Source: Longimicrobiales bacterium (GTDB lineage Bacteria > Gemmatimonadota > Gemmatimonadetes > Longimicrobiales > Gaopeijiaceae). Taken from it: DNA of 64,000 nt. The stretch's first letter is position 1. Each line of letters starts with the position of its first letter. The notes beneath the pieces were generated by a model. The model made no database searches. It was not told where the DNA came from and saw only the letters and a program-made list of their open reading frames with translations. This document shows positions 1 through 64,000 of this stretch, piece after piece. The stretch covers positions 2,656,001 to 2,720,000 of the forward strand of contig CBDAON010000004.1 in the NCBI GenBank assembly GCA_965198065.1. The letters are read 5' to 3'. Both the position numbers and the translations under genes were made by a program.

Positions 1-1465
1 ACCCCGTCATCACCTCGTCGAAGATGAGAAGGACGCCGAACCTACGCGCGATCGCCTCGATTCCCCGAAGGAAATCGGGTCGGCACATCCGCATCCCGCC
101 CGCTCCCTGCACGAGCGGCTCGACGACGAGAGCCGCGTACCGCTCCGGCTCCGAGGCCAGGGCCGACTCCAGGCGCTTGAGCGCCGCGCCCTCCCGTTCG
201 GCGACGCCGTCGTCCCCGATCCACGTGTCCGCGAAGGGGAGGTGGACCACGTCGAAGAGGAGGTCCGTGTAGGTGCGGGTGAAGAGCGACCGGGCGCCCA
301 CCGCCATCGCGCCGAAGGTGTCCCCATGGTAGGCCCCCTCGAACGCCAGAAAGGTACGGCGCGCCTCACCGCGGTTGCTCCAGTGCTGGTAGGCCATCTT
401 GAGCGCGACTTCGACCGCGGTCGACCCGTCGTCCGAGTAGAAGACCCGCTCGAGCGGAGGCGGGAGGAGCCGCGTGAGCGCCTCGGTCAGTCGCTCCGCG
501 GGTTCGTGCGTGAAGCCGGCGAAGATCACGTGCTCGAGCCGCTCGGCCTGAGCGCGAATGGCGTCCGCGATCCGCGGGTTCGCGTGCCCGTGGAGGTTCA
601 CCCACCAGCTGGAGATGCAGTCGAGGAGTGTCCGGCCGTCCTCCAGCTCCAGGCGGGCGCCTCGGCCGCTCACGACACGCAGGGGCGTCGCCATCCCGCC
701 GATCGGCGTGTACGGGTACCAGAGGTTGGGATGCGAGTGGCCGGTCTCCCGCCCAGACGGGGCGGGCCCGTCCGTCCGCGCTGGGACGGCGCCCGGAGTT
801 GTCTCCCTCGGGATCGCCGCTCTCACCCCCTCCAGGTCCAACTCTCGGAACGCGTCGAGGAGCGCCTTCCGGTCGATCGGGGTGAGCCTCGGAATCTGCC
901 CCAGCACGCGGGTGGCGCCATAGTGCTCGATCGCGCTCCGGTTGCTCTCGTGTAGCTCTCCGTTCAGGACGACGCCCGCGACTTCGATCCCCCTCCGCCT
1001 GAGTTCGGAGAGCGAGAGGAGCGTGTGGTTCAGCGTCCCGAGTCCCGTGCGGGCCACCAGAAGTACGGGTAGGCCCATCCGCTCCACCACATCGACGAGA
1101 AGCGTCCGCGCGTTCAGGGGGACGAGGAGCCCACCCACCCCTTCGATCACGATCGGGCGATCGGGCGGGAGGGAGGCACGGACGATATCCTCCGGATCGA
1201 TCTCCACCCCCTCCTCCTCCGCCGCCGCGTGCGGGGACATGGGCTCGCGCAGCCGGTACACCTCGGGGAGGAAGCGGTCCGCGGTCAGTCCGGTCCAGCC
1301 GCGAACCACCTCGGTGTCCGTCGGCTCCGCCGTGCCTGCCTGGATCGGCTTCCAGTAGCGGCCGTCGAGGCCCAGCGTGAGGACGGCGCTCACCACAGTC
1401 TTCCCGACCCCGGTGTCGGTCCCGGTCACGAAGATCCGGGGTGGGGTGCTCCCGCCCATGATCAT
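1..1465 (-). CDS. bioDA: Fused dethiobiotin synthetase / DAPA aminotransferase (BioD-BioA), 3' part runs off the window
   Basis: ATG at 1465 overlaps the bioF TGA. The open frame reads IFVTGTDTGVGKT (BioD P-loop) ... IEGVGGLLVPLN ... linker ... HPNLWYPYT ... LLIFDEVMTG (class III aminotransferase) with no stop before position 1. Confidence 0.9.
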   Translation of the reverse strand, partial: MIMGGSTPPRIFVTGTDTGVGKTVVSAVLTLGLDGRYWKPIQAGTAEPTDTEVVRGWTGLTADRFLPEVYRLREPMSPHAAAEEEGVEIDPEDIVRASLPPDRPIVIEGVGGLLVPLNARTLLVDVVERMGLPVLLVARTGLGTLNHTLLSLSELRRRGIEVAGVVLNGELHESNRSAIEHYGATRVLGQIPRLTPIDRKALLDAFRELDLEGVRAAIPRETTPGAVPARTDGPAPSGRETGHSHPNLWYPYTPIGGMATPLRVVSGRGARLELEDGRTLLDCISSWWVNLHGHANPRIADAIRAQAERLEHVIFAGFTHEPAERLTEALTRLLPPPLERVFYSDDGSTAVEVALKMAYQHWSNRGEARRTFLAFEGAYHGDTFGAMAVGARSLFTRTYTDLLFDVVHLPFADTWIGDDGVAEREGAALKRLESALASEPERYAALVVEPLVQGAGGMRMCRPDFLRGIEAIARRFGVLLIFDEVMTG

Positions 1466-2652
1466 GGGCCGGTCCCACCGGGGCTGGGCCGCTGCTCGCA
1501 GAACTCCGAGAGGGCGCCGATCAACGCGGTCACATGATCCCGGGTGTGGAGGCGGCTCAGGCTGATGCGCAGCCGGGAGGTGCCAGCCGGTACCGCGGGG
1601 GGGCGGATGGCGACGGCGAGAATCGCTCGCGACTCGAGGTGCGCCGAGCATTCGAGCGCGCTGCGCTCGTCATCGAGCCCGATCGGCACGATCTGGGTGT
1701 CCGACGGGGAGGTGTCGAATCCTGCGTCTGCGAGCCGTTTGTGCGCCTCTGCCACCCGTCTCAGATACCGTTCCTGTTGGAGCTCCCCGCCCCTCACCTT
1801 TTGGAGCGCCACGGTCACGGCGCCAATCGTCGGCGGGGGCGGCGCGGTCGAATAGATGAACCCTCCGCAGAAGTTCACGAGGTGGGTGCGGAGCGTTTCC
1901 GGCGATGAAATGAACGCGCCGGACGCGCCGAAGGCCTTCCCGAAGGTCCCCAGAACGAGGTCGACCCGCTCGTGATCCGGCGCGAGCCCCCTGCCTGTGG
2001 GTCCCCAGACCCCGATGGCGTGGGCATCGTCCACCATGAGGAGCGCGCCGTGTCGTTCCGCCACGTCGCAGATCTCGGCCAGCGGGGCCCGGTCGCCGTC
2101 CATGCTGAAGACGGACTCGGTTACGATGAGGCGTACGCAGCCCGAGCCCCCGTTCTCGCGGGCGATCAGCTTCTCCAGGTGCTCCGGATCGTTGTGCTCG
2201 AAGCGGAGCAGCCGGGCTCGGCTGAGCTGCGCTCCGCGGAGGATGCTGTGGTGCGAGCGCCGATCGCAGAGAACGACGCCCGTCCGGTCCACGAGCGCGG
2301 GGATAATAGACGTGTTCGCCTGGTATCCCGAGGGGAAGAGGAGGGCTGCCTCGCGCCCCGTGAAGGCCGCCAGCTCGGTCTCGAGGTCCTCATGGATTGT
2401 GAGACCGCCCGAGACGAGGCGGGACGCCCCGGCGCCCGCCCCGTAGAGGCGTGCGTAGGATGCCGCGCCCTCCTCCACCTCGGGGTCCACCGCCAGGCCG
2501 AGATAGTCGTTCGAGCAGAAGTTGAGGAGGCGTGCTCCGTTCCGGACGACGAAGGGACCGCCCGACTCGGGCCGGTGGTGCCGGAGCACACGCAGGCGAT
2601 CGTCGCGAGCGCGCCGCTCGAGACCTTCCTCGAAGGGCCGCAGCCGACTCAT
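1462..2652 (-). CDS. bioF: 8-amino-7-oxononanoate synthase
   Basis: Motifs NFCSNDYLGL, FPSGYQAN, ESVFSMDGD, DDAH, GTFGKAFG, AIRPP; ATG at 2652 preferred over the longer ORF start. Confidence 0.95.
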   Translation of the reverse strand: MSRLRPFEEGLERRARDDRLRVLRHHRPESGGPFVVRNGARLLNFCSNDYLGLAVDPEVEEGAASYARLYGAGAGASRLVSGGLTIHEDLETELAAFTGREAALLFPSGYQANTSIIPALVDRTGVVLCDRRSHHSILRGAQLSRARLLRFEHNDPEHLEKLIARENGGSGCVRLIVTESVFSMDGDRAPLAEICDVAERHGALLMVDDAHAIGVWGPTGRGLAPDHERVDLVLGTFGKAFGASGAFISSPETLRTHLVNFCGGFIYSTAPPPPTIGAVTVALQKVRGGELQQERYLRRVAEAHKRLADAGFDTSPSDTQIVPIGLDDERSALECSAHLESRAILAVAIRPPAVPAGTSRLRISLSRLHTRDHVTALIGALSEFCEQRPSPGGTGP

Positions 2653-2748
2653 GGCGTCCGGCCCGGGAGGGTCCGGTCCTGGCCCGCGGCCCGGCGAGGT
2701 AGCAAGTTCGGCGGGGGCGTCCGACGACTCCGCCGGAGACGTGCTTCG

Positions 2749-2976
2749 TTGATCTTTCTGGACAAGCATCGCGCGAGCGAACCGCCGGAGCGGCTCGAGT
2801 GGAGGGTCGGGATCTTCGCGCTCGGAGCGGCCCTCGCCCTGGCCGGCATGATGCTCTCGAGCGAATGGCTCATCCTCTCGGCGATCGCGGTCCTCCTCGC
2901 CGGCTTCCTCCTCCGCCTCACCCCGCGAGGGCGCCCGAGCGAGCCAGACGATCGCGACCCGGACCGTGGTTCCTAG
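2749..2976 (+). CDS. Small two-TM membrane protein (hypothetical)
   Basis: TTG start; two hydrophobic stretches (GIFALGAALALAGMML, WLILSAIAVLLAGFLL). Confidence 0.55.
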   Translation: MIFLDKHRASEPPERLEWRVGIFALGAALALAGMMLSSEWLILSAIAVLLAGFLLRLTPRGRPSEPDDRDPDRGS

Positions 2977-3127
2977 TGGACTCCAACCGGGGGTCGCCGA
3001 ACGGGAGGAGGTCCGCGATCTCGCTCCCGGTGAGGGCTCGTTGACGTCGGCTCGAACCCGTCGGAAGGCGACCCGCGCATGGCTTGGAAAGAGCCGGGGC
3101 TCAGCGGGCCTGCGAACGTAGTCGTCG

Positions 3128-4366
3128 ATGCCGGCTTCCACCAGCCGGCCCCCCGGGACCCGCTCTCGCATGGGGACGCCCGGCGTCCACACGCAGGTTT
3201 GGAGGGTGCCTCCCTGCCGGATTCCGCCCCCTTCTTCGGCCTTACTAGACGCGGTCCTGCGGGATCGCTTCGGGTACCGCGCGTTCCGGACCGGTCAGCG
3301 GGAGCTCGTTGAGGCGGCGCTCGCCGGGCGGGATGCAATGGGGATCCTCCCCACGGGGGCAGGGAAGACGATCTGCTACCAGGTTCCCGCAATGATGCTG
3401 GGCGGACTGACCGTCGTCGTGAGCCCCCTCGTCTCACTCATGGAGGACCAGCTCCGGCGGGCCCGAGCCGTGGGGCTGGACGCCCGGGCCCTCCACTCGG
3501 GCTCTCTCGTCCAGGGTGGCGTCGGCCTCCTCCTCCTCGCTCCCGAGCGCCTGGAGAGCGAGCGCTTCCGCTCCCTTCTCCCTCGGCTCGAGATCTCCCT
3601 CGTCGCCGTGGACGAGGCCCACTGCATCTCGATGTGGGGGCACGACTTTCGTCCCGCGTACCGCGCCATCGGGGCACTCAGGGACTCGGTTCCGGCCCCG
3701 GTCCTGGCGCTCACGGCGACGGCCACGCCCCGCGTCCGCTCGGACATTGAGCGAGCCCTCCGCATGAAGAGACCGGTTCGCTTCGTTGGGAGCTTCGACC
3801 GGCCGAACCTAATCTGGGCGGTCCGCCCCGTGCGGCGGGCGGAGGCGTATCACGCGGGGCTCCCTACTCCGGAGCGCGCCCGAGTGCAGGCGTACTTCCT
3901 CGAGAATCCGGCGCCGGTGGTGGTCGCGACGAACGCCTTCGGAATGGGAATCGATCGGGCGGATGTACGACTGGTAGTGCACGACCAGTTGCCGGGCTCT
4001 CTCGAGGACTATTACCAGGAGGCCGGTCGCGCCGGCCGGGACGGTGAGCGGGCGCTGTGCCTCGCGCTCGTCAGCCCGGAGGACGCGCGGGTTCACCGAT
4101 CCTTCCTCGACCGCGCCCACCCGCCCATCCGACGCTGGCGTGAGGCGTGGGCCCTCGCGGTCGGCCGCGGCCTCGGCGATCGGATCGAGCTCCGGCGGAG
4201 AGGGAAGGAGAAGCTCCGGGCCGTCCGTCGGTATGCGACGTCTAGAGCCTGTCGCCGGAGGCTCATCCTGGAGTGGTTTGGCGAACGCGACGGCCCTTAC
4301 CGCTGCGCCGCGTGCGACCGGTGCCTCGGGATGGCCGGGGTGGTGGGCCAACCGGGGATCCGATAG
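3128..4366 (+). CDS. recQ: RecQ-family DEAH helicase, internally shortened (start uncertain)
   Basis: [59 protein letters not shown]-terminal Zn motif CRR...CAACDRC. Confidence 0.85.
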
Positions 4367-4666
4367 TTTTTTCCGGGGCAATGGAGCCGATTCGTCGGTC
4401 ATCCCCGGCGATTGGCCGGTCTTTTTTGGCAGGACGATGCACTATTCCTCGCGCGCGGCGGTGCCTCCGCGCGCGCAGTCGTCGTGTGATGTTCCTTCGC
4501 CTAGCGGCGGAGGGAACGCGGGACCTGATTAGCAGGGCGGCGTTCACTGCCGGGCCCTCGAGGCGGCCGACTCCGGTTTGTCCGACAGCATGTCGGACGT
4601 CGGGAGCGGCGCCACGAGCGGCGCGGGAGGAGCCCGATCCCCGGCTTCAGGCCCGAGGAGTCTTAC

Positions 4667-6235
4667 TTGAAAAGAGAGATTCTGATCAGCGCGACTCCGC
4701 GGGAGTCGTGGGTCGCGCTGATGGAAGAAGACCGCTTGGTCGAGCTCATGCTCGACCGGCCGGATCAGGGTCGCATCGTAGGAGACATCTTCCTCGGCAC
4801 GGTAGAGGCCGTGCTCCCGGGAATCCAGGCCGCCTTCGTGGACATCGGCACCGAGAAGGCGGGTTTCCTCCATGCCTCCGACCTCGTCGACGCGGAGGAG
4901 GAGGACGACGACGACCGGAACGAGGGACAGGCCCGGGACCGCGCCGGAGACGGACGCAGGGACCGTCCCCAGAAGTTCCCACCCATCCAGGAGCAGGTCA
5001 CTCGGGGACAGCGGATCCTAGTGCAGGTCACGAAGGAGCCGATCGGCACCAAGGGTCCCCGGCTTTCGGCGCAGGTCTCGCTTCCAGGGCGGTTTCTCGT
5101 CTACATGCCGTTCTCGGACCACGTCGGGATCAGCCGGAAGATCGATCAGCGGGACGAGCGGGCGCGCCTCCGCGCGCTCGCGAGGGAGATCCGGCCAGAA
5201 GGCTCGGGCGGCCTCATCATCCGGACCGTGTCCGAGGAGACGAGCAAGGAGAGGCTGGAGAAGGAGTTCCAGCGGCTTCACGCCCTCTGGTCCAAGATCA
5301 AGCGCCGCGCGGACTCGTCCAAGCCGCCCGAGCTCGTCCACCGCGAGGCCAAGCTCATCTCGGGCGTGATCCGGGACCTGTTCTCGGATAAGCTGGACCG
5401 GCTGATCGTCGACGACAAGCAGGTCTACAACGAGATCGCCCAGTACGTGAAGAGCGTGGACCCGGACCTCATGGGCCGGATCCAGCTCGACAAGGACCCG
5501 GTACCCCTCTTCGATCGTTACGGGATCGAGGACGGGATCGCAGAGGCGTTCCAGAAGAAGGTGATCCTTCCCTCGGGTGGCTACATCGTCGTGGAGTCAA
5601 CCGAGGCGCTGGTCTCGATCGACGTGAACACCGGTCGGTTCACGGGGAAGGGGAAGAAGGATCCCGAGGAGACGATCCTGCGCACGAACCTGGACGCCGC
5701 GCGGGAGATCGCCCGGCAGCTCCGGCTCCGGGACATCGGCGGGATCATCGTCGTGGATTTCATCGACATGGAGTCGCAGGAAAACCGGGACCGGGTGCTC
5801 CAGGAGCTGAGAACCCAGCTGGGGCGGGACCGGGCGCGTACGAGGGCGTATGCGGTCTCGGAGCTCGGCCTGATCGAGATGACCCGTCAGAGGGTGCGCC
5901 CGTCACTCTTCCATACGCTGTCGAGGGAGTGCGAGCACTGTGGGGGGGCGGGCCGCGTTTTCACGCCCCCGACGGTCGTGCGGCGGCTCGAGCGGAGCCT
6001 GAAGCGCGCGGTCGCCTCGGGAAATGAGCGCTCGCTTCTTCTCCTTGTCCACCCGGAAGTGGCCCTCCACGTGATCGAGGAGGAGCCCGACTTCCTAAAC
6101 CGCATTCGGAACCGCATGCAGATCCAGCTCGAGCTCCGTGACGATCCGCTTCTGCGGGAGGACGAGTTTCGAATCCTGTCCGGGCCGGCAGAGACAGACG
6201 TGACCGAGAGGTATCTGACGCCTCAGGCGGGTTGA
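4667..6235 (+). CDS. rng: Rne/Rng family ribonuclease (RNase G-like)
   Basis: S1 domain (AAFVDIG..GFLH), KEPIGTKGPRL, IDVNTG, LRDIGGIIVVDFIDM, CxxCxG Zn link. Confidence 0.93.
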   Translation: MKREILISATPRESWVALMEEDRLVELMLDRPDQGRIVGDIFLGTVEAVLPGIQAAFVDIGTEKAGFLHASDLVDAEEEDDDDRNEGQARDRAGDGRRDRPQKFPPIQEQVTRGQRILVQVTKEPIGTKGPRLSAQVSLPGRFLVYMPFSDHVGISRKIDQRDERARLRALAREIRPEGSGGLIIRTVSEETSKERLEKEFQRLHALWSKIKRRADSSKPPELVHREAKLISGVIRDLFSDKLDRLIVDDKQVYNEIAQYVKSVDPDLMGRIQLDKDPVPLFDRYGIEDGIAEAFQKKVILPSGGYIVVESTEALVSIDVNTGRFTGKGKKDPEETILRTNLDAAREIARQLRLRDIGGIIVVDFIDMESQENRDRVLQELRTQLGRDRARTRAYAVSELGLIEMTRQRVRPSLFHTLSRECEHCGGAGRVFTPPTVVRRLERSLKRAVASGNERSLLLLVHPEVALHVIEEEPDFLNRIRNRMQIQLELRDDPLLREDEFRILSGPAETDVTERYLTPQAG

Positions 6236-6303
6236 CCCGGAGGGGGCGCGCCCCCGAGATTCCCAGGTTCGTTACGGACGGGGTCACACGCGCGAGGCAT
6301 GCG

Positions 6304-6615
6304 ATGTATGCCGTTTTCCGGACGGGGGGGAAGCAGTTCCGAGCCGCCCCGGGAGAGTCTCTGAGGGTTCCGCACCTCACGGCCGAGCCAGGCGAGACCG
6401 TCGAGTTCGCCGACGTGCTCCTCGTCGCCGACGGAGACGACCTGAAGATCGGACGACCCGTCGTGGACGGCGCGTCGGTCACGGCGTCCGTTGTGGGCCA
6501 CGGGCGCGAGAAGAAGATCATCGTCTTCAAGCGGAAGCGCCGGAAGAACTTCCGCAGGAAGCAGAGTCACCGTCAGGGTTACACCGAGATCCGGGTCGAC
6601 GGGATCTCGGGCTGA
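6304..6615 (+). CDS. rplU: 50S ribosomal protein L21
   Basis: MYAVFRTGGKQFR ... KIIVFKRKRRKNFRRKQSHRQ. Confidence 0.97.
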   Translation: MYAVFRTGGKQFRAAPGESLRVPHLTAEPGETVEFADVLLVADGDDLKIGRPVVDGASVTASVVGHGREKKIIVFKRKRRKNFRRKQSHRQGYTEIRVDGISG

Positions 6616-6630
6616 ACTGGAAGCACGTTC

Positions 6631-6885
6631 ATGGCGCACAAGAAGGGTGTAGGCTCCAGCAGAAACGGGCGGGATAGCAATCCCAGCTACCTCGGCATCA
6701 AGAGGTACGGTGGCGAGAGCGTCCTGGCGGGGGGGATCCTGGTTCGTCAGCGGGGCACCCAGTTCCACCCCGGTCGGAACGTTCAACGGGGCGGGGACGA
6801 CACGCTCTTCGCAATCGTCGACGGCGTGGTCCGCTTCGAGACGCTCCGCCGTCGCCCGTCCGTGTCGGTCTATCCCGCGGAGTAA
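6631..6885 (+). CDS. rpmA: 50S ribosomal protein L27
   Basis: [16 protein letters not shown] ... ILVRQRGT. Confidence 0.98.
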
Positions 6886-7106
6886 CGCTGCCGGGCCCGC
6901 TCGAACGGCGCCCCGGATCCGCCGCTGGGCGGAATCCTCTCCCCACCACACGCACACGATCCGCTCGGCCCAAAGCGATCGGATTCCGTCGGTTTTTGGG
7001 ACGGCCTACGTGTCCGTCCAGCGGATCCTCCGCTCCGACTGGAGGTACGAGCAGCGTCTGTACTCCTCGTCCATGGAGGCCCCGATCTGATGATGGAGGC
7101 CCCGAC

Positions 7107-8144
7107 ATGATGGATGACCACCGGAAGGGGAAGGTGCCGGACGCCCCGTCGTCGGCTGGCCCCGAGCGACGGCGGCGCCCCAGGACGGCGCTGGGGGCCC
7201 TCGTGGCGGCGCTTCCGACTGCCGTGCGGGTCGGCCTATCCGCTGCGGCGCTCGTGTCGGTCGCCCTGATCTTCCTCGCATGGTCGGGTACCCGCGTGAC
7301 ACCCGAGCCCGAGCCCGTGACTCCGATCCCCGGCGTCGCGTCGCTCATCGACGGTCGCCTGCCCGTGACCGTGAACGATCGGGTTGAATTCTGGATCCGG
7401 CAATTCCTCGACGGGGGGCGAGAGAGCTTCGAGGGATACCTGGTTCGGGAGGGGCTCTACGGCGGGATGATCCGCGAACGTCTGAGGGCGCGAGGCATGC
7501 CGGAAGAACTCCTCTATCTGGCCCTCATTGAGTCGGGGTTCTCGCCGGCCGCGACCTCCAGGGTCGAGGCGTCCGGGGTCTGGCAGTTCATGGGCGAGAC
7601 GGCGCTCGCCTACGGCCTCACGGTGGACTACTGGGTGGATGAGCGACGCGACCCGATCCGCGCGACGGATGCCGCGCTCGACTACCTTGAGGAGTTGTAT
7701 GCCCTGTTCGGCTCCTGGCACCTGGCCGCGGCGGCGTACAACGCCGGTCCATCCCGCGTGGCGCTGGCGCTCGAGCGTTACGACGCTGGGGGACGCGTGG
7801 ACGAGGAGGTCTACTGGGAGATCAGCGAGCACCTGCCCCGGGAGACTCGCGAATATGTGCCGAAGATGCTCGCCGCGACCCTGCTGGCGCAGCGCGCGGA
7901 GCACTTCGGCCTCACGGTCGAGAAGTCGGTACCGTACCTCTTCGAGAAGGTCTTCGTCCCGGGCGGAACCCCGCTCGGGAAGGTCTCGCAGGCGCTCGAC
8001 GTCCAGCCTTCCCTGATCCGGGAGATGAACCCGCACCTGATCCGCGGCGTAACTCCGCCGGGTGGGCCCTATCTGCTCAGGGTGCCCCTGGGGGATTCGC
8101 ATCGGCTGGTCGCTTCGCTCGATCGGCCGGGGCCGAGCGAGTAG
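7107..8144 (+). CDS. Membrane-anchored lytic transglycosylase (MltD/SLT-like)
   Basis: N-terminal TM; LALIESGF, ASGVWQFM, DERRDP, AAAAYNAG, PRETREYVPK. Confidence 0.9.
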   Translation: MMDDHRKGKVPDAPSSAGPERRRRPRTALGALVAALPTAVRVGLSAAALVSVALIFLAWSGTRVTPEPEPVTPIPGVASLIDGRLPVTVNDRVEFWIRQFLDGGRESFEGYLVREGLYGGMIRERLRARGMPEELLYLALIESGFSPAATSRVEASGVWQFMGETALAYGLTVDYWVDERRDPIRATDAALDYLEELYALFGSWHLAAAAYNAGPSRVALALERYDAGGRVDEEVYWEISEHLPRETREYVPKMLAATLLAQRAEHFGLTVEKSVPYLFEKVFVPGGTPLGKVSQALDVQPSLIREMNPHLIRGVTPPGGPYLLRVPLGDSHRLVASLDRPGPSE

Positions 8145-8165
8145 CGCCGCTTCGACGCGACTACT

Positions 8166-8543
8166 CTACGAGCGATCCGTGGTGCGCAGGTCCCGGGGTC
8201 CTCCGCGCTCTGGCCATCCCGTGGGCCTCCCCTCCTGGATGGCCCTCGCCGAGGCGATGATCCGCCAGATCACATCCCGCGTCATCTCCTCGTCCACCTC
8301 CAGGTCCCGTGCGCGCGCGGCGGCGTTTCGCACGACCTGGGCTTCGCGCCCGGGGTCCATGACCCCAAGCCCCAGGATGGCCTTGAGACGTCCGATCTGG
8401 AGGACCAGCTCCCGCCGTTCACCGATCGTACGGATGAGGCGGTCGTCCACCTCGGTGATCCGCTCGCGGGCCCGCTCGAGCTCCCGCTCCGCCTCCTCCC
8501 GTGACGTCGGATCGGCGGAGCCCTCCCCGGCCGCGCGCGTCAC
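8166..8543 (-). CDS. Chorismate mutase type II (AroQ-like)
   Basis: RERITEVDDRLIRTIGERRELVLQIGRLK ... DPGRE. Confidence 0.85.
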   Translation of the reverse strand: MTRAAGEGSADPTSREEAERELERARERITEVDDRLIRTIGERRELVLQIGRLKAILGLGVMDPGREAQVVRNAAARARDLEVDEEMTRDVIWRIIASARAIQEGRPTGWPERGGPRDLRTTDRS

Positions 8544-8884
8544 CGGTCGTCGCCTCGCACTTCCGCCACGGCTTCAAGGGCCTTTACGACCTCGTCGATC
8601 AAGGAACGCGTACCGGCGGACGAGAGACCCTCGGCACCCACCTGGGAGCGGAGCCGCCGGAGGCGGACCAGAGCCGCGTGCAGACGCCCGTCCGGGCCGC
8701 TGCCGGTGGCTTCGTCGCCAAAGGGTGACGGAGCGCTCCCCTCGTCGGAGGAACCTTCGCCGAAGAGCCCCTCGAGCGACGGGGCGCTGGCGTCACGATC
8801 TTCGTCCATTGCGGCCTGAACATCGGGAGCCAGGGTGCGCCCGGCAAGAAGTCCGGGAATTGCCAGACGGTCTGCACGGGACAT
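8540..8884 (-). CDS. Hypothetical protein (start uncertain)
   Basis: Stop overlaps the chorismate mutase start (GTGA). Confidence 0.45.
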   Translation of the reverse strand: MSRADRLAIPGLLAGRTLAPDVQAAMDEDRDASAPSLEGLFGEGSSDEGSAPSPFGDEATGSGPDGRLHAALVRLRRLRSQVGAEGLSSAGTRSLIDEVVKALEAVAEVRGDDR

Positions 8885-8932
8885 AGCTTTGAACTACACA
8901 GCGATCGTTGACCCGAACGCGAGTCTTGAGCC

Positions 8933-10366
8933 GTGCGCCATGGTGTGATCGCGCGATCGGGGTCGGCCGCGTTGAGCTTCTGGATCGCCGCCGTCCTCGC
9001 CCCCGCTTCGACCGAGTCGCAGATCACTGACCCATCCGGGCCCGTGTACCGGGTGCCGGTCCAGGGGGTGATCGAGCTCGGCCTCGCTCCGTTCATTGAG
9101 CGAAGCCTCGAAGAGGCAGCCCAGGCGGGAGCCGCCGCCGTGATCCTGGACGTGGACACCCCGGGTGGGCGCGTGGACGCGGCCGAGCGGATCACGAACG
9201 CCCTCGGCGATTCTCGCGTTCCCGTCTTCGCTCTCGTGAACCGGCACGCTTACTCCGCCGGCGCGATGATCGCGCTGGCGACGGATCGGATCTACATGCG
9301 TCCCGGCTCCGTGATTGGCGCCGCGACACCGGTGGACGCGACGGGCGAGAGGGCGCCCGAGAAGATTGTCTCCGCAATGCGAAGTGCGATGCGGGCGCTC
9401 GCCGAGACGCACGGGTTGGACCCAGCCGTGGCCGAGGCGATGGTGGACGAGGCGATCGGGATCCCGGGGGTGACCGAGTCGGGGCAGCTCCTCACGCTCA
9501 CGACGGAAGAGGCGGTGGACCTGGGCTACGCGGTCGAGGTCGAGGACTGGTCCTCCATGGTGTCGGCGCTCGGGGTTGCGCAGAGCGAGGTTGTGGACCA
9601 GGACGTGAACTGGGCCGAGCTCGTCGTGCGCTTCCTCTCGCACCCGCTCGTGTCTCCGTTCCTCCTCTCGCTCGGTTTCCTCGGGCTCCTCGTGGAGGTG
9701 CGCACGCCGGGAATCGGGCTCGCCGGGCTCGTCGGGGCGCTCTCCCTCGGGCTCTTCTTCGGATCGCACCTCATCATCGGCCTCGCCGGGCTCGAGGGCG
9801 TCCTCGTATTCCTGCTCGGCACGGTGCTCCTCCTAGTGGAGGTCTTCCTCGTGCCCGGGTTCGGGATCTTCGGGGCCCTGGGGGCGGCGGCCATGCTCGG
9901 CGGCGCCTACCTCTCCCTGCTCGGCGGACTCCCTACCGTTGACGACTTCACCAGGGCCGGGAGCGTGCTCACGGGCTCCCTCGTGATCGCGCTCCTCGGG
10001 TCCTGGGTCCTCATCAAGCGGCTCCCGGCGAGCCGGCGACTCACGAACCTCGGGATCTTCCTCGGACAGGAGACGAGCCGTGAGAGCGGCTTCACCTCCG
10101 CCGAGCTCAGGAGCGACCTGATCGGAGCGGAGGGCGTCGCGCTCACGGACCTACGACCGGCGGGCACGGGGCTCTTCGGCGAGGAGCGGGTCGATGTCGT
10201 GTCCGAGTCCGAGTGGATCGAGCACGGGAGCCCGATCCGGATCGTGTCCGCGGAGGGGTACCGGCGCATCGTGAGGCTTGTCCAGAGACCGGCGCTCGAG
10301 AGCAGGCCTGTAGAAGAAGCGCGACCCGCAGGTGGCGCAACCCGCGCAGGAGAACAGGCGGAATGA
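8933..10366 (+). CDS. nfeD: NfeD-family membrane-bound serine protease (ClpP-like domain, TM region, OB fold)
   Basis: [23 protein letters not shown], multiple TMs, C-terminal TDLRPAG. Confidence 0.92.
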
Positions 10367-11373
10367 CTGACCAACTGGTGTTCGGGACCACGACCTTCAT
10401 CCTCCTGGCCATGGTCGCGATGGTGTTCGTGGTTCTCTGGGCCATTCCGGTCCGCCTCTGGGTGGAGGCGATCTCGGCGGGAGCTCAGGTCGGGATCGGC
10501 TACCTGATCGGGATGCGACTCCGGAAGGTGAATCCCCCCGCGGTCGTGCGACCTCTCATCTGGGCGACCAAGGCTGGCCTCGACATGACGGTCGGGGATC
10601 TCGAGGCGCACTATCTGGCGGGCGGGAGCGTGGACCGGGTCGTCCGGGCCCTCATCTCGGCGGATAAGGCGAACATCGACCTGTCGCTTCAGCAGGCCGC
10701 GGCCATCGACCTCGCGGGACGTGACGTCTTCGAGGCCGTAGGGGTTTCCGTGAACCCCAAGGTCATCACGACGCCCCGGGTCTCGGCTATGGCGAGGGAC
10801 GGTATCCAACTCATCGCCATGGCGCGAGTGACCGTGCGAGCGAACATCAACCGCCTCGTCGGCGGTGCCGGGGAGGAGACGATCCTAGCGCGCGTGGGGG
10901 AGGGCATCGTGTCGTCCATCGGCTCGTCCGACTCGCACAAGGCCGTGCTCGAGAACCCGGACGGCATCTCGAAGACCGTGCTCTCGCGCGGCCTGGACTC
11001 GGGGACCGCGTACGAGATCCTCTCGATCGACATCGCCGACGTGGACGTGGGGAAGAACATCGGAGCCGAGCTCCAGACCGATCAGGCCGAGGCGGACAAG
11101 CGGGTTGCCCAGGCGCGGGCCGAGGAGAGGAGAGCCATGGCCGTGGCCCTCGAGCAGGAAATGACGGCGAAGGTCGAGGAGATGCGGGCCCGCGTGGTCG
11201 AGGCCGAGGCCGAGGTGCCGAAGGCCATGGCGGCCGCGTTCCGGGACGGAAACTTCGGGATCATGGACTACATGCGTTACCGGAACATCGAGTCCGACAC
11301 GTCGATGCGGACCACAATCGCAGACAGCGAGGGCGACGACCGAGCCGATCCGATGCCGGGATCATCGTCGTAG
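10363..11373 (+). CDS. floA: Flotillin-like protein FloA (YqfA/UPF0365)
   Basis: [53 protein letters not shown]; coupled to nfeD (ATGA). Confidence 0.95.
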
Positions 11374-11445
11374 GTCCCTCGCTCGCGCGCCGCCCGGCCA
11401 CGAGCGTCGCCCCTCGATCCCCGCGGGGCCGAAGGAGTCGATGAC

Positions 11446-12177
11446 GTGGACTTCCAGCTCCTCTTTATCCTGATCGTGGTCGCCGCGGCGATCTTCGACG
11501 CGGCGGGGCGCGCGAGGCGGAGGCGCATGCCCCAGCCGGAGGAGGAGTCGGAGGAGGTGCCCGTCTCCCCAGGGGAAGCTCGAACGGGTGCCGCTCAGCG
11601 CCGCTGGGAGGCTGCCGAGCGGGGAGGCGCGCTCGAGGCCCCGGAACCAGGGACCGGGACCGCGACGCGGGAAGGCCGAGAAACCGCGGACTCGATGGTG
11701 CCGGCTGACCTCTGGGCCGTCCTTACCGGGGAGGCGTCTCCGGGCACCAGGACTCGGGACCCGGCCGGACGTGCGGGAACGGAGCGGTCCGACGACTCAC
11801 GGGACGTCGAGCCTTGGGACGAGATGGGCATCGAGGGGGAATCCGTCGAGACGATTCCCCCGGCACCGCGGGAACGAGAATGGAAGGGGGATCCGACTAG
11901 CATCCCCTGGAGGCCTGAGCCTCCCCCGACGCCTCCGGCACCCGCCGCCCCGGCAGCGAAGGCGGCCCCGGCCGTCCCTCCCGTCCCGCTTCCCCTGGCG
12001 GCCGCTCGAGCGCGTCGGGCGCCGGGTCGTGGACCGGGCAAGCGGGCATCAGGCGCCTACTCGGCCCTCCTGTCGGGCGCCGGACCCGGCGGGCTCCGTA
12101 GGGCGATCGTTTTGACGGAGATCCTGGGGAAGCCGGTCGCGCTCCGGCGATCGACGGATCCGTGGGAGGGGGGTTAA
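11446..12177 (+). CDS. YqfB-like membrane-anchored low-complexity protein
   Basis: N-terminal TM, C-terminal LRRAIVLTEILGKP motif, position after nfeD-floA. Confidence 0.7.
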   Translation: MDFQLLFILIVVAAAIFDAAGRARRRRMPQPEEESEEVPVSPGEARTGAAQRRWEAAERGGALEAPEPGTGTATREGRETADSMVPADLWAVLTGEASPGTRTRDPAGRAGTERSDDSRDVEPWDEMGIEGESVETIPPAPREREWKGDPTSIPWRPEPPPTPPAPAAPAAKAAPAVPPVPLPLAAARARRAPGRGPGKRASGAYSALLSGAGPGGLRRAIVLTEILGKPVALRRSTDPWEGG

Positions 12178-12256
12178 CGATCCGGCGGGGGTGGCGTCGA
12201 CCCGACGCTCCCATGGCGGTGTACGGTGCCCCCGAGCACGCGGCCGGTGCCGCCCA

Positions 12257-15085
12257 CTACATCTCCCCGCGGCCCATCTTCCTCAGGACCGTGTGCAGGA
12301 TCCCACCGTTCCGGTAATACTCCACGTCCACGTCGGAGTCGAGCCGGACGTCGGCCCGGAACTCGATCGCAGAGCCGTCGGCCTTCTTCGCCACGACGGA
12401 GACGGTCGAGCTCGGGCCCAGCCTGTTCGCAATCCCCGTGATGTCGAGCACTTCTGTGCCGTCGAGCCCCAACGACTCCGCCCACTTCCCCTCCGGGAAC
12501 TGGAGGGGCAGCACGCCCATCCCAACCAGGTTCGAGCGGTGGATGCGCTCGTAGCTCCGCGCGATCACGGCCCGGACGCCGAGCAGGCTCGTGCCCTTCG
12601 CCGCCCAGTCCCGTGACGAGCCCGTGCCGTACTCCATGCCCGCGAGGATGACGAGCGGGGTCCCCTCGGCCTGGTACTTCATCGAGGCGTCGTAGATCGG
12701 CATCACCTCGCCGTCCGGTAAGTGCTTCGTGTAGCCTCCCTCCTTGCCGTCCAGAAGCAGGTTCTTGATCCGCACGTTACCGAACGTGCCGCGCATCATG
12801 ACGTCGTGGTTCCCGCGCCGGGCTCCGAACGTGTTGAACTCCCACGGCTTGACCCCGTGTCCGATCAGGAACCTCCCCGCGGGCTCGTCCTTGGGGATCG
12901 CGCCGGCCGGCGAGATGTGGTCCGTCGTCACGCTGTCGCCCAGCCGAGCGAGCACGCGGGCGCCCCGAACGTCCGAGAGGGGCGGCACTTCGAGCGACAT
13001 CCCCTCGAAGAAGGGCGGGTTCTGGATGTACGTCGAGCTCTCGTCCCACTCGTAGAGCGACCCGTCTTCTTTCGGGAGGGGAAGCGCCTTCCAGAGGTCG
13101 TCCCCGTCGAAGACCTCCCCGTAGCGCTCCTGGTACATGCCGGGGCGGAGGGAACGCTCGACGGTCTCCCGGATCTCCCGCTGAGACGGCCAGAGGTCCT
13201 TCAGGTACACGGGCGTCCCCTCGGCTCCGGTCCCGATCGGCTCGGAGAGGAGGTCCAGGTCGATCCGCCCCGCGAGCGCAAACGCGACGACCAGCGGCGG
13301 CGAGGCGAGGTAGTTGGCTCGGACTAGCGGGTGGATCCGCGCCTCGAAGTTCCGATTTCCCGAGAGCACCGACGACACGACGAGGCCCTGGCTCTTCACG
13401 GCCTCCGCGATCGGCTCCGGGAGAGGCCCCGAGTTCCCGATACAGGTCGTGCACCCGTAGCCCACGACGTTGAATCCGAGCTGGTCTAGAGACTCGAGGA
13501 GGCCTGACGCCTCGAGGTAATCGGTCACGACCTTGGAGCCCGGGGCCATGGAGGTCTTGACCCAAGTGGGCACCGTGAGCCCCCGCTCGATGGCCTTCTT
13601 TGCGAGGAGCCCGGCCCCGACCATGACGGAGGGGTTCGATGTGTTCGTGCACGACGTGATGGCCGCGATCACGATGCTCCCGTCGGTGATCGCGACCTCC
13701 CGGCCACCCAGCTCGATCAGCGCCACGCGCGGGTGCGGATCCAGGACCGACGTGACAGCGGAGTGGCGTTCCCCGCCGGTCGCGACGCCCGGCTCGGGGA
13801 AGTCGCCCCCCTCCCCGTTCCAGCTCGCAAGCCCCGGGGGGCGTGGCCCCTCGGGGAGGGAGAACCCCTGGGGGAGGAGCCCCGTCAGGTCCCGATCGAA
13901 GGAGCTCTTCAGGTCCGCGAGCCGGAGGCGGTCCTGCGGCCGCCGGGGCCCTGCGACGGACGGCTCGATCGAGCCCAGATCGAGCTCCAACGTCACCGTG
14001 TACTCCGGATCCGGAGTGTCGTGGGTGCGGAAGAGGTCCAGAGCCCTCGAGATCTGTCCCACCCGTTCCACGAGCTCCGGGCTCCGTCCCGTGCCCTCCA
14101 AGTAGCGGAGCGTCTCATCGTCTACCGGGAAGAACCCGACCGTGGCCCCGTACTCCGGGGACATGTTCGCGATCGTGGCGCGGTCCGGGAGCGTGAGGGA
14201 CGAGAGCCCGGAGCCGTAGAACTCGACGAACTTGTCCACGACGCCCTGCTCTCGGAGCATCTCTGTTACACGCAGCACGAGGTCCGTCGCGGTCGCTCCT
14301 TCGGGGAGCCGCCCCGTGATCTTCACGCCCACGACCTCCGGGGTCAGCATGTAGTACGGCTGGCCCAGGAGGACTGCCTCGGCCTCGATCCCTCCCACGC
14401 CCCACCCCACGACCCCGAGGCCGTTGATCATTGTCGTGTGCGAGTCCGTCCCGACCAGCGTGTCGGGGAACGCCACGTTGGAGCCGTCCACCGTCCTGCG
14501 ATGCACGACGGACGCCAGGTACTCGAGGTTCACCTGGTGGACGATCCCCGTCCCGGGGGGCACGACCTGGAAATCATTGAACGCGACCTGAGCCCAGCGG
14601 AGGAGCGCGTAACGCTCGCCGTTGCGCTCGTATTCCCTGGCCACGTTCTGGCGATAGGCCTCCGGCGTCCCGAAGTAGTCCACCTGGACCGAATGATCGA
14701 TCACGAGGTCGGCGGGCACCTGCGGGTTGATCCGCTCCGGGTCGCCCCCAATCGCGGAAAGCCCCGCTCGCATGGCAGCCAGGTCTACGACCGCGGGGAC
14801 GCCTGTGAAGTCCTGGAGCACGACCCGGGTCGGCATGAAGGGGATGTTCACCCCGGCTTCCGTGGGGCTCCACGCCGCGACGGCACGGACGTCGTCCTCC
14901 GTGACGTAACCCTTCCCGGCGTGGCGAAGCGCGTTCTCGAGCAGGATTCGGATGGAAAACGGGAGGCGTTCGATCGAGGTGACACCCGCGTCCTCGAGCC
15001 GTCGAATACGGTAGAACGAAGTCCTTCCCTCGGGCAGATCTATGTTGGCCAGGGCCCCGAACGGGTTCTTACTCTGGGCTCCCAC
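12257..15085 (-). CDS. acnA: Aconitate hydratase A
   Basis: QDFTGVP, IDHSVQVD, GTDSHT, AAITSCTNTSNP, GYGCTTCIGNSG, TTDHISPAG, YGTGSSRDWAAKG. Confidence 0.98.
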   Translation of the reverse strand: MGAQSKNPFGALANIDLPEGRTSFYRIRRLEDAGVTSIERLPFSIRILLENALRHAGKGYVTEDDVRAVAAWSPTEAGVNIPFMPTRVVLQDFTGVPAVVDLAAMRAGLSAIGGDPERINPQVPADLVIDHSVQVDYFGTPEAYRQNVAREYERNGERYALLRWAQVAFNDFQVVPPGTGIVHQVNLEYLASVVHRRTVDGSNVAFPDTLVGTDSHTTMINGLGVVGWGVGGIEAEAVLLGQPYYMLTPEVVGVKITGRLPEGATATDLVLRVTEMLREQGVVDKFVEFYGSGLSSLTLPDRATIANMSPEYGATVGFFPVDDETLRYLEGTGRSPELVERVGQISRALDLFRTHDTPDPEYTVTLELDLGSIEPSVAGPRRPQDRLRLADLKSSFDRDLTGLLPQGFSLPEGPRPPGLASWNGEGGDFPEPGVATGGERHSAVTSVLDPHPRVALIELGGREVAITDGSIVIAAITSCTNTSNPSVMVGAGLLAKKAIERGLTVPTWVKTSMAPGSKVVTDYLEASGLLESLDQLGFNVVGYGCTTCIGNSGPLPEPIAEAVKSQGLVVSSVLSGNRNFEARIHPLVRANYLASPPLVVAFALAGRIDLDLLSEPIGTGAEGTPVYLKDLWPSQREIRETVERSLRPGMYQERYGEVFDGDDLWKALPLPKEDGSLYEWDESSTYIQNPPFFEGMSLEVPPLSDVRGARVLARLGDSVTTDHISPAGAIPKDEPAGRFLIGHGVKPWEFNTFGARRGNHDVMMRGTFGNVRIKNLLLDGKEGGYTKHLPDGEVMPIYDASMKYQAEGTPLVILAGMEYGTGSSRDWAAKGTSLLGVRAVIARSYERIHRSNLVGMGVLPLQFPEGKWAESLGLDGTEVLDITGIANRLGPSSTVSVVAKKADGSAIEFRADVRLDSDVDVEYYRNGGILHTVLRKMGRGEM

Positions 15086-15357
15086 GCGGTCTCCCTCAGG
15101 CGATCGGAATGGCGAGATGGTGACGGAGGCGCCGCGAACGCGGCGACGATCCTAAGACTACGATGGGTCGGCTCCCGGGGACAGGGAACGGCGGGAGCAC
15201 CGGGAATGGGTCGTGACTCGCTGCCGACGAGCGACCCCCGCCGCACTCGTCAGGGGGTCATCCCTTGCCCGCCGTTGCGGGGACCCTTGACGGAGGACCG
15301 CCCCGCCGTGAACAGTCAGCCTCCCTTACGTGTCGCCCCGTTTCGTGGGAGGAGAAC

Positions 15358-15666
15358 GTGCACTATCTCCTGATGTACGAGTTCGTCGAAGACTACCTGG
15401 AGCGGCGGGCGCCGTTCAGGAACGCCCACCTCGGCCTCGCGTGGCAGGCACACGAGCGGGGCGACCTCGTCCTCGGAGGTGCGCTCGCCGAGCCGGCGGA
15501 CGGCGCGCTTCTCCTCTTCCAGGGAGAGGGCCCCGAAACCGTGATGGCCTTCGCCGAAGCCGACCCGTATGTGCTGAACGGGATCGTCCAGAAGTGGACG
15601 GTGCGCCCGTGGACCACGGTGGTGGGAGAGGGGGCGAGCACCCCCGTCCGGCCTGAGGGAGGGTGA
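15358..15666 (+). CDS. YciI-like protein
   Basis: GTG start after GGAG; RAPFRNAHL, GGAL, FAEADPYV. Confidence 0.88.
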   Translation: MHYLLMYEFVEDYLERRAPFRNAHLGLAWQAHERGDLVLGGALAEPADGALLLFQGEGPETVMAFAEADPYVLNGIVQKWTVRPWTTVVGEGASTPVRPEGG

Positions 15667-15749
15667 GCGTCGGAGGGTGAGCTTAGCGCACGCGGTCCAA
15701 CCTCGGCTCCGTGCACGTTCCCTTCGTTGTCCACGGCCGCACGAGCGAG

Positions 15750-15803
15750 GGGCGGCCCGGGTTGCCCCGGACCGCCCCTCGCTCATCCTGTCGCGCTAGT
15801 GAC
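15750..15803. repeat. Hairpin-containing ~55-bp repeat, copy 1 (copy 2 at 17013-17068)
   Basis: GGGCGGCCCGGG..CCCGGACCGCCC..GCTCAT.CTGTCGCGCTAGTGAC occurs on both sides of the NHL gene. Confidence 0.75.
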
Positions 15804-15837
15804 GTGCTCAAGGGCACCGGCCGGCGCCCCCTCCCAG

Positions 15838-16878
15838 TCACATCGACCCGTGGTTGTCGAAGCTCGCAGGTGCCATGTGCTTCCGGAGCATCCGAGGTCC
15901 AACCTCGGCACCGTAGACGTTCCCGTCGTTGTCCACGGCCACCCCCTCGGCCGCGCTCGTTCCTCCGGGATTGGATTGGGGATCCGGGATGAAGAAGAGG
16001 ATCGTCGCCGTCTGGAGGTCGATGACGCGAATTCCTCGCTTGAACCCGGGGCTGCTGCCCATCGCCGACTCCGAGTCCGCGATGTACATCCAGTCGTTGT
16101 TGTCGATGAAGATTCCGCTGGTCCGCCCGACGTTGTAGTAGTCGCGGACGAATTCCCCCTCCTGAGTGAAGACCTGGACCCTGCGGTTGGACCGGTCACC
16201 CACGTAGAGGAGGCCCTCCGAGTCCATCGCGAGACCGTGGGGAGTGCGGAACTGTCCCGGCCCCGAACCCGTCTCACCCCACTCCAGAAGATAGCGACCT
16301 TCTGGCGATAACTTCACGATCCGGTTGTTCCCGGTCCCCCCGTGCCCGTCGGCCACGAAGATGTTCCCGTCCGGGGCGACCAGCACGTCGCTGGGCGCCT
16401 CAAGCAACGTTTGGGTCCGTCCCCCGACGCCCGCCTGGCCGATCCGCATGAGCTCCTGGCCTTGGGGGCTGAACTTGATCACCTGGTGACCGCGGCCATC
16501 ACCACCCCGGCCGTCGGTGACCCACACGTTCCCGTCGCGATCCACATCGATCCCGTGCGGCCACTCGAAGAGCCCCGCGCCGAACTGGCGGAGGATGTTC
16601 CCGTCCTTGTCGAACTGGAAGATGATGTCCTCGTTGTAGCCGGGCTCGCAGCCGTTGGCGCCACAGCGGTCGACTGCCCAGATCGTCTCACCATCGGGGG
16701 AGACTTCCACCAAGCTGGTCGCACCCCACTCCCTCCCGTCCGGAAGCGGCGCCCAGACGCCCTCCACTGTCTGATAGGGGTTGGGCGCATTATTTTGCGC
16801 GTACGCGTCGCCGCTCGGGACCGCCGTCCAGGCGGCGAGGGCGAGCGCCGCGATTCCGGTTCGCGTGACCTTGGACAT
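15838..16878 (-). CDS. Secreted NHL-repeat beta-propeller (peptidyl-alpha-hydroxyglycine lyase-like)
   Basis: Signal peptide ending AYA-Q; repeats PHGIDVDRDGNVWVTD, PSDVLVAPDGNIFVADG, PHGLAMDSEGLLYVGDR. Confidence 0.88.
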   Translation of the reverse strand: MSKVTRTGIAALALAAWTAVPSGDAYAQNNAPNPYQTVEGVWAPLPDGREWGATSLVEVSPDGETIWAVDRCGANGCEPGYNEDIIFQFDKDGNILRQFGAGLFEWPHGIDVDRDGNVWVTDGRGGDGRGHQVIKFSPQGQELMRIGQAGVGGRTQTLLEAPSDVLVAPDGNIFVADGHGGTGNNRIVKLSPEGRYLLEWGETGSGPGQFRTPHGLAMDSEGLLYVGDRSNRRVQVFTQEGEFVRDYYNVGRTSGIFIDNNDWMYIADSESAMGSSPGFKRGIRVIDLQTATILFFIPDPQSNPGGTSAAEGVAVDNDGNVYGAEVGPRMLRKHMAPASFDNHGSM

Positions 16879-17064
16879 CGAAGACCTCCATTCAGCGGTG
16901 GCGATAGACGGCGCCGGAGGCGGCTCCGGCGTCCGCGAAGGCAGGCAAGCTCCCCAGAACTGTAGGGGAAAGCAAGCTACGACGGGGCTTGTGTGCGGGC
17001 AAACGAAAGGAAGGGCGGCCCGGGCTCTGCCCCGGACCGCCCCGCGCTCATTCTGTCGCGCTAG

Positions 17065-18335
17065 TGACCTGCCCCGAAGAGCGGTACCACAACCTATGTT
17101 AGTCCCAGCACCTGTGGAGGGCGGTGAAGGACGGGCATCCTCAGGAACCAGGGCGACGGCTTAATCGCCTCAGGGGCCGGGGGAAAGCCGCCGCAGGCGC
17201 TGTGGGGTCGGACGGTATTGTACTCGCGCCTCCATTGCTCGACCAGCACGGCCGCCTCCGCCAACGAGCAGAAGATCTCCCCGTTCAACAGCTCGTCCCT
17301 GAGCTTGCCGTTGAAGCTCTCGTTGTAGCCGTTCTCCCACGGGCTGCTCGGCTCGATAAAGAGCGTCTCGACGCCCACGCGCCCCAACCACCGCCGCACG
17401 GGCTTCGCGGTGAACTCCGGTCCGTTGTCCGACCTCAGATACTCGGGAGGCCCGTGTCGGACGAACAGATCGGCCAGCACCTCGAGCACGTCGTGCGAGC
17501 GGATCTTGCGAGCCACCACGATCGCCAGGCACTCCCTCGTGTGCTCGTCCAGCACTGTCAGCAGCTTCAGCGCACGCCCGTCGTGCGTCCTCGAGGCCAC
17601 GAAGTCGTACGACCAGACGTGGCCCCGATACAGCCGGCCTCAGCCGGATGCACGATCCGTCGTTGAGCCACAGCCGACCTCGCTTCGGCTGCCGCTCCGG
17701 GACCTTCAGCCCCTCCTGCCTCCAGATCCGCTCCACCCGCTTGTGCTTCACCCCCCAGCCCTCGATGCGGAGCGTGTCCGTGACGCGTCGCTAGCCGTAG
17801 CGGCCGAATCGACTCGCGAGTCGCACGATATCACCTCGGAGCGCCCCCTCGTCACTCGCCACTTTCCTCGCCCCGCGCTGGGTCGTGCGTGGCTGCCCGA
17901 GCACCCGGCACGCTCTCCTCTCCGACGCCCCGAGCTGCTGACGTACACGCACCACACAACGTCGTCGGCCCTCGGGGCTCAGAAGTTTCCCTTGGCCGCT
18001 TCCTCCACGATCAGCTTGTCCAGTGTCAAGTCCGCCACTGCTCGCTTCAGGCGCCCGTTCTCGCGCTCGAGCTCCTTCAGGCGCCGTGCCTGGCTCACCT
18101 TCATCCCGCCGTACTCCCGCCTCCACCGGTAGTACGTCTGCTCGGTGATGCCGAGCTCCCCCCTGATCAGCTTCACGGATTTGCCGCCGGCCAGACCGAC
18201 CTCTGCCTCCCGCACTGCAGTGATGATCTGCTCCGGAGTGTGTCGCTTCCTTCCCATCCTGACCTCCTCGCTGAAAAGCTTCGGACCAGCTCGATCCTAA
18301 CATTGCACCTGGTCTCGTTTCAGCGGGTCAGGTCA
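17065..18335 (-). mobile_element. IS3-family element 'IS-A' (IS407-like), full-length copy; orfB has an amber stop and a frameshift
   Basis: Ends TGACCTGCCCCG... and ...CGGGTCAGGTCA; orfA 17979-18257; GGGAAAC slippery site; DDE motifs WSYDF, SDNGPEF, ENGYNESFNG. No TSD seen. Confidence 0.95.
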
Positions 18336-19675
18336 ACGTGGGCTCCATCGGGTGACCAAGTACTATTCATCACCTCCCCGTCAGGTGGAGTGAGCCGAAC
18401 CGCGGGGGTTGTCCCGTCCAGACTGCTAATCCATAAGCCTCCGCTTGCTTCCTCCGGTGTGTATTCGCTGGGCCAACTGGCTCGTCGGCCGTCGGGGGAC
18501 AAGGCTGGCGCCGCGTACTCGGCAAGCGATCGAATTGCCGACGCGCCATCTGTCACGTCCTCGCCGTCGTTCACGCGGAACGTACCCACCACACGCCCCG
18601 GGCGACGGCCCTCAAGACCAAGAAGAATTCTGTCCCGGGAGCGATCAATGCACGCCACGATCGAGGCAGCTGGAACGGGCAATACTCTCCGGTTGTCGTT
18701 GGCTGGCTCAACACAGACTACTTGGTAGCCCGCGGATCCCAGATGGTTTCCATACAGCCGGCCGTTCCGGTCCCAGCACAGGTAGTGCCCTACCCTTAGG
18801 AGGGTATTTGAGCTGCCACCGTCGGATCCGACAATGCGTACCGCTTCAGAGTTGCGGATACCCGGCGGGGCCGTACAAGGGAAGGCAACCAACCCTCCAT
18901 CGTGTGACCAACACGGTGGGCCGGTCGCGTTGTCGGCTGCTATGGTCCTCAGCGTGTGAGCTGGAAGATCAAGAACATTGATGTCGCCTTGAGTACGGAA
19001 GACGATCTCTCCCCGCAGCCGCCAGCGCCTCACAAGCTCTCGGTTTACCTGGAATCCACCTGACTGCGTCGCGCCCGAGAACAGGTGTGGTGACGAGTCT
19101 TCCAATCCCGTGACTTCAGCTAGGCGCTTGAACAGCCTGCGCACCTCTGCGGGTTGATACACGAATCGGCGCGACGCCGTCGTGAGGGCAGCAGCCAGTT
19201 CGACCTTGCTTGGCATGGGTTGCAGAAGGGGATCAGCGGCAAGCGCCAGGCAGTTGCCCTCTACGGCCGAGCTCAGCGCCTCATATGCAGGAGTGGAGCG
19301 ATCCTGCAGTGCTCGATGAATCTCCGGCTCGGGTGGGTATACGCCTGCGGAGTTGTGTGTGTGAAGGGCAAGGCGCAGCATCCATGCTGGAAACAGAGCC
19401 TCAAAGTCCCGTGGGAAAGGGAAGGCGGGTTGATGGTTCGCAAGGACTGGCGAAGGAATTCTCCCGGTCCGCTCGCTCACATCCTCGTCCCACACAACGA
19501 AGATGCGGTCCTCGTAACCGTCCTGAGTTGCTTCGCGAAGCCGGGCTTCTATCTCGCTGTGGCCACCACCGTTCTTGACGAGCTCTGAGAGGGTGGTTAT
19601 GGCCCCGGGCCAGGATGCCAGTGCGTCCTGCAGGTATCGGGCTGCTGACTGACCTTCGACTAGGAGCTCGACCAC
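18336..19675 (-). pseudogene. OLD-type TOPRIM domain fused to a TolB/PD40-like beta-propeller; truncated by IS elements
   Basis: LLVEGQS, NGGG, VVWDED, RDFEALF, SKVELA (TOPRIM_OLD-like); later PCWSHDG, PALSPDGRR, TWSPDG (PD40-like). Confidence 0.65.
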
Positions 19676-19785
19676 TGTTCATGCTGCCTGCGCTGAGGGG
19701 TTCACCGAAGAGTAGGTGGCCGACATGAGAGGGCGTCGGTACGGGATGATAGGGAAGGCGCCCTCCGCCCAACAACTGGTGCGCA

Positions 19786-21074
19786 CGACCTGCCCCCAAA
19801 AGCGGTACCACCTAGAGTGTTAGTCCAAGCACCTCCTTTTGGCTGGGGGGTGGTCCAAGAAGCAGAGGTAGGTTGAGCAGCTTTGGGTCTGGCCGGATCG
19901 CTTCGGGGGCCGGGGGTCGATAACCCAGAGAGCTGTGCGGTCGATGCGTGTTGTATTCGCGCCGCCACTGCTCGATCAGCACCTTCGCCTCCTCCAGCGA
20001 ATGGAAGATTTCGCGCTTCAGCAGCTCGTTTCGGAGCGTGCCGTTAAAGCTCTCATTGTAGCCGTTCTCCCACGGGCTGCCCGGCTCGATGAACAGCGTC
20101 TTCACGCCTAGCTCACCGAGCCACTGCCGAACCACTCGGGCCGTGAACTCCGGACCGTTGTCGGAGCGAAGATTCGCCGGTGGACCGTGCTCGGCAAACA
20201 GCTCGCTCAGCGTCTGCAGAACATCGTCCGCCTGAAGCCTGCGAGTCACCACGATCGCCAGGCACTCCCGGCTGTACTCATCCAGCACCGTCAGCATCTT
20301 GAGCGGCCGTCCATCATGCGTCCGGTCCGCCACGAAGTCATACGCCCATACATGGTGTCGGTACAGGGGCCGCAGTCGGATACAAGAACCGTCGGTCAGC
20401 CACAGCCTTCCCTCGTTTCGGCTGCTTACTTGGCACCTTGAGCCCCTCCTGTCTCCAGATCCGCTCCACCCGCTTGTGGTTCACGGCCCAGCCCTCCGTC
20501 CTCAGCATCCCCGTCACCATCCGGTACCCGCAGCGCCCGAACCTGCGAGCCACCTTCACCACGTCCTCTCTCAGCGCCTCCTCATCTTCGCTTCGCTTCG
20601 GTATCCGACGCTGCGTCGAGCGTGCCTGGCCCAACACCCGGCACGCCTTGCGCTCACTCACCCCAAGCCGCTGGCGTACTTGCACCACGCAGCGTCTGCG
20701 CCACTCGGGGCTCAGTAGTTTCCCTCGGAGGCTTCCTTCAAGATCAGCTTGTCCAGCGTCAGCTCTGCCACCGCCCGCTTCAGCTGTTGGTTCTCCTTCC
20801 CTCGAGCTCCTTGAGACGCTTCGCCTGGCTCAGCTTCATTCCCCCGTACTCCCGCCGCCATCGGTAGTATGTCTGCTCGCTCACCCCCAGGTCTCGCCAC
20901 ACCTCTTTGGTCGTATTGCCGTTCGCCAGGGCCACCTCCGCCTTGCGTAGCCGGTTGATGATCTGTGCCGGACTCAGCCTCTTTGGTGCAACCATTGTGT
21001 GCCCTCCCCTTTCGTGTCTTGACCCCGTCCAGATTCTAAAACTGGACTCGGTCTCGTTTTAGGGGGTCAGATCA
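19786..21074 (-). mobile_element. IS3-family element 'IS-B', copy 1 (frameshifted)
   Basis: Ends (C)GACCTGCCCCCAAAAGCGG... and ...TAGGGGGTCAGATCA; orfA/orfB fragments 20780-20995, 20338-20688, 19812-20333. Confidence 0.93.
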
Positions 21075-21084
21075 CTCGCGCGTG

Positions 21085-21685
21085 GAGTCAATCCCAAAGT
21101 TAGTTGAAACTGGAGCGGCCTCCGTCTCAGGCGACAGCATGTGAACGGCTCTCGGGAAGGGTGATCCCGAGGTCCTTCTGGATCGCGGCCCTGAGGAGCG
21201 GGAGGTGTCGGTACCCGAGCAACCTCCGGAGCCGTGACTAGATCTCCAGGAGCGTGGTCGCGAGCCATCGGTGCTTCTGGCTCGAGTTCTTCCAGTGGTC
21301 CACGCGTCCGCACCTCTGCTCGGCCAGGGCGTTCACGGACTCGAGCACGTTGGTGGTCTTGAGCGACTGGCCGACCAGGGGGAAGACTCCCAACCGGTGG
21401 AGGGTGAGGGTCTCCTCGAACCCCTCATCGAGACTGGCCGCCGCGGACTGGTTCACCCCCGCGAGCTCCTGGCGCAGGGCCTTGAGGTCCTTGACGGCCT
21501 CTTCGTACGTGGGCCGCTGGTAGGCGCGCTGCAGACGCTGGCGCCAGCCCTTCTGCTCCGCTCTCGGCAGATACGAGATCACGTTCTTCCGCTTGTGCCA
21601 CTGGCACCGCTGGATGAGCACCTGTCCCTTGAAGACCGCCAGGACGCCGCTCCGGAGACCGCGGGCTCCATCGATCACCACGAGC
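21085..21685 (-). mobile_element. IS256-family partial copy (3' end of the element at 57515-58951)
   Basis: Near-identical to about 57515-58114; QRCQWHKRKN, TTNVLES. Confidence 0.9.
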
Positions 21686-22071
21686 TGCTGGTTGGTTGCG
21701 CGTTTTCGCTCTGGCGGAGCGTGTTCTTAGTTCAGAGAACGCGCCAGGACGAGGAGTTGCTCCGCGATGCAAAGTCTTTCGTGAGGACTGTCGTGGAGGA
21801 CAACTCCATCAACTACTCTCAAGACAAGAGAACGAGGGCCTGGACGGCGGGATATTACCTCAACAACGCTTTCTTCCGCCTATCTCTGGCCTATGATCGA
21901 CTGCCGGCCAATAAAAAGGTGAAGCGGCTGCATGAAGCTCCGGTCAGAGAGTGGGATGGCGTTACAACTCGGCGAGATCTCACCGGGGCAGATGCGGGAA
22001 GGATGGGAGCAGGCGTACAAGGCCGCGATAGAGGTACTCGAACCGTTGCGAACACCCTAAGGTGCGATTAA
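21686..22071 (+). pseudogene. 5'-truncated hypothetical protein fragment
   Basis: Protein-like stretch LLVGCAFSLWRSVFL...WTAGYYLNNAFFRL begins at the IS256 breakpoint. Confidence 0.45.
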
Positions 22072-22635
22072 GACGCATGTAGTGATTTTACCAGCTCATG
22101 CCCCGGCTTGGATCGTCGAACAGTCTCAGCGCCGGCGGCCCTCAGCATCCGGATTCTTGGGGACATGTTTGCGGAGACCCGACATGGCTGTAGTCGGGAG
22201 ACCCGAGTCGGTGTTCGACTGTTCGGGGTGTTCGGGGGGGAGGTGCCCAGCGCCAGTTTGCTGTATCCCTCGACGGGTTCTCTTTCGATTCGGCGTAGGT
22301 GTCTTAGGTTGGGCTGCTTATGGAAGCACCGCGGGAAGGCTTACGCCGGGTTGCGCTTTCGATGGGTGGCCTCGGATTCCTCTCGTGGTCTCTTCTACTT
22401 ATTACCGACCTACTTTCCGAAGGCGCTGGAGACGAATGGACGGGGTGGGACTATCTCTGGGTCTCTCCGTTCTGTGGGTCATTGGTGGAGTGATCGTCTT
22501 TGCGATCCCTCTGTTATTGGTTCGTTGGGTCATCTGAATATGGGATGGGTTTGCCGGACGCGACAGGGCCGAGGGATGAACATCCCCCGACCTGACGCAA
22601 CACTACCCCGTTCAGCCCCCCGGTAATCTTCAGGA

Positions 22636-23151
22636 ATGGTGCTTCATCCCGACAGCTACCTGCCCGAGTTCTTCACCGAGGAACGGCTCGCTCACTACCG
22701 TGAGCTTCAGGAGCGGTTTCCGCTTTGGTGTGGGCATTGGCCACCCGACCAGGGCACCGTGCTCGAACGGCTGACCTGGGACTCGGCTGCGCAGATCCGG
22801 GGGGTCATCGACAAGGCTAAGATCGAGCTTGAGAAGCATCAATTCTTCCTCACCCACTGGTTTGCCACACCCCAGCCGGACCTCTTGCCGGGGATAATCT
22901 TTGAAATCCAACGGTACGAGGGGGAGGTGGAACTCGATGACGGTAGGCTCGACCACGCCACTTCCCATCATGCGGTCCCCCCAGAGCCAAACCTTCACAC
23001 GGCGTGGCTATCTGCCCTGAACTACGTTGGCCATCCGTGGATGACCGAGCCCGCGGACGTGTCGGGCCCATCCCCCGATGACACGGCGGCGCATTGGGTC
23101 ACCGCTTGTACGGCCACCTGCAGCAGCGGCCTGACCGCAGTACTGTTGTAG
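22636..23151 (+). CDS. Hypothetical protein
   Basis: ATG after AGGA; protein-like composition; no recognised family. Confidence 0.45.
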   Translation: MVLHPDSYLPEFFTEERLAHYRELQERFPLWCGHWPPDQGTVLERLTWDSAAQIRGVIDKAKIELEKHQFFLTHWFATPQPDLLPGIIFEIQRYEGEVELDDGRLDHATSHHAVPPEPNLHTAWLSALNYVGHPWMTEPADVSGPSPDDTAAHWVTACTATCSSGLTAVLL

Positions 23152-23347
23152 AATACAGAGTTGCTGAGTTGGTACGGTTCCCGACCGAGGAGAGGCGGCG
23201 TGCGATTGCCGGTGGAGGAGGGGCTTGAGGGTGACCATCCCTGCCTGCACCTTGAGGAACCAGGGTCCGAATTGTGCCCCTAGTAGTGCCCCGTGGCTTT
23301 GGACCCAGGGAGTGTATAACGGTCAAACTGTTTTAGGACAACGTATT

Positions 23348-23431
23348 GCCGGGATGGCGAAATCGGCAGACGCGGAGGTCTCAAAAACCTCTGGGAGCAA
23401 TCCCTTGCGGGTTCGAGTCCCGCTCCCGGCA
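23348..23431 (+). tRNA. tRNA-Leu(CAA)
   Basis: GCCGGGA acceptor stem, GAGGT-CTCAAAA-ACCTC anticodon arm, long variable arm, GGTTCGAGTCC T-arm; CCA not encoded (ATCA). Confidence 0.96.
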
Positions 23432-23461
23432 TCAAGGACAGAGAATGGTTTTAGCGGGATG

Positions 23462-23487
23462 GGCCGCTCCTAGAGGGGCGGCCTTTT
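23462..23487 (+). terminator. Rho-independent terminator after tRNA-Leu
   Basis: GGCCGCTCC-TAGA-GGGGCGGCC followed by TTTT. Confidence 0.7.
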
Positions 23488-23606
23488 CGGTGAGATCGAC
23501 TAGCCAGCTGTAGGACTCGCCGACCTACCTCAGCTCCCGGAAGAGGTGCATGGTCACGACTCCAGTCGAGTCATCAGTTGTCAGTTGACTCCGTGTCCGC
23601 ACGCGG

Positions 23607-23975
23607 CTATCCGATTGAGAGACGGATGTAGGCTCCCTCGATCTGGAAGCTGGGGCCTCCGGCCACGTCATTAAGGCCGTCGAGCTCCCAGGAAGGGCCA
23701 CCGGGAGCGAACGTGTATCCGACCTGGAGACCGACCAGCAGGCCGCCCCCTTCCTCACCATCGTCTTCCGTGAAGCGAACTCGATAGTTGGCACCTACGG
23801 ACCCGTCGAGGAGGAACATCCCATTCGAGAGTTCCGAGCTACGGGCGGGATTCTCAAGAACCTCCTCGAACGTGGGCGTACTTCGCTCCTTGAGAGCCAC
23901 GCTCATTGCCCCGCCCCCGATCCCAATCGTGGGGAAGACGTCGAAGCCTCCACTTGAGAACGCCAGGTAACCCAC
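23607..23975 (-). pseudogene. C-terminal fragment of an outer-membrane beta-barrel protein
   Basis: Alternating beta-strand pattern, ends GAYIRLSIG; no 5' part. Confidence 0.5.
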
Positions 23976-24122
23976 ACGAAATAGTGCATATCCACCCCCG
24001 GCCGAGATCTCAAGCGAGCCGTCTGCGCTTCTTTCCTCCGAACCTACGACCGGTGATGATGCACTTTACGCAATACATTCACCGGGATAGCTTGTGCGCC
24101 ATTCGATCCTGCCCAATGGAGA

Positions 24123-24434
24123 ATGGCGTCCATGGCCGAAATTACGGAGAAGCAGAATACGGGAACGCTGTCGGAGGAACAGAAGAAGAAAGCTGTGTCG
24201 TGGTTGAACGAGAAACTGGAGAACGACCCGAAGTGTCCGATATGTGCACAGTCAAATTGGCTCATAGGAGACCTATCAGGTACGGGTGCAAGCGTCAAAT
24301 GCTATCTTGGGTGGGAGAGGGTTACCCTTGATCGCAATTATATGCAGGAATTGTGGCAACACTCAGTTCCTAAACATGCTCATCATGGGGTATGGGTGGA
24401 AAAGAAGCCATCGGAGGAGGAATCCGATGGCTAA
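24123..24434 (+). pseudogene. Small Zn-ribbon protein, frameshifted
   Basis: CPIC in one frame and ICRNCGNTQFLN in another; lower GC. Confidence 0.55.
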
Positions 24435-24725
24435 CGAGACCGAAATGGGAGAGGGTTATTCAACAACCAATTTTCGTGGACCTAGGGTGGTCAACGAATA
24501 CGCCGATCGCTCCGTGAAAAACCATCTTATTACAGAAATAGAGCTCAAGGGTCTGGGAAGAACTACCACCTTTATGACTCTGGCATTTTCCGTTGCTGCA
24601 TGGGCCATTGGTTTCGGATTGGATTCGGTGCGAGAGTATCAACTAGCTGGTGAAGAAGAAAGGTCCGTAGCCTTAAACTGGATCTTGGTCAATATCGTTA
24701 TTGCTGTCCCTTTTCTTATTGCAGG
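24427..24725 (+). pseudogene. Two-TM membrane protein interrupted by IS-C; tail continues at 25909-25937
   Basis: MANETEMGEG... with two hydrophobic helices; frame resumes after the TSD as GIVNLCQRY. Confidence 0.55.
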
Positions 24726-25908
24726 TGACGTGACACCCTTAGTTGATCCGTTTATTCCCTGACTCCATGTGGTGGTTGAGGGCGAAGTCCGCAGGTGGGA
24801 GATCGCCCAGGGCGCTGTGGGGTCGGACGCGATTGTAGTCCTGCCTCCAGCGTTCGATCGTGTGCCTCGCATCCCGTAGGGAGAGGAACCAGTGGAGGTT
24901 CAGGCACTCGTCCCTGAAGCTCCCGAGGAAGCTCTCGACGAAGCAGTTCTGAATCGGCTTGCCCGGCTGTATGTATTCTATCTTGAGGTCCCGGGAGTAG
25001 GCCCAGGCGTCGAAGGCACGGCTCGTGAACTCGGAGCCGTTGTCGCAGATCACGCGCTCCGGCAAGCCGCGTTCCTCCCGAAGTCTCTCGAGCACCTCGA
25101 TCACGCTCGCCGCAGGGATCGAGTGAGCGACGTGGAGTGCCAGGCACTCGCGGCTGAACTCGTCGATCACCGCGAGGCACCGGAACACTCGGCCCGTACT
25201 CAGCGTGTCCATGATGAAGTCCACGCTCCACCGCTCGTTCGGATGGCCGAGTGGGTCACGCACCGGTCGTGGTACCTGGCTCCGTCGTCTCCGACCCTTT
25301 CGCCGCACCGCGAGCCCTTCCTCGCGGTAGAGCCGGTGGATCCGCTTCCGGTTCACCAGCCATCCCTCGCGGCGCAGAAGCACGTGGATGCGTCGGTAGC
25401 CCCAGCGAGGCCGCTCGCCCGCGAGCTCCCGGATCCTCGCACGTAACCCCTCCTGAGCTGGGCGCTCGCTTCGGTACCGGATCGTTGAACGCGGGAAGCC
25501 TGTCCAACGGACCACTCGACGCTCCGAGGCCTTCTCGGCGGCTTGCACCCTCCGGACGACCTGGCGCCGCTCCCCGGCCGTCACAACTCGTTTCCCAGCA
25601 GGTCCTTCAGCACCTGAAGGTTCAGCGCCTGGTCGGCCACGATGCGCTTGAGCCGTCGGTTCTCGTCCTCAAGTGCCTTCAACCGCCTCGCGTCACTGAC
25701 CTCAAGGCCCCCGTACTTCTTCTTCCACCGATAGAACGTGTCGTGGCTGATCCCGTGGCGTCGGCATACCTCTTTCGTCGCTCCGCCCGCCTCCGCCTCC
25801 CGTAGGATCCCGATGATCTGCTCTTCCGTGAACCTACTCTTCCTCATGACTCCTCACTTACTCCGAGGAGTCAGAGAATAGCTGGCTCAGCTTCCGGGTG
25901 TCACGTCA
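24726..25908 (-). mobile_element. IS3-family element 'IS-C', intact, 1183 bp
   Basis: IRs TGACGTGACACCC; 4-bp TSD CAGG; orfA 25581-25847, orfB 24739-25584 (WSVDF, DNGSEF, VESF); GGGAAAC slippery site. Confidence 0.97.
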
Positions 25909-25937
25909 CAGGCATTGTTAACCTATGCCAGAGGTAT

Positions 25938-26378
25938 TGACCTGACCCGCTGAAACGAGACCAGGTGCAATGTTAGGATCGACCTGGTCCGAAGCTTTTC
26001 AGCGAGGAGGTCAGGATGGGAAGGAAGCGACACACTCCGGAGCAGATCATCACTGCAGTGCGGGAGGCAGAGGTCGGTCTGGCCGGCGGCAAATCCGTGA
26101 AGCTGATCAGGGGGGAGCTCGGCATCACCGAGCAGACGTACTACCGGTGGAGGCGGGAGTACGGCGGGATGAAGGTGGACCAGGCACGGCGCCTGAAGGA
26201 GCTCGAGCGCGAGAACGGGCGCCTGAAGCGAGCAGTGGCGGACTTGACACTGGACAAGCTGATCGTGGAGGAAGCGGCCAAGGGAAACTTCTGAGCCCCG
26301 AGGGCCGACGACGTTGTGTGGTGCGTGTACGTCAGCAGCTCGGGGCGTCGGAGAGGAGAGCGTGCCGGGTGCTCGGGC
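25938..26378 (+). mobile_element. IS-A left fragment (IR, orfA, start of orfB)
   Basis: TGACCTGACCCGCTGAAACG start; orfA 26016-26294; breaks directly into the Sel1 gene. Confidence 0.92.
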
Positions 26379-28404
<2,026 letters not shown>

Positions 28405-29142
28405 GTGGACGTCTGTACGTTCTGGCGAGGGCAAGGTCAGCGATCCCGGCCTTGATGTTGCGGGCCTACGCTTACGCTTCTAGGTCGGTGGCCGCCCCAC
28501 GGAAGGTACCGGACTCCTCCGGAGCACGGGAGAGTCAGCCCACACAATGTTTGAACTTGGGGATCTAGCGAGGCGATGCTGCGCCCCCTTTCGAACCCCC
28601 GGCTCCCTCGCCGCCGCCCGCGTATCGCTGGCGGAACTCGCCGACTGGCGCGCTAAGGCCATCGCCGCCGCCGTGTCGCTCCTGGTCTATGGATCCTTCG
28701 GCGGAATAGGCAGCGCCGGTGCGGGGCGGTGGACTACCAGTTCGCCAGCCACGCGCCCGTGAAAACGTCGGCAATCGCCGCGACTGAGGCCCTGTGCGCG
28801 GCCGACCGTGCGAGGGCACGGGCCTCAACCAAAGGGAACGTCGAGCCTAGAGTTGGTTTTTGGGATCCCCAGGGATGTTGGAAGCCCCGGCCCGCGAGTC
28901 CCAGGCCCGATCGCTTCCCCGGCCCGAAGCCGGTCGAGACAGTCGGCCCGGCGCTTTTTCGGACTGCCGTGCTCTCGAAAACACCGCTAGCAGGTGCATA
29001 TGCCGATGCTTGGGATTCCCGCCAATCGATTCCGCATTTCCCGCTATCGTGACTCGATGGAATCAGATATCCGCCAACGGCAAGTGCGGCAGATCGTGCA
29101 GTCCTAGTTGAACTTAGAAGATTTCTTGCCTTGCATCACGTC

Positions 29143-29627
29143 ATCTGTACTCTGCCGAGTGGACCGAGATCGATCGGGAGAACGGCGTGTGGACCGTACC
29201 GGCTAGGCGGATGAAGTCGAACCGGGAGCACCGGGTGCCGCTGTGTGGCCGTGCACTGGAGATTCTGGACGGGGCACGGACGCTGGTGAAGGGAACCAGT
29301 CCGTATCTGTTTCCCAATCGGCTCGGCAAGCAGCTCGAGGAGAAGCAACTGCGCCGGATGCTCGGGAAGCACAAGATCGCGGCCGTGCCCCACGGTTTTC
29401 GCTCTAGCTTCCGCGATTGGGCGGCCGAGGAGACGAATCATCCGCGCGAGGTCATCGAAGCGGCCCTCACGCATGTGGTCCAGAACAGGGTCGAGGCAGC
29501 CTATCGGCGGACGGACCTGTTCGAGCGGCGTCGTCGGCTCATGGGTGACTGGGCTGCCTATCTAGCCGGAGCACCGCGAGAACCAGAGGCCACGACTCCC
29601 CGAGGGAATGCCGCCGAGCTCCGATGA
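29143..29627 (+). pseudogene. P4-like tyrosine integrase, C-terminal fragment
   Basis: WTVPARRMK, HRVPL, HGFRSSFRDWAAE, EAALTH, AAYRRTD. Confidence 0.9.
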
Positions 29628-29939
29628 AAAGCTTGGCCGGTCATCGGGGGCGCTAGTGATGGCCAACCGGGATTCGGAAGTCTCGGAAGTGGAGCCGGTG
29701 ACCAAGTCCACGGACACATGCGAGTTTCACCAATACCGCGGCAGTTAATTGCGTCCGGGACCTGAGAGCCATCGATCTGCCAAACATTCGGGAGTCAGAA
29801 TCCGAATAGCCAGCACGGAAGCCCTGCTGAACTCACCGATTCCTCATGACCTTCACTCCTCGAGCCCAAGAGCGCGCCTGGCCAGCCCGGGCAGAAGGTT
29901 GGCCAGCATGTTCGTTGTGGCGGTCAGCCCCAGCGAGGC

Positions 29940-31226
29940 TGATCTGACCCCCTAAGACGAGACCAAGTCCAGTTTTAGAATTCTGGACGGGTCGAGACAT
30001 GGAAAAGGAGGTCAGGATGGCAGCGCCAAAGAAGCTGAGCGCGGGACAAATCATCAACCAACTGCGCAGGGCGGAAGTGGCCCTGGCGAACGGGAAGAGG
30101 GTCAAGCAAGTGTGCCGGGAGCTGGGGGTGAAAGCGAGCAAACGTACTACCGGTGGCGCAAAGAGTACGGGGGAATGAAGGTGAGCCAGGCGAAGCGTCT
30201 CAAGGCGCTCGAGAAGCAAAACCAGCGACTGAAGCAGGCGGTGGCGGATCTGACGGTGGACAACATGATTTTGAAGGAAGCGTCCAAGGGAAACTTCTGA
30301 GCCCCGAGCGGCGCAGGCGGTGCGTGGTGCACAGTGCGGCAGCGGCTTGGGGTGAGCGAAAGGAAAGCGTGCCGGGTGCTGGGACAGGCGCGCTCGACGC
30401 AGCGTCGGATCCCGAAGCGCAGGGAGGACGAAGAGGCCCTGAGGCAGGACGTGGTGAAGGTTGGCTCGCAGGTTCGGACGCTACGGGTACCGGATGGTGA
30501 CGGGGATGCTGAGGACCGAGGGCTGGGCAGTGAACCACAAGCGGGTGGAGCGGATCTGGAGACAGGAGGGGCTTAAGGTGCCGAGCAAGCAGCCGAAACG
30601 GGGTCGCCTGTGGTGACGGACGGCTCCTGTATCCGACTGTGGCCCTTGTACCGACATCACGTTTGGGCGTATGACTTCGTGTCCGACCGGACCCACGACG
30701 GACGGCCACTGAAGATGCTGACGGTCCTGGACGAGTACAGCCGCGAGTGCCTGGCGATCGTGGTGGCCCGTAGGCTTCAGACGGACGATGTCCTGCAGAC
30801 GCTGAGCGAGTTGTTCGTTGAGCATGGCCCACCGGCGAACCTGCGCTCCGACAACGGTCCGGAGGTCACGGCCCGAGTGGTTCGGCAGTGGCTTGGAGGG
30901 TTGGGTGTGAAGACGCTGTTCATCGCACCCGGCAGCCCCTGGGAAAACGGCTACAATGAGAGCTTCAACGGCACGTTCAGGCAGGAGCTGTTGAGGCGCG
31001 AGATCTTCTATTCGCTGCAGGAGGCGAAGGTGCTGATCGAGCAGTGGCGGCGTGAATACAACACCGTCCGACCCCACAGCTCTCTGGGCTGTCTACCGCC
31101 CGCTCCTGAAGCCATTCGGCCCGACCCGAAGCTGCTCAACCTACCCTTGCTACTCGGACCTCACCCCAGGCAAAATGAGGCGGTTGGACTAACACTCTGG
31201 GTGGTACCACTCTTGGGGGTAGGTCA
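29940..31226 (+). mobile_element. IS3-family element 'IS-D' (close relative of IS-B), multiply frameshifted
   Basis: TGATCTGACCCCCTAAGACGAG ... GGGGGTAGGTCA; orfA/orfB fragments. Confidence 0.92.
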
Positions 31227-31477
31227 CCACTCGGTCCGGGTGCCGACCGGCACGGCTTCGATGCGCGACCACTCGGACAGGGTCCGGGCAGCCGGCCGCC
31301 GTTGCGCCGCCTGAAGGCTACGGCCCAGAGGCACGTAGGTCCGGAAGGGCGTTTGGTGTATACCAGTGCCGACCAGGCCGGCCAAAATGGAAATCCCGGC
31401 TGGAACGTACTCACCGGAGGTTCGCACGTCGTGCAAGAGCCAGCACCATCCAGAACCCAGATGTCAACGACACACGC

Positions 31478-31912
31478 TTGGCGGTTTCGGCGATTGCGAG
31501 CCCGTGTCTCGCTGGTGATCCCATGGTGACATGGCGCGCCTGGGGGATCCCAGTGCGATGCGGGGCGGGCATGGTGGCCCTGCAAACCCTCCTCGCGCTC
31601 TACCGCTTTGGAGACAGCACGGCCCTGCTGCAGTTGGTGAATCCGCTGATGTGGATCGGGCTGGGTCTGTTCTTCGTCACGGGCTGGGTCATTGGCTGGG
31701 TGGTGGAACGCCTTCTCCGCGGCACGACCGGTAGGTTCCGCACGCTGCTGCTGGGCGCGACGTTCCTGGCCACCCCCGTGGCGGTCGCCGGGAGCCTCGT
31801 GGGGGGGCTATTCGGCCCTCCGGGGGTCCTGCTCTATGGCCTGATCCCGTATCTCCTCCTGGTGGGGATTCCCAGACTGATTGGGGTCGTGTGGACCTGG
31901 CATGGCTCCTGA
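31478..31912 (+). CDS. Multi-TM membrane protein (hypothetical, start uncertain)
   Basis: Three to four hydrophobic helices. Confidence 0.55.
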   Translation: MAVSAIASPCLAGDPMVTWRAWGIPVRCGAGMVALQTLLALYRFGDSTALLQLVNPLMWIGLGLFFVTGWVIGWVVERLLRGTTGRFRTLLLGATFLATPVAVAGSLVGGLFGPPGVLLYGLIPYLLLVGIPRLIGVVWTWHGS

Positions 31913-32063
31913 GCTTCCGGAAGCAGAGTACGAACAACTCGAGGCGGTGTAGGACCTCCCACCAGTTGGACTGCCCTCCTGATTCTGAACGAACCTGAGC
32001 TGGCCGACCGCCGTTTGACGTCGCCGCGTGTCAAGACGGCCATCTTCCTCTCGCCGCTGGCGC

Positions 32064-32975
32064 AAGCGGCCAAGGGAAACTTCTGAGCCCCGAGGGCCGA
32101 CGACGTTGTGTGGTGCGTGTACGTCAGCAGCTCGGGGCGTCGGAGAGGAGAGCGTGCCGGGTGCTCGGGCAGCCACGCACGACCCAGCGCGGGGCGAGGA
32201 GAGTGGCGAGTGACGAGGGGGCGCTCCGAGGTGATATCGTGCGACTCGCGAGTCGATTCGGCCGCTACGGCTAGCGACGCGTCACGGACACGCTCCGCAT
32301 CGAGGGCTGGGGGGTGAAGCACAAGCGGGTGGAGCGGATCTGGAGGCAGGAGGGGCTGAAGGTCCCGGAGCGGCAGCCGAAGCGAGGTCGGCTGTGGCTC
32401 AACGACGGATCGTGCATCCGGCTGAGGCCGCTGTATCGGGGCCACGTCTGGTCGTACGACTTCGTGGCCTCGAGGACGCACGACGGGCGTGCGCTGAAGC
32501 TGCTGACAGTGCTGGACGAGCACACGAGGGAGTGCCTGGCGATCGTGGTGGCTCGCAAGATCCGCTCGCACGACGTGCTCGAGGTGCTGGACGATCTGTT
32601 CGTCCGACACGGGCCCTCCCGAGTATCTGAGGTCGGACAACGGACCGGAGTTCACCGCGAAGCCCGTGCGGCGGTGGTTGGGGCGCGTGGGCGTCGAGAC
32701 GCTCTTTATCGAGCCGGGCAGCCCGTGGGAGAACGGCTACAACGAGAGCTTCAACGGCAAGCTCAGGGACGAGCTGTTGAACGGGGAGATCTTCTGCTCG
32801 TTGGCGGAGGCGGCCGTGCTGGTCGAGCAATGGAGGCGCGAGTACGATACCGTCCGACCCCACAGCGCCTGCGGCGGCTTTCCCCCGGCCCCTGAGGCGA
32901 TTAAGCCGTCGCCCTGGTTCCTGAGGATGCCCGTCCTTCACCGCCCTCCACAGGTGCTGGGACTAACATAGGTTG
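32064..32975 (+). mobile_element. IS-A partial copy (orfB, right IR truncated)
   Basis: Sequence identity to the reverse complement of about 17090-18002. Confidence 0.92.
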
Positions 32976-33952
32976 AGAGCGTCTCGACGCCCACGCGCCC
33001 CAACCACCGCCGCACGGGCTTCGCGGTGAACTCCGGTCCGTTGTCCGACCTCAGATACTCGGGAGGGCCTGTGTCGGACGAACAGATCGGCCAGCACCTC
33101 GAGCACGTCGTGCGAGCGGATCTTGCGAGCCACCACGATCGCCAGGCACTCCCTCGTGTGCTCGTCCAGCACTGTCAGCAGCTTCAGCGCACGCCCGTCG
33201 TGCGTCCTCGAGGCCACGAAGTCGTACGACCAGACGTGGCCCCGATACAGCGGCCTCAGCCGGATGCACGATCCGTCGTTGAGCCACAGCCGACCTCGCT
33301 TCGGCTGCCGCTCCGGGACCTTCAGCCCCTCCTGCCTCCAGATCCGCTCCACCCGCTTGTGCTTCACCCCCCAGCCCTCGATGCGGAGCGTGTCCGTGAC
33401 GCGTCGCTAGCCGTAGCGGCCGAATCGACTCGCGAGTCGCACGATATCACCTCGGAGCGCCCCCTCGTCACTCGCCACTCTCCTCGCCCCGCGCTGGGTC
33501 GTGCGTGGCTGCCCGAGCACCCGGCACGCTCTCCTCTCCGACGCCCCGAGCTGCTGACGTACACGCACCACACAACGTCGTCGGCCCTCGGGGCTCAGAA
33601 GTTTCCCTTGGCCGCTTCCTCCACGATCAGCTTGTCCAGTGTCAAGTCCGCCACTGCTCGCTTCAGGCGCCCGTTCTCGCGCTCGAGCTCCTTCAGGCGC
33701 CGTGCCTGGCTCACCTTCATCCCGCCGTACTCCCGCCTCCACCGGTAGTACGTCTGCTCGGTGATGCCGAGCTCCCCCCTGATCAGCTTCACGGATTTGC
33801 CGCCGGCCAGACCGACCTCTGCCTCCCGCACTTGCAGTGATGATCTGCTCCGGAGTGTGTCGCTTCCTTCCCATCCTGACCTCCTCGCTGAAAAGCTTCG
33901 GACCAGGTCGATCCTAACATTGCACCTGGTCTCGTTTCAGCGGGTCAGGTCA
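32976..33952 (-). mobile_element. IS-A partial copy (left IR, orfA, 5' orfB), inverted against the preceding copy
   Basis: Ends ...CGGGTCAGGTCA at 33952. Confidence 0.92.
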
Positions 33953-34748
33953 ATCTGCTCAGAACGCACGATGTACAGGATCCTCCAAGAGGATCACCCC
34001 GTGCGTGAGCGGCGCAGTCAGCTCACGCATCCCGCCTACAGAAGCCCGAGCTCGTGGCCACGGCACCGAACCAGACCTGGTCGTGGAACATCACCCGGCT
34101 TCTCGGACCCGAGAAGTGGTCGTACTTCTACCTCTACGTCCTCATCGACATCTTCAGCCGGTACGTGGTCGGATGGATGGTCGGCGACCGCGAGAACTCC
34201 GCGCTCGCCGGCCGGCTCATCCAGGAGAGCTGCCTCAAGCAGGATGTCCAGCCCGAGACGCTGACCCTGCACTCCGACCGCGGGGCCCCGATGACCAGCA
34301 AGTGCACGGCCCAGCTGCTCGCCGACCTCGGGATCACCCGCTCGCTCGGCCGTCCCCGGGTCAGCGACGACAACCCCTTCTCGGAGGCGCACTTCAAGAC
34401 CGTCAAGTACCACCCCAACTTCCCCGGACGCTTCGCCGACATCGGCGCGGCGATCGACTTCTGCCGATCCTTCTTCCCTTTGGTACAACCATGAGCATCG
34501 CCACGGCGGGATCGCGATGCTCACCCCGGCTGATGTCCATCACGACCGAGCCCGTGACGTGCTCGCCCAGCGTGAGCGCACTCTCCAGCAGGCGTGGTCA
34601 GAACACCCTGAACGCTTCGTGCAGGGGATCCCCACGCCCCAGCCTCTCCCGACGGAGGTCTGGATCAATCCACCAGCTGCGGCTCCGACACCGCAGCCTG
34701 CTCACTAAATTATGACTCCGGGTGTCTCATCGCTGTTGTCAGGTTCCG
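33953..34748 (+). mobile_element. IS3-family element 'IS-E', 3' part (frameshifted)
   Basis: ATAPNQTWSWNIT, DIFSRYVVGW, HSDRG, DDNPFSEAHFKT; end ...GTGTCTCATCGCTGTTGTCAGGTTCCG. Confidence 0.85.
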
Positions 34749-34806
34749 ATATCCCTCTTTCTGAACGGACATACGATTCCCCAGAGCGCAGAATCATCCT
34801 CGACAG

Positions 34807-37536
34807 TTACCAGGCATAGTTGAGGCGCACGTAGTAGGCGGTGCCGTTGAAGCCGAACGGCGAGAACTGGCCGTAGTAGTTACCCGTGCCCGAAGCGGCC
34901 AACGGGTTGATCTCCGGATAGGTATTCAGAACGTTCTGGCCGCCAACCGCGATGGATAAACCATCTCTGATCGGCACGCCAACCTCGAGATCGAGGAGCG
35001 CCTTGGCTGAGTACTCCTCATACCTGGGGGACAGGTCGGCGTTTCCCAATGTTGCCCCCGCCCAGGCCCTGGCGTCCTCCCGGTCCCAGTATTCGCCATA
35101 GAAATTCAGGCGAGCGAGTAGACTCCACCGGGGAGCTCTGTGGTCGGCAGCAATGTTCCAGCGCATCACGGGCAGCCCGCGCGTAAGCGAACTAATGCGG
35201 TCATCATCAATCGTTTCCGAGGTGAAGTCTGTAACTTTGGTCGTGGTGTAGTTGAATACGGCACTGAAGATGGTAGTGCCACTAAAGCTCTGTGGGATGA
35301 AAGTGTAGGTCGAGACGATATCGATCCCTGTTGTCCTGGTTGCGAACTCATTCACGAAGAAGCGGAACTTCTGCAGGTTGGCCGCCTCGGCAAACCCACC
35401 AGCGACCAAGGAAGCGGTCTCATCCGCCATGAGCGAAAAGTTTTTCGTGATGGTGAGGCGATCGGAGACGTTGACCCGGAAGTAATCAGCGGTGAAGGTG
35501 AAGGTACCGACGTCGATGACCGACCCGAGCGTATAGTTGATCGACGTTTCGGGCTGCAGCGGCTGTCCGCCCCGCAGCGTAGCGGCCGGTGAGGTCGACG
35601 GAATCGTGCCGTTGTTGACCAGATCTTGGAGGACGAAGTCGTACTCCGTCGTCACGTTGAAGGCGTTCTGCTGGCCGGGTGTCGGTGCGCGGAACCCGCT
35701 GCTGATGGCCGAGCGGAGGGCAATGGCCTCGGTCAACGCGAAGCGTCCGGATAGCTTGCTGTTCATCGTCGTGCCGAAGTCGTCGAAATTCTCGATCCGG
35801 ACGGCGGCACCCAGGATCCACTCGTCGTTTTCGGCACCCACCTCGATGTCCCCGTAGGCAGCGACGTTGCTGCGGTTCCAGGTGCCGGAGTTCTCGGGAC
35901 GGGTTCCGTTGTAGCCGTTTGACCCGGAGCTGAACCCCTGCGATGCGTAGGGGCCGATTTCCCACGAGGCAGGATCACCAGCGCCGAGATGGTATTGCTC
36001 GCGGCGCCACTCAGTGCCGCCCGCAATGTTGACCATGTCGCTCGCGACATAGGAAAGGTCCATGTTCGCGCCAATATCGGTCTGCTGCAGGAGGTTGGGC
36101 TTGAAGCTGATCGGGCTATCCGGCCCCATTGACGCATTGACGGTGTCGAAGATGAATGTGTCGACGGTGTTGCGGCCCCAGCTTCCGCTCAGGTCCCAGG
36201 AGAGCCCGCTGCCTAGGAGCCCGCGAATCCCGCTAACGAACGATCCATCGTTCACGTCGCCGCCGAACTGCGGCGTGAACCCTCCCGGGAGCCCGTTCGA
36301 CGAACCCTGGAAGGGCTGGTGGAATGTGAAGCAGTTCGGATTGCTGGTGACCGCGTCGAAGGCCACATGGTCGAAGGTGGAGGAATCGTCGGAAACCGGA
36401 ATGTTGGGGCAGTTCCCGGAGCCCTTGACTCCGGTATCGGCCCACACGCGGTCACCGACCCGCAGGAACCGTTGATCGATTCCGGCGTCGAATTTGCCTG
36501 GATTGCCGCCGCGTTCTTCGTAAAACGAGAAGACCCCCCCGCGGTTGATCGGGTTCCGGTAGTAGAAGCCTCCGGTCACCTTCTTGCTAGCATAGTTGCC
36601 GTGGGCGTACCACCGCAGATCGTTGTCGAACGAGTAGCCGAAGTTGCCGAAGACCTTGAGGTCGTTTTCGACCTTTGGCGAACCCCAGACCTGCACGGGG
36701 TCCCGGACACTCGTGTTGCCGGCGGCCCGGAGCCCTGCAGCATCGTCGCGCTGAATGGCCCGGTTGGTCGGTGCCGTGCTTCCGTACTCGAGACTGAGGT
36801 TCGCGAATCCGGCTTGTCCAAGTGGCAGCCCAATGTTGCCAGCGAACGTGTACGTTTCGCCGTTTCCTCCGATGCCGTTGCAGGACGTACCGGGTATACC
36901 GCATGTGCTGGTATCTCCGCTGTTTGCGTCGAGGTATCGACCGGTGCGGAATTCTACGCTGCCGCCGGTGCGATCTTCCTTGAGCTGGAAATTCATGACG
37001 CCAGCGATTGCGTCCGAGCCGTACTGCGCCGCTGCACCGTCACGAAGCACCTCGGTTTGCCGCAGTGCGATCGCTGGGATGATCGAAATGTCTGGACCCT
37101 GCGAGCCGTCCGCAATGCCGTTGCCGAGCCAGGCGATGACCGCGGCGCGGTGACGGCGCTTGCCGTTCACCAGGATGAGCGCGTGGTCGGGTGCCAGATT
37201 GCGCAAGTTCACCGGTCTGACGATCGAGGCCGCATCGCTGATCGGCTGCGTGTTGACATTGAAGGAGGGGACCAGGGCTCTCAACTGGTCCGTCAGGTCG
37301 CTGGGACCCTGCCTTACAAAATCTTGGAAGGGGATGGCGTCAACCGGTACGATCGATTGGGTTACCGATCTCGGCTGCGCACGGCTCCCGACCACGATGA
37401 TCCCCTGGATTTCAATGACTTCTTCTTCAGCGGCCTGATCGACCTCCTGAGATTGGGCAGATGGGCTGAATAGCACCGAAACCGAGACTACCAACAGTGC
37501 CATTAGTAGCAGACTGGAAAAAGGCTTGTGCGTCAC
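34807..37536 (-). CDS. TonB-dependent receptor
   Basis: Signal peptide, TonB-box-like IIVVGSR, plug (LILVNGKRRH, EVLRDGAAAQYGSDAIAGVMN), GFRAPT, C-terminal YVRLNYAW. Confidence 0.96.
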   Translation of the reverse strand: MTHKPFSSLLLMALLVVSVSVLFSPSAQSQEVDQAAEEEVIEIQGIIVVGSRAQPRSVTQSIVPVDAIPFQDFVRQGPSDLTDQLRALVPSFNVNTQPISDAASIVRPVNLRNLAPDHALILVNGKRRHRAAVIAWLGNGIADGSQGPDISIIPAIALRQTEVLRDGAAAQYGSDAIAGVMNFQLKEDRTGGSVEFRTGRYLDANSGDTSTCGIPGTSCNGIGGNGETYTFAGNIGLPLGQAGFANLSLEYGSTAPTNRAIQRDDAAGLRAAGNTSVRDPVQVWGSPKVENDLKVFGNFGYSFDNDLRWYAHGNYASKKVTGGFYYRNPINRGGVFSFYEERGGNPGKFDAGIDQRFLRVGDRVWADTGVKGSGNCPNIPVSDDSSTFDHVAFDAVTSNPNCFTFHQPFQGSSNGLPGGFTPQFGGDVNDGSFVSGIRGLLGSGLSWDLSGSWGRNTVDTFIFDTVNASMGPDSPISFKPNLLQQTDIGANMDLSYVASDMVNIAGGTEWRREQYHLGAGDPASWEIGPYASQGFSSGSNGYNGTRPENSGTWNRSNVAAYGDIEVGAENDEWILGAAVRIENFDDFGTTMNSKLSGRFALTEAIALRSAISSGFRAPTPGQQNAFNVTTEYDFVLQDLVNNGTIPSTSPAATLRGGQPLQPETSINYTLGSVIDVGTFTFTADYFRVNVSDRLTITKNFSLMADETASLVAGGFAEAANLQKFRFFVNEFATRTTGIDIVSTYTFIPQSFSGTTIFSAVFNYTTTKVTDFTSETIDDDRISSLTRGLPVMRWNIAADHRAPRWSLLARLNFYGEYWDREDARAWAGATLGNADLSPRYEEYSAKALLDLEVGVPIRDGLSIAVGGQNVLNTYPEINPLAASGTGNYYGQFSPFGFNGTAYYVRLNYAW

Positions 37537-37650
37537 AGTGGTGACTCCAGCTGGGGGTGTTCCTAAAGCAGACGCCTACGTGGGTGCTCAAGGTTCTGGG
37601 GAGTAGGGGCCGTTCTCCTGCGGTAAGACTCTCCCGCATGCTTGCGACAC

Positions 37651-37680
37651 ACATTATTTTACATGACGAAGTGCTGTCAA
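37651..37680 (-). promoter_or_regulatory. Putative sigma70 promoter of the TonB receptor
   Basis: TTGACA-18 nt-TAATGT on the minus strand. Confidence 0.5.
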
Positions 37681-37681
37681 C

Positions 37682-37743
37682 CAATAGGCGCCTCAACCAA
37701 TAGGCGCCTCAACCCTCTCTCAATAGGCGCCTCAACCCTCTCT
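37682..37743. repeat. Short tandem repeat CAATAGGCGCCTCAAC x3
   Basis: Units at 37682, 37698 and 37721; the last two are followed by CCTCTCT. Confidence 0.85.
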
Positions 37744-38291
37744 GCCAATATCAGTGAGACACCTGCGACCTTTGGAATTACTGAAGGGGGCGGAGGTGGA
37801 TGGCGATGGTAGAGGGGATAGATACGATGATTGGTATGGGTGTGGGTGCTGGGGCCCTAGGGGGCGAGGAGCGTAGCGACGAGGCCGCCAAGGCCCGAGT
37901 CACCGAGAGGAATCGGGATCGGGATCCGGAGGTTGTGGCCAAGCCGACCCGCCGGCAGTTCACCGCGGAGTACAAGCTCAGGATCCTGGAAGAGACCGAC
38001 CGGTGCTCGGAGCCACTTCAAGACCGTCAAGTACCACCCCAACTTCCCCGGACGCTTCGCCGACATCGGCGCGGCGATCGACTTCTGCCGATCCTTCTTC
38101 CCTTGGTACAACCATGAGCATCGCCACGGCGGAATCGCGATGCTCACCCCGGCTGATGTCCATCACGACCGAGCCCGTGACGTGCTCGCCCAGCGTGAGC
38201 GCACTCTCCAGCAGGCGTGCTGCGGCTCCGACACCGCAGCCTGCTCACTAAATTATGACTCCGGGTGTCTCATCGCTGTTGTCAGGTTCCG
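37742..38291 (+). mobile_element. Internally deleted IS-E derivative (MITE-like)
   Basis: orfA start (PEVVAKPTRRQFTAEYKLRILEE) joined to the orfB tail; same right end as 34748; left end CTGCCAATATCAGTGAGACACC resembles the revcomp of the right end. Confidence 0.82.
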
Positions 38292-38550
38292 TTTGCCTGC
38301 AAGCCGTTTGCCTGCGCCTACACACTCCGCCATATGTTGGTAGCGGGACTTATGGTTGTGGGGCGGCTTGCCCCGCTCCTGGGCTCTCGGGCGCGTAGAG
38401 GGAGCGGGGACCCCCCCCTTTGGGGATGCCTCGATCGGCATCGCGGAGGGTGGCATGTGCACGCCCATGCCACCCTCCGCCGGGGGGTCACTCCCGTGTC
38501 CATCAGTCCCTCGTGGGAAGGCGATCGGAGAAGCGGCTGGCGCTGGGCGT

Positions 38551-38838
38551 CTACGTCTTATTCGCTGGCTCGACGACGATTCGCCCGCGCCCGCGTTTGA
38601 CCACATAGCCGCCGGAACGAATCGCAAGCTTGCCTTGCTCAACAAGGGACCAAAGACTTTCGGCGATCAACTCGGCGTTCCGGTCGCTCGCCCTTGCGGT
38701 TGCTTGCCGGGAGAGCCACTCGGCGAACGCTCGCTCGCCGATATCTTCGCCGACGGACTTGCGAAGTGCGTTCAGCTTGCGGAGGTGGCCCTTCGTTAGA
38801 GCACTCTCTTCAATGTTCCTCGAGGATGTCTGCGGCAT
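38551..38838 (-). CDS. Small hypothetical protein
   Basis: ATG after GGGAGAG; basic, protein-like sequence (LTKGHLRKLNALRKS). Confidence 0.65.
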   Translation of the reverse strand: MPQTSSRNIEESALTKGHLRKLNALRKSVGEDIGERAFAEWLSRQATARASDRNAELIAESLWSLVEQGKLAIRSGGYVVKRGRGRIVVEPANKT

Positions 38839-38882
38839 AGCTCTCCCTTCCGTGATACTTATGTGCTGAGACCGTGGTCTGA

Positions 38883-39437
38883 TTATAGCAGATTAGGGCC
38901 TTCGTCAACCTCCTCCCGCCGATGGGGTCTCCACGGCGGCTCTCCTTGAGGGGAGCTATGATCTTCGATCCCTGTAAGCAGGTCCGCTTGGATGCGGCGA
39001 ATCTTCCTGACCACCTGGCAGACCTGACGAGCGGCCTCGGGGGTCTCGGCATAGTAGTTCGCGTGGGCGAGGTGATCGCGCAGATCACGGATCTCATTGA
39101 AGTCGCGCTTTAGTTGTTTCCCACTTCCGGAGACCAGCTCCTCCTTGCGTAGGATCGTGGCCTTGTCCGAGAGCTGAGTGAACATGATTGCGCTGATGAA
39201 CCCGTCTTCCTGCTTGGCCGTGCCGATCTTCTTCAGGACTTCGTCCCGCCTCTGGTCGCTCAACAGTTCGAGCCACCCCGTGGGGTCGTCAGGCCATTCT
39301 GTCTCGATCCGTTCGGCCATTGCGATCTCGAGGCTGGTCATCAGGGTGAAGATCGCTGCGCGCACCGGCAGTCGCTACAGATCGGACAGGGTGACCAGGC
39401 CAGCGACCTCATTACCTGAGACGACGAGCCGCGCCGG
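38883..39437 (-). pseudogene. CBS-domain tail plus HEPN-like (RxxxxH) protein fragment; internal TAG; 5' part cut by IS-B
   Basis: LVVSGNEVAGLVTLSDL*RLPVR (CBS-like) and LRDHLAH motif. Confidence 0.6.
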
Positions 39438-40722
39438 TGACCTGCCCCCAAAAGCGGTACCACCTAGAGTGTTAGTCCAAGCACCTCCTTTTGGCTGGGG
39501 GGTGGTCCAAGAAGCAGAGGTAGGTTGAGCAGCTTTGGGTCTGGCCGGATCGCTTCGGGGGCCGGGGGTCGATAACCCAGAGAGCTGTGCGGTCGATGCG
39601 TGTTGTATTCGCGCCGCCACTGCTCGATCAGCACCTTCGCCTCCTCCAGCGAATGGAAGATTTCGCGCTTCAGCAGCTCGTTTCGGAGCGTGCCGTTAAA
39701 GCTCTCATTGTAGCCGTTCTCCCACGGGCTGCCCGGCTCGATGAACAGCGTCTTCACGCCTAGCTCACCGAGCCACTGCCGAACCACTTGGGCCGTGAAC
39801 TCCGGACCGTTGTCGGAGCGAAGATTCGCCGGTGGACCGTGCTCGGCAAACAGCTCGCTCAGCGTCTGCAGAACATCGTCCGCCTGAAGCCTGCGAGTCA
39901 CCACGATCGCCAGGCACTCCCGGCTGTACTCATCCAGCACCGTCAGCATCTTGAGCGGCCGTCCATCATGCGTCCGGTCCGCCACGAAGTCATACGCCCA
40001 TACATGGTGTCGGTACAGGGGCCGCAGTCGGATACAAGAACCGTCGGTCAGCCACAGCCTTCCCTCGTTTCGGCTGCTTACTTGGCACCTTGAGCCCCTC
40101 CTGTCTCCAGATCCGCTCCACCCGCTTGTGGTTCACGGCCCAGCCCTCCGTCCTCAGCATCCCCGTCACCATCCGGTACCCGTAGCGTCCAAACCGTCGG
40201 GCCACCTTCACCACGTCCTGTCTCAGCGCCTCCTCGTCCTCCCTCCGCTTCGGGATCCGACGCTGCGTCGAGCGCGCCTGGCCCAACACCCGGCACGCCT
40301 TCCTTTCGCTCACCCCAAGCCGCTGGCGTACTTGCACCACGCACCGCCTGCGCCACTCGGGGCTCAGTAGTTTCCCTTGGAGGCTTCCTTCAAAATCAGG
40401 TTGTCGACCGTCAGATCCGCCACCGCCTGCTTCAGGCGTTGGTTTTGCTTCTCGAGCTCCTTGAGACGCTTCGCCTGGCTCAGCTTCATTCCCCCGTACT
40501 CCCGCCGCCATCGGTAGTACGTTTGCTCGCTCACCCCCAGGTCTCGCCACACCTCTTTGGTCGTATTGCCGTTCGCCAGGGCCACCTCTGCCTTGCGTAA
40601 CCGGTTGATGATCTGTGCCGGACTCAGCCTCTTTGGTGCGGCCATTGTGCCCTCCCCTTTCGTGTCTTGACCCCGTCCAGATTCTAAAACTGGACTCGGT
40701 CTCGTTTTAGGGGGTCAGATCA
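39438..40722 (-). mobile_element. IS-B copy 2 (mosaic with IS-D-type sequence)
   Basis: TGACCTGCCCCCAAAAGCGG ... GGTCAGATCA; orfA 40364-40645. Confidence 0.94.
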
Positions 40723-40805
40723 GAAAGTTCGAAGACGGAAAGCCCGTCTCAACCCAACAGCGGAAAAACGCCGTCTGAAACATTTACACACCTTTATTGA
40801 CCCAA
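40723..40805 (+). mobile_element. Remnant 3' end of a different IS256-type element
   Basis: KFEDGKPV...AV* followed by TTTACACACCTTTATTGAC, resembling IS256-type ends. Confidence 0.4.
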
Positions 40806-40974
40806 CCTCCGCTCGACCAACGCGAGGTGCCTGAACCCAGCGAGGTGTGTCCCGATTGCAAGCCCGCCGGCGCCTGTGAACAACTCCAACGAACGCGGGA
40901 GGAAGGGGGTTGGCTGGGTGCTAGTGGTCCAAGCGGCGGTTATCGGCCGACGCTCGAGAATTGACAGAGGTCCT

Positions 40975-41065
40975 TCGGTGGCTCGGCGCGGCCTGCGGTT
41001 CCAGAGTCTCGCCAGCGAGGTAGGTGGCCCAGTAGATCATGAGCCGGCGGTTGGCGCAGGTCGGC
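40975..41065 (-). pseudogene. Degenerate C-terminal remnant of a P4-like integrase
   Basis: RRLMIYWATYLAGETLEPQA resembles RRRLMGDWAAYLAGAPREPEA at about 29530-29590. Confidence 0.5.
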
Positions 41066-41275
41066 TGCTGCGCGTCCCGGTTCCGTTTCCACTTCCGAGG
41101 CCCGCGCGGTCACCGCCCCCTGTGTCTTCCCCGGTCCTGGCATCCAGATACGCGGCTGGGGGTAACGGTGGCCGGGTCGATCTCTCCCCGGATCTCACCT
41201 GGCAAGAGTCTTTTCCGGCTTCTTTCCCGAATTCTCAAAGCTTCTCTAACAGGTCAGACTTTATTTTATGGAATT

Positions 41276-42546
41276 TGACCTGCCCCGAAGAGCGGTACCA
41301 CAACCTATGTTAGTCCCAGCACCTGTGGAGGGCGGTGAAGGACGGGCATCCTCAGGAACCAGGGCGACGGCTTAATCGCCTCAGGGGCCGGGGGAAAGCC
41401 GCCGCAGGCGCTGTGGGGTCGGACGGTATCGTACTCGCGCCTCCATTGCTCGACCAGCACGGCCGCCTCCGCCAACGAGCAGAAGATCTCCCCGTTCAAC
41501 AGCTCGTCCCTGAGCTTGCCGTTGAAGCTCTCGTTGTAGCCGTTCTCCCACGGGCTGCCCGGCTCGATAAAGAGCGTCTCGACGCCCACGCGCCCCAACC
41601 ACCACCGCACGGGCTTCGCGGTGAACTCCGGTCCGTTGTCCGACCTCAGATACTCGGGAGGGCCCGTGTCGGACGAACAGATCGTCCAGCACCTCGAGCA
41701 CGTCGTGCGAGCGGATCTTGCGAGCCACCACGATCGCCAGGCACTCCCTCGTGTGCTCGTCCAGCACTGTCAGCAGCTTCAGCGCACGCCCGTCGTGCGT
41801 CCTCGAGGCCACGAAGTCGTACGACCAGACGTGGCCCCGATACAGCGGCCTCAGCCGGATGCACGATCCGTCGTTGAGCCACAGCCGACCTCGCTTCGGC
41901 TGCCGCTCCGGGACCTTCAGCCCCTCCTGCCTCCAGATCCGCTCCACCCGCTTGTGCTTCACCCCCCAGCCCTCGATGCGGAGCGTGTCCGTGACGCGTC
42001 GCTAGCCGTAGCGGCCGAATCGACTCGCGAGTCGCACGATATCACCTCGGAGCGCCCCCTCGTCACTCGCCACTTTCCTCGCCCGGCGCTGGGTCGTGCG
42101 TGGCTGCCCGAGCACCCGGCACGCTCTCCTCTCCGACGCCCCGAGCTGCTGACGTACACGCACCACACAACGTCGTCGGCCCTCGGGGCTCAGAAGTTTC
42201 CCTTGGCCGCTTCCTCCACGATCAGCTTGTCCAGTGTCAAGTCCGCCACTGCTCGCTTCAGGCGCCCGTTCTCGCGCTCGAGCTCCTTCAGGCGCCGTGC
42301 CTGGCTCACCTTCATCCCGCCGTACTCCCGCCTCCACCGGTAGTACGTCTGCTCGGTGATGCCGAGCTCCCCCCTGATCAGCTTCACGGATTTGCCGCCG
42401 GCCAGACCGACCTCTGCCTCCCGCACTGCAGTGATGATCTGCTCCGGAGTGTGTCGCTTCCTTCCCATCCTGACCTCCTCGCTGAAAAGCTTCGGACCAG
42501 GTCGATCCTAACATTGCACCTGGTCTCGTTTCAGCGGGTCAGGTCA
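41276..42546 (-). mobile_element. IS-A full-length copy (amber stop and frameshift in orfB)
   Basis: Same ends as 17065-18335; orfA 42190-42468. Confidence 0.95.
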
Positions 42547-42601
42547 TTTTGCTGGAACATCAACGCCCGACAGACCGCTCGAGCCGCCGTCGGCTCGGCC
42601 G

Positions 42602-43147
42602 TCACGTCTCGTGGGCGCCGTCGACCGGGTGGTCTTCCTCGTGAGATCCGAGCACTAGAGCGCGGTTCAGGGAATAACTCCCGGGAACCCATAAACCCTC
42701 GCTATCTGGGCCGGCGATCCTCTTCCCGAAGTTCTGCGCGCGCTGAATGGAGGCTTCCTCCCTGTCGATGTATGCCCTTTCCCCGGCCTCTCGGTCCCGG
42801 CGTTCATCCTCCGTCTCACCTTCGACGCGGAAGAACATTGGGCCGGACAGTCGATCCGCCGCGGACAGGCGTTCTCCCACCCATTGCAGGAGAAGGGCAC
42901 GTGGGTCTGTGTCGGCCGACTCTCCCTGCAGCTCATGCGCCATGACAGACTCTCCCCAGGCTCTGGCGTTCTCCGGGTTTCGGTCGTGAGCAGCCAGAAC
43001 CGCGTCCTTGAGGGAACCGTGCTCGTATCGGACCGGCCACCCCGACCTCCCGGACATGAGGCCGACGAGGAACCCCACCATCAGGGAGTAGCGGACGGCG
43101 TCACTCTCTTCCCGTGCCGTGCGCGCCTCGCTCAAGACGGCAAGCAT
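42602..43147 (-). CDS. Hypothetical protein (possibly a fragment)
   Basis: 181-aa ORF with protein-like composition. Confidence 0.4.
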   Translation of the reverse strand: MLAVLSEARTAREESDAVRYSLMVGFLVGLMSGRSGWPVRYEHGSLKDAVLAAHDRNPENARAWGESVMAHELQGESADTDPRALLLQWVGERLSAADRLSGPMFFRVEGETEDERRDREAGERAYIDREEASIQRAQNFGKRIAGPDSEGLWVPGSYSLNRALVLGSHEEDHPVDGAHET

Positions 43148-43492
43148 CTGTAGAACTCCGGCCGCCCAGTCGAGACCGCCCTTGCCGGGGGAATGTTCGT
43201 CCAGCGGGTGGTCCGACCTCAGCCTGGCTACAACCGTCCGCCGGATCTCGCCAACCTGGTCCAGATCCCGCTTCTAGGCGGCATCGGAGATGTCATCGAA
43301 GAGGGCCTCTGACTTGATCCCCGGCAGGCGACCGAAAAACGCGAGTCCACCCGCCACCCCGAGGTGGAACATCCCCGACCGCCGGCGCAGGGCCACACCC
43401 GCCAGCGGGGCGACACGCGCTCACAGGCTCTCTCGACACCCGTGGCTGGTGCCTCTACGATAAGGCGGCAGATGACCACCGCGCCCATGCAC

Positions 43493-44008
43493 ATGACGGC
43501 GAAGAGAACCCTTTATTTGGCGAACCCCTACGGCTTCTCCGCGCAACAGCGCGGCGGACCGTTACCCAAGCTTGTGGGGGCGCTGGAGTCGATGGGAGCT
43601 GACGTGTGGGAGCCGTTCGCCCGTAACAACCAGATCCACCGGGCGAGTGCGGGTTGGGCGTATCGGATCGGGCAGGCCGATCTGCGGGACGTGCGCGAGG
43701 CCGATGGACTGTTCGCCGTGGTCAACGGCTGTCCGCCGGATGAGGGCGTCATGGTGGAGCTTGGCCTAGCGATCGCGTGGGAGAAGCCGGTGTTCCTGTT
43801 CAGAGACGATTTTCGCCGATGCACCGACAGCGAGGTCTACCCGCTCAATCTGATGTTGTTCACCGGCCTGCCCGCGGTCGGCTGGGAAGCCGCGTGGTAC
43901 GGCTCGATCGAGGAGATCGCTGATCCCGGCAAGGCGCTCGCACGCTGGTTGCGGCATGACTGGCCGCCCGGCTCGGCGTCGGCCGAGGCGGATCCGATAG
44001 AAGTATGA
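43493..44008 (+). CDS. Nucleoside 2-deoxyribosyltransferase / nucleotide N-hydrolase family protein
   Basis: LYLANPYGFS, DLRDVREAD, PPDEGVMVELG (catalytic Glu), YPLNLML. Confidence 0.88.
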   Translation: MTAKRTLYLANPYGFSAQQRGGPLPKLVGALESMGADVWEPFARNNQIHRASAGWAYRIGQADLRDVREADGLFAVVNGCPPDEGVMVELGLAIAWEKPVFLFRDDFRRCTDSEVYPLNLMLFTGLPAVGWEAAWYGSIEEIADPGKALARWLRHDWPPGSASAEADPIEV

Positions 44009-44251
44009 GAGCGCTCACCGCCGGGCTGCCGCTCAGGAACTCTGCCGCGAGGGAATCTGAAACAGCTGCCGCACGGGGTCCCAAATCACCACGACGATGT
44101 GGCGGCGCGCTCATACCGCATAGCCGCCGACCACGACGCCGCCGACCACGACGCCGCCGAGGCGGGCGTCGCCGGGAGTGGCATGATTGCTCCCATGCAC
44201 TAGGCCGAGGGAGAGCGCGGCTCCGTCGAACACATGTTTCCACAGCAGGAT

Positions 44252-45434
44252 TGACGTGACACCCGGAAGCTGAGCCAGCTATTCTCTGACTCCTCGGAGT
44301 AAGTGAGGAGTCATGAGGAAGAGTAGGTTCACGGAAGAGCAGATCATCGGGATCCTACGGGAGGCGGAGGCGGGCGGAGCGACGAAAGAGGTATGCCGAC
44401 GCCACGGGATCAGCCACGACACGTTCTATCGGTGGAAGAAGAAGTACGGGGGCCTTGAGGTCAGTGACGCGAGGCGGTTGAAGGCACTTGAGGACGAGAA
44501 CCGACGGCTCAAGCGCATCGTGGCCGACCAGGCGCTGAACCTTCAGGTGCTGAAGGACCTGCTGGGAAACGAGTTGTGACGGCCGGGGAGCGGCGCCAGG
44601 TCGTCCGGAGGGTGCAAGCCGCCGAGAAGGCCTCGGAGCGTCGAGTGGTCCGTTGGACAGGCTTCCCGCGTTCAACGATCCGGTACCGAAGCGAGCGCCC
44701 AGCTCAGGAGGGGTTACGTGCGAGGATCCGGGAGCTCGCGGGCGAGCGGCCTCGCTGGGGCTACCGACGCATCCACGTGCTTCTGCGCCGCGAGGGATGG
44801 CTGGTGAACCGGAAGCGGATCCACCGGCTCTACCGCGAGGAAGGGCTCGCGGTGCGGCGAAAGGGTCGGAGACGACGGAGCCAGGTACCACGACCGGTGC
44901 GTGACCCACTCGGCCATCCGAACGAGCGGTGGAGCGTGGACTTCATCATGGACACGCTGAGTACGGGCCGAGTGTTCCGGTGCCTCGCGGTGATCGACGA
45001 GTTCAGCCGCGAGTGCCTGGCACTCCACGTCGCTCACTCGATCCCTGCGGCGAGCGTGATCGAGGTGCTCGAGAGACTTCGGGAGGAACGCGGCTTGCCG
45101 GAGCGCGTGATCTGCGACAACGGCTCCGAGTTCACGAGCCGTGCCTTCGACGCCTGGGCCTACTCCCGGGACCTCAAGATAGAATACATACAGCCGGGCA
45201 AGCCGATTCAGAACTGCTTCGTCGAGAGCTTCCTCGGGAGCTTCAGGGACGAGTGCCTGAACCTCCACTGGTTCCTCTCCCTACGGGATGCGAGGCACAC
45301 GATCGAACGCTGGAGGCAGGACTACAATCGCGTCCGACCCCACAGCGCCCTGGGCGATCTCCCACCTGCGGACTTCGCCCTCAACCACCACATGGAGTCA
45401 GGGAATAAACGGATCAACTAAGGGTGTCACGTCA
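44252..45434 (+). mobile_element. IS-C copy 2, intact, 1183 bp
   Basis: IRs TGACGTGACACCC; 4-bp TSD GGAT; orfA 44313-44579, orfB 44576-45421, proteins identical to copy 1. Confidence 0.97.
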
Positions 45435-45441
45435 GGATGAC

Positions 45442-45951
45442 ATGCGATCTGCCGTGGTCACGTTTCTCCTTCTCCTTACACTGGCGGCGTGTTCCGAGGG
45501 CCCCTTTTCGCCCGTTACTGAGGCGGAGGAACAGGAAGTCAAGGTGGCCATCGCGGGCCGGTCCTTTCGCCAGTTCGATCCCTCGAAGGACGGGAGCCCC
45601 AGGAAGGGTGTGATCATCCATTTCTTCAGCGGTGTCGGCCTCTGGGCACAGTATTCCGAGGGCGGCCACGCTCTAGATGAATGGGAGATTGTCACCAGCG
45701 ACTATCGCATCGAACAGACTCGCGATGGTTCGATCATCAGGATCCATTTCACCTCGCCTCGCTCGGAACGCAACCTTCCGACCGCCTGCAGCGATTGTGT
45801 CGAATCATCGGGGTTCTCCATTTCTATCCGGGACGTGTTCGACGCCGGGAGGATCAGGTTCCGCGTGGACGACCCACAGGACAACTTGCCCTCCCCGTTC
45901 CCGGTATTCGGATCCTGGACCAGCTTCGAGGAAGACATCTACTACGACTGA
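45442..45951 (+). CDS. Putative lipoprotein
   Basis: Lipobox LAAC after a hydrophobic signal. Confidence 0.75.
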   Translation: MRSAVVTFLLLLTLAACSEGPFSPVTEAEEQEVKVAIAGRSFRQFDPSKDGSPRKGVIIHFFSGVGLWAQYSEGGHALDEWEIVTSDYRIEQTRDGSIIRIHFTSPRSERNLPTACSDCVESSGFSISIRDVFDAGRIRFRVDDPQDNLPSPFPVFGSWTSFEEDIYYD

Positions 45952-46099
45952 CTCGCATTGGCGGCCAAATCGAAGGACTGCCCGATCCAGCCATGGAGTC
46001 GCCCCGGATTTTCTGGAGTGTTCGTGCACAAGGCACTGTTGGCTGAAGGCTTAACGTCCGGCCGTGGACGGTCCGTCCGTCCGGCTGCGACCGAGGCGG

Positions 46100-46708
46100 T
46101 GGTGACGCGTGTGCGGACGGCGCTCGAGGCCTCGCGTGGCTACGTGTTCGGCCATGGGATCGCGCTGCAGCCGAGCCTGGAGCTCGGGCTCAGGCGCGGA
46201 CGTCGCCGGGAGCCTGATCGCAGCGGACCCGCTGACCGGCCTGTCGGTCGACGTGCGGGTGCGGACGCTGCTCGTGCATCAGGACGAAGGGTTCAGGGAA
46301 CGGGGCGTGTCGCTGTCGTTCAGCTACGACCCGACGCCACAGACGCCGCTGGGGCTGACGGCGCGGGTCGCGCCCTCGTGGGGCGGTCAGGCGATGAGCG
46401 GTGCCGACGCGCTCTGGGGCCGGGAGACGATGGCGGGGCTCGGGGAAGCAGGCCCGGGATCGGGCAACCGCCTCGATGCCGAGCTCGGCTACGCGCTGCC
46501 GGTCGGGAGCCGCCTGGTGGGGACGCCGAGGTTCGGAGTCACGACCTCCGAGATGGGCCGCGACTACCGGCTGGGCTACAGCCTCGCTGTGGTGCAGGGC
46601 GGCGCCATGAGCTTCCAGTTGGGCCTCGACGCCCAGCGCCGCGAAAGCCTGCTGGGCCAGGAAGACGCCGCCCATAGCCTGCTGGGCCGAATCACCGCGA
46701 CCTGGTAG
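46100..46708 (+). pseudogene. Autotransporter-type beta-barrel C-terminal fragment
   Basis: RLDAELGY, GTPRFG, RDYRLGY, terminal Trp; degenerate 5' end. Confidence 0.7.
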
Positions 46709-46990
46709 ACGTGGGCGGCTCGGTACTGTCCCCGGCGCACCGGGTGTCTTTCTAGCGTCGTACTCCGGGCGATGGCCATCGCGCGTGCGGTAGGGTCTTG
46801 GTCCCCCGGAACTGGCCACCCTGCTGATATCGATGTCATGCACCGCGGTGTAGCCCCTCGCCGCGATCCGCCGGCCGGCCTTCGACTCACTTAGCACCAC
46901 CACCCTCCGAGGCGGCATCCGGTCGCGCTCGGCCACGCGCCGCAGTGCATAAGCGGGTCCTCATATGCCGGGTCTCGACCGGTAACTGCC

Positions 46991-47215
46991 ATGGAGACGC
47001 TGACGAAGCAGTTCGAATCTCGAGTGACCGGGTTTCTCGAGCGCACGGGACTGAAGCCGTCGATGTTCGGTCTGCGGGCGGCGGGCGATCCGAACCTGAT
47101 GCGGCAGCTACACCTGGGCCGCCCACGCTCAAGCTGGCCGACCGGGTTCTGGCCTTCATGGACGCCCACGACCAGGGCCATGAGGATCGCGTTTCATCCC
47201 GGAGCCGCCCGCTAG
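46991..47215 (+). pseudogene. Phage-type Cro/XRE HTH protein, frameshifted
   Basis: FLERTGLKPSMFG...GDPNLM...GR continues in another frame as TLKLADRVLAFM. Confidence 0.6.
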
Positions 47216-47477
47216 GAAATGCTTCCTTGAGAGGCAGGAGAGACAGAGCGGTGGCCAGGGCGATGGAACAGGGAATGGACGTGCCCGTCCACCTCGCCCC
47301 TCCGGCAAGCTTCGCTCCTTCGCCTCCTCCGGGAACCTCCGCTACGGTCCACTGGATTCCCGTTCAGAAAGAGGGGTGTAATGATGGGATAGTAGCCAGG
47401 TCATAATCTCTATCTCTATTATTAACAATGCTTTATAATTATCTCGGCACGGCTGGTGGAACCGGAGCCGTTTCTAC

Positions 47478-47882
47478 GTGAGCTCGCCGGGCCGCGAGGC
47501 GGCGATCGCCCTAGAGGAACTGGGTACCCAAGTGCTGGATCCGCTTATCGACCGGCTCCAAGGGCGAGACCCGGTCGGTCGTGAGAATGCCGCGTTCGCT
47601 CTGGGCCTCATCGAGAGTTCCCAGGCCCTCGAAGCACTCAGCGACGCCGTGCGTCAGGACGTAACGGCCCTGGTCCGAGCCCGGGCCGCATGGGCTATCG
47701 GTATGATCGAGGATCCCGCCGCTGCGGAGGCCCTAATGGAGGCTGTAGAGGACGAAGATCCGACGGTCTGGGGGTAGGCGATAAGGGCGCTGGGCATGCT
47801 CGTGCGACGGAGCGGCTTCGAGGGCATCGACCGCGGCGAGCTGGCCGATGCCGTCAGGCGGGCAATCCGGCGCGACCTGTAA
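47478..47882 (+). pseudogene. HEAT-repeat protein fragment with internal TAG (47775-47777)
   Basis: RENAAFALGLI, VRARAAWAIGMI, then *AIRALGML. Confidence 0.7.
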
Positions 47883-47956
47883 CAGGCTCACTGGGTAGAC
47901 TCGGGGAAAAGGACGGGGATGACGGAAATGATGAAGATGACGGGACTTTTGGAACG

Positions 47957-48337
47957 ATGCGCGATTCGCGGGCTGCTGAGGTTCTGACTATCGAGCCTGA
48001 CACTGCCTCTCTGGTGGCCCGGGCCCGGAACGGGGACGTGTCGGCCTTCGAGGCCGTGTATCGCCTGCACTGCCAGCGCGTCTTCACGGTGTGCGTGCAG
48101 CTGACGGCCGATCGGGGCGAGGCGGAGGAGCTGGCGCAGGATGCCTGGGTCCGGGCTTGGAAGCGGATCGATTCGTTTCGGGGCGACGCGACATTCGGCA
48201 CATGGATGCATCGGCTGACCGTGAACCTCGTCCTGGATCGAAAGCGACGAGAGACGCCCGTTGGCGCGGGCGTATGGTCTCGATGGACTGCGACGGCGCC
48301 CAGGTGGGGCGGGCCCCTGAGATCAAGTCCCGGCTAG
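47957..48337 (+). pseudogene. ECF sigma factor, region 2 only (region 4 lost)
   Basis: GDVSAFEAVY, AEELAQDAWVRAW, FRGDATFGTWMHRLTVN. Confidence 0.8.
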
Positions 48338-48636
48338 ATCACATGGAGAGCCAGATGGCGCAGATGCAGGCTACCCTGGATCATTTAGCGGATACGCGTG
48401 CATTCGACCGCCAGCTCTCGACAGGGTCTGACGTGGAGGGGAGCTGACCGAACTGGCGGTGAAGCTGAGGAGGGCGGGGAAGTGCGTGCCAAGCGAACGA
48501 CGGGAACGTCGCACCGCACGGCCAGCTTCCGCGGTCTCGTAGTGCCTCCTGAAGCCGCGCCTCGACTCTTGCTCTAGTGCCTCCGAGTCAGCACCTTCGT
48601 CGCCGTGGGTGATCCCCTCCCGAGCCGGGAGTCTGC

Positions 48637-50001
48637 GTGAGCCAACCGCTCAAGGGTGCCTCGCCAGGCCGGTCTGCCCCCCCGGATTCCGCGCCCGTTC
48701 CGGTCCGACGAATCACACGCCGCGCCGTCGCCAGTTGGGTACTCTACGACCTGGCGAACACCATTTTTTCGATGGGCGTGGTTTCGCTGTACTTCTCACT
48801 CTATGTGCGTGACAACGTTGGAGCGGATCGGGCAGACACGATCTACGGGATCATCACGGCGATCTCGATGGCGGTGATCTTTGTCGTCTCTCCGCTGCTC
48901 GGGGCCATGACCGACCGGGCCCGTCGCCGGATGCCCTTCCTCGTGACAAGCACGATCATTTGTGTCACGCTGACCGCGCTGCTCGCGCGTGCCGGGTTCA
49001 TGGCCACCGCGATCGTGTTCGGTTTCGCGAACGTCGCCTACCAGGCCGGCCTGCAGTTTTATGACGCGCTCCTTCCGGAGGTCAGCACTCCGGAAAACCG
49101 GGGCCGTATTGGAGGCATCGGCATAGGCGTAGGATACCTCGGGGCGTACCTCGCGGTCGGGATCGGCCTCCTTCTCGGGACTGAGGACAAAGCGCGGATC
49201 TTCGGGATGATTGCGCTCGCCTTTCTCCTCTTCGCCCTTCCTTGTTTCTTCTTCGTCGGGGAGCGCGGCAATCCCAGTCCGAGACCCATCGACCTGCGCA
49301 TGGCGATCGCGTCCACGCGCGAGACCATTCGGACGCTCCGCTCGAGCCAGGAATTCCCTGGGCTGCTCCGATTCCTCATCGGCCGCGTATTCTACACGGA
49401 CGCGATCAACACCGTGATCTCGATCATGGCGCTCTACACCGTGAACGTGGCGGTGTCCGCGGGCCTCTCGGAGAGGGAGAGCCAGCAACAGGCCCAGCTC
49501 ATTCTAATGGGCGCCATCACGTTCGCGGTCATCGGCGGGTTCGTGTGGGGATGGCTCACGGACCGCTGGGGGCCGAAACGCACGCTCACATTCGTGCTCC
49601 GCGCGTGGATGATGACGTTCATACTCGCCGCATGCGTCGGCATCGTCGGCCTGCCTCTTTGGACGCTCTTTGTCGTGGCGGCATCGGCCGGTTTCTCGCT
49701 CGGCGGGGTCTGGGCGGCGGACCGGCCCTACATGCTGCGCCTTACACCGCCAGCACGTGTCGGCGAATTCTACGGACTGTACGGAATGGTTGGCCGCTTC
49801 TCCGCGATCACCGGGCCCGGTATCTGGGCCGCCGTGACGTATGTGACCGTGCAGCAGATCGGACTCCTGCCGCGCGTCGGCCAGGGTATTGGGATTCTGG
49901 TTCTCCTCGTGTTGATCGTCGTGAGTTACGTCATCCTCGGGAAGGTGTCCGATGAGCCACGGTCCTGGTCCGCAAGCGATCTGCACCCTGGTGGGCAGTG
50001 A
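48637..50001 (+). CDS. MFS transporter (UMF1/Atg22-like)
   Basis: SWVLYDLAN, FYDALLP, about 12 TMs, GEFYGLY. Confidence 0.92.
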   Translation: MSQPLKGASPGRSAPPDSAPVPVRRITRRAVASWVLYDLANTIFSMGVVSLYFSLYVRDNVGADRADTIYGIITAISMAVIFVVSPLLGAMTDRARRRMPFLVTSTIICVTLTALLARAGFMATAIVFGFANVAYQAGLQFYDALLPEVSTPENRGRIGGIGIGVGYLGAYLAVGIGLLLGTEDKARIFGMIALAFLLFALPCFFFVGERGNPSPRPIDLRMAIASTRETIRTLRSSQEFPGLLRFLIGRVFYTDAINTVISIMALYTVNVAVSAGLSERESQQQAQLILMGAITFAVIGGFVWGWLTDRWGPKRTLTFVLRAWMMTFILAACVGIVGLPLWTLFVVAASAGFSLGGVWAADRPYMLRLTPPARVGEFYGLYGMVGRFSAITGPGIWAAVTYVTVQQIGLLPRVGQGIGILVLLVLIVVSYVILGKVSDEPRSWSASDLHPGGQ

Positions 50002-50022
50002 TTGGCATGACTGCGGGGAGGT

Positions 50023-51384
50023 GTGGTCGAGAGCGTTAGCGTGATGTACCTTTTGCCGCTTTTCTCCCTCCTGGGGCAGCTTGCAGTCCGGATCTTCTAC
50101 CGCCTCCGGATCGTGGGCGACGTGGTGCCTCGAGAGGGTCCGGCGCTGCTCGTCGCCAATCATCCCAACTCACTGATAGACCCGGTGCTCGTGATTGGCG
50201 CCGCTGGACGGCGCGTACGGTTCCTGGCGAAGGCACCGCTCTTCAGCGATAAGATGGTGGGCTGGCTCGTGCGCGGGTCGGGAGCGGTCCCCGTGTATCG
50301 GAAGGTGGACGATCCCGAGCACATGGAGCGAAACGTAGAGATGTTCAGCGCGGTTCACGCCGCGCTCGAGGAGGGTGACGCGGTCGGGATCTTCCCGGAG
50401 GGGGTGAGCCACAGCGAGCCGGCGCTCGTTCCGTTCAAGACCGGAACCGCGCGGATCGCGCTCGGGGCGGCCCCCCGCCTGGGGGGCGCCTTTCCCATCG
50501 TTCCCGTTGGCCTCGTGTTCCGGGCGAAGCACGTCTTTCGGTCGAGCGCGCTGATCGTGGTCGGCAGTCCGATCGAGTGGAGCGAGCTGGCCGCGCGAGC
50601 AGACGAAGATCGCGGAAGCGGAGTGCCCGATCCGGAGCTGGTGGACGAGCTCACGCAACGGATCCGATCTGCCCTTCGCCGTGTGACCATCAACCTCGAA
50701 GACTGGGCGGATGCGCCGGTCGTCGAATCCGCGTTGGACGTGTGGGAGACGGAGTTCGGAGCGTCGCGCGGAGTGGGGCGGGTTACGCGGATGGGGGTGA
50801 CGGCCGCGCTGCTCCGTCGGCTGCGAATGGATCGGGCCCCGGAGGTAGAAACGCTGGTTTCGGAGCTCGTCGCCCACGCCCGGCGTCTCGGGCGACTGCA
50901 CCTTAGGCCGCAGGATCTCGAGCGTGACACGGGGGCCCCGGCCGCAATTCGCTGGAGCGCGCGGCGCCTCGTGTTCGTCTCAGTGCCCTTGATCGTGACG
51001 GCGCTGGCGGGCTTCGTTCTCTTCTGGATTCCGTATCAGTTCACAGGCAGGGTCGCGGAGCGGAGGCGCCCGGACCCGGACCGGGTCTCGACGCACAAGC
51101 TTCTCGCGGGGATCGTCGTGTACGGGACCTGGATCGTTCTCTTGGCCGCGGTGGGGGGCTTCGTCCACCCGTTGGTGGGCTTCGCCATCATCGTGCTCGC
51201 GCCGGTGATCGGGTTCGTGGGTCTCCAGGTTCGGGAGCAGTGGCGCGGCGCATGGGCCGACGTACGGAGCTTCCTCCTCCTACGCTCGCGGCGGCGCCTG
51301 GTCGCCACCCTCTCGGAGCGACAGCGGGATCTGGCCCGGCGCCTCGACGGAGTGTACCGAGCCCACGGTGTGACCCCCTCGTAG
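50023..51384 (+). CDS. Lysophospholipid/glycerol acyltransferase family protein
   Basis: ANHPNSLID, FLAK, IFPEG, C-terminal TMs. Confidence 0.9.
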   Translation: MVESVSVMYLLPLFSLLGQLAVRIFYRLRIVGDVVPREGPALLVANHPNSLIDPVLVIGAAGRRVRFLAKAPLFSDKMVGWLVRGSGAVPVYRKVDDPEHMERNVEMFSAVHAALEEGDAVGIFPEGVSHSEPALVPFKTGTARIALGAAPRLGGAFPIVPVGLVFRAKHVFRSSALIVVGSPIEWSELAARADEDRGSGVPDPELVDELTQRIRSALRRVTINLEDWADAPVVESALDVWETEFGASRGVGRVTRMGVTAALLRRLRMDRAPEVETLVSELVAHARRLGRLHLRPQDLERDTGAPAAIRWSARRLVFVSVPLIVTALAGFVLFWIPYQFTGRVAERRRPDPDRVSTHKLLAGIVVYGTWIVLLAAVGGFVHPLVGFAIIVLAPVIGFVGLQVREQWRGAWADVRSFLLLRSRRRLVATLSERQRDLARRLDGVYRAHGVTPS

Positions 51385-51498
51385 AAGAGGAGTCCCGCAG
51401 CGCAGGTCGTCAGTGCCCGAAGCATCCCGTCAGCGTGGCCGTGCCCAGCACATGTCCTGCCATCACAGCGGTGAGGGCGGCGTGATCGCTCTCCGCGG

Positions 51499-51716
51499 AT
51501 TGTGCCGTAACCCTCGGGTACGGAGTGGTAAGGATGGCACAGGGGCAGGGAAGAGGACCCGAGAGTTTGGCTCAACCGTACCATACTAGTACACAATAGT
51601 ACCACGTCGCTAGTACGGCGTTGACGGACTGCAAATCCTCTATCCCCGGTTCGAATCCGGGCGGCGCCTCTAGGGTCAAACAGCAGATACCGGAAAGACT
51701 TACGTAAATAGCGGAG
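51499..51716 (+). repeat. att-like repeat 1 containing the 3' half of tRNA-Cys(GCA) (51626-51670)
   Basis: GGACTGCAAATCC...CCCGGTTCGAATCCGGGCGGCGCCT without a 5' half; about 220 bp similar to 57244-57462. Confidence 0.85.
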
Positions 51717-51735
51717 GAGCCCAACAGGCCCTCCG

Positions 51736-52020
51736 CTATGGCCCTCGCTGGCGGGAGGGCGATCTCCGAGCGATCATCCGGCCTATCAGCAACGCGAGCC
51801 CGACCACGCACAACCATCCAAAGATGTCACCGATCTGGGCGTATATGGTGCGACGCCTCCGTACAGGAACCTGGGATATCATGATCCGCTCAGGGGTCGT
51901 GAAGTGGTCCATGGCAGCCGAGACGTTGCCCTGATAGTCGGTGGCGAGCGACAGGCCATCGTTGGCTTGGCGGACCATTGAAAAGCTGTTTTCGATAGAG
52001 CGGTAGAATGACAGATAGCA
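51736..52020 (-). pseudogene. C-terminal fragment of apolipoprotein N-acyltransferase-like (nitrilase fold) protein
   Basis: RSIENSFSMVRQANDGLS...TIYAQIGDIFGW. Confidence 0.7.
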
Positions 52021-52187
52021 TTACGGTAGTACGAGACTCTTGCGGGACTTCGCCCGGGGCCTCTAATTGATAGATACATGGAGTAGTGTATGGTCCGCCT
52101 GGGCGCGGAGGTGTGCCCCTGGCGGGAAGCTCGGTTGCTCGGCTCTATTTTGTGGGACTACAGGTACCTAAAGAGGAGGCGCAGCTC

Positions 52188-53543
52188 ATGGAAGGGACGC
52201 GCTTGCACCGGTGGATCCTGGCGGGGGCCCTGGCCCTCGTGGCGACCGTCGTGCTCGGAGGTACTATCTCCGCGCAGACGACCGATCGGCAGATCACCTT
52301 TGCCGACGATGTCGCGGCGATCATCCAGGAGAACTGTCAGATCTGCCACCAGCCGGGTGGGATCGCCCCCATGGCGCTCAGGAGCTATGAGGAGATCCGG
52401 CCCTGGGCCCCGCTGATCCGCGAGAAGGTCGCAGCGAGTGAGATGCCACCCTACGCGTATGATAGGGACATCGGCATTCAGGAGTTGAGGGAAGACTGGC
52501 GGCTCTCGCTGGACGAGATCGCCACGATCGTGTCGTGGGTGGATCAGGGTGCCGCGCTGGGAAACGTGGCGAACCTGCCTCCTCCGATCCAGCTTCCGAA
52601 TCCGGACGAGTGGAGGATGGCGGAGGCGTTCGGGCCTCCGGATCTCGTGGTCGGCACGCCGGGGATCACGGTTCCCGGGCAGGGGACCGACATGTTCTTC
52701 GGGCCGATCATGCGGACCGACCTCGCGGAGGAGCGCTGCATCAAGGCGCTGCAGGTGAAGCCCGGGGTCGGCAACGCGAAGTCGGTCGTCCACCACGCCA
52801 ATTCGTCGTTCCAGCTCCTTCAGGAAGACGGGACGTACGAGCGGGCGGGCCGCTCGACCGAGTACGCGATGGGCAAGTTCGGGGAGATCATCCCCGAGGG
52901 AACGTGTCGGACGATCCCTGCGGACGCGTGGGTGCAGTGGGACATCCACCTGTTCCCCGGTGGCGTCGGTGGGGCCGCCTCGGGCGAGGAGATTTCGGGC
53001 GACATCGTGGAGCTCGGCATCTGGCTGCATCCCGAGGGCTACGAGTGGGAGTACGAGCAGAGTCTGTCCAGCTACGGAATCGACGAGACCGAGCTGGTCA
53101 TCCCGCCCCACGGGACGCACATGGCGGTGGGCTACCACTCGTTCGACCACCCTGTGCGGATCGACCAGTTCCAGCCGCACGGACACTTGAGGCTGCGCCA
53201 CGCGTCGCTCGAGATCTTCTATCCGGAGACCGGACGGACGGAAGTGGTCAGCATGATCACGAACTGGAGCGCGACCTGGCACCACAGCCACATCTACGAA
53301 GATGACGTGGCTCCGCTCGTTCCGGCGGGCGCGGTTCTGATCCTCAAGCAGTGGTATGACAACACGGCCGACAGTCCGAACAACCCCGACCCGGATATGT
53401 GGGTCCTCGGGGGGGGCCGGACGGCGGACGAGATGGACCACGCGTGGATCGGGATCACGCACCTCGACCAGGAAGGCTATGAGCGCCTCCTGGCGGAGAG
53501 GGAAGGGCAGCAGCAGCAGGTGGCTCAGGCGGCGGGCAACTGA
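52188..53543 (+). CDS. Secreted cytochrome c fused to a copper type II monooxygenase-like domain
   Basis: Signal peptide; CQICH heme motif plus MPP; VVHHA, IHL, PHGH, DEM copper-ligand-like motifs. Confidence 0.8.
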   Translation: MEGTRLHRWILAGALALVATVVLGGTISAQTTDRQITFADDVAAIIQENCQICHQPGGIAPMALRSYEEIRPWAPLIREKVAASEMPPYAYDRDIGIQELREDWRLSLDEIATIVSWVDQGAALGNVANLPPPIQLPNPDEWRMAEAFGPPDLVVGTPGITVPGQGTDMFFGPIMRTDLAEERCIKALQVKPGVGNAKSVVHHANSSFQLLQEDGTYERAGRSTEYAMGKFGEIIPEGTCRTIPADAWVQWDIHLFPGGVGGAASGEEISGDIVELGIWLHPEGYEWEYEQSLSSYGIDETELVIPPHGTHMAVGYHSFDHPVRIDQFQPHGHLRLRHASLEIFYPETGRTEVVSMITNWSATWHHSHIYEDDVAPLVPAGAVLILKQWYDNTADSPNNPDPDMWVLGGGRTADEMDHAWIGITHLDQEGYERLLAEREGQQQQVAQAAGN

Positions 53544-53715
53544 CGCGGGCACCGCTTGCCCTGCCCGAGCTAGCGGGTGAGATGGGGGTCGAAGGAGCCA
53601 CCTGAGCTGTCGGGTCCTTCGATCCCCATTTGTTTGGGGTCGATGGCAGGCGGTCGCGGCGAGCCGAAGGTGTCCCCTTGGTGGCGGTCGCACGGGTACT
53701 TTGAAAGGAGTGAAC

Positions 53716-54666
53716 ATGACGCGGCTTCGCATGGTCCCATTCGGGGTGGCGCTCGCGTTCTTCGTTTGGGGTGGCACGTGCCCGGCAGACTTGGAGGCGC
53801 AACGGCCGAATCTTCCCCTTCAGCCGCGGCCGGGGGGCGACTACTTCATCATCCCCGTCATGGAGGGGTGGTACGACAACGGCGACGGGTCGATTACGGT
53901 CTCGTTCGGCTACCTCAATCGGAACGATGAAACCGTCGAGATTCCGTTAGGCGAGAACAATTTCATCGAGCCGGCCAGCTTCGGCGGGATGCAGCCCACC
54001 GTGTTTGAGCCAGGCCACGAACGAATCTTCACGGTGACGGTCCCGGCCGACCTGGCACAGACGGGCATCTGGTGGACGATTCGCTCGTTCGGAGACGAGG
54101 CGCGCGTGCCGGGCCGGAGGGTGGTACCTGGCTACGAGCTGGACAAGCGTCCGCTACCCAACGGCGCGATGGCTCCCCTCGTTTATTTCGAGGAGGGTGG
54201 AGAGGTGGGCCAGTACCCGTCGGGCGTCATGGCGAGGACTGTGGAGAGGGTCAGGGTCGGCGAGCTTCTGACCCTCACGCTGCACACGAGTGACACGGCC
54301 GTGCGGACGCCGTACCAGCGTTCCACGCCCTCGGAACCGCCCACCGTGAGGGTGGCGTGGGTGAAGCACCAGGGGCCGCCGGGCGAGATCGAGTGGGTCC
54401 GTCACCCGTCGACCCCCGTCCCGGAAGAGCCGGCCGATGCGCCGCCCGGAGGTGGCAGGGGTCGTGGGGGCGGTCAGGGCGGCCAGGACGAGCCCCCACC
54501 ACCGAGCGAGATCGAGCTTCCGACCGGAGGGGGAACGGCTCTGGTGCAGGCCCGCTTCCCCGCTCCCGGGGAGTACCTGCTTCGGGCCCGGGTCAACCCC
54601 TCGGACGCCGGCGGGGGTCAGTGCTGCTGGACAAACGGGTACGTACGAGTCAACGTGACGCCGTAG
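53716..54666 (+). CDS. Secreted hypothetical protein
   Basis: RBS AAGGAG; signal peptide; PVMEGW, FGYLNRN, C-terminal CCWTNGYV. Confidence 0.8.
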   Translation: MTRLRMVPFGVALAFFVWGGTCPADLEAQRPNLPLQPRPGGDYFIIPVMEGWYDNGDGSITVSFGYLNRNDETVEIPLGENNFIEPASFGGMQPTVFEPGHERIFTVTVPADLAQTGIWWTIRSFGDEARVPGRRVVPGYELDKRPLPNGAMAPLVYFEEGGEVGQYPSGVMARTVERVRVGELLTLTLHTSDTAVRTPYQRSTPSEPPTVRVAWVKHQGPPGEIEWVRHPSTPVPEEPADAPPGGGRGRGGGQGGQDEPPPPSEIELPTGGGTALVQARFPAPGEYLLRARVNPSDAGGGQCCWTNGYVRVNVTP

Positions 54667-54693
54667 CAAACCTTCAGCGTTTCGTGGCTTCTC

Positions 54694-54729
54694 GACGCGG
54701 CGGGCTGCGGCCCGCCGCGTCTCTTTTTT
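54694..54729 (+). terminator. Rho-independent terminator
   Basis: GACGCGGCGGGC-TGCG-GCCCGCCGCGTC followed by a T tract. Confidence 0.85.
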
Positions 54730-54859
54730 GCACGCCCGACAGGGGGAAACGGGACCGACCGAGTCAGGCCGAAGGGGGAAAGATGGGGATTATAACCTTA
54801 ACTTGACAGACCAACAAGTTAGCGGCTATTCTTTCTAGTAGAGCAAAGGAGATGAAAGA

Positions 54860-55778
54860 ATGGCCGGAAAAGCCTACCGCGAAGGGATCACCCTCGCACA
54901 GTTGACCAGCCTGTTTCCCAATGAGGAAGCGGCTACCGAGTGGTTCGAGAGCAACGTATGGGGCGGCGAGCGATGCTGCGGGCATTGCGGCAGCCTCAAC
55001 ACCAAGCTGGTCCCCAATGCGAAGCCGATGCCGTACTGGTGCCCCGATTGCCGGAAGTATTTCAGCGTACGCACCGGAACGGTCCTGCGTCGCTCGCACA
55101 TATCGCTCCAGGACTGGGCCTTCGGGATCTATCTCGAAGTGACGAACCTCAAGGGCGTGTCCAGCATGAAGCTGCACCGCGACCTGGGGATCAGCCAGAA
55201 ATCAGCATGGCACATGCTCCACCGCATCCGCGAGACGTGGGCCCCGTTGCGCGAAAGCTTCGCTGGCCCTGTCGAGTTCGACGAGACCTACATCGGCGGG
55301 AAGGAAAAGAACCGGCACGCGAGCAAGCGCCAGGATCTGGGGCGTGGCCCCGTGGGCAAGACGGCGGTCGTCGGGGCGAAAGACAGGGCGACGAACCGCG
55401 TGAAGGCCCGCGTCGTCAAGCATACGGACGGGCCGACGCTTCATCGTTTCGTCCGGGCCAGCGCGGAAGACGGCGCGAAGCTCTACACGGACGACGCTGC
55501 TGCCTACAAGGGCCTAGAGAACCACGAGACGGTCAAGCACTCGGGTCCGTGAGTACGTCAACGGGATGGCCCACACGAACGGCATAGAGAGTTTCTGGTC
55601 GATGCTCAAGCGCGGATACTACGGGGTCTACCACAAGATGAGCGAGAAGCACCTGCAGCGCTACGTCAACGAGTTCGCCGGCCGCCACAACATGCGCGAG
55701 ATGGACACCATCGACCAGATGCGCCACGTCGTCTCCGGGATGGTTGGGCGGCGCCTCATGTACCGGGACCTGGTCTAG
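54860..55778 (+). CDS. IS1595-family transposase (frameshift near 55545)
   Basis: Zn ribbon [46 protein letters not shown]. Confidence 0.92.
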
Positions 55779-55925
55779 GATGCCGAAGAAGGAGACGCCG
55801 AAGACTGGTAACCCGTTCTACCGAGGCGCCAGCCCCGAGGAAGTTGCGCGCGCACTCCTCCAGCGCGCCCCCCCGAAGAAGCCGAAGGCCAAGCCCGACC
55901 CCCCGAAGGAGCGAAGCCCCGACGA

Positions 55926-55954
55926 TTGACCCTACCGAAGAAAATACGTAGGAT
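55926..55954 (+). promoter_or_regulatory. sigma70-like promoter facing the RNA cargo
   Basis: TTGACC-17 nt-TAGGAT. Confidence 0.65.
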
Positions 55955-56113
55955 GGAGAAGCGCCCGGCGGGGGCAAAACCCGTCCGGGCGCTTACAACT
56001 CGTAGGCCGTTAGCAACCCCGAGACAGCAGTGGACTGGGCCCGAGACCCTCACAACGGGTGAAGGACTGACGGCTGCGGGCTGTACTAGTATATAAGTGG
56101 GAAAGGGAGAAAA

Positions 56114-56190
56114 GCCCCTGTAGCTCAAGTGGATAGAGCAACCGATTTCCGACCGGTAGGCTGCGGGTTCGGGTCACCCGCCGAGGGGCA
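56114..56190 (+). tRNA. Atypical tRNA-like gene 1 (Arg-like body, UCC in anticodon position)
   Basis: GCCCCTG..TAGCTCAAGTGGATAGAGC D-arm; ACCGA-TTTCCGA-CCGGT; GCGGG-9 nt loop-CCCGC; 3' strand CGAGGGGC-A. Confidence 0.7.
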
Positions 56191-56220
56191 CACCCCTTTC
56201 AGAGCAAAGTGGAAAGACAC

Positions 56221-56289
56221 GGGCCGCGAGCCGGGTCCAGGATGGCCTCTAAAACCATATCCTGCGGGGTTCGACTCCCCGGCGGTCCA
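56221..56289 (+). tRNA. Atypical D-armless tRNA-like gene 2 with CUA anticodon and Ala identity
   Basis: Acceptor GGGCCGC/GCGGTCC plus A73; T-arm CGGGG-TTCGACT-CCCCG; loop CTCTAAA. Confidence 0.7.
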
Positions 56290-56386
56290 TGCCTCCCCAC
56301 CCTGGAAGCTATAACAGGCGATGTCGCACGTGTCAAGCTCGTAAGTCCTGCCTGGCGTGGTAGCTACAGCCAGCGTCTCCGGTTTT

Positions 56387-56896
56387 CTAGCACTGCCCGC
56401 TCGTGTCCGGATTGAACAGTTCCCAGTGCATCGAGCCGGTGTATATGGGTCCGACCACCGCCAGCAAGTCACCCCTTACAGGTTTCCGCAACCCTTCAAG
56501 TTCGCGGCCGGGAGCGTGTAGAGACTGGGTCCGCGTGATGGTACGCGCTCCGTAGGACCGGTCCACCTGTTGATCTCGGAAGAACAACTCGGCTTCGTTG
56601 CCGGAAACATTCGGGTCAATCATCGTCAGTGTTTGCAACCCCGGGTCCCACTCCCACCGGAACGTGATCGCGGTTCGGCAACCACCGTCGCGGGCAACGC
56701 CATCTCCGTCCGGGTAGACCCAGACTAGGTACAAACCATTGTCACGGGTACCTTCCCGCTTTGTCCAGTCCCAGACACCCACAGGAGATAATGGCTCAAC
56801 AACCTCCTCCGGATCCGGACCCTGGCTGGCGGCTTGCATGGGAAACGTACAGAAGCAATAGAGAAGCAATGCAAGACCGATTCGTTCTCTGTACAT
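56387..56896 (-). CDS. Secreted hypothetical passenger protein of the IS1595 element
   Basis: ATG after GAGGGAGGGGG; signal-peptide-like N-terminus. Confidence 0.65.
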   Translation of the reverse strand: MYRERIGLALLLYCFCTFPMQAASQGPDPEEVVEPLSPVGVWDWTKREGTRDNGLYLVWVYPDGDGVARDGGCRTAITFRWEWDPGLQTLTMIDPNVSGNEAELFFRDQQVDRSYGARTITRTQSLHAPGRELEGLRKPVRGDLLAVVGPIYTGSMHWELFNPDTSGQC

Positions 56897-56960
56897 GGTT
56901 CCAACCCCCCTCCCTCGTGACGGTTGCGGTCCCGGCTGCCCGCAATGGCGCCGGGCCATT

Positions 56961-57090
56961 GCAAACAGTCTCTCGGAGAGAGGAAAGTCCCCGCCTATTT
57001 GCCCAGGCGCGGGGAGCTACCCCGGCCAAGCATTCAGGCTGTTGTATTCAGCGGGTAACCCGACTTCAGGGTCCCCGAAAAACTGTTTGC
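56961..57090 (-). ncRNA. Predicted 130-nt structured RNA / leader (three-way junction)
   Basis: 19-bp closing stem with three G.U pairs on the minus strand; starts just after TTGACA-17-TATCGT formed with the right IR. Confidence 0.65.
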
Positions 57091-57243
57091 GTGGGAAACG
57101 ATACAGCGGGATGGCTACGGTGTCAAGTTAAGGTTATAATCCCCGGAAAGATTCCCATCCGGCGAGACAACTCGCGAAGCGAGCGCAGGATCCACACCAC
57201 CACCGCACCGAAAGGGCGTCAGCATGCCGTAACCTGTGCCGTA

Positions 57244-57462
57244 ATTGTGCCGTAACTCTCGGGAACAGGGTAGTAAGGATGGCACAAGGGCAGGGAAGAG
57301 GACCCCGAGGATTATGGCTCAACCGTACCATCTAGTACACAACGGTACCACGTTGCTAGTACGGCGTTGACGGACTGCAAATCCTCTGTCCCCGGTTCCG
57401 AATCCGGGCGGCGCCTCTTGGGTTGAACAGCAATACTACGATGACTTATGCAAACGGCAGAG
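57244..57462 (+). repeat. att-like repeat 2 containing the 3' half of tRNA-Cys(GCA) (57372-57417)
   Basis: Homologous to 51499-51716; preceded by tandem TGTGCCGTAA motifs. Confidence 0.85.
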
Positions 57463-57514
57463 GGCCGTCCAGGCTCCTCTGCTGAGTCGTTTTGTGCTGC
57501 TTGTTGCGAGCGCC

Positions 57515-58951
57515 GAGTAATCCCAAAGTTAGTTGAAACTGGAGCGGCCTCCGTCTCAGGCGACAGCATGTGAACGGCTCTCGGGAAGGGTGATCCCGAG
57601 GTCCTTCTGGATCGCGGCCCTGAGGAGCGGGAGGTGTCGGTACCCGAGCAACCTCCGGAGCCGTGACTAGATCTCCAGGAGCGTGGTCGCGAGCCATCGG
57701 TGCTTCTGGCTCGAGTTCTTCCAGTGGTCCACGCGTCCGCACCTCTGCTCGGCCAGGGCGTTCACGGACTCGAGCACGTTGGTGGTCTTGAGCGACTGGC
57801 CGACCAGGGGGAAGACTCCCAACCGGTGGAGGGTGAGGGTCTCCTCGAACCCCTCATCGAGACTGGCCGCCGCGGACTGGTTCACCCCCGCGAGCTCCTG
57901 GCGCAGGGCCTTGAGGTCCTTGACGGCCTCTTCGTACGTGGGCCGCTGGTAGGCGCGCTGCAGACGCTGGCGCCAGCCCTTCTGCTCCGCTCTCGGCAGA
58001 TACGAGATCACGTTCTTCCGCTTGTGCCACTGGCACCGCTGGATGAGCACCTGTCCCTTGAAGACCGCCAGGACGCCGCTCCGGAGACCGCGGGCTCCAT
58101 CGATCACCACGAGCGCTCCGGCCGACAGGTCGAGACCTCGGTCCTTCAGACTCCGAAGGAAGGATCGGATCACCACGGCGTTCTCCGTGTCGGTCTGGAC
58201 GAACCCGAGGAAGACCTTGTCCCCCTTGGTCGTCACCCCGAGCGCGACGACCATCTCGTCCTCGGCAAAGCTCTTGCCGTCCAGGACGAGTGCCACCCCA
58301 CGTCGTAACCCGAGAGGTCCCGCTCCTGAAACTCCTTCAGCTTCGCGGCCGTGGCCTTCTTGAACTCCCGCGAGACCGTCGACTTCGACAGCCCGATGGC
58401 TCCAGGCACCGCCTCGACCGCTGCCTCGTAGTCCCGGCACGAGATCCCGAGCAGCACCTTCCGAAACAGCCCCTCGTCCATCTCGCCGGGCGAGCCATGC
58501 AGCTGCTCATACGCCGCCAGCCTCGACTCTCCGGCCGGGCCTCGCACACCCAGGGTCGGTGCGGTTGGGCGGCCAGCGGCATCCGGTGCGAGTACCGCGG
58601 GTTATGCCCATGCCGGTAATGTCGATCGTCCTCGGTCTTCCTGGCGTGACGTGTTGCCCCGCCAGTTGCTCCACTTCCTCCTCGAGCATCCGGCCCACCT
58701 CCGCCAGTCCCAGCGGAATCAGCTGCCGGATCAGCTCCACCCGAGGGTCCAGCTCCAGCGCCTCGATCTCCTCCCAACTCACCTCCCTCGGTTCCCCGAG
58801 CCGCCGGTCCTTCTTGCCCCGCTCGACGAGCCTTGGCATCCTTCCCATCGGTGGCCCTCCTTCCTCTCTTGTGATCCCGTGGTGTGGTCGCACACCCACG
58901 TTACCTGAGGTTGGAGGCCGCTTCAATTTCAACTAAAGATGGGACTCACTC
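57515..58951 (-). mobile_element. IS256-family element, full length, transposase multiply frameshifted
   Basis: Imperfect IRs GAGT(A)ATCCCAAAGTTAGTTGAAA / GAGTGAGTCCCATCTTTAGTTGAAA; 8-bp TSD CGAGCGCC; LDG, IDG, QRCQWHK, TTN..ES. Confidence 0.93.
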
Positions 58952-58993
58952 CGAGCGCCGGGTGGGTGCGGCCAAGTCGGGCGCAGTATGGCA

Positions 58994-59296
58994 TCACTCC
59001 TCCCCCTCCTCCTCCACCTCCGATCTCACGCCGCCCTCACCCGCTCGCCGACCTCGCGTCATGCGCGCGAGCTGTCTCCGACTGATCGGCACCGCTCCAT
59101 GCTTGATGGCGAGTGCCCGCTTGCTTAGGCTGATATCGTAGTGTTCACGGGGCGTATCCGGTTGCTGCACCCAGCGCCGAGCCACTCCGATCTGGTCGGC
59201 CATTGCGTGCAACTCCTCGCTGGTGTCGGCGATCATGTGGCACATGAGCACACCGTATAAAGGGGCGTGTGCGTCATCGACGTAGACCCCCATCAT
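58994..59296 (-). CDS. DUF4031-family protein
   Basis: VYVDD...CHMIADTSEELHAMA..IG..RRW.Q...HYDI. Confidence 0.8.
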   Translation of the reverse strand: MMGVYVDDAHAPLYGVLMCHMIADTSEELHAMADQIGVARRWVQQPDTPREHYDISLSKRALAIKHGAVPISRRQLARMTRGRRAGEGGVRSEVEEEGEE

Positions 59297-59478
59297 TCCC
59301 TGTCCTTCTTCTCGCCTTCGAGGGGCGGTACTGGCATCCAGTAGAGGGGGTCGTGGGCAGTCAGGACCGCGGGGGGAGGCGTAGGCTCCGAGGAAGTTCC
59401 TCGGACCCGTTCCACGTAAACCCAATCTGCCTTCCTTGGTTCTTGAGTCCTGCGTTTTCCACACCCAACGACTAAAGC

Positions 59479-60075
59479 TCAATCGCTGAAGTAGGGGTTC
59501 TCGCCAGCGTCGTGATCAGTGACGTCGTGGATCTCAGTCACCTCGGGGACGTGTTGCCGGATCATGCGCTCCACCCCCTGCCGGAGCGTCATTCTCGACG
59601 CTGCGCAGCCCTGGCAGCCTCCCGTCATCTCCATGAACACCTCGGTTCCCTTGACGTCCACGAGGTTGATCTGCCCGCCGTGGGACGCGATAGATGGATT
59701 CACCTGTTTGTCGAGGATCAACTGGACTTTTTCGGCCAGCGCACCTTTCGGCACGCTGTTGCTAAGGGAAGCAGTGGGCAGAGACGCAGCGGCGGGGATG
59801 ATCTCGAAGCCCGATTCGTTTACTCGAGTCGCGAAGTCCACCGTCGCTCCTTCGAGCTTGTCGGCAATGCCCGGATCGACGACGACCATGAAGCCTCCCG
59901 CATCGAGCTCGACGTCCTCCTCGCCGCGGTCCGAGTCCCCCACAAGTGTCATCTCAAAAGAGGGAGCCACGGGGGAGCCTCCGGTCAGATGGATCTTGAG
60001 AGCGCGATGGTCTTCGCCGCTCTGGTCCATGAAGGTCAGCACCATCTCCCGGGCTTTATCGGTAAAGGTCAGCAT
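59479..60075 (-). CDS. nfuA: NfuA-like Fe-S carrier (degenerate A-type domain plus NifU domain)
   Basis: VNPSIASHGG, GGCQGC, TLRQGVE, DVTDH...NPYF. Confidence 0.92.
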   Translation of the reverse strand: MLTFTDKAREMVLTFMDQSGEDHRALKIHLTGGSPVAPSFEMTLVGDSDRGEEDVELDAGGFMVVVDPGIADKLEGATVDFATRVNESGFEIIPAAASLPTASLSNSVPKGALAEKVQLILDKQVNPSIASHGGQINLVDVKGTEVFMEMTGGCQGCAASRMTLRQGVERMIRQHVPEVTEIHDVTDHDAGENPYFSD

Positions 60076-60184
60076 CTGCAGACTCCCTTTGACCATTATC
60101 GGTGTCGATTAGTGTCAGGCGGTCCAGCGCCCACAAGGACGGCAAACGCAGCGGCGTTGATTCAGGGGAAGGGCGAAGTCGGAG

Positions 60185-61600
60185 TTACCCAACGGATCCC
60201 TCCATCTCGAGCTCGATCAGCCGGTTCAGCTCAACGGCATACTCGAGGGGGAGGAGCTTCGCGATCGGCTCGATGAACCCCCGCACGATCATGGCCATCG
60301 CCTCCTCCTCGGATATACCGCGGCTCTTCAAGTAGAAGAGCTGCTCCTCGCCGATCTTCGAGACCGAGGCCTCGTGCCCCACGTTCGACTGGTTCTCCTC
60401 GATCTCGATGTACGGATACGTGTCCGTCCGGGACGTCTCGTTGATGAGGAGCGCGTCGCACTCGACGTTCGAGCGGGCGTTGACCGACCCCTCGTGGACC
60501 TTGAGGAGCCCGCGGTAGGTGGCGCGGCCGTGCCCCTTCGAGATCGACTTGGACATGATCTGGGACGTCGTGTTCGAGGCCGCGTGGATCACCTTGCCGC
60601 CGGTGTCCTGATGCTGCCCGTCACCCGCGTACGCGATGGAGAGGACGGACCCGTGCGCACCCTCGCCGACCAGGTAGCAGCTCGGGTACTTCATCGTGAG
60701 CTTGGACCCTAGGTTTCCGTCCAGCCACTCCATGGTCGCGTTCTCGTGCACGAGCGCCCGCTGCGTCACGAGGTTGTACATGTTGTTTGACCAGTTCTGG
60801 ATGGTCGTGTACCGGAAGTGCGCGCCCGGCTTCACGATGATCTCGATGACCCCGGAGTGGAACGAGTCCGTGGAGTAGACCGGCGCCGTGCACCCCTCGA
60901 TGTAGTGTGCCTTCGAGCCCTCGTCCGCGATGATGAGCGTTCGCTCGAACTGGCCCATCTGCTCCTGGTTCACGCGGAAGTACGCCTGGAGCGGGGTGTC
61001 GAGCTCGACCCCCTTCGGGATGTAGACGAACGATCCGCCGGACCAGACGGCCGAGTTCATCGACGCGAACTTGTTGTCGGCCACCGGGATCACCGTAGCG
61101 AAGTGCTCACGGAAGAGCTCGGGGTGGTTCTTCAGCCCATCCTCGATCGAGTCGAAGATCACCCCCTTCTCGTCCCACTCCTTCTTCAGGGAGTGGTAGA
61201 TCATCTCGGACTCGTACTGGGCTCCGACGCCGGCCAGGACCTTCTGCTCCGCCTCGGGGATGCCGAGCTTCTCGAACGTCTCCTTGATGTTCACGGGCAC
61301 GTCGTCCCACGAGCGCTCCATCTTCTCCTGCGGGCGCACGTAGAAGTAGATCTGGTCCAGCACGTCGTTCAGCTTGGAGAGGTCGCCGCCCCACGTGGGC
61401 ATCGGCTTCGAGTTGTAGATCTCGAGCGCCTTCAGCCGGAGCGCGAGCATCCAGTCGGGCTCCCCCTTTTGCGCCGAGATCTCCCGGACCACGTTCTCGT
61501 TCAGGCCGCGGCCCGAGCGGAAGACCGGCTCGTCCTCCGTGATGAAGTGGTACTTGTACTGGTCGAGGTCGAGGTCCTGGACGATCGGAGTGTCTGGCAT
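60185..61600 (-). CDS. sufB: Fe-S cluster assembly protein SufB
   Basis: [46 protein letters not shown]. Confidence 0.97.
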
Positions 61601-61723
61601 GGTTGTCCCCCAGGTTACCGGTGCCCGGAACTGTTCGTAGCCCTCAAACTCCAGCTCCTCCGCTCATGGTGAACCGATGGACCAAGAGGGTCTGCGATTG
61701 ATCTGAGCCGCGTGGCCGAGGAA

Positions 61724-62056
61724 TCAAGCCGTGAACGAACTGCCACACCCGCAGCCACCGGTAGCTGCGGGGTTATTGAAAGCGAACCCAGCGCCCATCA
61801 TGTTGGTCACGTAGTCGATCTCCACGCCCTCCAAGTACTGGGCGCTAAACGGGTCCACGAAGACCCGGATCCCATGCGACAGATCGAGAATCTCATCCTC
61901 ATCCTCGGGGGCGTCCTCGATGTTCAGACCGTATTGGAATCCCGAGCAACCCCCGGGAAGGACCGCCACCCGAAGTCCCGCTTCCTCCCCGCCACCATGA
62001 TCGTCTAGGAAGGATTGAACCTTGGTCAGGGCGGTGTCTGTAAGCTGGATCTGCAT
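61724..62056 (-). CDS. HesB/IscA/SufA-type A-type Fe-S carrier
   Basis: GGCSGFQY and CGCGSSF. Confidence 0.95.
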   Translation of the reverse strand: MQIQLTDTALTKVQSFLDDHGGGEEAGLRVAVLPGGCSGFQYGLNIEDAPEDEDEILDLSHGIRVFVDPFSAQYLEGVEIDYVTNMMGAGFAFNNPAATGGCGCGSSFTA

Positions 62057-62165
62057 ATTTCCCGTACTCCCTCTCGATCGGCGTCCGAAACACAACCCCA
62101 ATGGCTAACCGAACCACAGCGGCTCATACTTGATCAGTCGGGGTCCTTCTCTCGCCGGGGCAGCA

Positions 62166-62414
62166 TTAGGCAGGCAGAGGTACGTTGAGGTGCTTGTAGT
62201 TCTTCTCGATGTACGGCGTCCACTCCTCGGGCACATCGACGTCCAGAAAAATCGCCTCCACTGGGCACTCGGGCTCGCACGCTCCGCAGTCGATGCACTC
62301 CTCAGGGTGGATGTAGTACTGGTCCTCTCCTTCGTAGATGCAATCCACAGGGCAGACGTTGACGCACGAGGCGTCCTTGGTTCCGATGCAGGGCTCGGCG
62401 ATGATGTACGTCAT
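62166..62414 (-). CDS. Ferredoxin (7Fe/FdxA-type)
   Basis: MTYIIAEPC...[10 protein letters not shown]...[12 protein letters not shown]. Confidence 0.95.
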
Positions 62415-62464
62415 AGGCGAGCTTCGCTCGGCTACCCAATGAGGATCCCAGATCGCGACCAAAT

Positions 62465-62533
62465 TAGTATTGTTACGAAACAAACCTACCTTGGAGAGTT
62501 TCAGGTTGTCAAGGTAGTTTCGTGTCGCTATCA
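62465..62533. promoter_or_regulatory. Divergent promoter region with two imperfect palindromic operator-like sites
   Basis: TAGTATTGT-T-ACGAAACAA (62465-62483) and TAGTTTCGT-G-TCGCTATCA (62515-62533); also CTACCTTG/CAAGGTAG inverted pair. Confidence 0.55.
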
Positions 62534-62542
62534 TTGGCGTCT

Positions 62543-63124
62543 ATGAAGAGCAGTGCTGCACGTGAATGCCAGCCGAGAGAGCTCCTGGAGCAGCTCGCAT
62601 ACGTCGTGGCTGGCGCTGGGCATCGACATGGGCTCACGGCAGCTCAAGGGACGGCGCTGAGGTTTTTCGGACGAGCCAATCGCTTTTCGAGAACGGTCTC
62701 TAGCTTCGCTAAATTTCACGCGACGACGATGGGTACCGCCTCACAGACGGTCAGACGTCTGGTTGACCGCGGATTGCTGCGAAAAAACCCTTCCGCTACC
62801 GACGGCAGAAGCTACCGGATCGACTTGACCGATGCGGGAAGGGAGGCGCTCGTGGATGATCCGCTGAGCGACCTTTTGGGCTCGCTCCGCTCCCTTGCGC
62901 CTGGCACCCGCGCCCGATTCGTAGACACTCTGAGGCGGCTGCTCGCTGATCTTGCCGATTTGCACGGCAGACCCACGTTCGACACGTGCCACGAATGCAC
63001 CTACCTCGATTGCGATCGGCGCGACGCGGATGATGGTTTCGGCTGCTGGTGCAGCCTATTTGACGAGCCGCTCGACACCGCTGATCTCGACGAGCTCTGT
63101 GTGAACCATGCGCCAGCCAGATAG
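62543..63124 (+). CDS. MarR-family regulator with Cys-rich C-terminal extension
   Basis: GLTAAQ..AL, wHTH TASQTVRRLVDRGLL, DGRS..I.LT..G; CHEC..LDC...CWC...C. Confidence 0.88.
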   Translation: MKSSAARECQPRELLEQLAYVVAGAGHRHGLTAAQGTALRFFGRANRFSRTVSSFAKFHATTMGTASQTVRRLVDRGLLRKNPSATDGRSYRIDLTDAGREALVDDPLSDLLGSLRSLAPGTRARFVDTLRRLLADLADLHGRPTFDTCHECTYLDCDRRDADDGFGCWCSLFDEPLDTADLDELCVNHAPAR

Positions 63125-63397
63125 TCGGACCACGGGTTGGCGTATGCAGCGCGACTGCAGGGCCGCGCGTTGTCTGCGATGATCCGAGCGTCGTTCCCGG
63201 AGCAGTATCGAAAGAGTTGCTCGAGAGGAGGAAGGCCGACTACGCGGAGGACTTGAGGCTATACCGCTCCCGCGGCGACGAACTGGGAGCGGTGTGCTTT
63301 AGGTGCTTTTGGCGTTGGTACTCCGTCGTCAGGAAAGCGGTCGTCGGCAGGGCGGGTCTGTGGCCGAGTTCGTCGGCACAGCGCGAGCAGTAATAAG

Positions 63398-63610
63398 TCA
63401 CCTTTCCCCCGCCGCCCTCCGGAGCTTTGCCGCCAGCGCCTTCAGCTCTCCCCTGCGGCTCTCGAGCGCGTCCGCGAGGCGGCTGAGGTTCTCAGGGGTG
63501 GGGCTTCGCCTGCCAACCTTCCAGGCGTTGAGGCTATCGACGGAGACGCCGGCCGCCGCCGCGATCTCCTCTATGCTCCACGTCGCTCCATCGAGGGCCT
63601 GCTCGATCAT
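63398..63610 (-). CDS. XRE-family HTH protein
   Basis: SIEEIAAAAGVSVDSLNAWKVGRRSP. Confidence 0.75.
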   Translation of the reverse strand: MIEQALDGATWSIEEIAAAAGVSVDSLNAWKVGRRSPTPENLSRLADALESRRGELKALAAKLRRAAGER

Positions 63611-63850
63611 CTTCCGGGTCCGCTCGATCACGAGGGCTTACTCTCCCCGGAAATGTGGATGTACGGGATTCGCTTGAGGATGAGTTTCCCTCCACATCTC
63701 TCGGAGAGCCTCCATCCACCTGCTGTACCCGTCGCCAATCGGGTGACCTCCACAATAACTTACGCAAATGGCGTAGGAGCCTACCAGGCCCTCCGCCGCT
63801 CAGTCGGGGATGACCTGCTTCAGCTCCTCGAAGAAGTTCTGGAGAGTCCC

Positions 63851-64000
63851 TCAGTCCAAGGCTCCGTAGCAGACGGTGCCAGGACTCTCGCCCGACTGCC
63901 ACCAAGTCACATGTGTCCTTCCACTGTCGTCCACCACGATCTCTGTCTGTTGTGCGAAAACCGCGCCTTGTGGGGCCTCGAAGCTGGCGACGGTCTCGGT
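63851..64000 (-). CDS. 3' end of a hypothetical gene entering from the right edge
   Basis: Open frame ...EIVVDDSGRTHVTWWQ...GALD*. Confidence 0.4.
   Translation of the reverse strand, partial: TETVASFEAPQGAVFAQQTEIVVDDSGRTHVTWWQSGESPGTVCYGALD

Follow-up and report, generated by a model that had tools for sequence, protein, structure and literature searches.

The insertion sequence at positions 54785 to 57144 of the window (the whole 64,000-nucleotide stretch of Longimicrobiales DNA that was analysed) carries a 69-nt tRNA-like gene (gene 2; 56221 to 56289, + strand) which, judged by covariance models and a family alignment, is a real, covarying and mobile mini-tRNA bearing the identity marks of alanine. 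Covariance models recovered 27 copies of this mini-tRNA in all, distributed over 20 genomes that represent at least four phyla, and conservation in this family concerns the alanine end and not the anticodon. The RNA of the window, whose anticodon is CUA, may quite possibly be charged with alanine and act as a weak, alanine-inserting suppressor of amber (UAG) codons, a reading to which we give slightly less than even confidence; the insertion sequence itself is ordinary and broken.

A mini-tRNA family with a constant alanine end

Gene 2 folds into a 7-bp acceptor stem (G1-C72, G2-C71, G3.U70, then A73, with the CCA not encoded) which abuts a 10-nt D-arm without a spacer, followed by a long, bulged anticodon stem closing the loop CUCUAAA and by a T-arm, with no variable loop between them. 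The third pair of the D-stem is broken, and all the acceptor and T-stem pairs, as well as the length typical of the family, are kept. The gene was detected neither by ARAGORN at its default settings nor by the Rfam tRNA model, no Rfam 15 family reached threshold for the mini-tRNA, and neither gene 2 nor its neighbour, gene 1, folds better than shuffled sequences (z about -0.5), so that its reality is supported by the covariation of its relatives rather than by its own folding score. When gene 2 was searched by BLAST, 7 of 48 genomes gave matches, all of just 19-32 nt, and among plasmids and phages nothing aligned over 80% of the query; a pattern scan of viral sequences gave two CUA tRNAs of ordinary shape.

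The model built from gene 2 alone (R1), used with a loose cut-off, matched 34 of 151 and 12 of 48 genomes; among the 11 matches inspected, the mini-tRNA shape was seen in two (L120, L153), the other nine being ordinary tRNAs, and a second match in genome G484 did not stand on inspection as a member of the family. Model R2 matched 4 of 151 genomes (two known, two new), and one of 151 in another set (G612). With model R3, nine of 151 genomes were matched in a first set, two of which were dropped as tRNA-Sec fragments, and 11 of 151 in a second, where four genomes were kept and one tRNA-Sec fragment was dropped together with six matches at 37-39 bits (five of the six uninspected); further sets gave 2 of 80 genomes, one of them new, and 3 of 151. 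The tally is made up of the 24 copies left after the removal of three tRNA-Sec fragments and of three later copies, and ten copies, found in tandem arrays or singly in five genomes of one genus, represent one lineage. As only 33-106 candidates were scored per genome, these counts are lower bounds.

The original prediction had proposed to look for recurrence of the tRNA-like cargo and for covariation of its stems, and both were found, given that such cargo is present in unrelated IS1595 elements, with compensatory changes in all four stems of the family. Across five sequences, 13 of 23 pairs had changed on both sides. Across 25 distinct rows, in an alignment which was fitted to the model and which includes three tRNA-Sec fragments, two-sided changes were seen in 18 of 23 pairs, 95.3% of the cells were paired and none of 500 shuffles scored as high, with the slid control, too, lying far from the observed family. 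The chance capture of decayed tRNAs, put forward as the outcome that would refute the prediction, does not hold for gene 2, which recurs and whose stems covary.

The G3.U70 pair, A73 and a GG in the D-region were found in 24 of 24 copies, which measure 67-71 nt, and are kept in the three later copies, in which the CCA is encoded. In two papers (PMC5389517, PMC7609411), G3:U70 is described as the main recognition element of AlaRS, and the host genome encodes this enzyme. The D-arm is tiny across the family, with a D-stem of 2-3 bp, the variable loop is absent, and all 25 rows have G-C at pair 51-63, the third of the T-stem. A G-C at this pair tightens the binding of EF-Tu. In 21 of 24 copies the loop has 7 nt, lies at the expected distance and has U as its second base, a count of U33 that is set by the search rule. 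The triplets of these 21 assigned loops are UGA (10 copies, mostly from the arrays), CUA, UUA and UGG (two each) and UUG, UAC, CGA, AUC and UCU (one each), and UGC, an alanine anticodon, occurs in one later copy. Position 37 holds C in 12, U in one, G in four and A in four of the 21, and all four copies with stop anticodons (two CUA, two UUA) have a purine there. The first three training sequences all had stop anticodons; since all the training sequences had G3.U70 and G51-C63 and the alignments follow the model, the constancy of the marks and the frequency of stop anticodons are partly circular.

The IS1595 element and its broken transposase

The element, which may belong to the ISNwi1 subgroup of IS1595, is one unit of 2360 bp (54785-57144) bounded by inverted repeats (IRs) and an 8-bp target duplication. 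As had been predicted, its terminal IRs (54785-54808 on the + strand, with TTGACA at its end, and 57121-57144 on the - strand) are complementary over all of their 24 nt (100%), and the duplication, GGAAAGAT, is found at 54777-54784 and again at 57145-57152. Contigs from four public runs were compared with 54400-57600, and one of them, from run X9, represents the empty site, fusing 54400-54776 to 57145-57515. Every feature of the element that the original prediction had listed sits where it was placed. The IRs of about 25 bp and the 8-bp duplication agree with the definition of the IS1595 family (PMC5704250), and a passenger between the IRs, here a 169-aa ORF with six homologues, agrees with that of a transporter IS (tIS). 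There is one copy of the element in the host genome, in which a tblastn search with its transposase gave 17 further matches, several of which are themselves flanked by IRs and 8-bp duplications and carry passengers. Another IS1595 element of the host genome bears a 103-nt long-arm tRNA with the anticodon UGG.

Four promoter-like sites, recognised as matches to the consensus, were found in the element, at 54803(+), 55926(+), 57126(-) and 56767(-), against 0.8 +/- 0.9 in shuffles. The sites at 54803(+) and 57126(-) correspond to the inward TTGACA claimed for both IRs, and an inward TTGAC in both IRs is a trait of the family, present in 33 of 47 delimited relatives; the first of them (54803-54832, + strand, TTGACA-18-TATTCT) may serve the transposase. 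On the other hand, the claim that the cargo is mostly non-coding RNA was overstated, given that coding sequence takes up 1579 of the 2360 nt, and roughly half of the cargo, against 332 nt for the four RNA-like parts that had been named.

The transposase gene (54860-55778, + strand) is indeed of the IS1595 family, as PF12762 (DDE_Tnp_IS1595) matches both of its frames (69 and 54.7 bits), although it is not intact: one extra base near 55543 splits it into a frame at 54860-55552 (230 aa) and a second frame that stops at a TAG (55776-55778), which leaves the element without the single intact transposase frame of an autonomous IS1595 member. The N-terminal zinc ribbon PF12760 scored 16.9 bits, below its cut-off of 25.4. 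Wherever the motif was located in relatives, one frame runs across the frameshift point, and a contig from a second study (X3) matches across the site with no gap, so that this insertion is truly frameshifted and the extra base is no artefact of the assembly. A 49-codon ORF with no Pfam match lies behind the gene (55780-55929, + strand), and in a variant seen in two runs 25 different bases replace 55775-55917.

The TAG that ends the transposase aligns with alanine in 30 of 43 relatives and with a stop in none of the 43, and an alanine codon stands at its position in the variant seen in two runs. This makes it attractive to suppose that the tRNAs serve their own transposase, either by amber reading past the UAG or by restoration of the frame through gene 1, four bases of whose loop are complementary to the frameshift site. 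We regard this explanation as very improbable, given that TGA closes the transposase gene in two relatives, L158 with an ochre and L156 with an amber mini-tRNA, so that gating by the suppressor was not borne out in either, that the transposase of many relatives runs for one or two more residues before it stops, which makes the extension dispensable, and that TAG ends 174 of 659 long ORFs in the host genome. A four-base reading by gene 1 would also leave one 3' loop base, and the frame of the close relatives is unbroken.

The tRNA cassette

The two tandem tRNA-like genes were found at the positions claimed for them (56114-56190 and 56221-56289), behind a promoter-like site (55926-55954, + strand, TTGACC-17-TAGGAT) which, as a match to the consensus, bears out the predicted sigma70-like promoter, and a GC-rich hairpin at the predicted start of the transcript (55959-55994, + strand; folding z = -5.0). 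The segment 56000-56085, considered as a further structured RNA, was unsupported (z = -0.07).

Gene 1 (56114-56190, + strand) is an irregular scaffold or partner of the tRNA-Arg type, which matches tRNA-Arg genes at 75-78%, and it may be decaying. It has a tRNA-Arg-type D-arm, the anticodon UCC followed by G, A73, a 9-nt T-loop and one bulged acceptor base, and it is called tRNA-Gly(TCC) by ARAGORN. When the anticodon is set against the identity marks, as tRNA identity rules permit, the gene is neither a canonical tRNA-Gly nor a canonical tRNA-Arg, given the T-loop, the bulge and the Arg-type D-arm combined with UCC. On the Rfam tRNA model it scored 32.8 bits, against 49.8-76.1 for 47 ordinary host matches, and was the lowest of the 49 tRNA matches above the cut-off in the host genome; among 313 other genomes of the family, the combination of an Arg-type D-arm with UCC recurs in a single one, where the tRNA looks ordinary.

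These irregularities would fit an explanation in which the family is functional elsewhere and the copy of the window is decaying, carried along by a dead element, with nothing useful being made from it. The frameshifted transposase, the single copy in the genome and the presence, in run X9, of a variant of the tRNA pair that is 6 nt shorter (10 substitutions, 12 gaps) also point this way. We nevertheless hold decay to be unlikely, since gene 2 retains its acceptor and T-stem pairs and the length of the family, its promoter-like site and hairpin are in place, and a similarly irregular Arg-type tRNA lies directly behind the mini-tRNA in the complete IS1595 element L211. In L156, the mini-tRNA is paired with a long-arm tRNA with the anticodon CAA.

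The leader and the probably secreted passenger

The - strand of the element holds a leader and a probably secreted passenger, which would make up a module of their own, transcribed from the right IR. The promoter-like site of this IR (57098-57126, - strand, TTGACA-17-TATCGT; a match to the consensus) predicts a start site close to the 5' end of the structured leader (56940-57090, - strand), in which folding, profile and alignment indicate a core resembling sRNA-Xcc1 together with a long helix that is specific to its partner. The folded leader that had been proposed is upheld by its folding score (z = -5.7), and an iterated profile gave 23 matches among the loci examined and four in the host genome. 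The long helix is variable in sequence, and in 19 of 19 aligned copies its own partner beats that of every other copy; it is crossed by a conserved six-base helix (one aligned copy was cut at the wrong anchor). Pairing of the leader with the ribosome-binding site of the passenger was rejected, given that just 3 of 18 leaders paired best with the region downstream of themselves. The ORFs behind the leaders, judged by eye, mostly start with signal-peptide-like stretches. The leader is a common covarying IS1595 module placed before secreted passengers, and this recurrence means that it is separate from the tRNAs and not tied to them.

Chen et al. are said to have reported in 2011 that sRNA-Xcc1 is carried on mobile DNA. 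The leader has the closing stem and the AAUACAA / GAAUA internal loop that form the core of this RNA (RF02221), from which it differs in its length (about 150 nt against 88) and in the additional long helix running across the closing stem, and it scored 23.5 bits on RF02221, below the cut-off of 53 (E = 0.6).

The 169-aa passenger ORF (56387-56896, - strand) has a hydrophobic N-terminus, in agreement with the secreted passenger that had been claimed, and its product is likely secreted. No Pfam family matched the protein and no loci were found for it in metagenome contigs; lipocalin-like leads from the atlas were weak, all under 0.9, and its fold model had a mean pLDDT of 41. An antisense promoter-like site, read by eye from the consensus (56308-56349, - strand, TTGACA-17-TATAGC), possibly lies within a relic IS1595 inverted repeat.

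The carriers of the family

Of the 16 loci outside the array genus, 11 are associated with IS1595 or IS1 transposases, either within or next to them. Five of the 16 (the window, L158, L165, L200 with two copies, and L211) belong to complete IS1595 elements, whose IRs and 8-bp duplications are present; at three more (L164, L205, L212) an IS1595 transposase or IR is adjacent, at another three (L156, L197, L201) an IS1-family transposase, and five (L166, L191, L198, L199, L213) have no adjoining transposase. The transposases of the four IS1595 carriers compared are just 35-53% identical to that of the window, and the five carriers are scattered over a tree of 68 transposase proteins, on which their nearest relatives are without the RNA, all of which indicates that the mini-tRNA is an exchangeable cassette. 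The alternative of a built-in part of the nearest transposase clade was rejected, as none of 65 loci besides the window convincingly matched R3. One R3 match of 25.8 bits, at L098, was taken as an ordinary tRNA.

Comparison with known systems

The mini-tRNA family is related in kind to the allo-tRNAs, and its shape was not found described. In PMC5389517 and PMC7609411, the allo-tRNAs are likewise irregular, with G3:U70, diverse sense and stop anticodons and a tandem arrangement, and toxin-antitoxin genes and a transposon-related ORF occur near them (PMC5389517). As characterised there, however, they have an 8/4 or 9/3 acceptor branch, a long variable arm and a long D-stem, whereas the mini-tRNAs have a 7/5 branch, 67-71 nt, a D-stem of 2-3 bp and no variable loop. 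Gene 2 thus lacks the branch, the variable arm and the D-stem of an allo-tRNA, and shares with the alanine type the presence of G3:U70 with a non-alanine anticodon, found in 24 of 24 copies, a count that is partly circular through the training. In the supplement of PMC5389517, as far as it was accessible, the tRNA0 rows and two tRNA2 rows show no mini-tRNA shape, and the word "transposase" is absent. The contention that nothing of the kind had been described stands for the architecture and for the IS1595 link, both absent from the accessible text of Mukai et al. 2017 (PMC5389517), and fails for irregular G3:U70 tRNAs, their polycistrons and their link with toxin-antitoxin genes and transposon ORFs, which were already known there.

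The literature searched, mostly without subscription papers, gave no account of IS1595-borne tRNA-like genes or of the mini architecture. The transporter ISs of the IS1595 family were reportedly treated by Siguier et al. in 2009. Those described in the accessible part of PMC5704250, such as MTnSag1 and tISCpe8, have in common with the element a DDE transposase, IRs of about 25 bp, an 8-bp duplication and passengers, which in their case are protein genes, whereas the element of the window has tRNA-like cargo and a frameshifted transposase.

The tRNA-Pyl of seventh-order methanogens, described in PMC3941956 and PMC7609411, resembles gene 2 in its CUA anticodon, its very short D-loop (3-4 nt in PMC3941956), the lack of a spacer between the acceptor and the D-arm, and its long broken anticodon stem. 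Unlike tRNA-Pyl, which has G73 and a 3-nt variable loop, gene 2 has A73, no variable loop and G3.U70, and the anticodons of its relatives vary. A pyrrolysine system was rejected, given A73 and the lack of pylS (best TIGR02367 match 28.5 bits against a cut-off of 178, in a genome 87.6% complete).

The tRNA-like domain of tmRNA (RF00023) is similar in its alanine marks, reduced D-region and long helix replacing the anticodon arm; unlike tmRNA, the mini-tRNA has no tag reading frame and has a covarying D-stem and a 7-nt anticodon-type loop. The copy of the window gave no match to RF00023, six relatives reached 31-37 bits, below the cut-off of 47, and the host has its own tmRNA and SmpB.

Decoding or mimicry

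For gene 2 to act as a suppressor, a passenger-carrying IS1595 element with a frameshifted transposase would bring in the two-gene tRNA cassette, which would be transcribed from the promoter-like site at 55926. Host enzymes would then trim the transcript and add the CCA, the host AlaRS would charge the RNA of gene 2 through G3.U70 and A73, leaving the anticodon unread, and EF-Tu would deliver the charged mini-tRNA, with the result of low-level UAG read-through in which alanine is inserted at the codon matching the loop. The AlaRS marks, the D/T elbow, the constant G-C at 51-63 and the anticodon-type loop argue for a charged RNA that reaches the ribosome, and CUA with A37 suggests that this particular copy is a weak alanine-inserting amber suppressor.

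A precedent is found in PMC5389517, where allo-tRNAs with G3:U70 read amber codons in E. coli chiefly as Ala and Ser, and the reduced tRNA-Pyl of seventh-order methanogens is a second one; against the suppressor reading, in the first source, stand six allo-tRNA(UAU) variants linked to mobile DNA, which showed no decoding in E. coli. Within the family, a pyrimidine, poor for decoding, occupies position 37 in 13 of the 21 assigned loops, and most members may not decode, since the efficient insertion of Ala at Pro, Ser, Val, Asp and Arg codons should be harmful. The complete absence of the variable loop is unusual and also counts against the suppressor reading, as do, for the copy of the window, its broken D-stem pair and unencoded CCA.

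It may also be, and this is the close rival of the suppressor reading, that the mini-RNA is an alanine-charged, non-decoding tRNA mimic, which would serve as a decoy or spare substrate for tRNA-cleaving or -modifying toxins or have a tmRNA-like entry to stalled ribosomes. Altered decoding and a decoy role had both been put forward in the original prediction, which had missed the alanine marks, the lesion of the transposase and the commonness of the leader in IS1595 elements. A non-translational role of mobile allo-tRNAs was proposed by Mukai et al. (PMC5389517). In a mimic the anticodon would drift because nothing reads it, in keeping with the at least nine loop triplets among the 21 assigned copies, the spread of sense anticodons and the frequent C37. 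The toxin-antitoxin genes that flank several copies also favour mimicry, with vapBC at L194 and L196, AbiEi/AbiEii at L199 and RelE at L166, although such genes are common in mobile DNA anyway and the element of the window has no toxin gene. Further support is given by the six relatives with sub-threshold matches to Rfam tmRNA, by one array group with the same acceptor stem as its host tmRNA, and by a short Pro-Pro-stop ORF directly behind the RNA in two IS1595 carriers. The 7-nt U-turn-type loop is retained, however, and the D-stem covaries in the family, whereas the Rfam tmRNA consensus has none, both of which speak against a mimic.

Implications

Two current views, that bacterial tRNAs are confined to a narrow geometry and that the passengers of insertion sequences are proteins, are put to the test by a covarying 69-nt RNA that bears alanine marks, lacks a variable loop and moves with IS1595 and IS1 elements in several phyla. 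If the RNA does not decode, it would be a widespread mimic of charged tRNA and a candidate defence against tRNA-attacking toxins. If it does, as in the amber suppression preferred here, mobile DNA would alter the codon reading of its host, with a scaffold that is possibly useful for code engineering. That insertion sequences spread minimal alanine tRNAs which lack a variable loop and have an exchangeable anticodon, each element delivering a small change to the genetic code, is a rather doubtful proposition; if true, alanine would be inserted at UAG, UAA, CCA, UCA and other codons, mistranslation would be a mobile and selectable trait, and the family would provide a natural ultra-small suppressor scaffold.

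Short ORFs beside the tRNA-like genes

Tiny ORFs with a Pro-Pro-stop end, a type of end that causes ribosome stalling, recurrently adjoin the tRNA-like genes borne by IS1595 elements, being located directly 3' of the mini-tRNA (the 67-71-nt alanine-marked tRNA-like gene) in two complete elements, L158 and L165, and 5' of a long-arm tRNA in L112, a second IS1595-type element of the host genome. No such ORF was found in the window's element (54785-57144). In L112, which also carries a DUF3800 gene, the long-arm tRNA has 103 nt and the anticodon UGG (contig C3:57406-57508, equivalent to L112:1007-1109, minus strand), with a variable arm of 31 nt and a Leu-type D-arm, and the mini-ORF directly 5' of it reads Met-Pro-Pro-stop and has a strong ribosome-binding site.

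Longer upstream ORFs, of 137-280 aa, end just before the mini-tRNA at six loci (L158, L165, L191, L197, L198, and L201), and one of them presents a weak DUF5343 match. In genus g78 (L192-L196), the mini-tRNAs form tandem arrays with at most three copies, spaced by 95 nt, most of their loops read CUUGACA, and vapBC adjoins them in at least two genomes; no nearby transposase was found at these five loci.

Neighboring repeats and an amber candidate

The IS-containing region of the window is flanked by a 190-bp direct repeat (51500-51680 and 57230-57420), which terminates in the 3' half of tRNA-Cys and has ten further partial copies elsewhere in the genome. These repeats resemble scars of island attachment or, alternatively, a repeat derived from a tRNA. 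A similar tRNA-tail repeat is found on contig C4 of the host genome, where the 3' half of tRNA-Arg(CCG) occurs three times within 12 kb (1880213-1891934); on the same contig, 18 tRNA genes are clustered within 2.4 kb (1710874-1713237). Approximately 500 bp to the right of the window's element is a Mutator-family (IS256-type) transposase, in pieces (57667-58932, minus strand), and a group II intron fragment lies just beyond the end of a related IS1595 (L039:4798-4877).

Finally, genome G426 has an 8/4-type tRNA with the anticodon CUA and G3.U70 (L117:1492-1564, minus strand), with no transposase within 5 kb. This gene has its own promoter-like site and its own hairpin, and is a candidate amber tRNA similar to the allo-tRNAs (Mukai et al. 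2017, PMC5389517).

Follow-up and report, generated by a model that had tools for sequence, protein, structure and literature searches.

A compact, alanine-marked tRNA-shaped RNA with an amber triplet in an IS1595-family element, and the widespread family to which it belongs

Several described RNAs resemble the compact tRNA-shaped RNA analyzed here. The allo-tRNAs and the polycistronic irregular tRNAs of Mukai et al. (PMC5389517; reviewed in PMC7609411) combine a non-canonical body with an identity that is uncoupled from a highly diverse anticodon. In the portion of that work on which we draw, a subset has G3.U70, irregular tRNAs are clustered, and an association with transposons and with toxin-antitoxin genes is described; the branches of the allo-tRNAs are 8/4 or 9/3, their variable arm is long and their size is that of tRNA-Sec. 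In E. coli, G3.U70 allo-tRNAs with a CUA anticodon were reported to suppress amber, and Ala was one of the main residues inserted (PMC5389517; PMC7609411 section 7); six transposon-linked allo-tRNAs tested by Mukai et al. gave no suppression, and the inactive allo-tRNAs were linked there to transposons and toxin-antitoxin systems (PMC5389517). The tRNA for pyrrolysine (tRNA-Pyl) has a small D loop and an elongated anticodon stem; in the Methanomassiliicoccales this stem is broken and the D stem has no linker before it, and the tRNA-Pyl of M. alvus works in translation (PMC7609411 section 8). The identity elements of bacterial tRNA-Ala have been tabulated, with G4-C69 as a minor determinant (PMC9976931 Table 1), and in the tRNA-like domain (TLD) of tmRNA a stemless D loop is held single-stranded by SmpB, as described in the section of PMC3968760 used here.

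The window, a 64-kb stretch of DNA from a Longimicrobiales bacterium, contains a 2,360-bp IS1595-family element (54785-57144) of which the compact RNA is cargo (Table 1). An earlier note, made from the letters alone, had given the acceptor, A73, the T arm and the CTA at 56249-56251 correctly throughout. Its suggestion that the RNA is carried by an IS was borne out by the features that define the family, namely a DDE_Tnp_IS1595 transposase, terminal inverted repeats that are perfect and an 8-bp target duplication. The break between the two transposase frames is also present in gap-free contigs of the sequencing runs X3 and X4 (records 12 and 18), and the host genome holds many related transposases. 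The tRNA-like gene upstream of the compact RNA has a tRNA-Arg-like 5' half, which matches the tRNA-Arg genes of the host, a TCC triplet, a 9-nt T loop and one acceptor defect. The passenger gene has six relatives, and the four that were compared end at the same Cys that precedes its TAG; read-through of this TAG was therefore ruled out as a need of the gene, and no read-through target was found within the IS1595 element. A BLAST search with the non-coding cargo in 201 genomes of the host's family returned 5' halves of tRNA-like genes and the leader, and no homologue of the RNA. ARAGORN at a low threshold gave noise on the host genome. Stretches similar to the structured leader occur at further places in the host genome as well as in related genomes of its family. 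A second IS, with a Mutator/IS256-type transposase and 32-nt inverted repeats, lies at 57521-58944, 376 bp from the IS1595 element.

Table 1. Features of the IS1595-family element and of its compact RNA (positions in the window)
Feature	Position	Strand	Remarks
Target-site duplication, 8 bp	left copy 54777..54784, right copy 57145-57152		read from sequence
Left terminal inverted repeat, 24 bp	54785..54808	+	perfect
IS1595 transposase gene, two frames	54860..55778 (54860-55552, 55566-55778)	+	PF12762 in both pieces, weak PF12760
49-aa ORF 3' of transposase	55780..55929	+	no family
Sigma-70-like promoter match, 9/12	55926..55954	+	~160 nt upstream of both tRNA-like genes; consensus match only
Second irregular tRNA-like gene	56114..56189	+	31 nt upstream of compact RNA; ARAGORN, Rfam 32.8 bits
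Compact tRNA-like gene	56221..56289	+	69 nt to A73, CCA not encoded
Acceptor, 7 bp	56221-56227 / 56282-56288	+	G1-C72, G2-C71, G3.U70
Mini D region, 10 nt	56228-56237	+	
Long bulged anticodon arm	56238-56264, loop 56247-56253	+	closed 27-nt hairpin
CUA triplet, anticodon position	56249..56251	+	flanked by U33 and A37-A38; loop placed by pairing alone
T arm	56265-56281	+	5-bp stem and canonical loop
Passenger gene, 169 aa	56387..56896	-	signal-peptide-like start, convergent with the RNAs, no Pfam family
Conserved non-coding leader of passenger gene	56942..57064	-	weakly like sRNA-Xcc1, 23.5 bits (gathering score 53)
Right terminal inverted repeat, 24 bp	57121..57144	-	perfect

The anticodon arm of the RNA is built from 5 bp, a 2-nt bulge, 3 bp, a C.A mismatch and a 7-nt loop. 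As the mismatch is pair 31:39, the open loop measures 9 nt and encloses the 7-nt loop. A variable loop is absent, the long arm abutting the T stem directly, and TGC instead of an encoded CCA follows the discriminator A73 (position 56289). The description of the RNA as D-armless held in part: the 10-nt stretch is unpaired in the centroid fold, but two of its pairs are closed in the minimum-energy fold, and in the homologues an xGGU loop is closed by a D stem of 2-4 bp that covaries, so that this copy has a weakened mini D arm. Its D-stem change from C9-G16 to A-U is compensatory. ARAGORN and Rfam did not call the RNA at default thresholds, and no Rfam family matched it at gathering and E-value thresholds; the hints obtained lie far below the gathering scores (for instance 24.9 bits for mascRNA-menRNA, with a gathering score of 42.5). 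The gathering score of the canonical tRNA family RF00005 was likewise not reached, the normal D arm and the 4-5-nt variable loop being missing. With our own covariance models the RNA scores 75.8 bits (R1) and 65 bits (R2), both models having been trained with this sequence included. Folding energy does not set the RNA apart from chance (z -0.50 and -0.72) and is uninformative, and the finding that a pattern drawn from the RNA matched 0 of 100 shuffles of the window is circular; the real evidence for the fold is covariation among homologues. An assembly error is ruled out because contigs from runs of two studies, one of them perhaps the window's own source, cover the stretch with 0-1 differences (record 20 of run X4 covers the whole RNA, record 30 of run X7 extends to 56276). 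The RNA is single-copy in the host genome. The sequencing-run search listed no RNA run with this sequence, which has no bearing on its expression.

The compact RNA belongs to a family of tRNA-shaped RNAs of 67-72 nt that is mostly sporadic and that often resides inside IS1595 or IS1-like elements, and on phage contigs too. The members share a 7/5 acceptor/T branch, a D stem of 2-4 bp, a long bulged anticodon arm and the lack of a variable loop; the most frequent lengths are 19 nt ahead of the loop and 10 nt behind it, with a total of 68 nt. The family is widespread and apparently undescribed: the literature searched, mostly without subscription papers, held no description of it, and the portion of the supplement of PMC5389517 that was compared held no sequence of this build, figure S6 (consensus structures of irregular tRNAs), which lay outside the comparison, being a part that may bear on novelty. 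A first scan of the genome collection, with a pattern of the loop (CUA) and the T arm in which positions 3, 70 and 73 were left free, yielded 92 loci. Forty of these were archaeal-labelled and set apart as tRNA-Pyl, and 11 were bacterial and built like the query (one from Longimicrobiales, nine from Acidimicrobiia, including Ca. Poriferisodalis, and one from Ca. Eremiobacteraeota); the others were archaeal-like copies in bacterial-labelled bins, serine-type tRNAs and chance matches. In a model-free alignment of the query with nine of the 11 homologues (10 sequences), 10 of the 23 pairs showed double changes. A covariance model detected members in 3 of the 151 host-family genomes and one further member among 150 genomes of the phylum; in the family of genome G202, of which 79 genomes were searched, a genome carries several paralogous copies.

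The family was extended further with a loop-free pattern in which G1-G3, U70-A73, the T arm and the GGT of the D loop are fixed. It fetched 116 loci from viral and 120 from metagenome sequences, the totals for the whole collections being estimated at about 410 and about 4,100; 115 of the 236 loci pair both the acceptor and the T stem, and between about a quarter and a third of the 120 metagenome loci fit the family. Membership in the searches with R2 was set at more than about 60 bits and 68-70 nt, because this model scores ordinary tRNAs at 42-50 bits. A D-loop pattern on viral contigs gave six loci, one of which (L229) is a member. In an alignment of 68 rows, taken from the better-scoring loci and fitted to the model, and therefore leaning to it, 94% of the cells are paired (96.8% in helix 2, the D helix) and 20 of the 23 pairs show double changes, including all three of the D helix. 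Pairs 1-3 were fixed by the pattern in most of these rows; acceptor pairs 4-7 covary freely in both alignments. CCA is encoded in only 8 of the 68 rows. The pair G51-C63 is present in 65 of the 68 rows although the patterns had left it free, and such a pair favours EF-Tu binding.

A relation to transposons is evident in the flanking genes. Long flanks were available for 80 loci of each scan, which were searched with queries taken in part from member loci and with self-hits discarded. A transposase lies within the fetched DNA for 8 of the 27 metagenome members versus 1 of 53 other matches of the same scan (P = 5e-4), and for 2 of 7 viral members versus 2 of 73 other viral loci. The Pfam families around members comprise IS1595, IS1-like and SWIM-DDE transposases as well as DUF5343 passengers. 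Most members have no transposase in view, and the Acidimicrobiia copies reside at stable chromosomal loci. The members L467, L468, L508, L450 and L454 lie between housekeeping genes without a transposase in view, which suggests domesticated copies.

The alanine identity is conserved in the family. G3.U70 and A73 are present in all 11 bacterial homologues, found by a scan that left both free, and also in the members from the model searches; pair 3:70 is G.U in all 10 sequences of the model-free alignment. The RNA studied here has the tRNA-Ala identity set G3.U70, A73 and G2-C71, and C4-G69 instead of the minor determinant G4-C69, a position at which the 68 rows have G-C in 40 cases and C-G in 22. 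Control patterns point the same way. The viral pattern with G3.U70 gave 16 of 116 loci that pass the helix descriptor, from 19 of the 64 parts of the collection, whereas its G3-C70 version gave 65 loci in the whole collection with 4 passing, and its A3-U70 version 119 of about 200 viral loci with 2 passing, neither of them a new member on inspection. Considering in addition the G3-C70 look-alikes L575, L580 and L592 (47-52 bits), we conclude that G3.U70 dominates but is not absolute. The alanine identity proposed by the earlier note is upheld. The host genome encodes AlaRS, a CCA/poly(A) nucleotidyltransferase and RF1. Two of the look-alikes, L580 and L592, are viral and combine a tRNA-Pyl-like compact fold with a CUA triplet, A73 and G3-C70.

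With bacterial tRNA-Ala (RF00005) the RNA shares A73, G2-C71, G3.U70, a 12-bp acceptor/T branch, the GG of the D loop and the T loop. It is about 5 nt shorter than the tRNA-Ala genes of the host, with a mini D arm and no variable loop, and unlike tRNA-Ala the compact RNAs carry non-alanine triplets and are mobile and sporadic. Six phage rows with a similar compact body do carry the cognate alanine triplet UGC. The phage group concerned (L328, L351, L376, L403, L410 and others) looks like a compact tRNA-Ala with a short D arm.

The amber triplet is not the conserved trait. A census was made of 65 rows to which the CUA pattern had not led, and in 63 of them the loop was placed by pairing alone. 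The 42 of these rows that have U33 carry 25 different triplets; the rows were picked by a CUA-trained model and are not independent. Outside the loop, the nearest relatives are L490, with UUA (78%), and L468, with CGA (75%). Moreover, a single orthologous locus in 16 genomes has CUA in six and GUA in ten; on the tree of the downstream gene at least 3 changes are required and the two triplets do not cluster, and the alternation may stem from recombination between tandem copies in some genomes. Amber reading as a conserved function, which the earlier note had entertained, is therefore not supported. The note had proposed to look for conservation of CUA and G3.U70 among homologues, and had named a variable loop sequence and a Watson-Crick 3:70 pair as findings against its reading: the loop is indeed variable, but G3.U70 is conserved and a Watson-Crick 3:70 pair rare in the viral controls. 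Most triplets of the family would, judged by the anticodon, put alanine at sense codons.

Nevertheless, the loop resembles that of an anticodon arm. C32, U33 and A38 are found in 39, 42 and 51 of the 63 pairing-placed rows and in 22, 27 and 28 of the 34 rows obtained without any model. Position 37 is C in 24 of the 63 and 14 of the 34 rows, whereas it is a purine in 49 of 50 host tRNAs. The stop-reading triplets CUA and UUA together make up 10 of the 42 U33 rows (P = 2e-5 against 3/64), an excess that loses significance when the positional composition of the family itself is the reference (P = 0.18); a model-free recount gave 7 of 34 rows (6 UUA, 1 CUA; P = 9e-4), six of the 34 belonging to the phage group with UGC. 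The copy in the window, with U33, A37 and A38, is compatible with the anatomy of a suppressor. It has the same loop and flanking pairs as phage amber suppressor tRNAs, several of which also have C.A at 31:39. On inspection these suppressors, 112 viral loci found with an amber-loop pattern, have full-length D arms and variable loops, which the compact RNA lacks; they were set aside as ordinary-looking suppressors.

In shape the RNA is like tRNA-Pyl. The RNA has the CUA anticodon, elongated anticodon stem, small D loop and G1-C72 of tRNA-Pyl. With that of the Methanomassiliicoccales (delta-N type, M. alvus) it shares a length of about 68 nt, the absence of a nucleotide between acceptor and D stem, the small D loop, a broken long anticodon stem, the canonical T loop and, in this copy, an identical 7-nt loop. 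Of the 40 archaeal tRNA-Pyl loci, 18 match the commonest lengths of the family exactly. The differences concern identity and arm. G73 is present at each of the 40 archaeal loci and a Watson-Crick 3:70 pair at 39 of them, against A73 and G3.U70 in the compact family, and the unpaired variable nucleotides number three in tRNA-Pyl but usually none in the family, where the arm covaries up to the T stem. The triplet of the family is free, unlike that of tRNA-Pyl. In the R2 model tRNA-Pyl scores 26-47 bits, no higher than ordinary tRNAs, so that no specific homology emerged from the covariance scores. A pyrrolysine system was rejected: PylRS and PylC were not found in the host genome (87.6% complete), nor was PylRS in the nine other carrier genomes tested (of 11; incomplete genomes), in a search that did find an archaeal positive control. 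The member L193:3973-4042, near a SWIM-DDE transposase, has a 4-bp D stem, a short variable loop, G3.U70 and A73, and is called tRNA-Pyl by ARAGORN; no PylRS was found in its genome.

With allo-tRNAs, as far as the portion of PMC5389517 used here goes, the family has in common the non-canonical body, the diverse and uncoupled anticodons, the G3.U70 mark, the link to mobile elements and the neighbouring irregular tRNAs. It differs in its 7/5 branch, its size of about 68 nt and the lack of a variable loop, the 8/4 or 9/3 branch and the long variable arm of the allo-tRNAs not being found.

The reading that we prefer, with slightly more doubt than confidence, is that the IS1595 element carries a compact tRNA charged by AlaRS, the CUA copy of which would act as a weak amber suppressor that puts Ala at a small share of UAG codons. 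The RNA would be transcribed from the element's own promoter, processed at its ends and provided with CCA by host enzymes, charged with alanine by the host AlaRS on the strength of G3.U70 and A73, and bound and delivered by EF-Tu, after which it would enter the ribosome weakly and decode its codon weakly; in this copy the codon is UAG, for which it would compete with RF1. The trait under selection would be alanine charging on a compact tRNA body and not amber reading as such; our guess is that the element gains from low-level read-through or mistranslation. This reading is favoured by the retention of G3.U70 and A73, by C32, U33 and A38, by the tRNA-Pyl-like lengths, the stop-triplet excess and G51-C63, by the phage rows with the cognate UGC, and by the host enzymes and the precedent of the allo-tRNAs. 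The likeness to a working tRNA-Pyl means that such a compact body can decode; neither membership nor descent follows from it. For this copy in particular, charging and decoding are made less secure by the weak D stem, C4-G69 and the lack of an encoded CCA.

The main rival holds that the RNA is an alanylated, EF-Tu-bound mimic that does not decode, and that aids persistence of the element as a decoy for tRNA-cutting or tRNA-modifying toxins or defence enzymes, or as a partner of a passenger protein. We consider it a serious though less probable alternative. What weakens decoding speaks for such a mimic, i.e. the free triplet, the frequent C37, the CUA/GUA switching in orthologues and the inactive allo-tRNAs with their link to transposons and toxin-antitoxin systems (Mukai et al., PMC5389517, in the portion used here); against the AlaRS-charged tRNA there is, in addition, the lack of a read-through target in the element. 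The irregular tRNA-like genes that adjoin the compact RNA and a PemK/MazF-like gene near member L471 would also fit a decoy. On the other hand, no passenger gene or partner protein is common to most members (94 of 138 picked ORFs scanned), and a pure decoy has no obvious need for C32, U33 and A38, for constant arm lengths or for an excess of stop triplets.

It is improbable that the RNA is a processing or stability element, such as a cut site of RNase P/RNase Z type for cargo transcripts comparable to mascRNA, or a decaying copy in a broken element. The weak match to mascRNA-menRNA and the position of several members 20-150 nt downstream of a passenger gene on the same strand agree with the former, and the broken transposase and weakened D stem with the latter. 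Processing, however, does not require the conserved G3.U70, A73 and anticodon-type loop, and decay is at odds with the perfect inverted repeats and target duplication and with the compensatory change in the D stem.

Less probable still is a stand-alone tRNA-like domain of tmRNA, alanylated, bound by SmpB and entering stalled ribosomes without decoding, the miniature tmRNA or SmpB mimic of the earlier note. The compact RNA and this domain have in common the alanine marks G3.U70 and A73, a reduced D region and a long helix where an anticodon arm would normally be, and the xGGU motif recurs in the D loop of the host tmRNA. Yet the D stem of the family covaries where the D loop of the TLD is described as stemless (PMC3968760, in the section used here), the longer D loop and the 3-nt linker before the T stem of the host tmRNA are both missing, and the family has an anticodon-type loop and no coding domain. 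ARAGORN and Rfam called no tmRNA in the window and the RNA contains no tag frame; the tmRNA mimic was accordingly dropped. RNAs that do bear the marks of the domain turned up separately in the same scans: L420:301-369 and L489:2501-2567, of about 68 nt, have a stemless D loop, a closed hairpin, a short linker and G3.U70, and form a class of their own.

That the IS acquired a tRNA-Pyl, whether true or orphaned, is the least probable of all, since, despite the shared length, loop, bulged stem and missing linker (PMC7609411), the ARAGORN call for L193 and the existence of one natural tRNA-Pyl with A73 (reported in PMC11467909), it is contradicted by the failure to find PylRS in the host and the nine other carriers and PylC in the host, by the G73 and Watson-Crick 3:70 pair of the archaeal loci and the low R2 scores.

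A bolder extension of the preferred AlaRS-charged tRNA, which we regard as rather unlikely, is that transposons and phages spread a third structural class of working tRNA, of tRNA-Pyl size, alanylated by the host and with a swappable anticodon biased to the UAN box, that imposes stop read-through or X-to-Ala mistranslation; with its Pyl fold and alanine marks, L193 raises the thought that tRNA-Pyl may have arisen from this pool of RNAs or escaped into it.

Should the compact RNAs be charged and take part in decoding, modifiers of the genetic code that tRNA finders miss or call tRNA-Pyl would be present on common mobile elements, and an amber loop without pylS would not mean use of pyrrolysine. 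They would, in addition, constitute a natural minimal substrate of AlaRS without a variable loop, a direct test of the rules of tRNA length compensation and a scaffold of small size for expanding the code. Without decoding, they would represent a common alanylated mimic of tRNA.

Other irregular tRNA-like genes recur beside members. Those of Arg type occur at L742 and L520, and the unexpected triplets of such genes (TCC in the upstream gene of Table 1, GCG in L742:1586-1661) possibly point to a second family of cargo. At L311:3565-3672, in an IS1-like element, a tRNA-like gene of Ser/Leu type with a very long variable arm directly follows a CUA member. In the family of G202 one RNA paralogue immediately precedes a selB-like frame, a place at which one might look for a tRNA-Sec gene and which may hint at a selenocysteine role, and carries varied triplets; each Acidimicrobiia paralogue follows a strong hairpin (the loci of the selB and hairpin observation in this family are L294, L299, L300, L301, L307, L308, L282 and L283).
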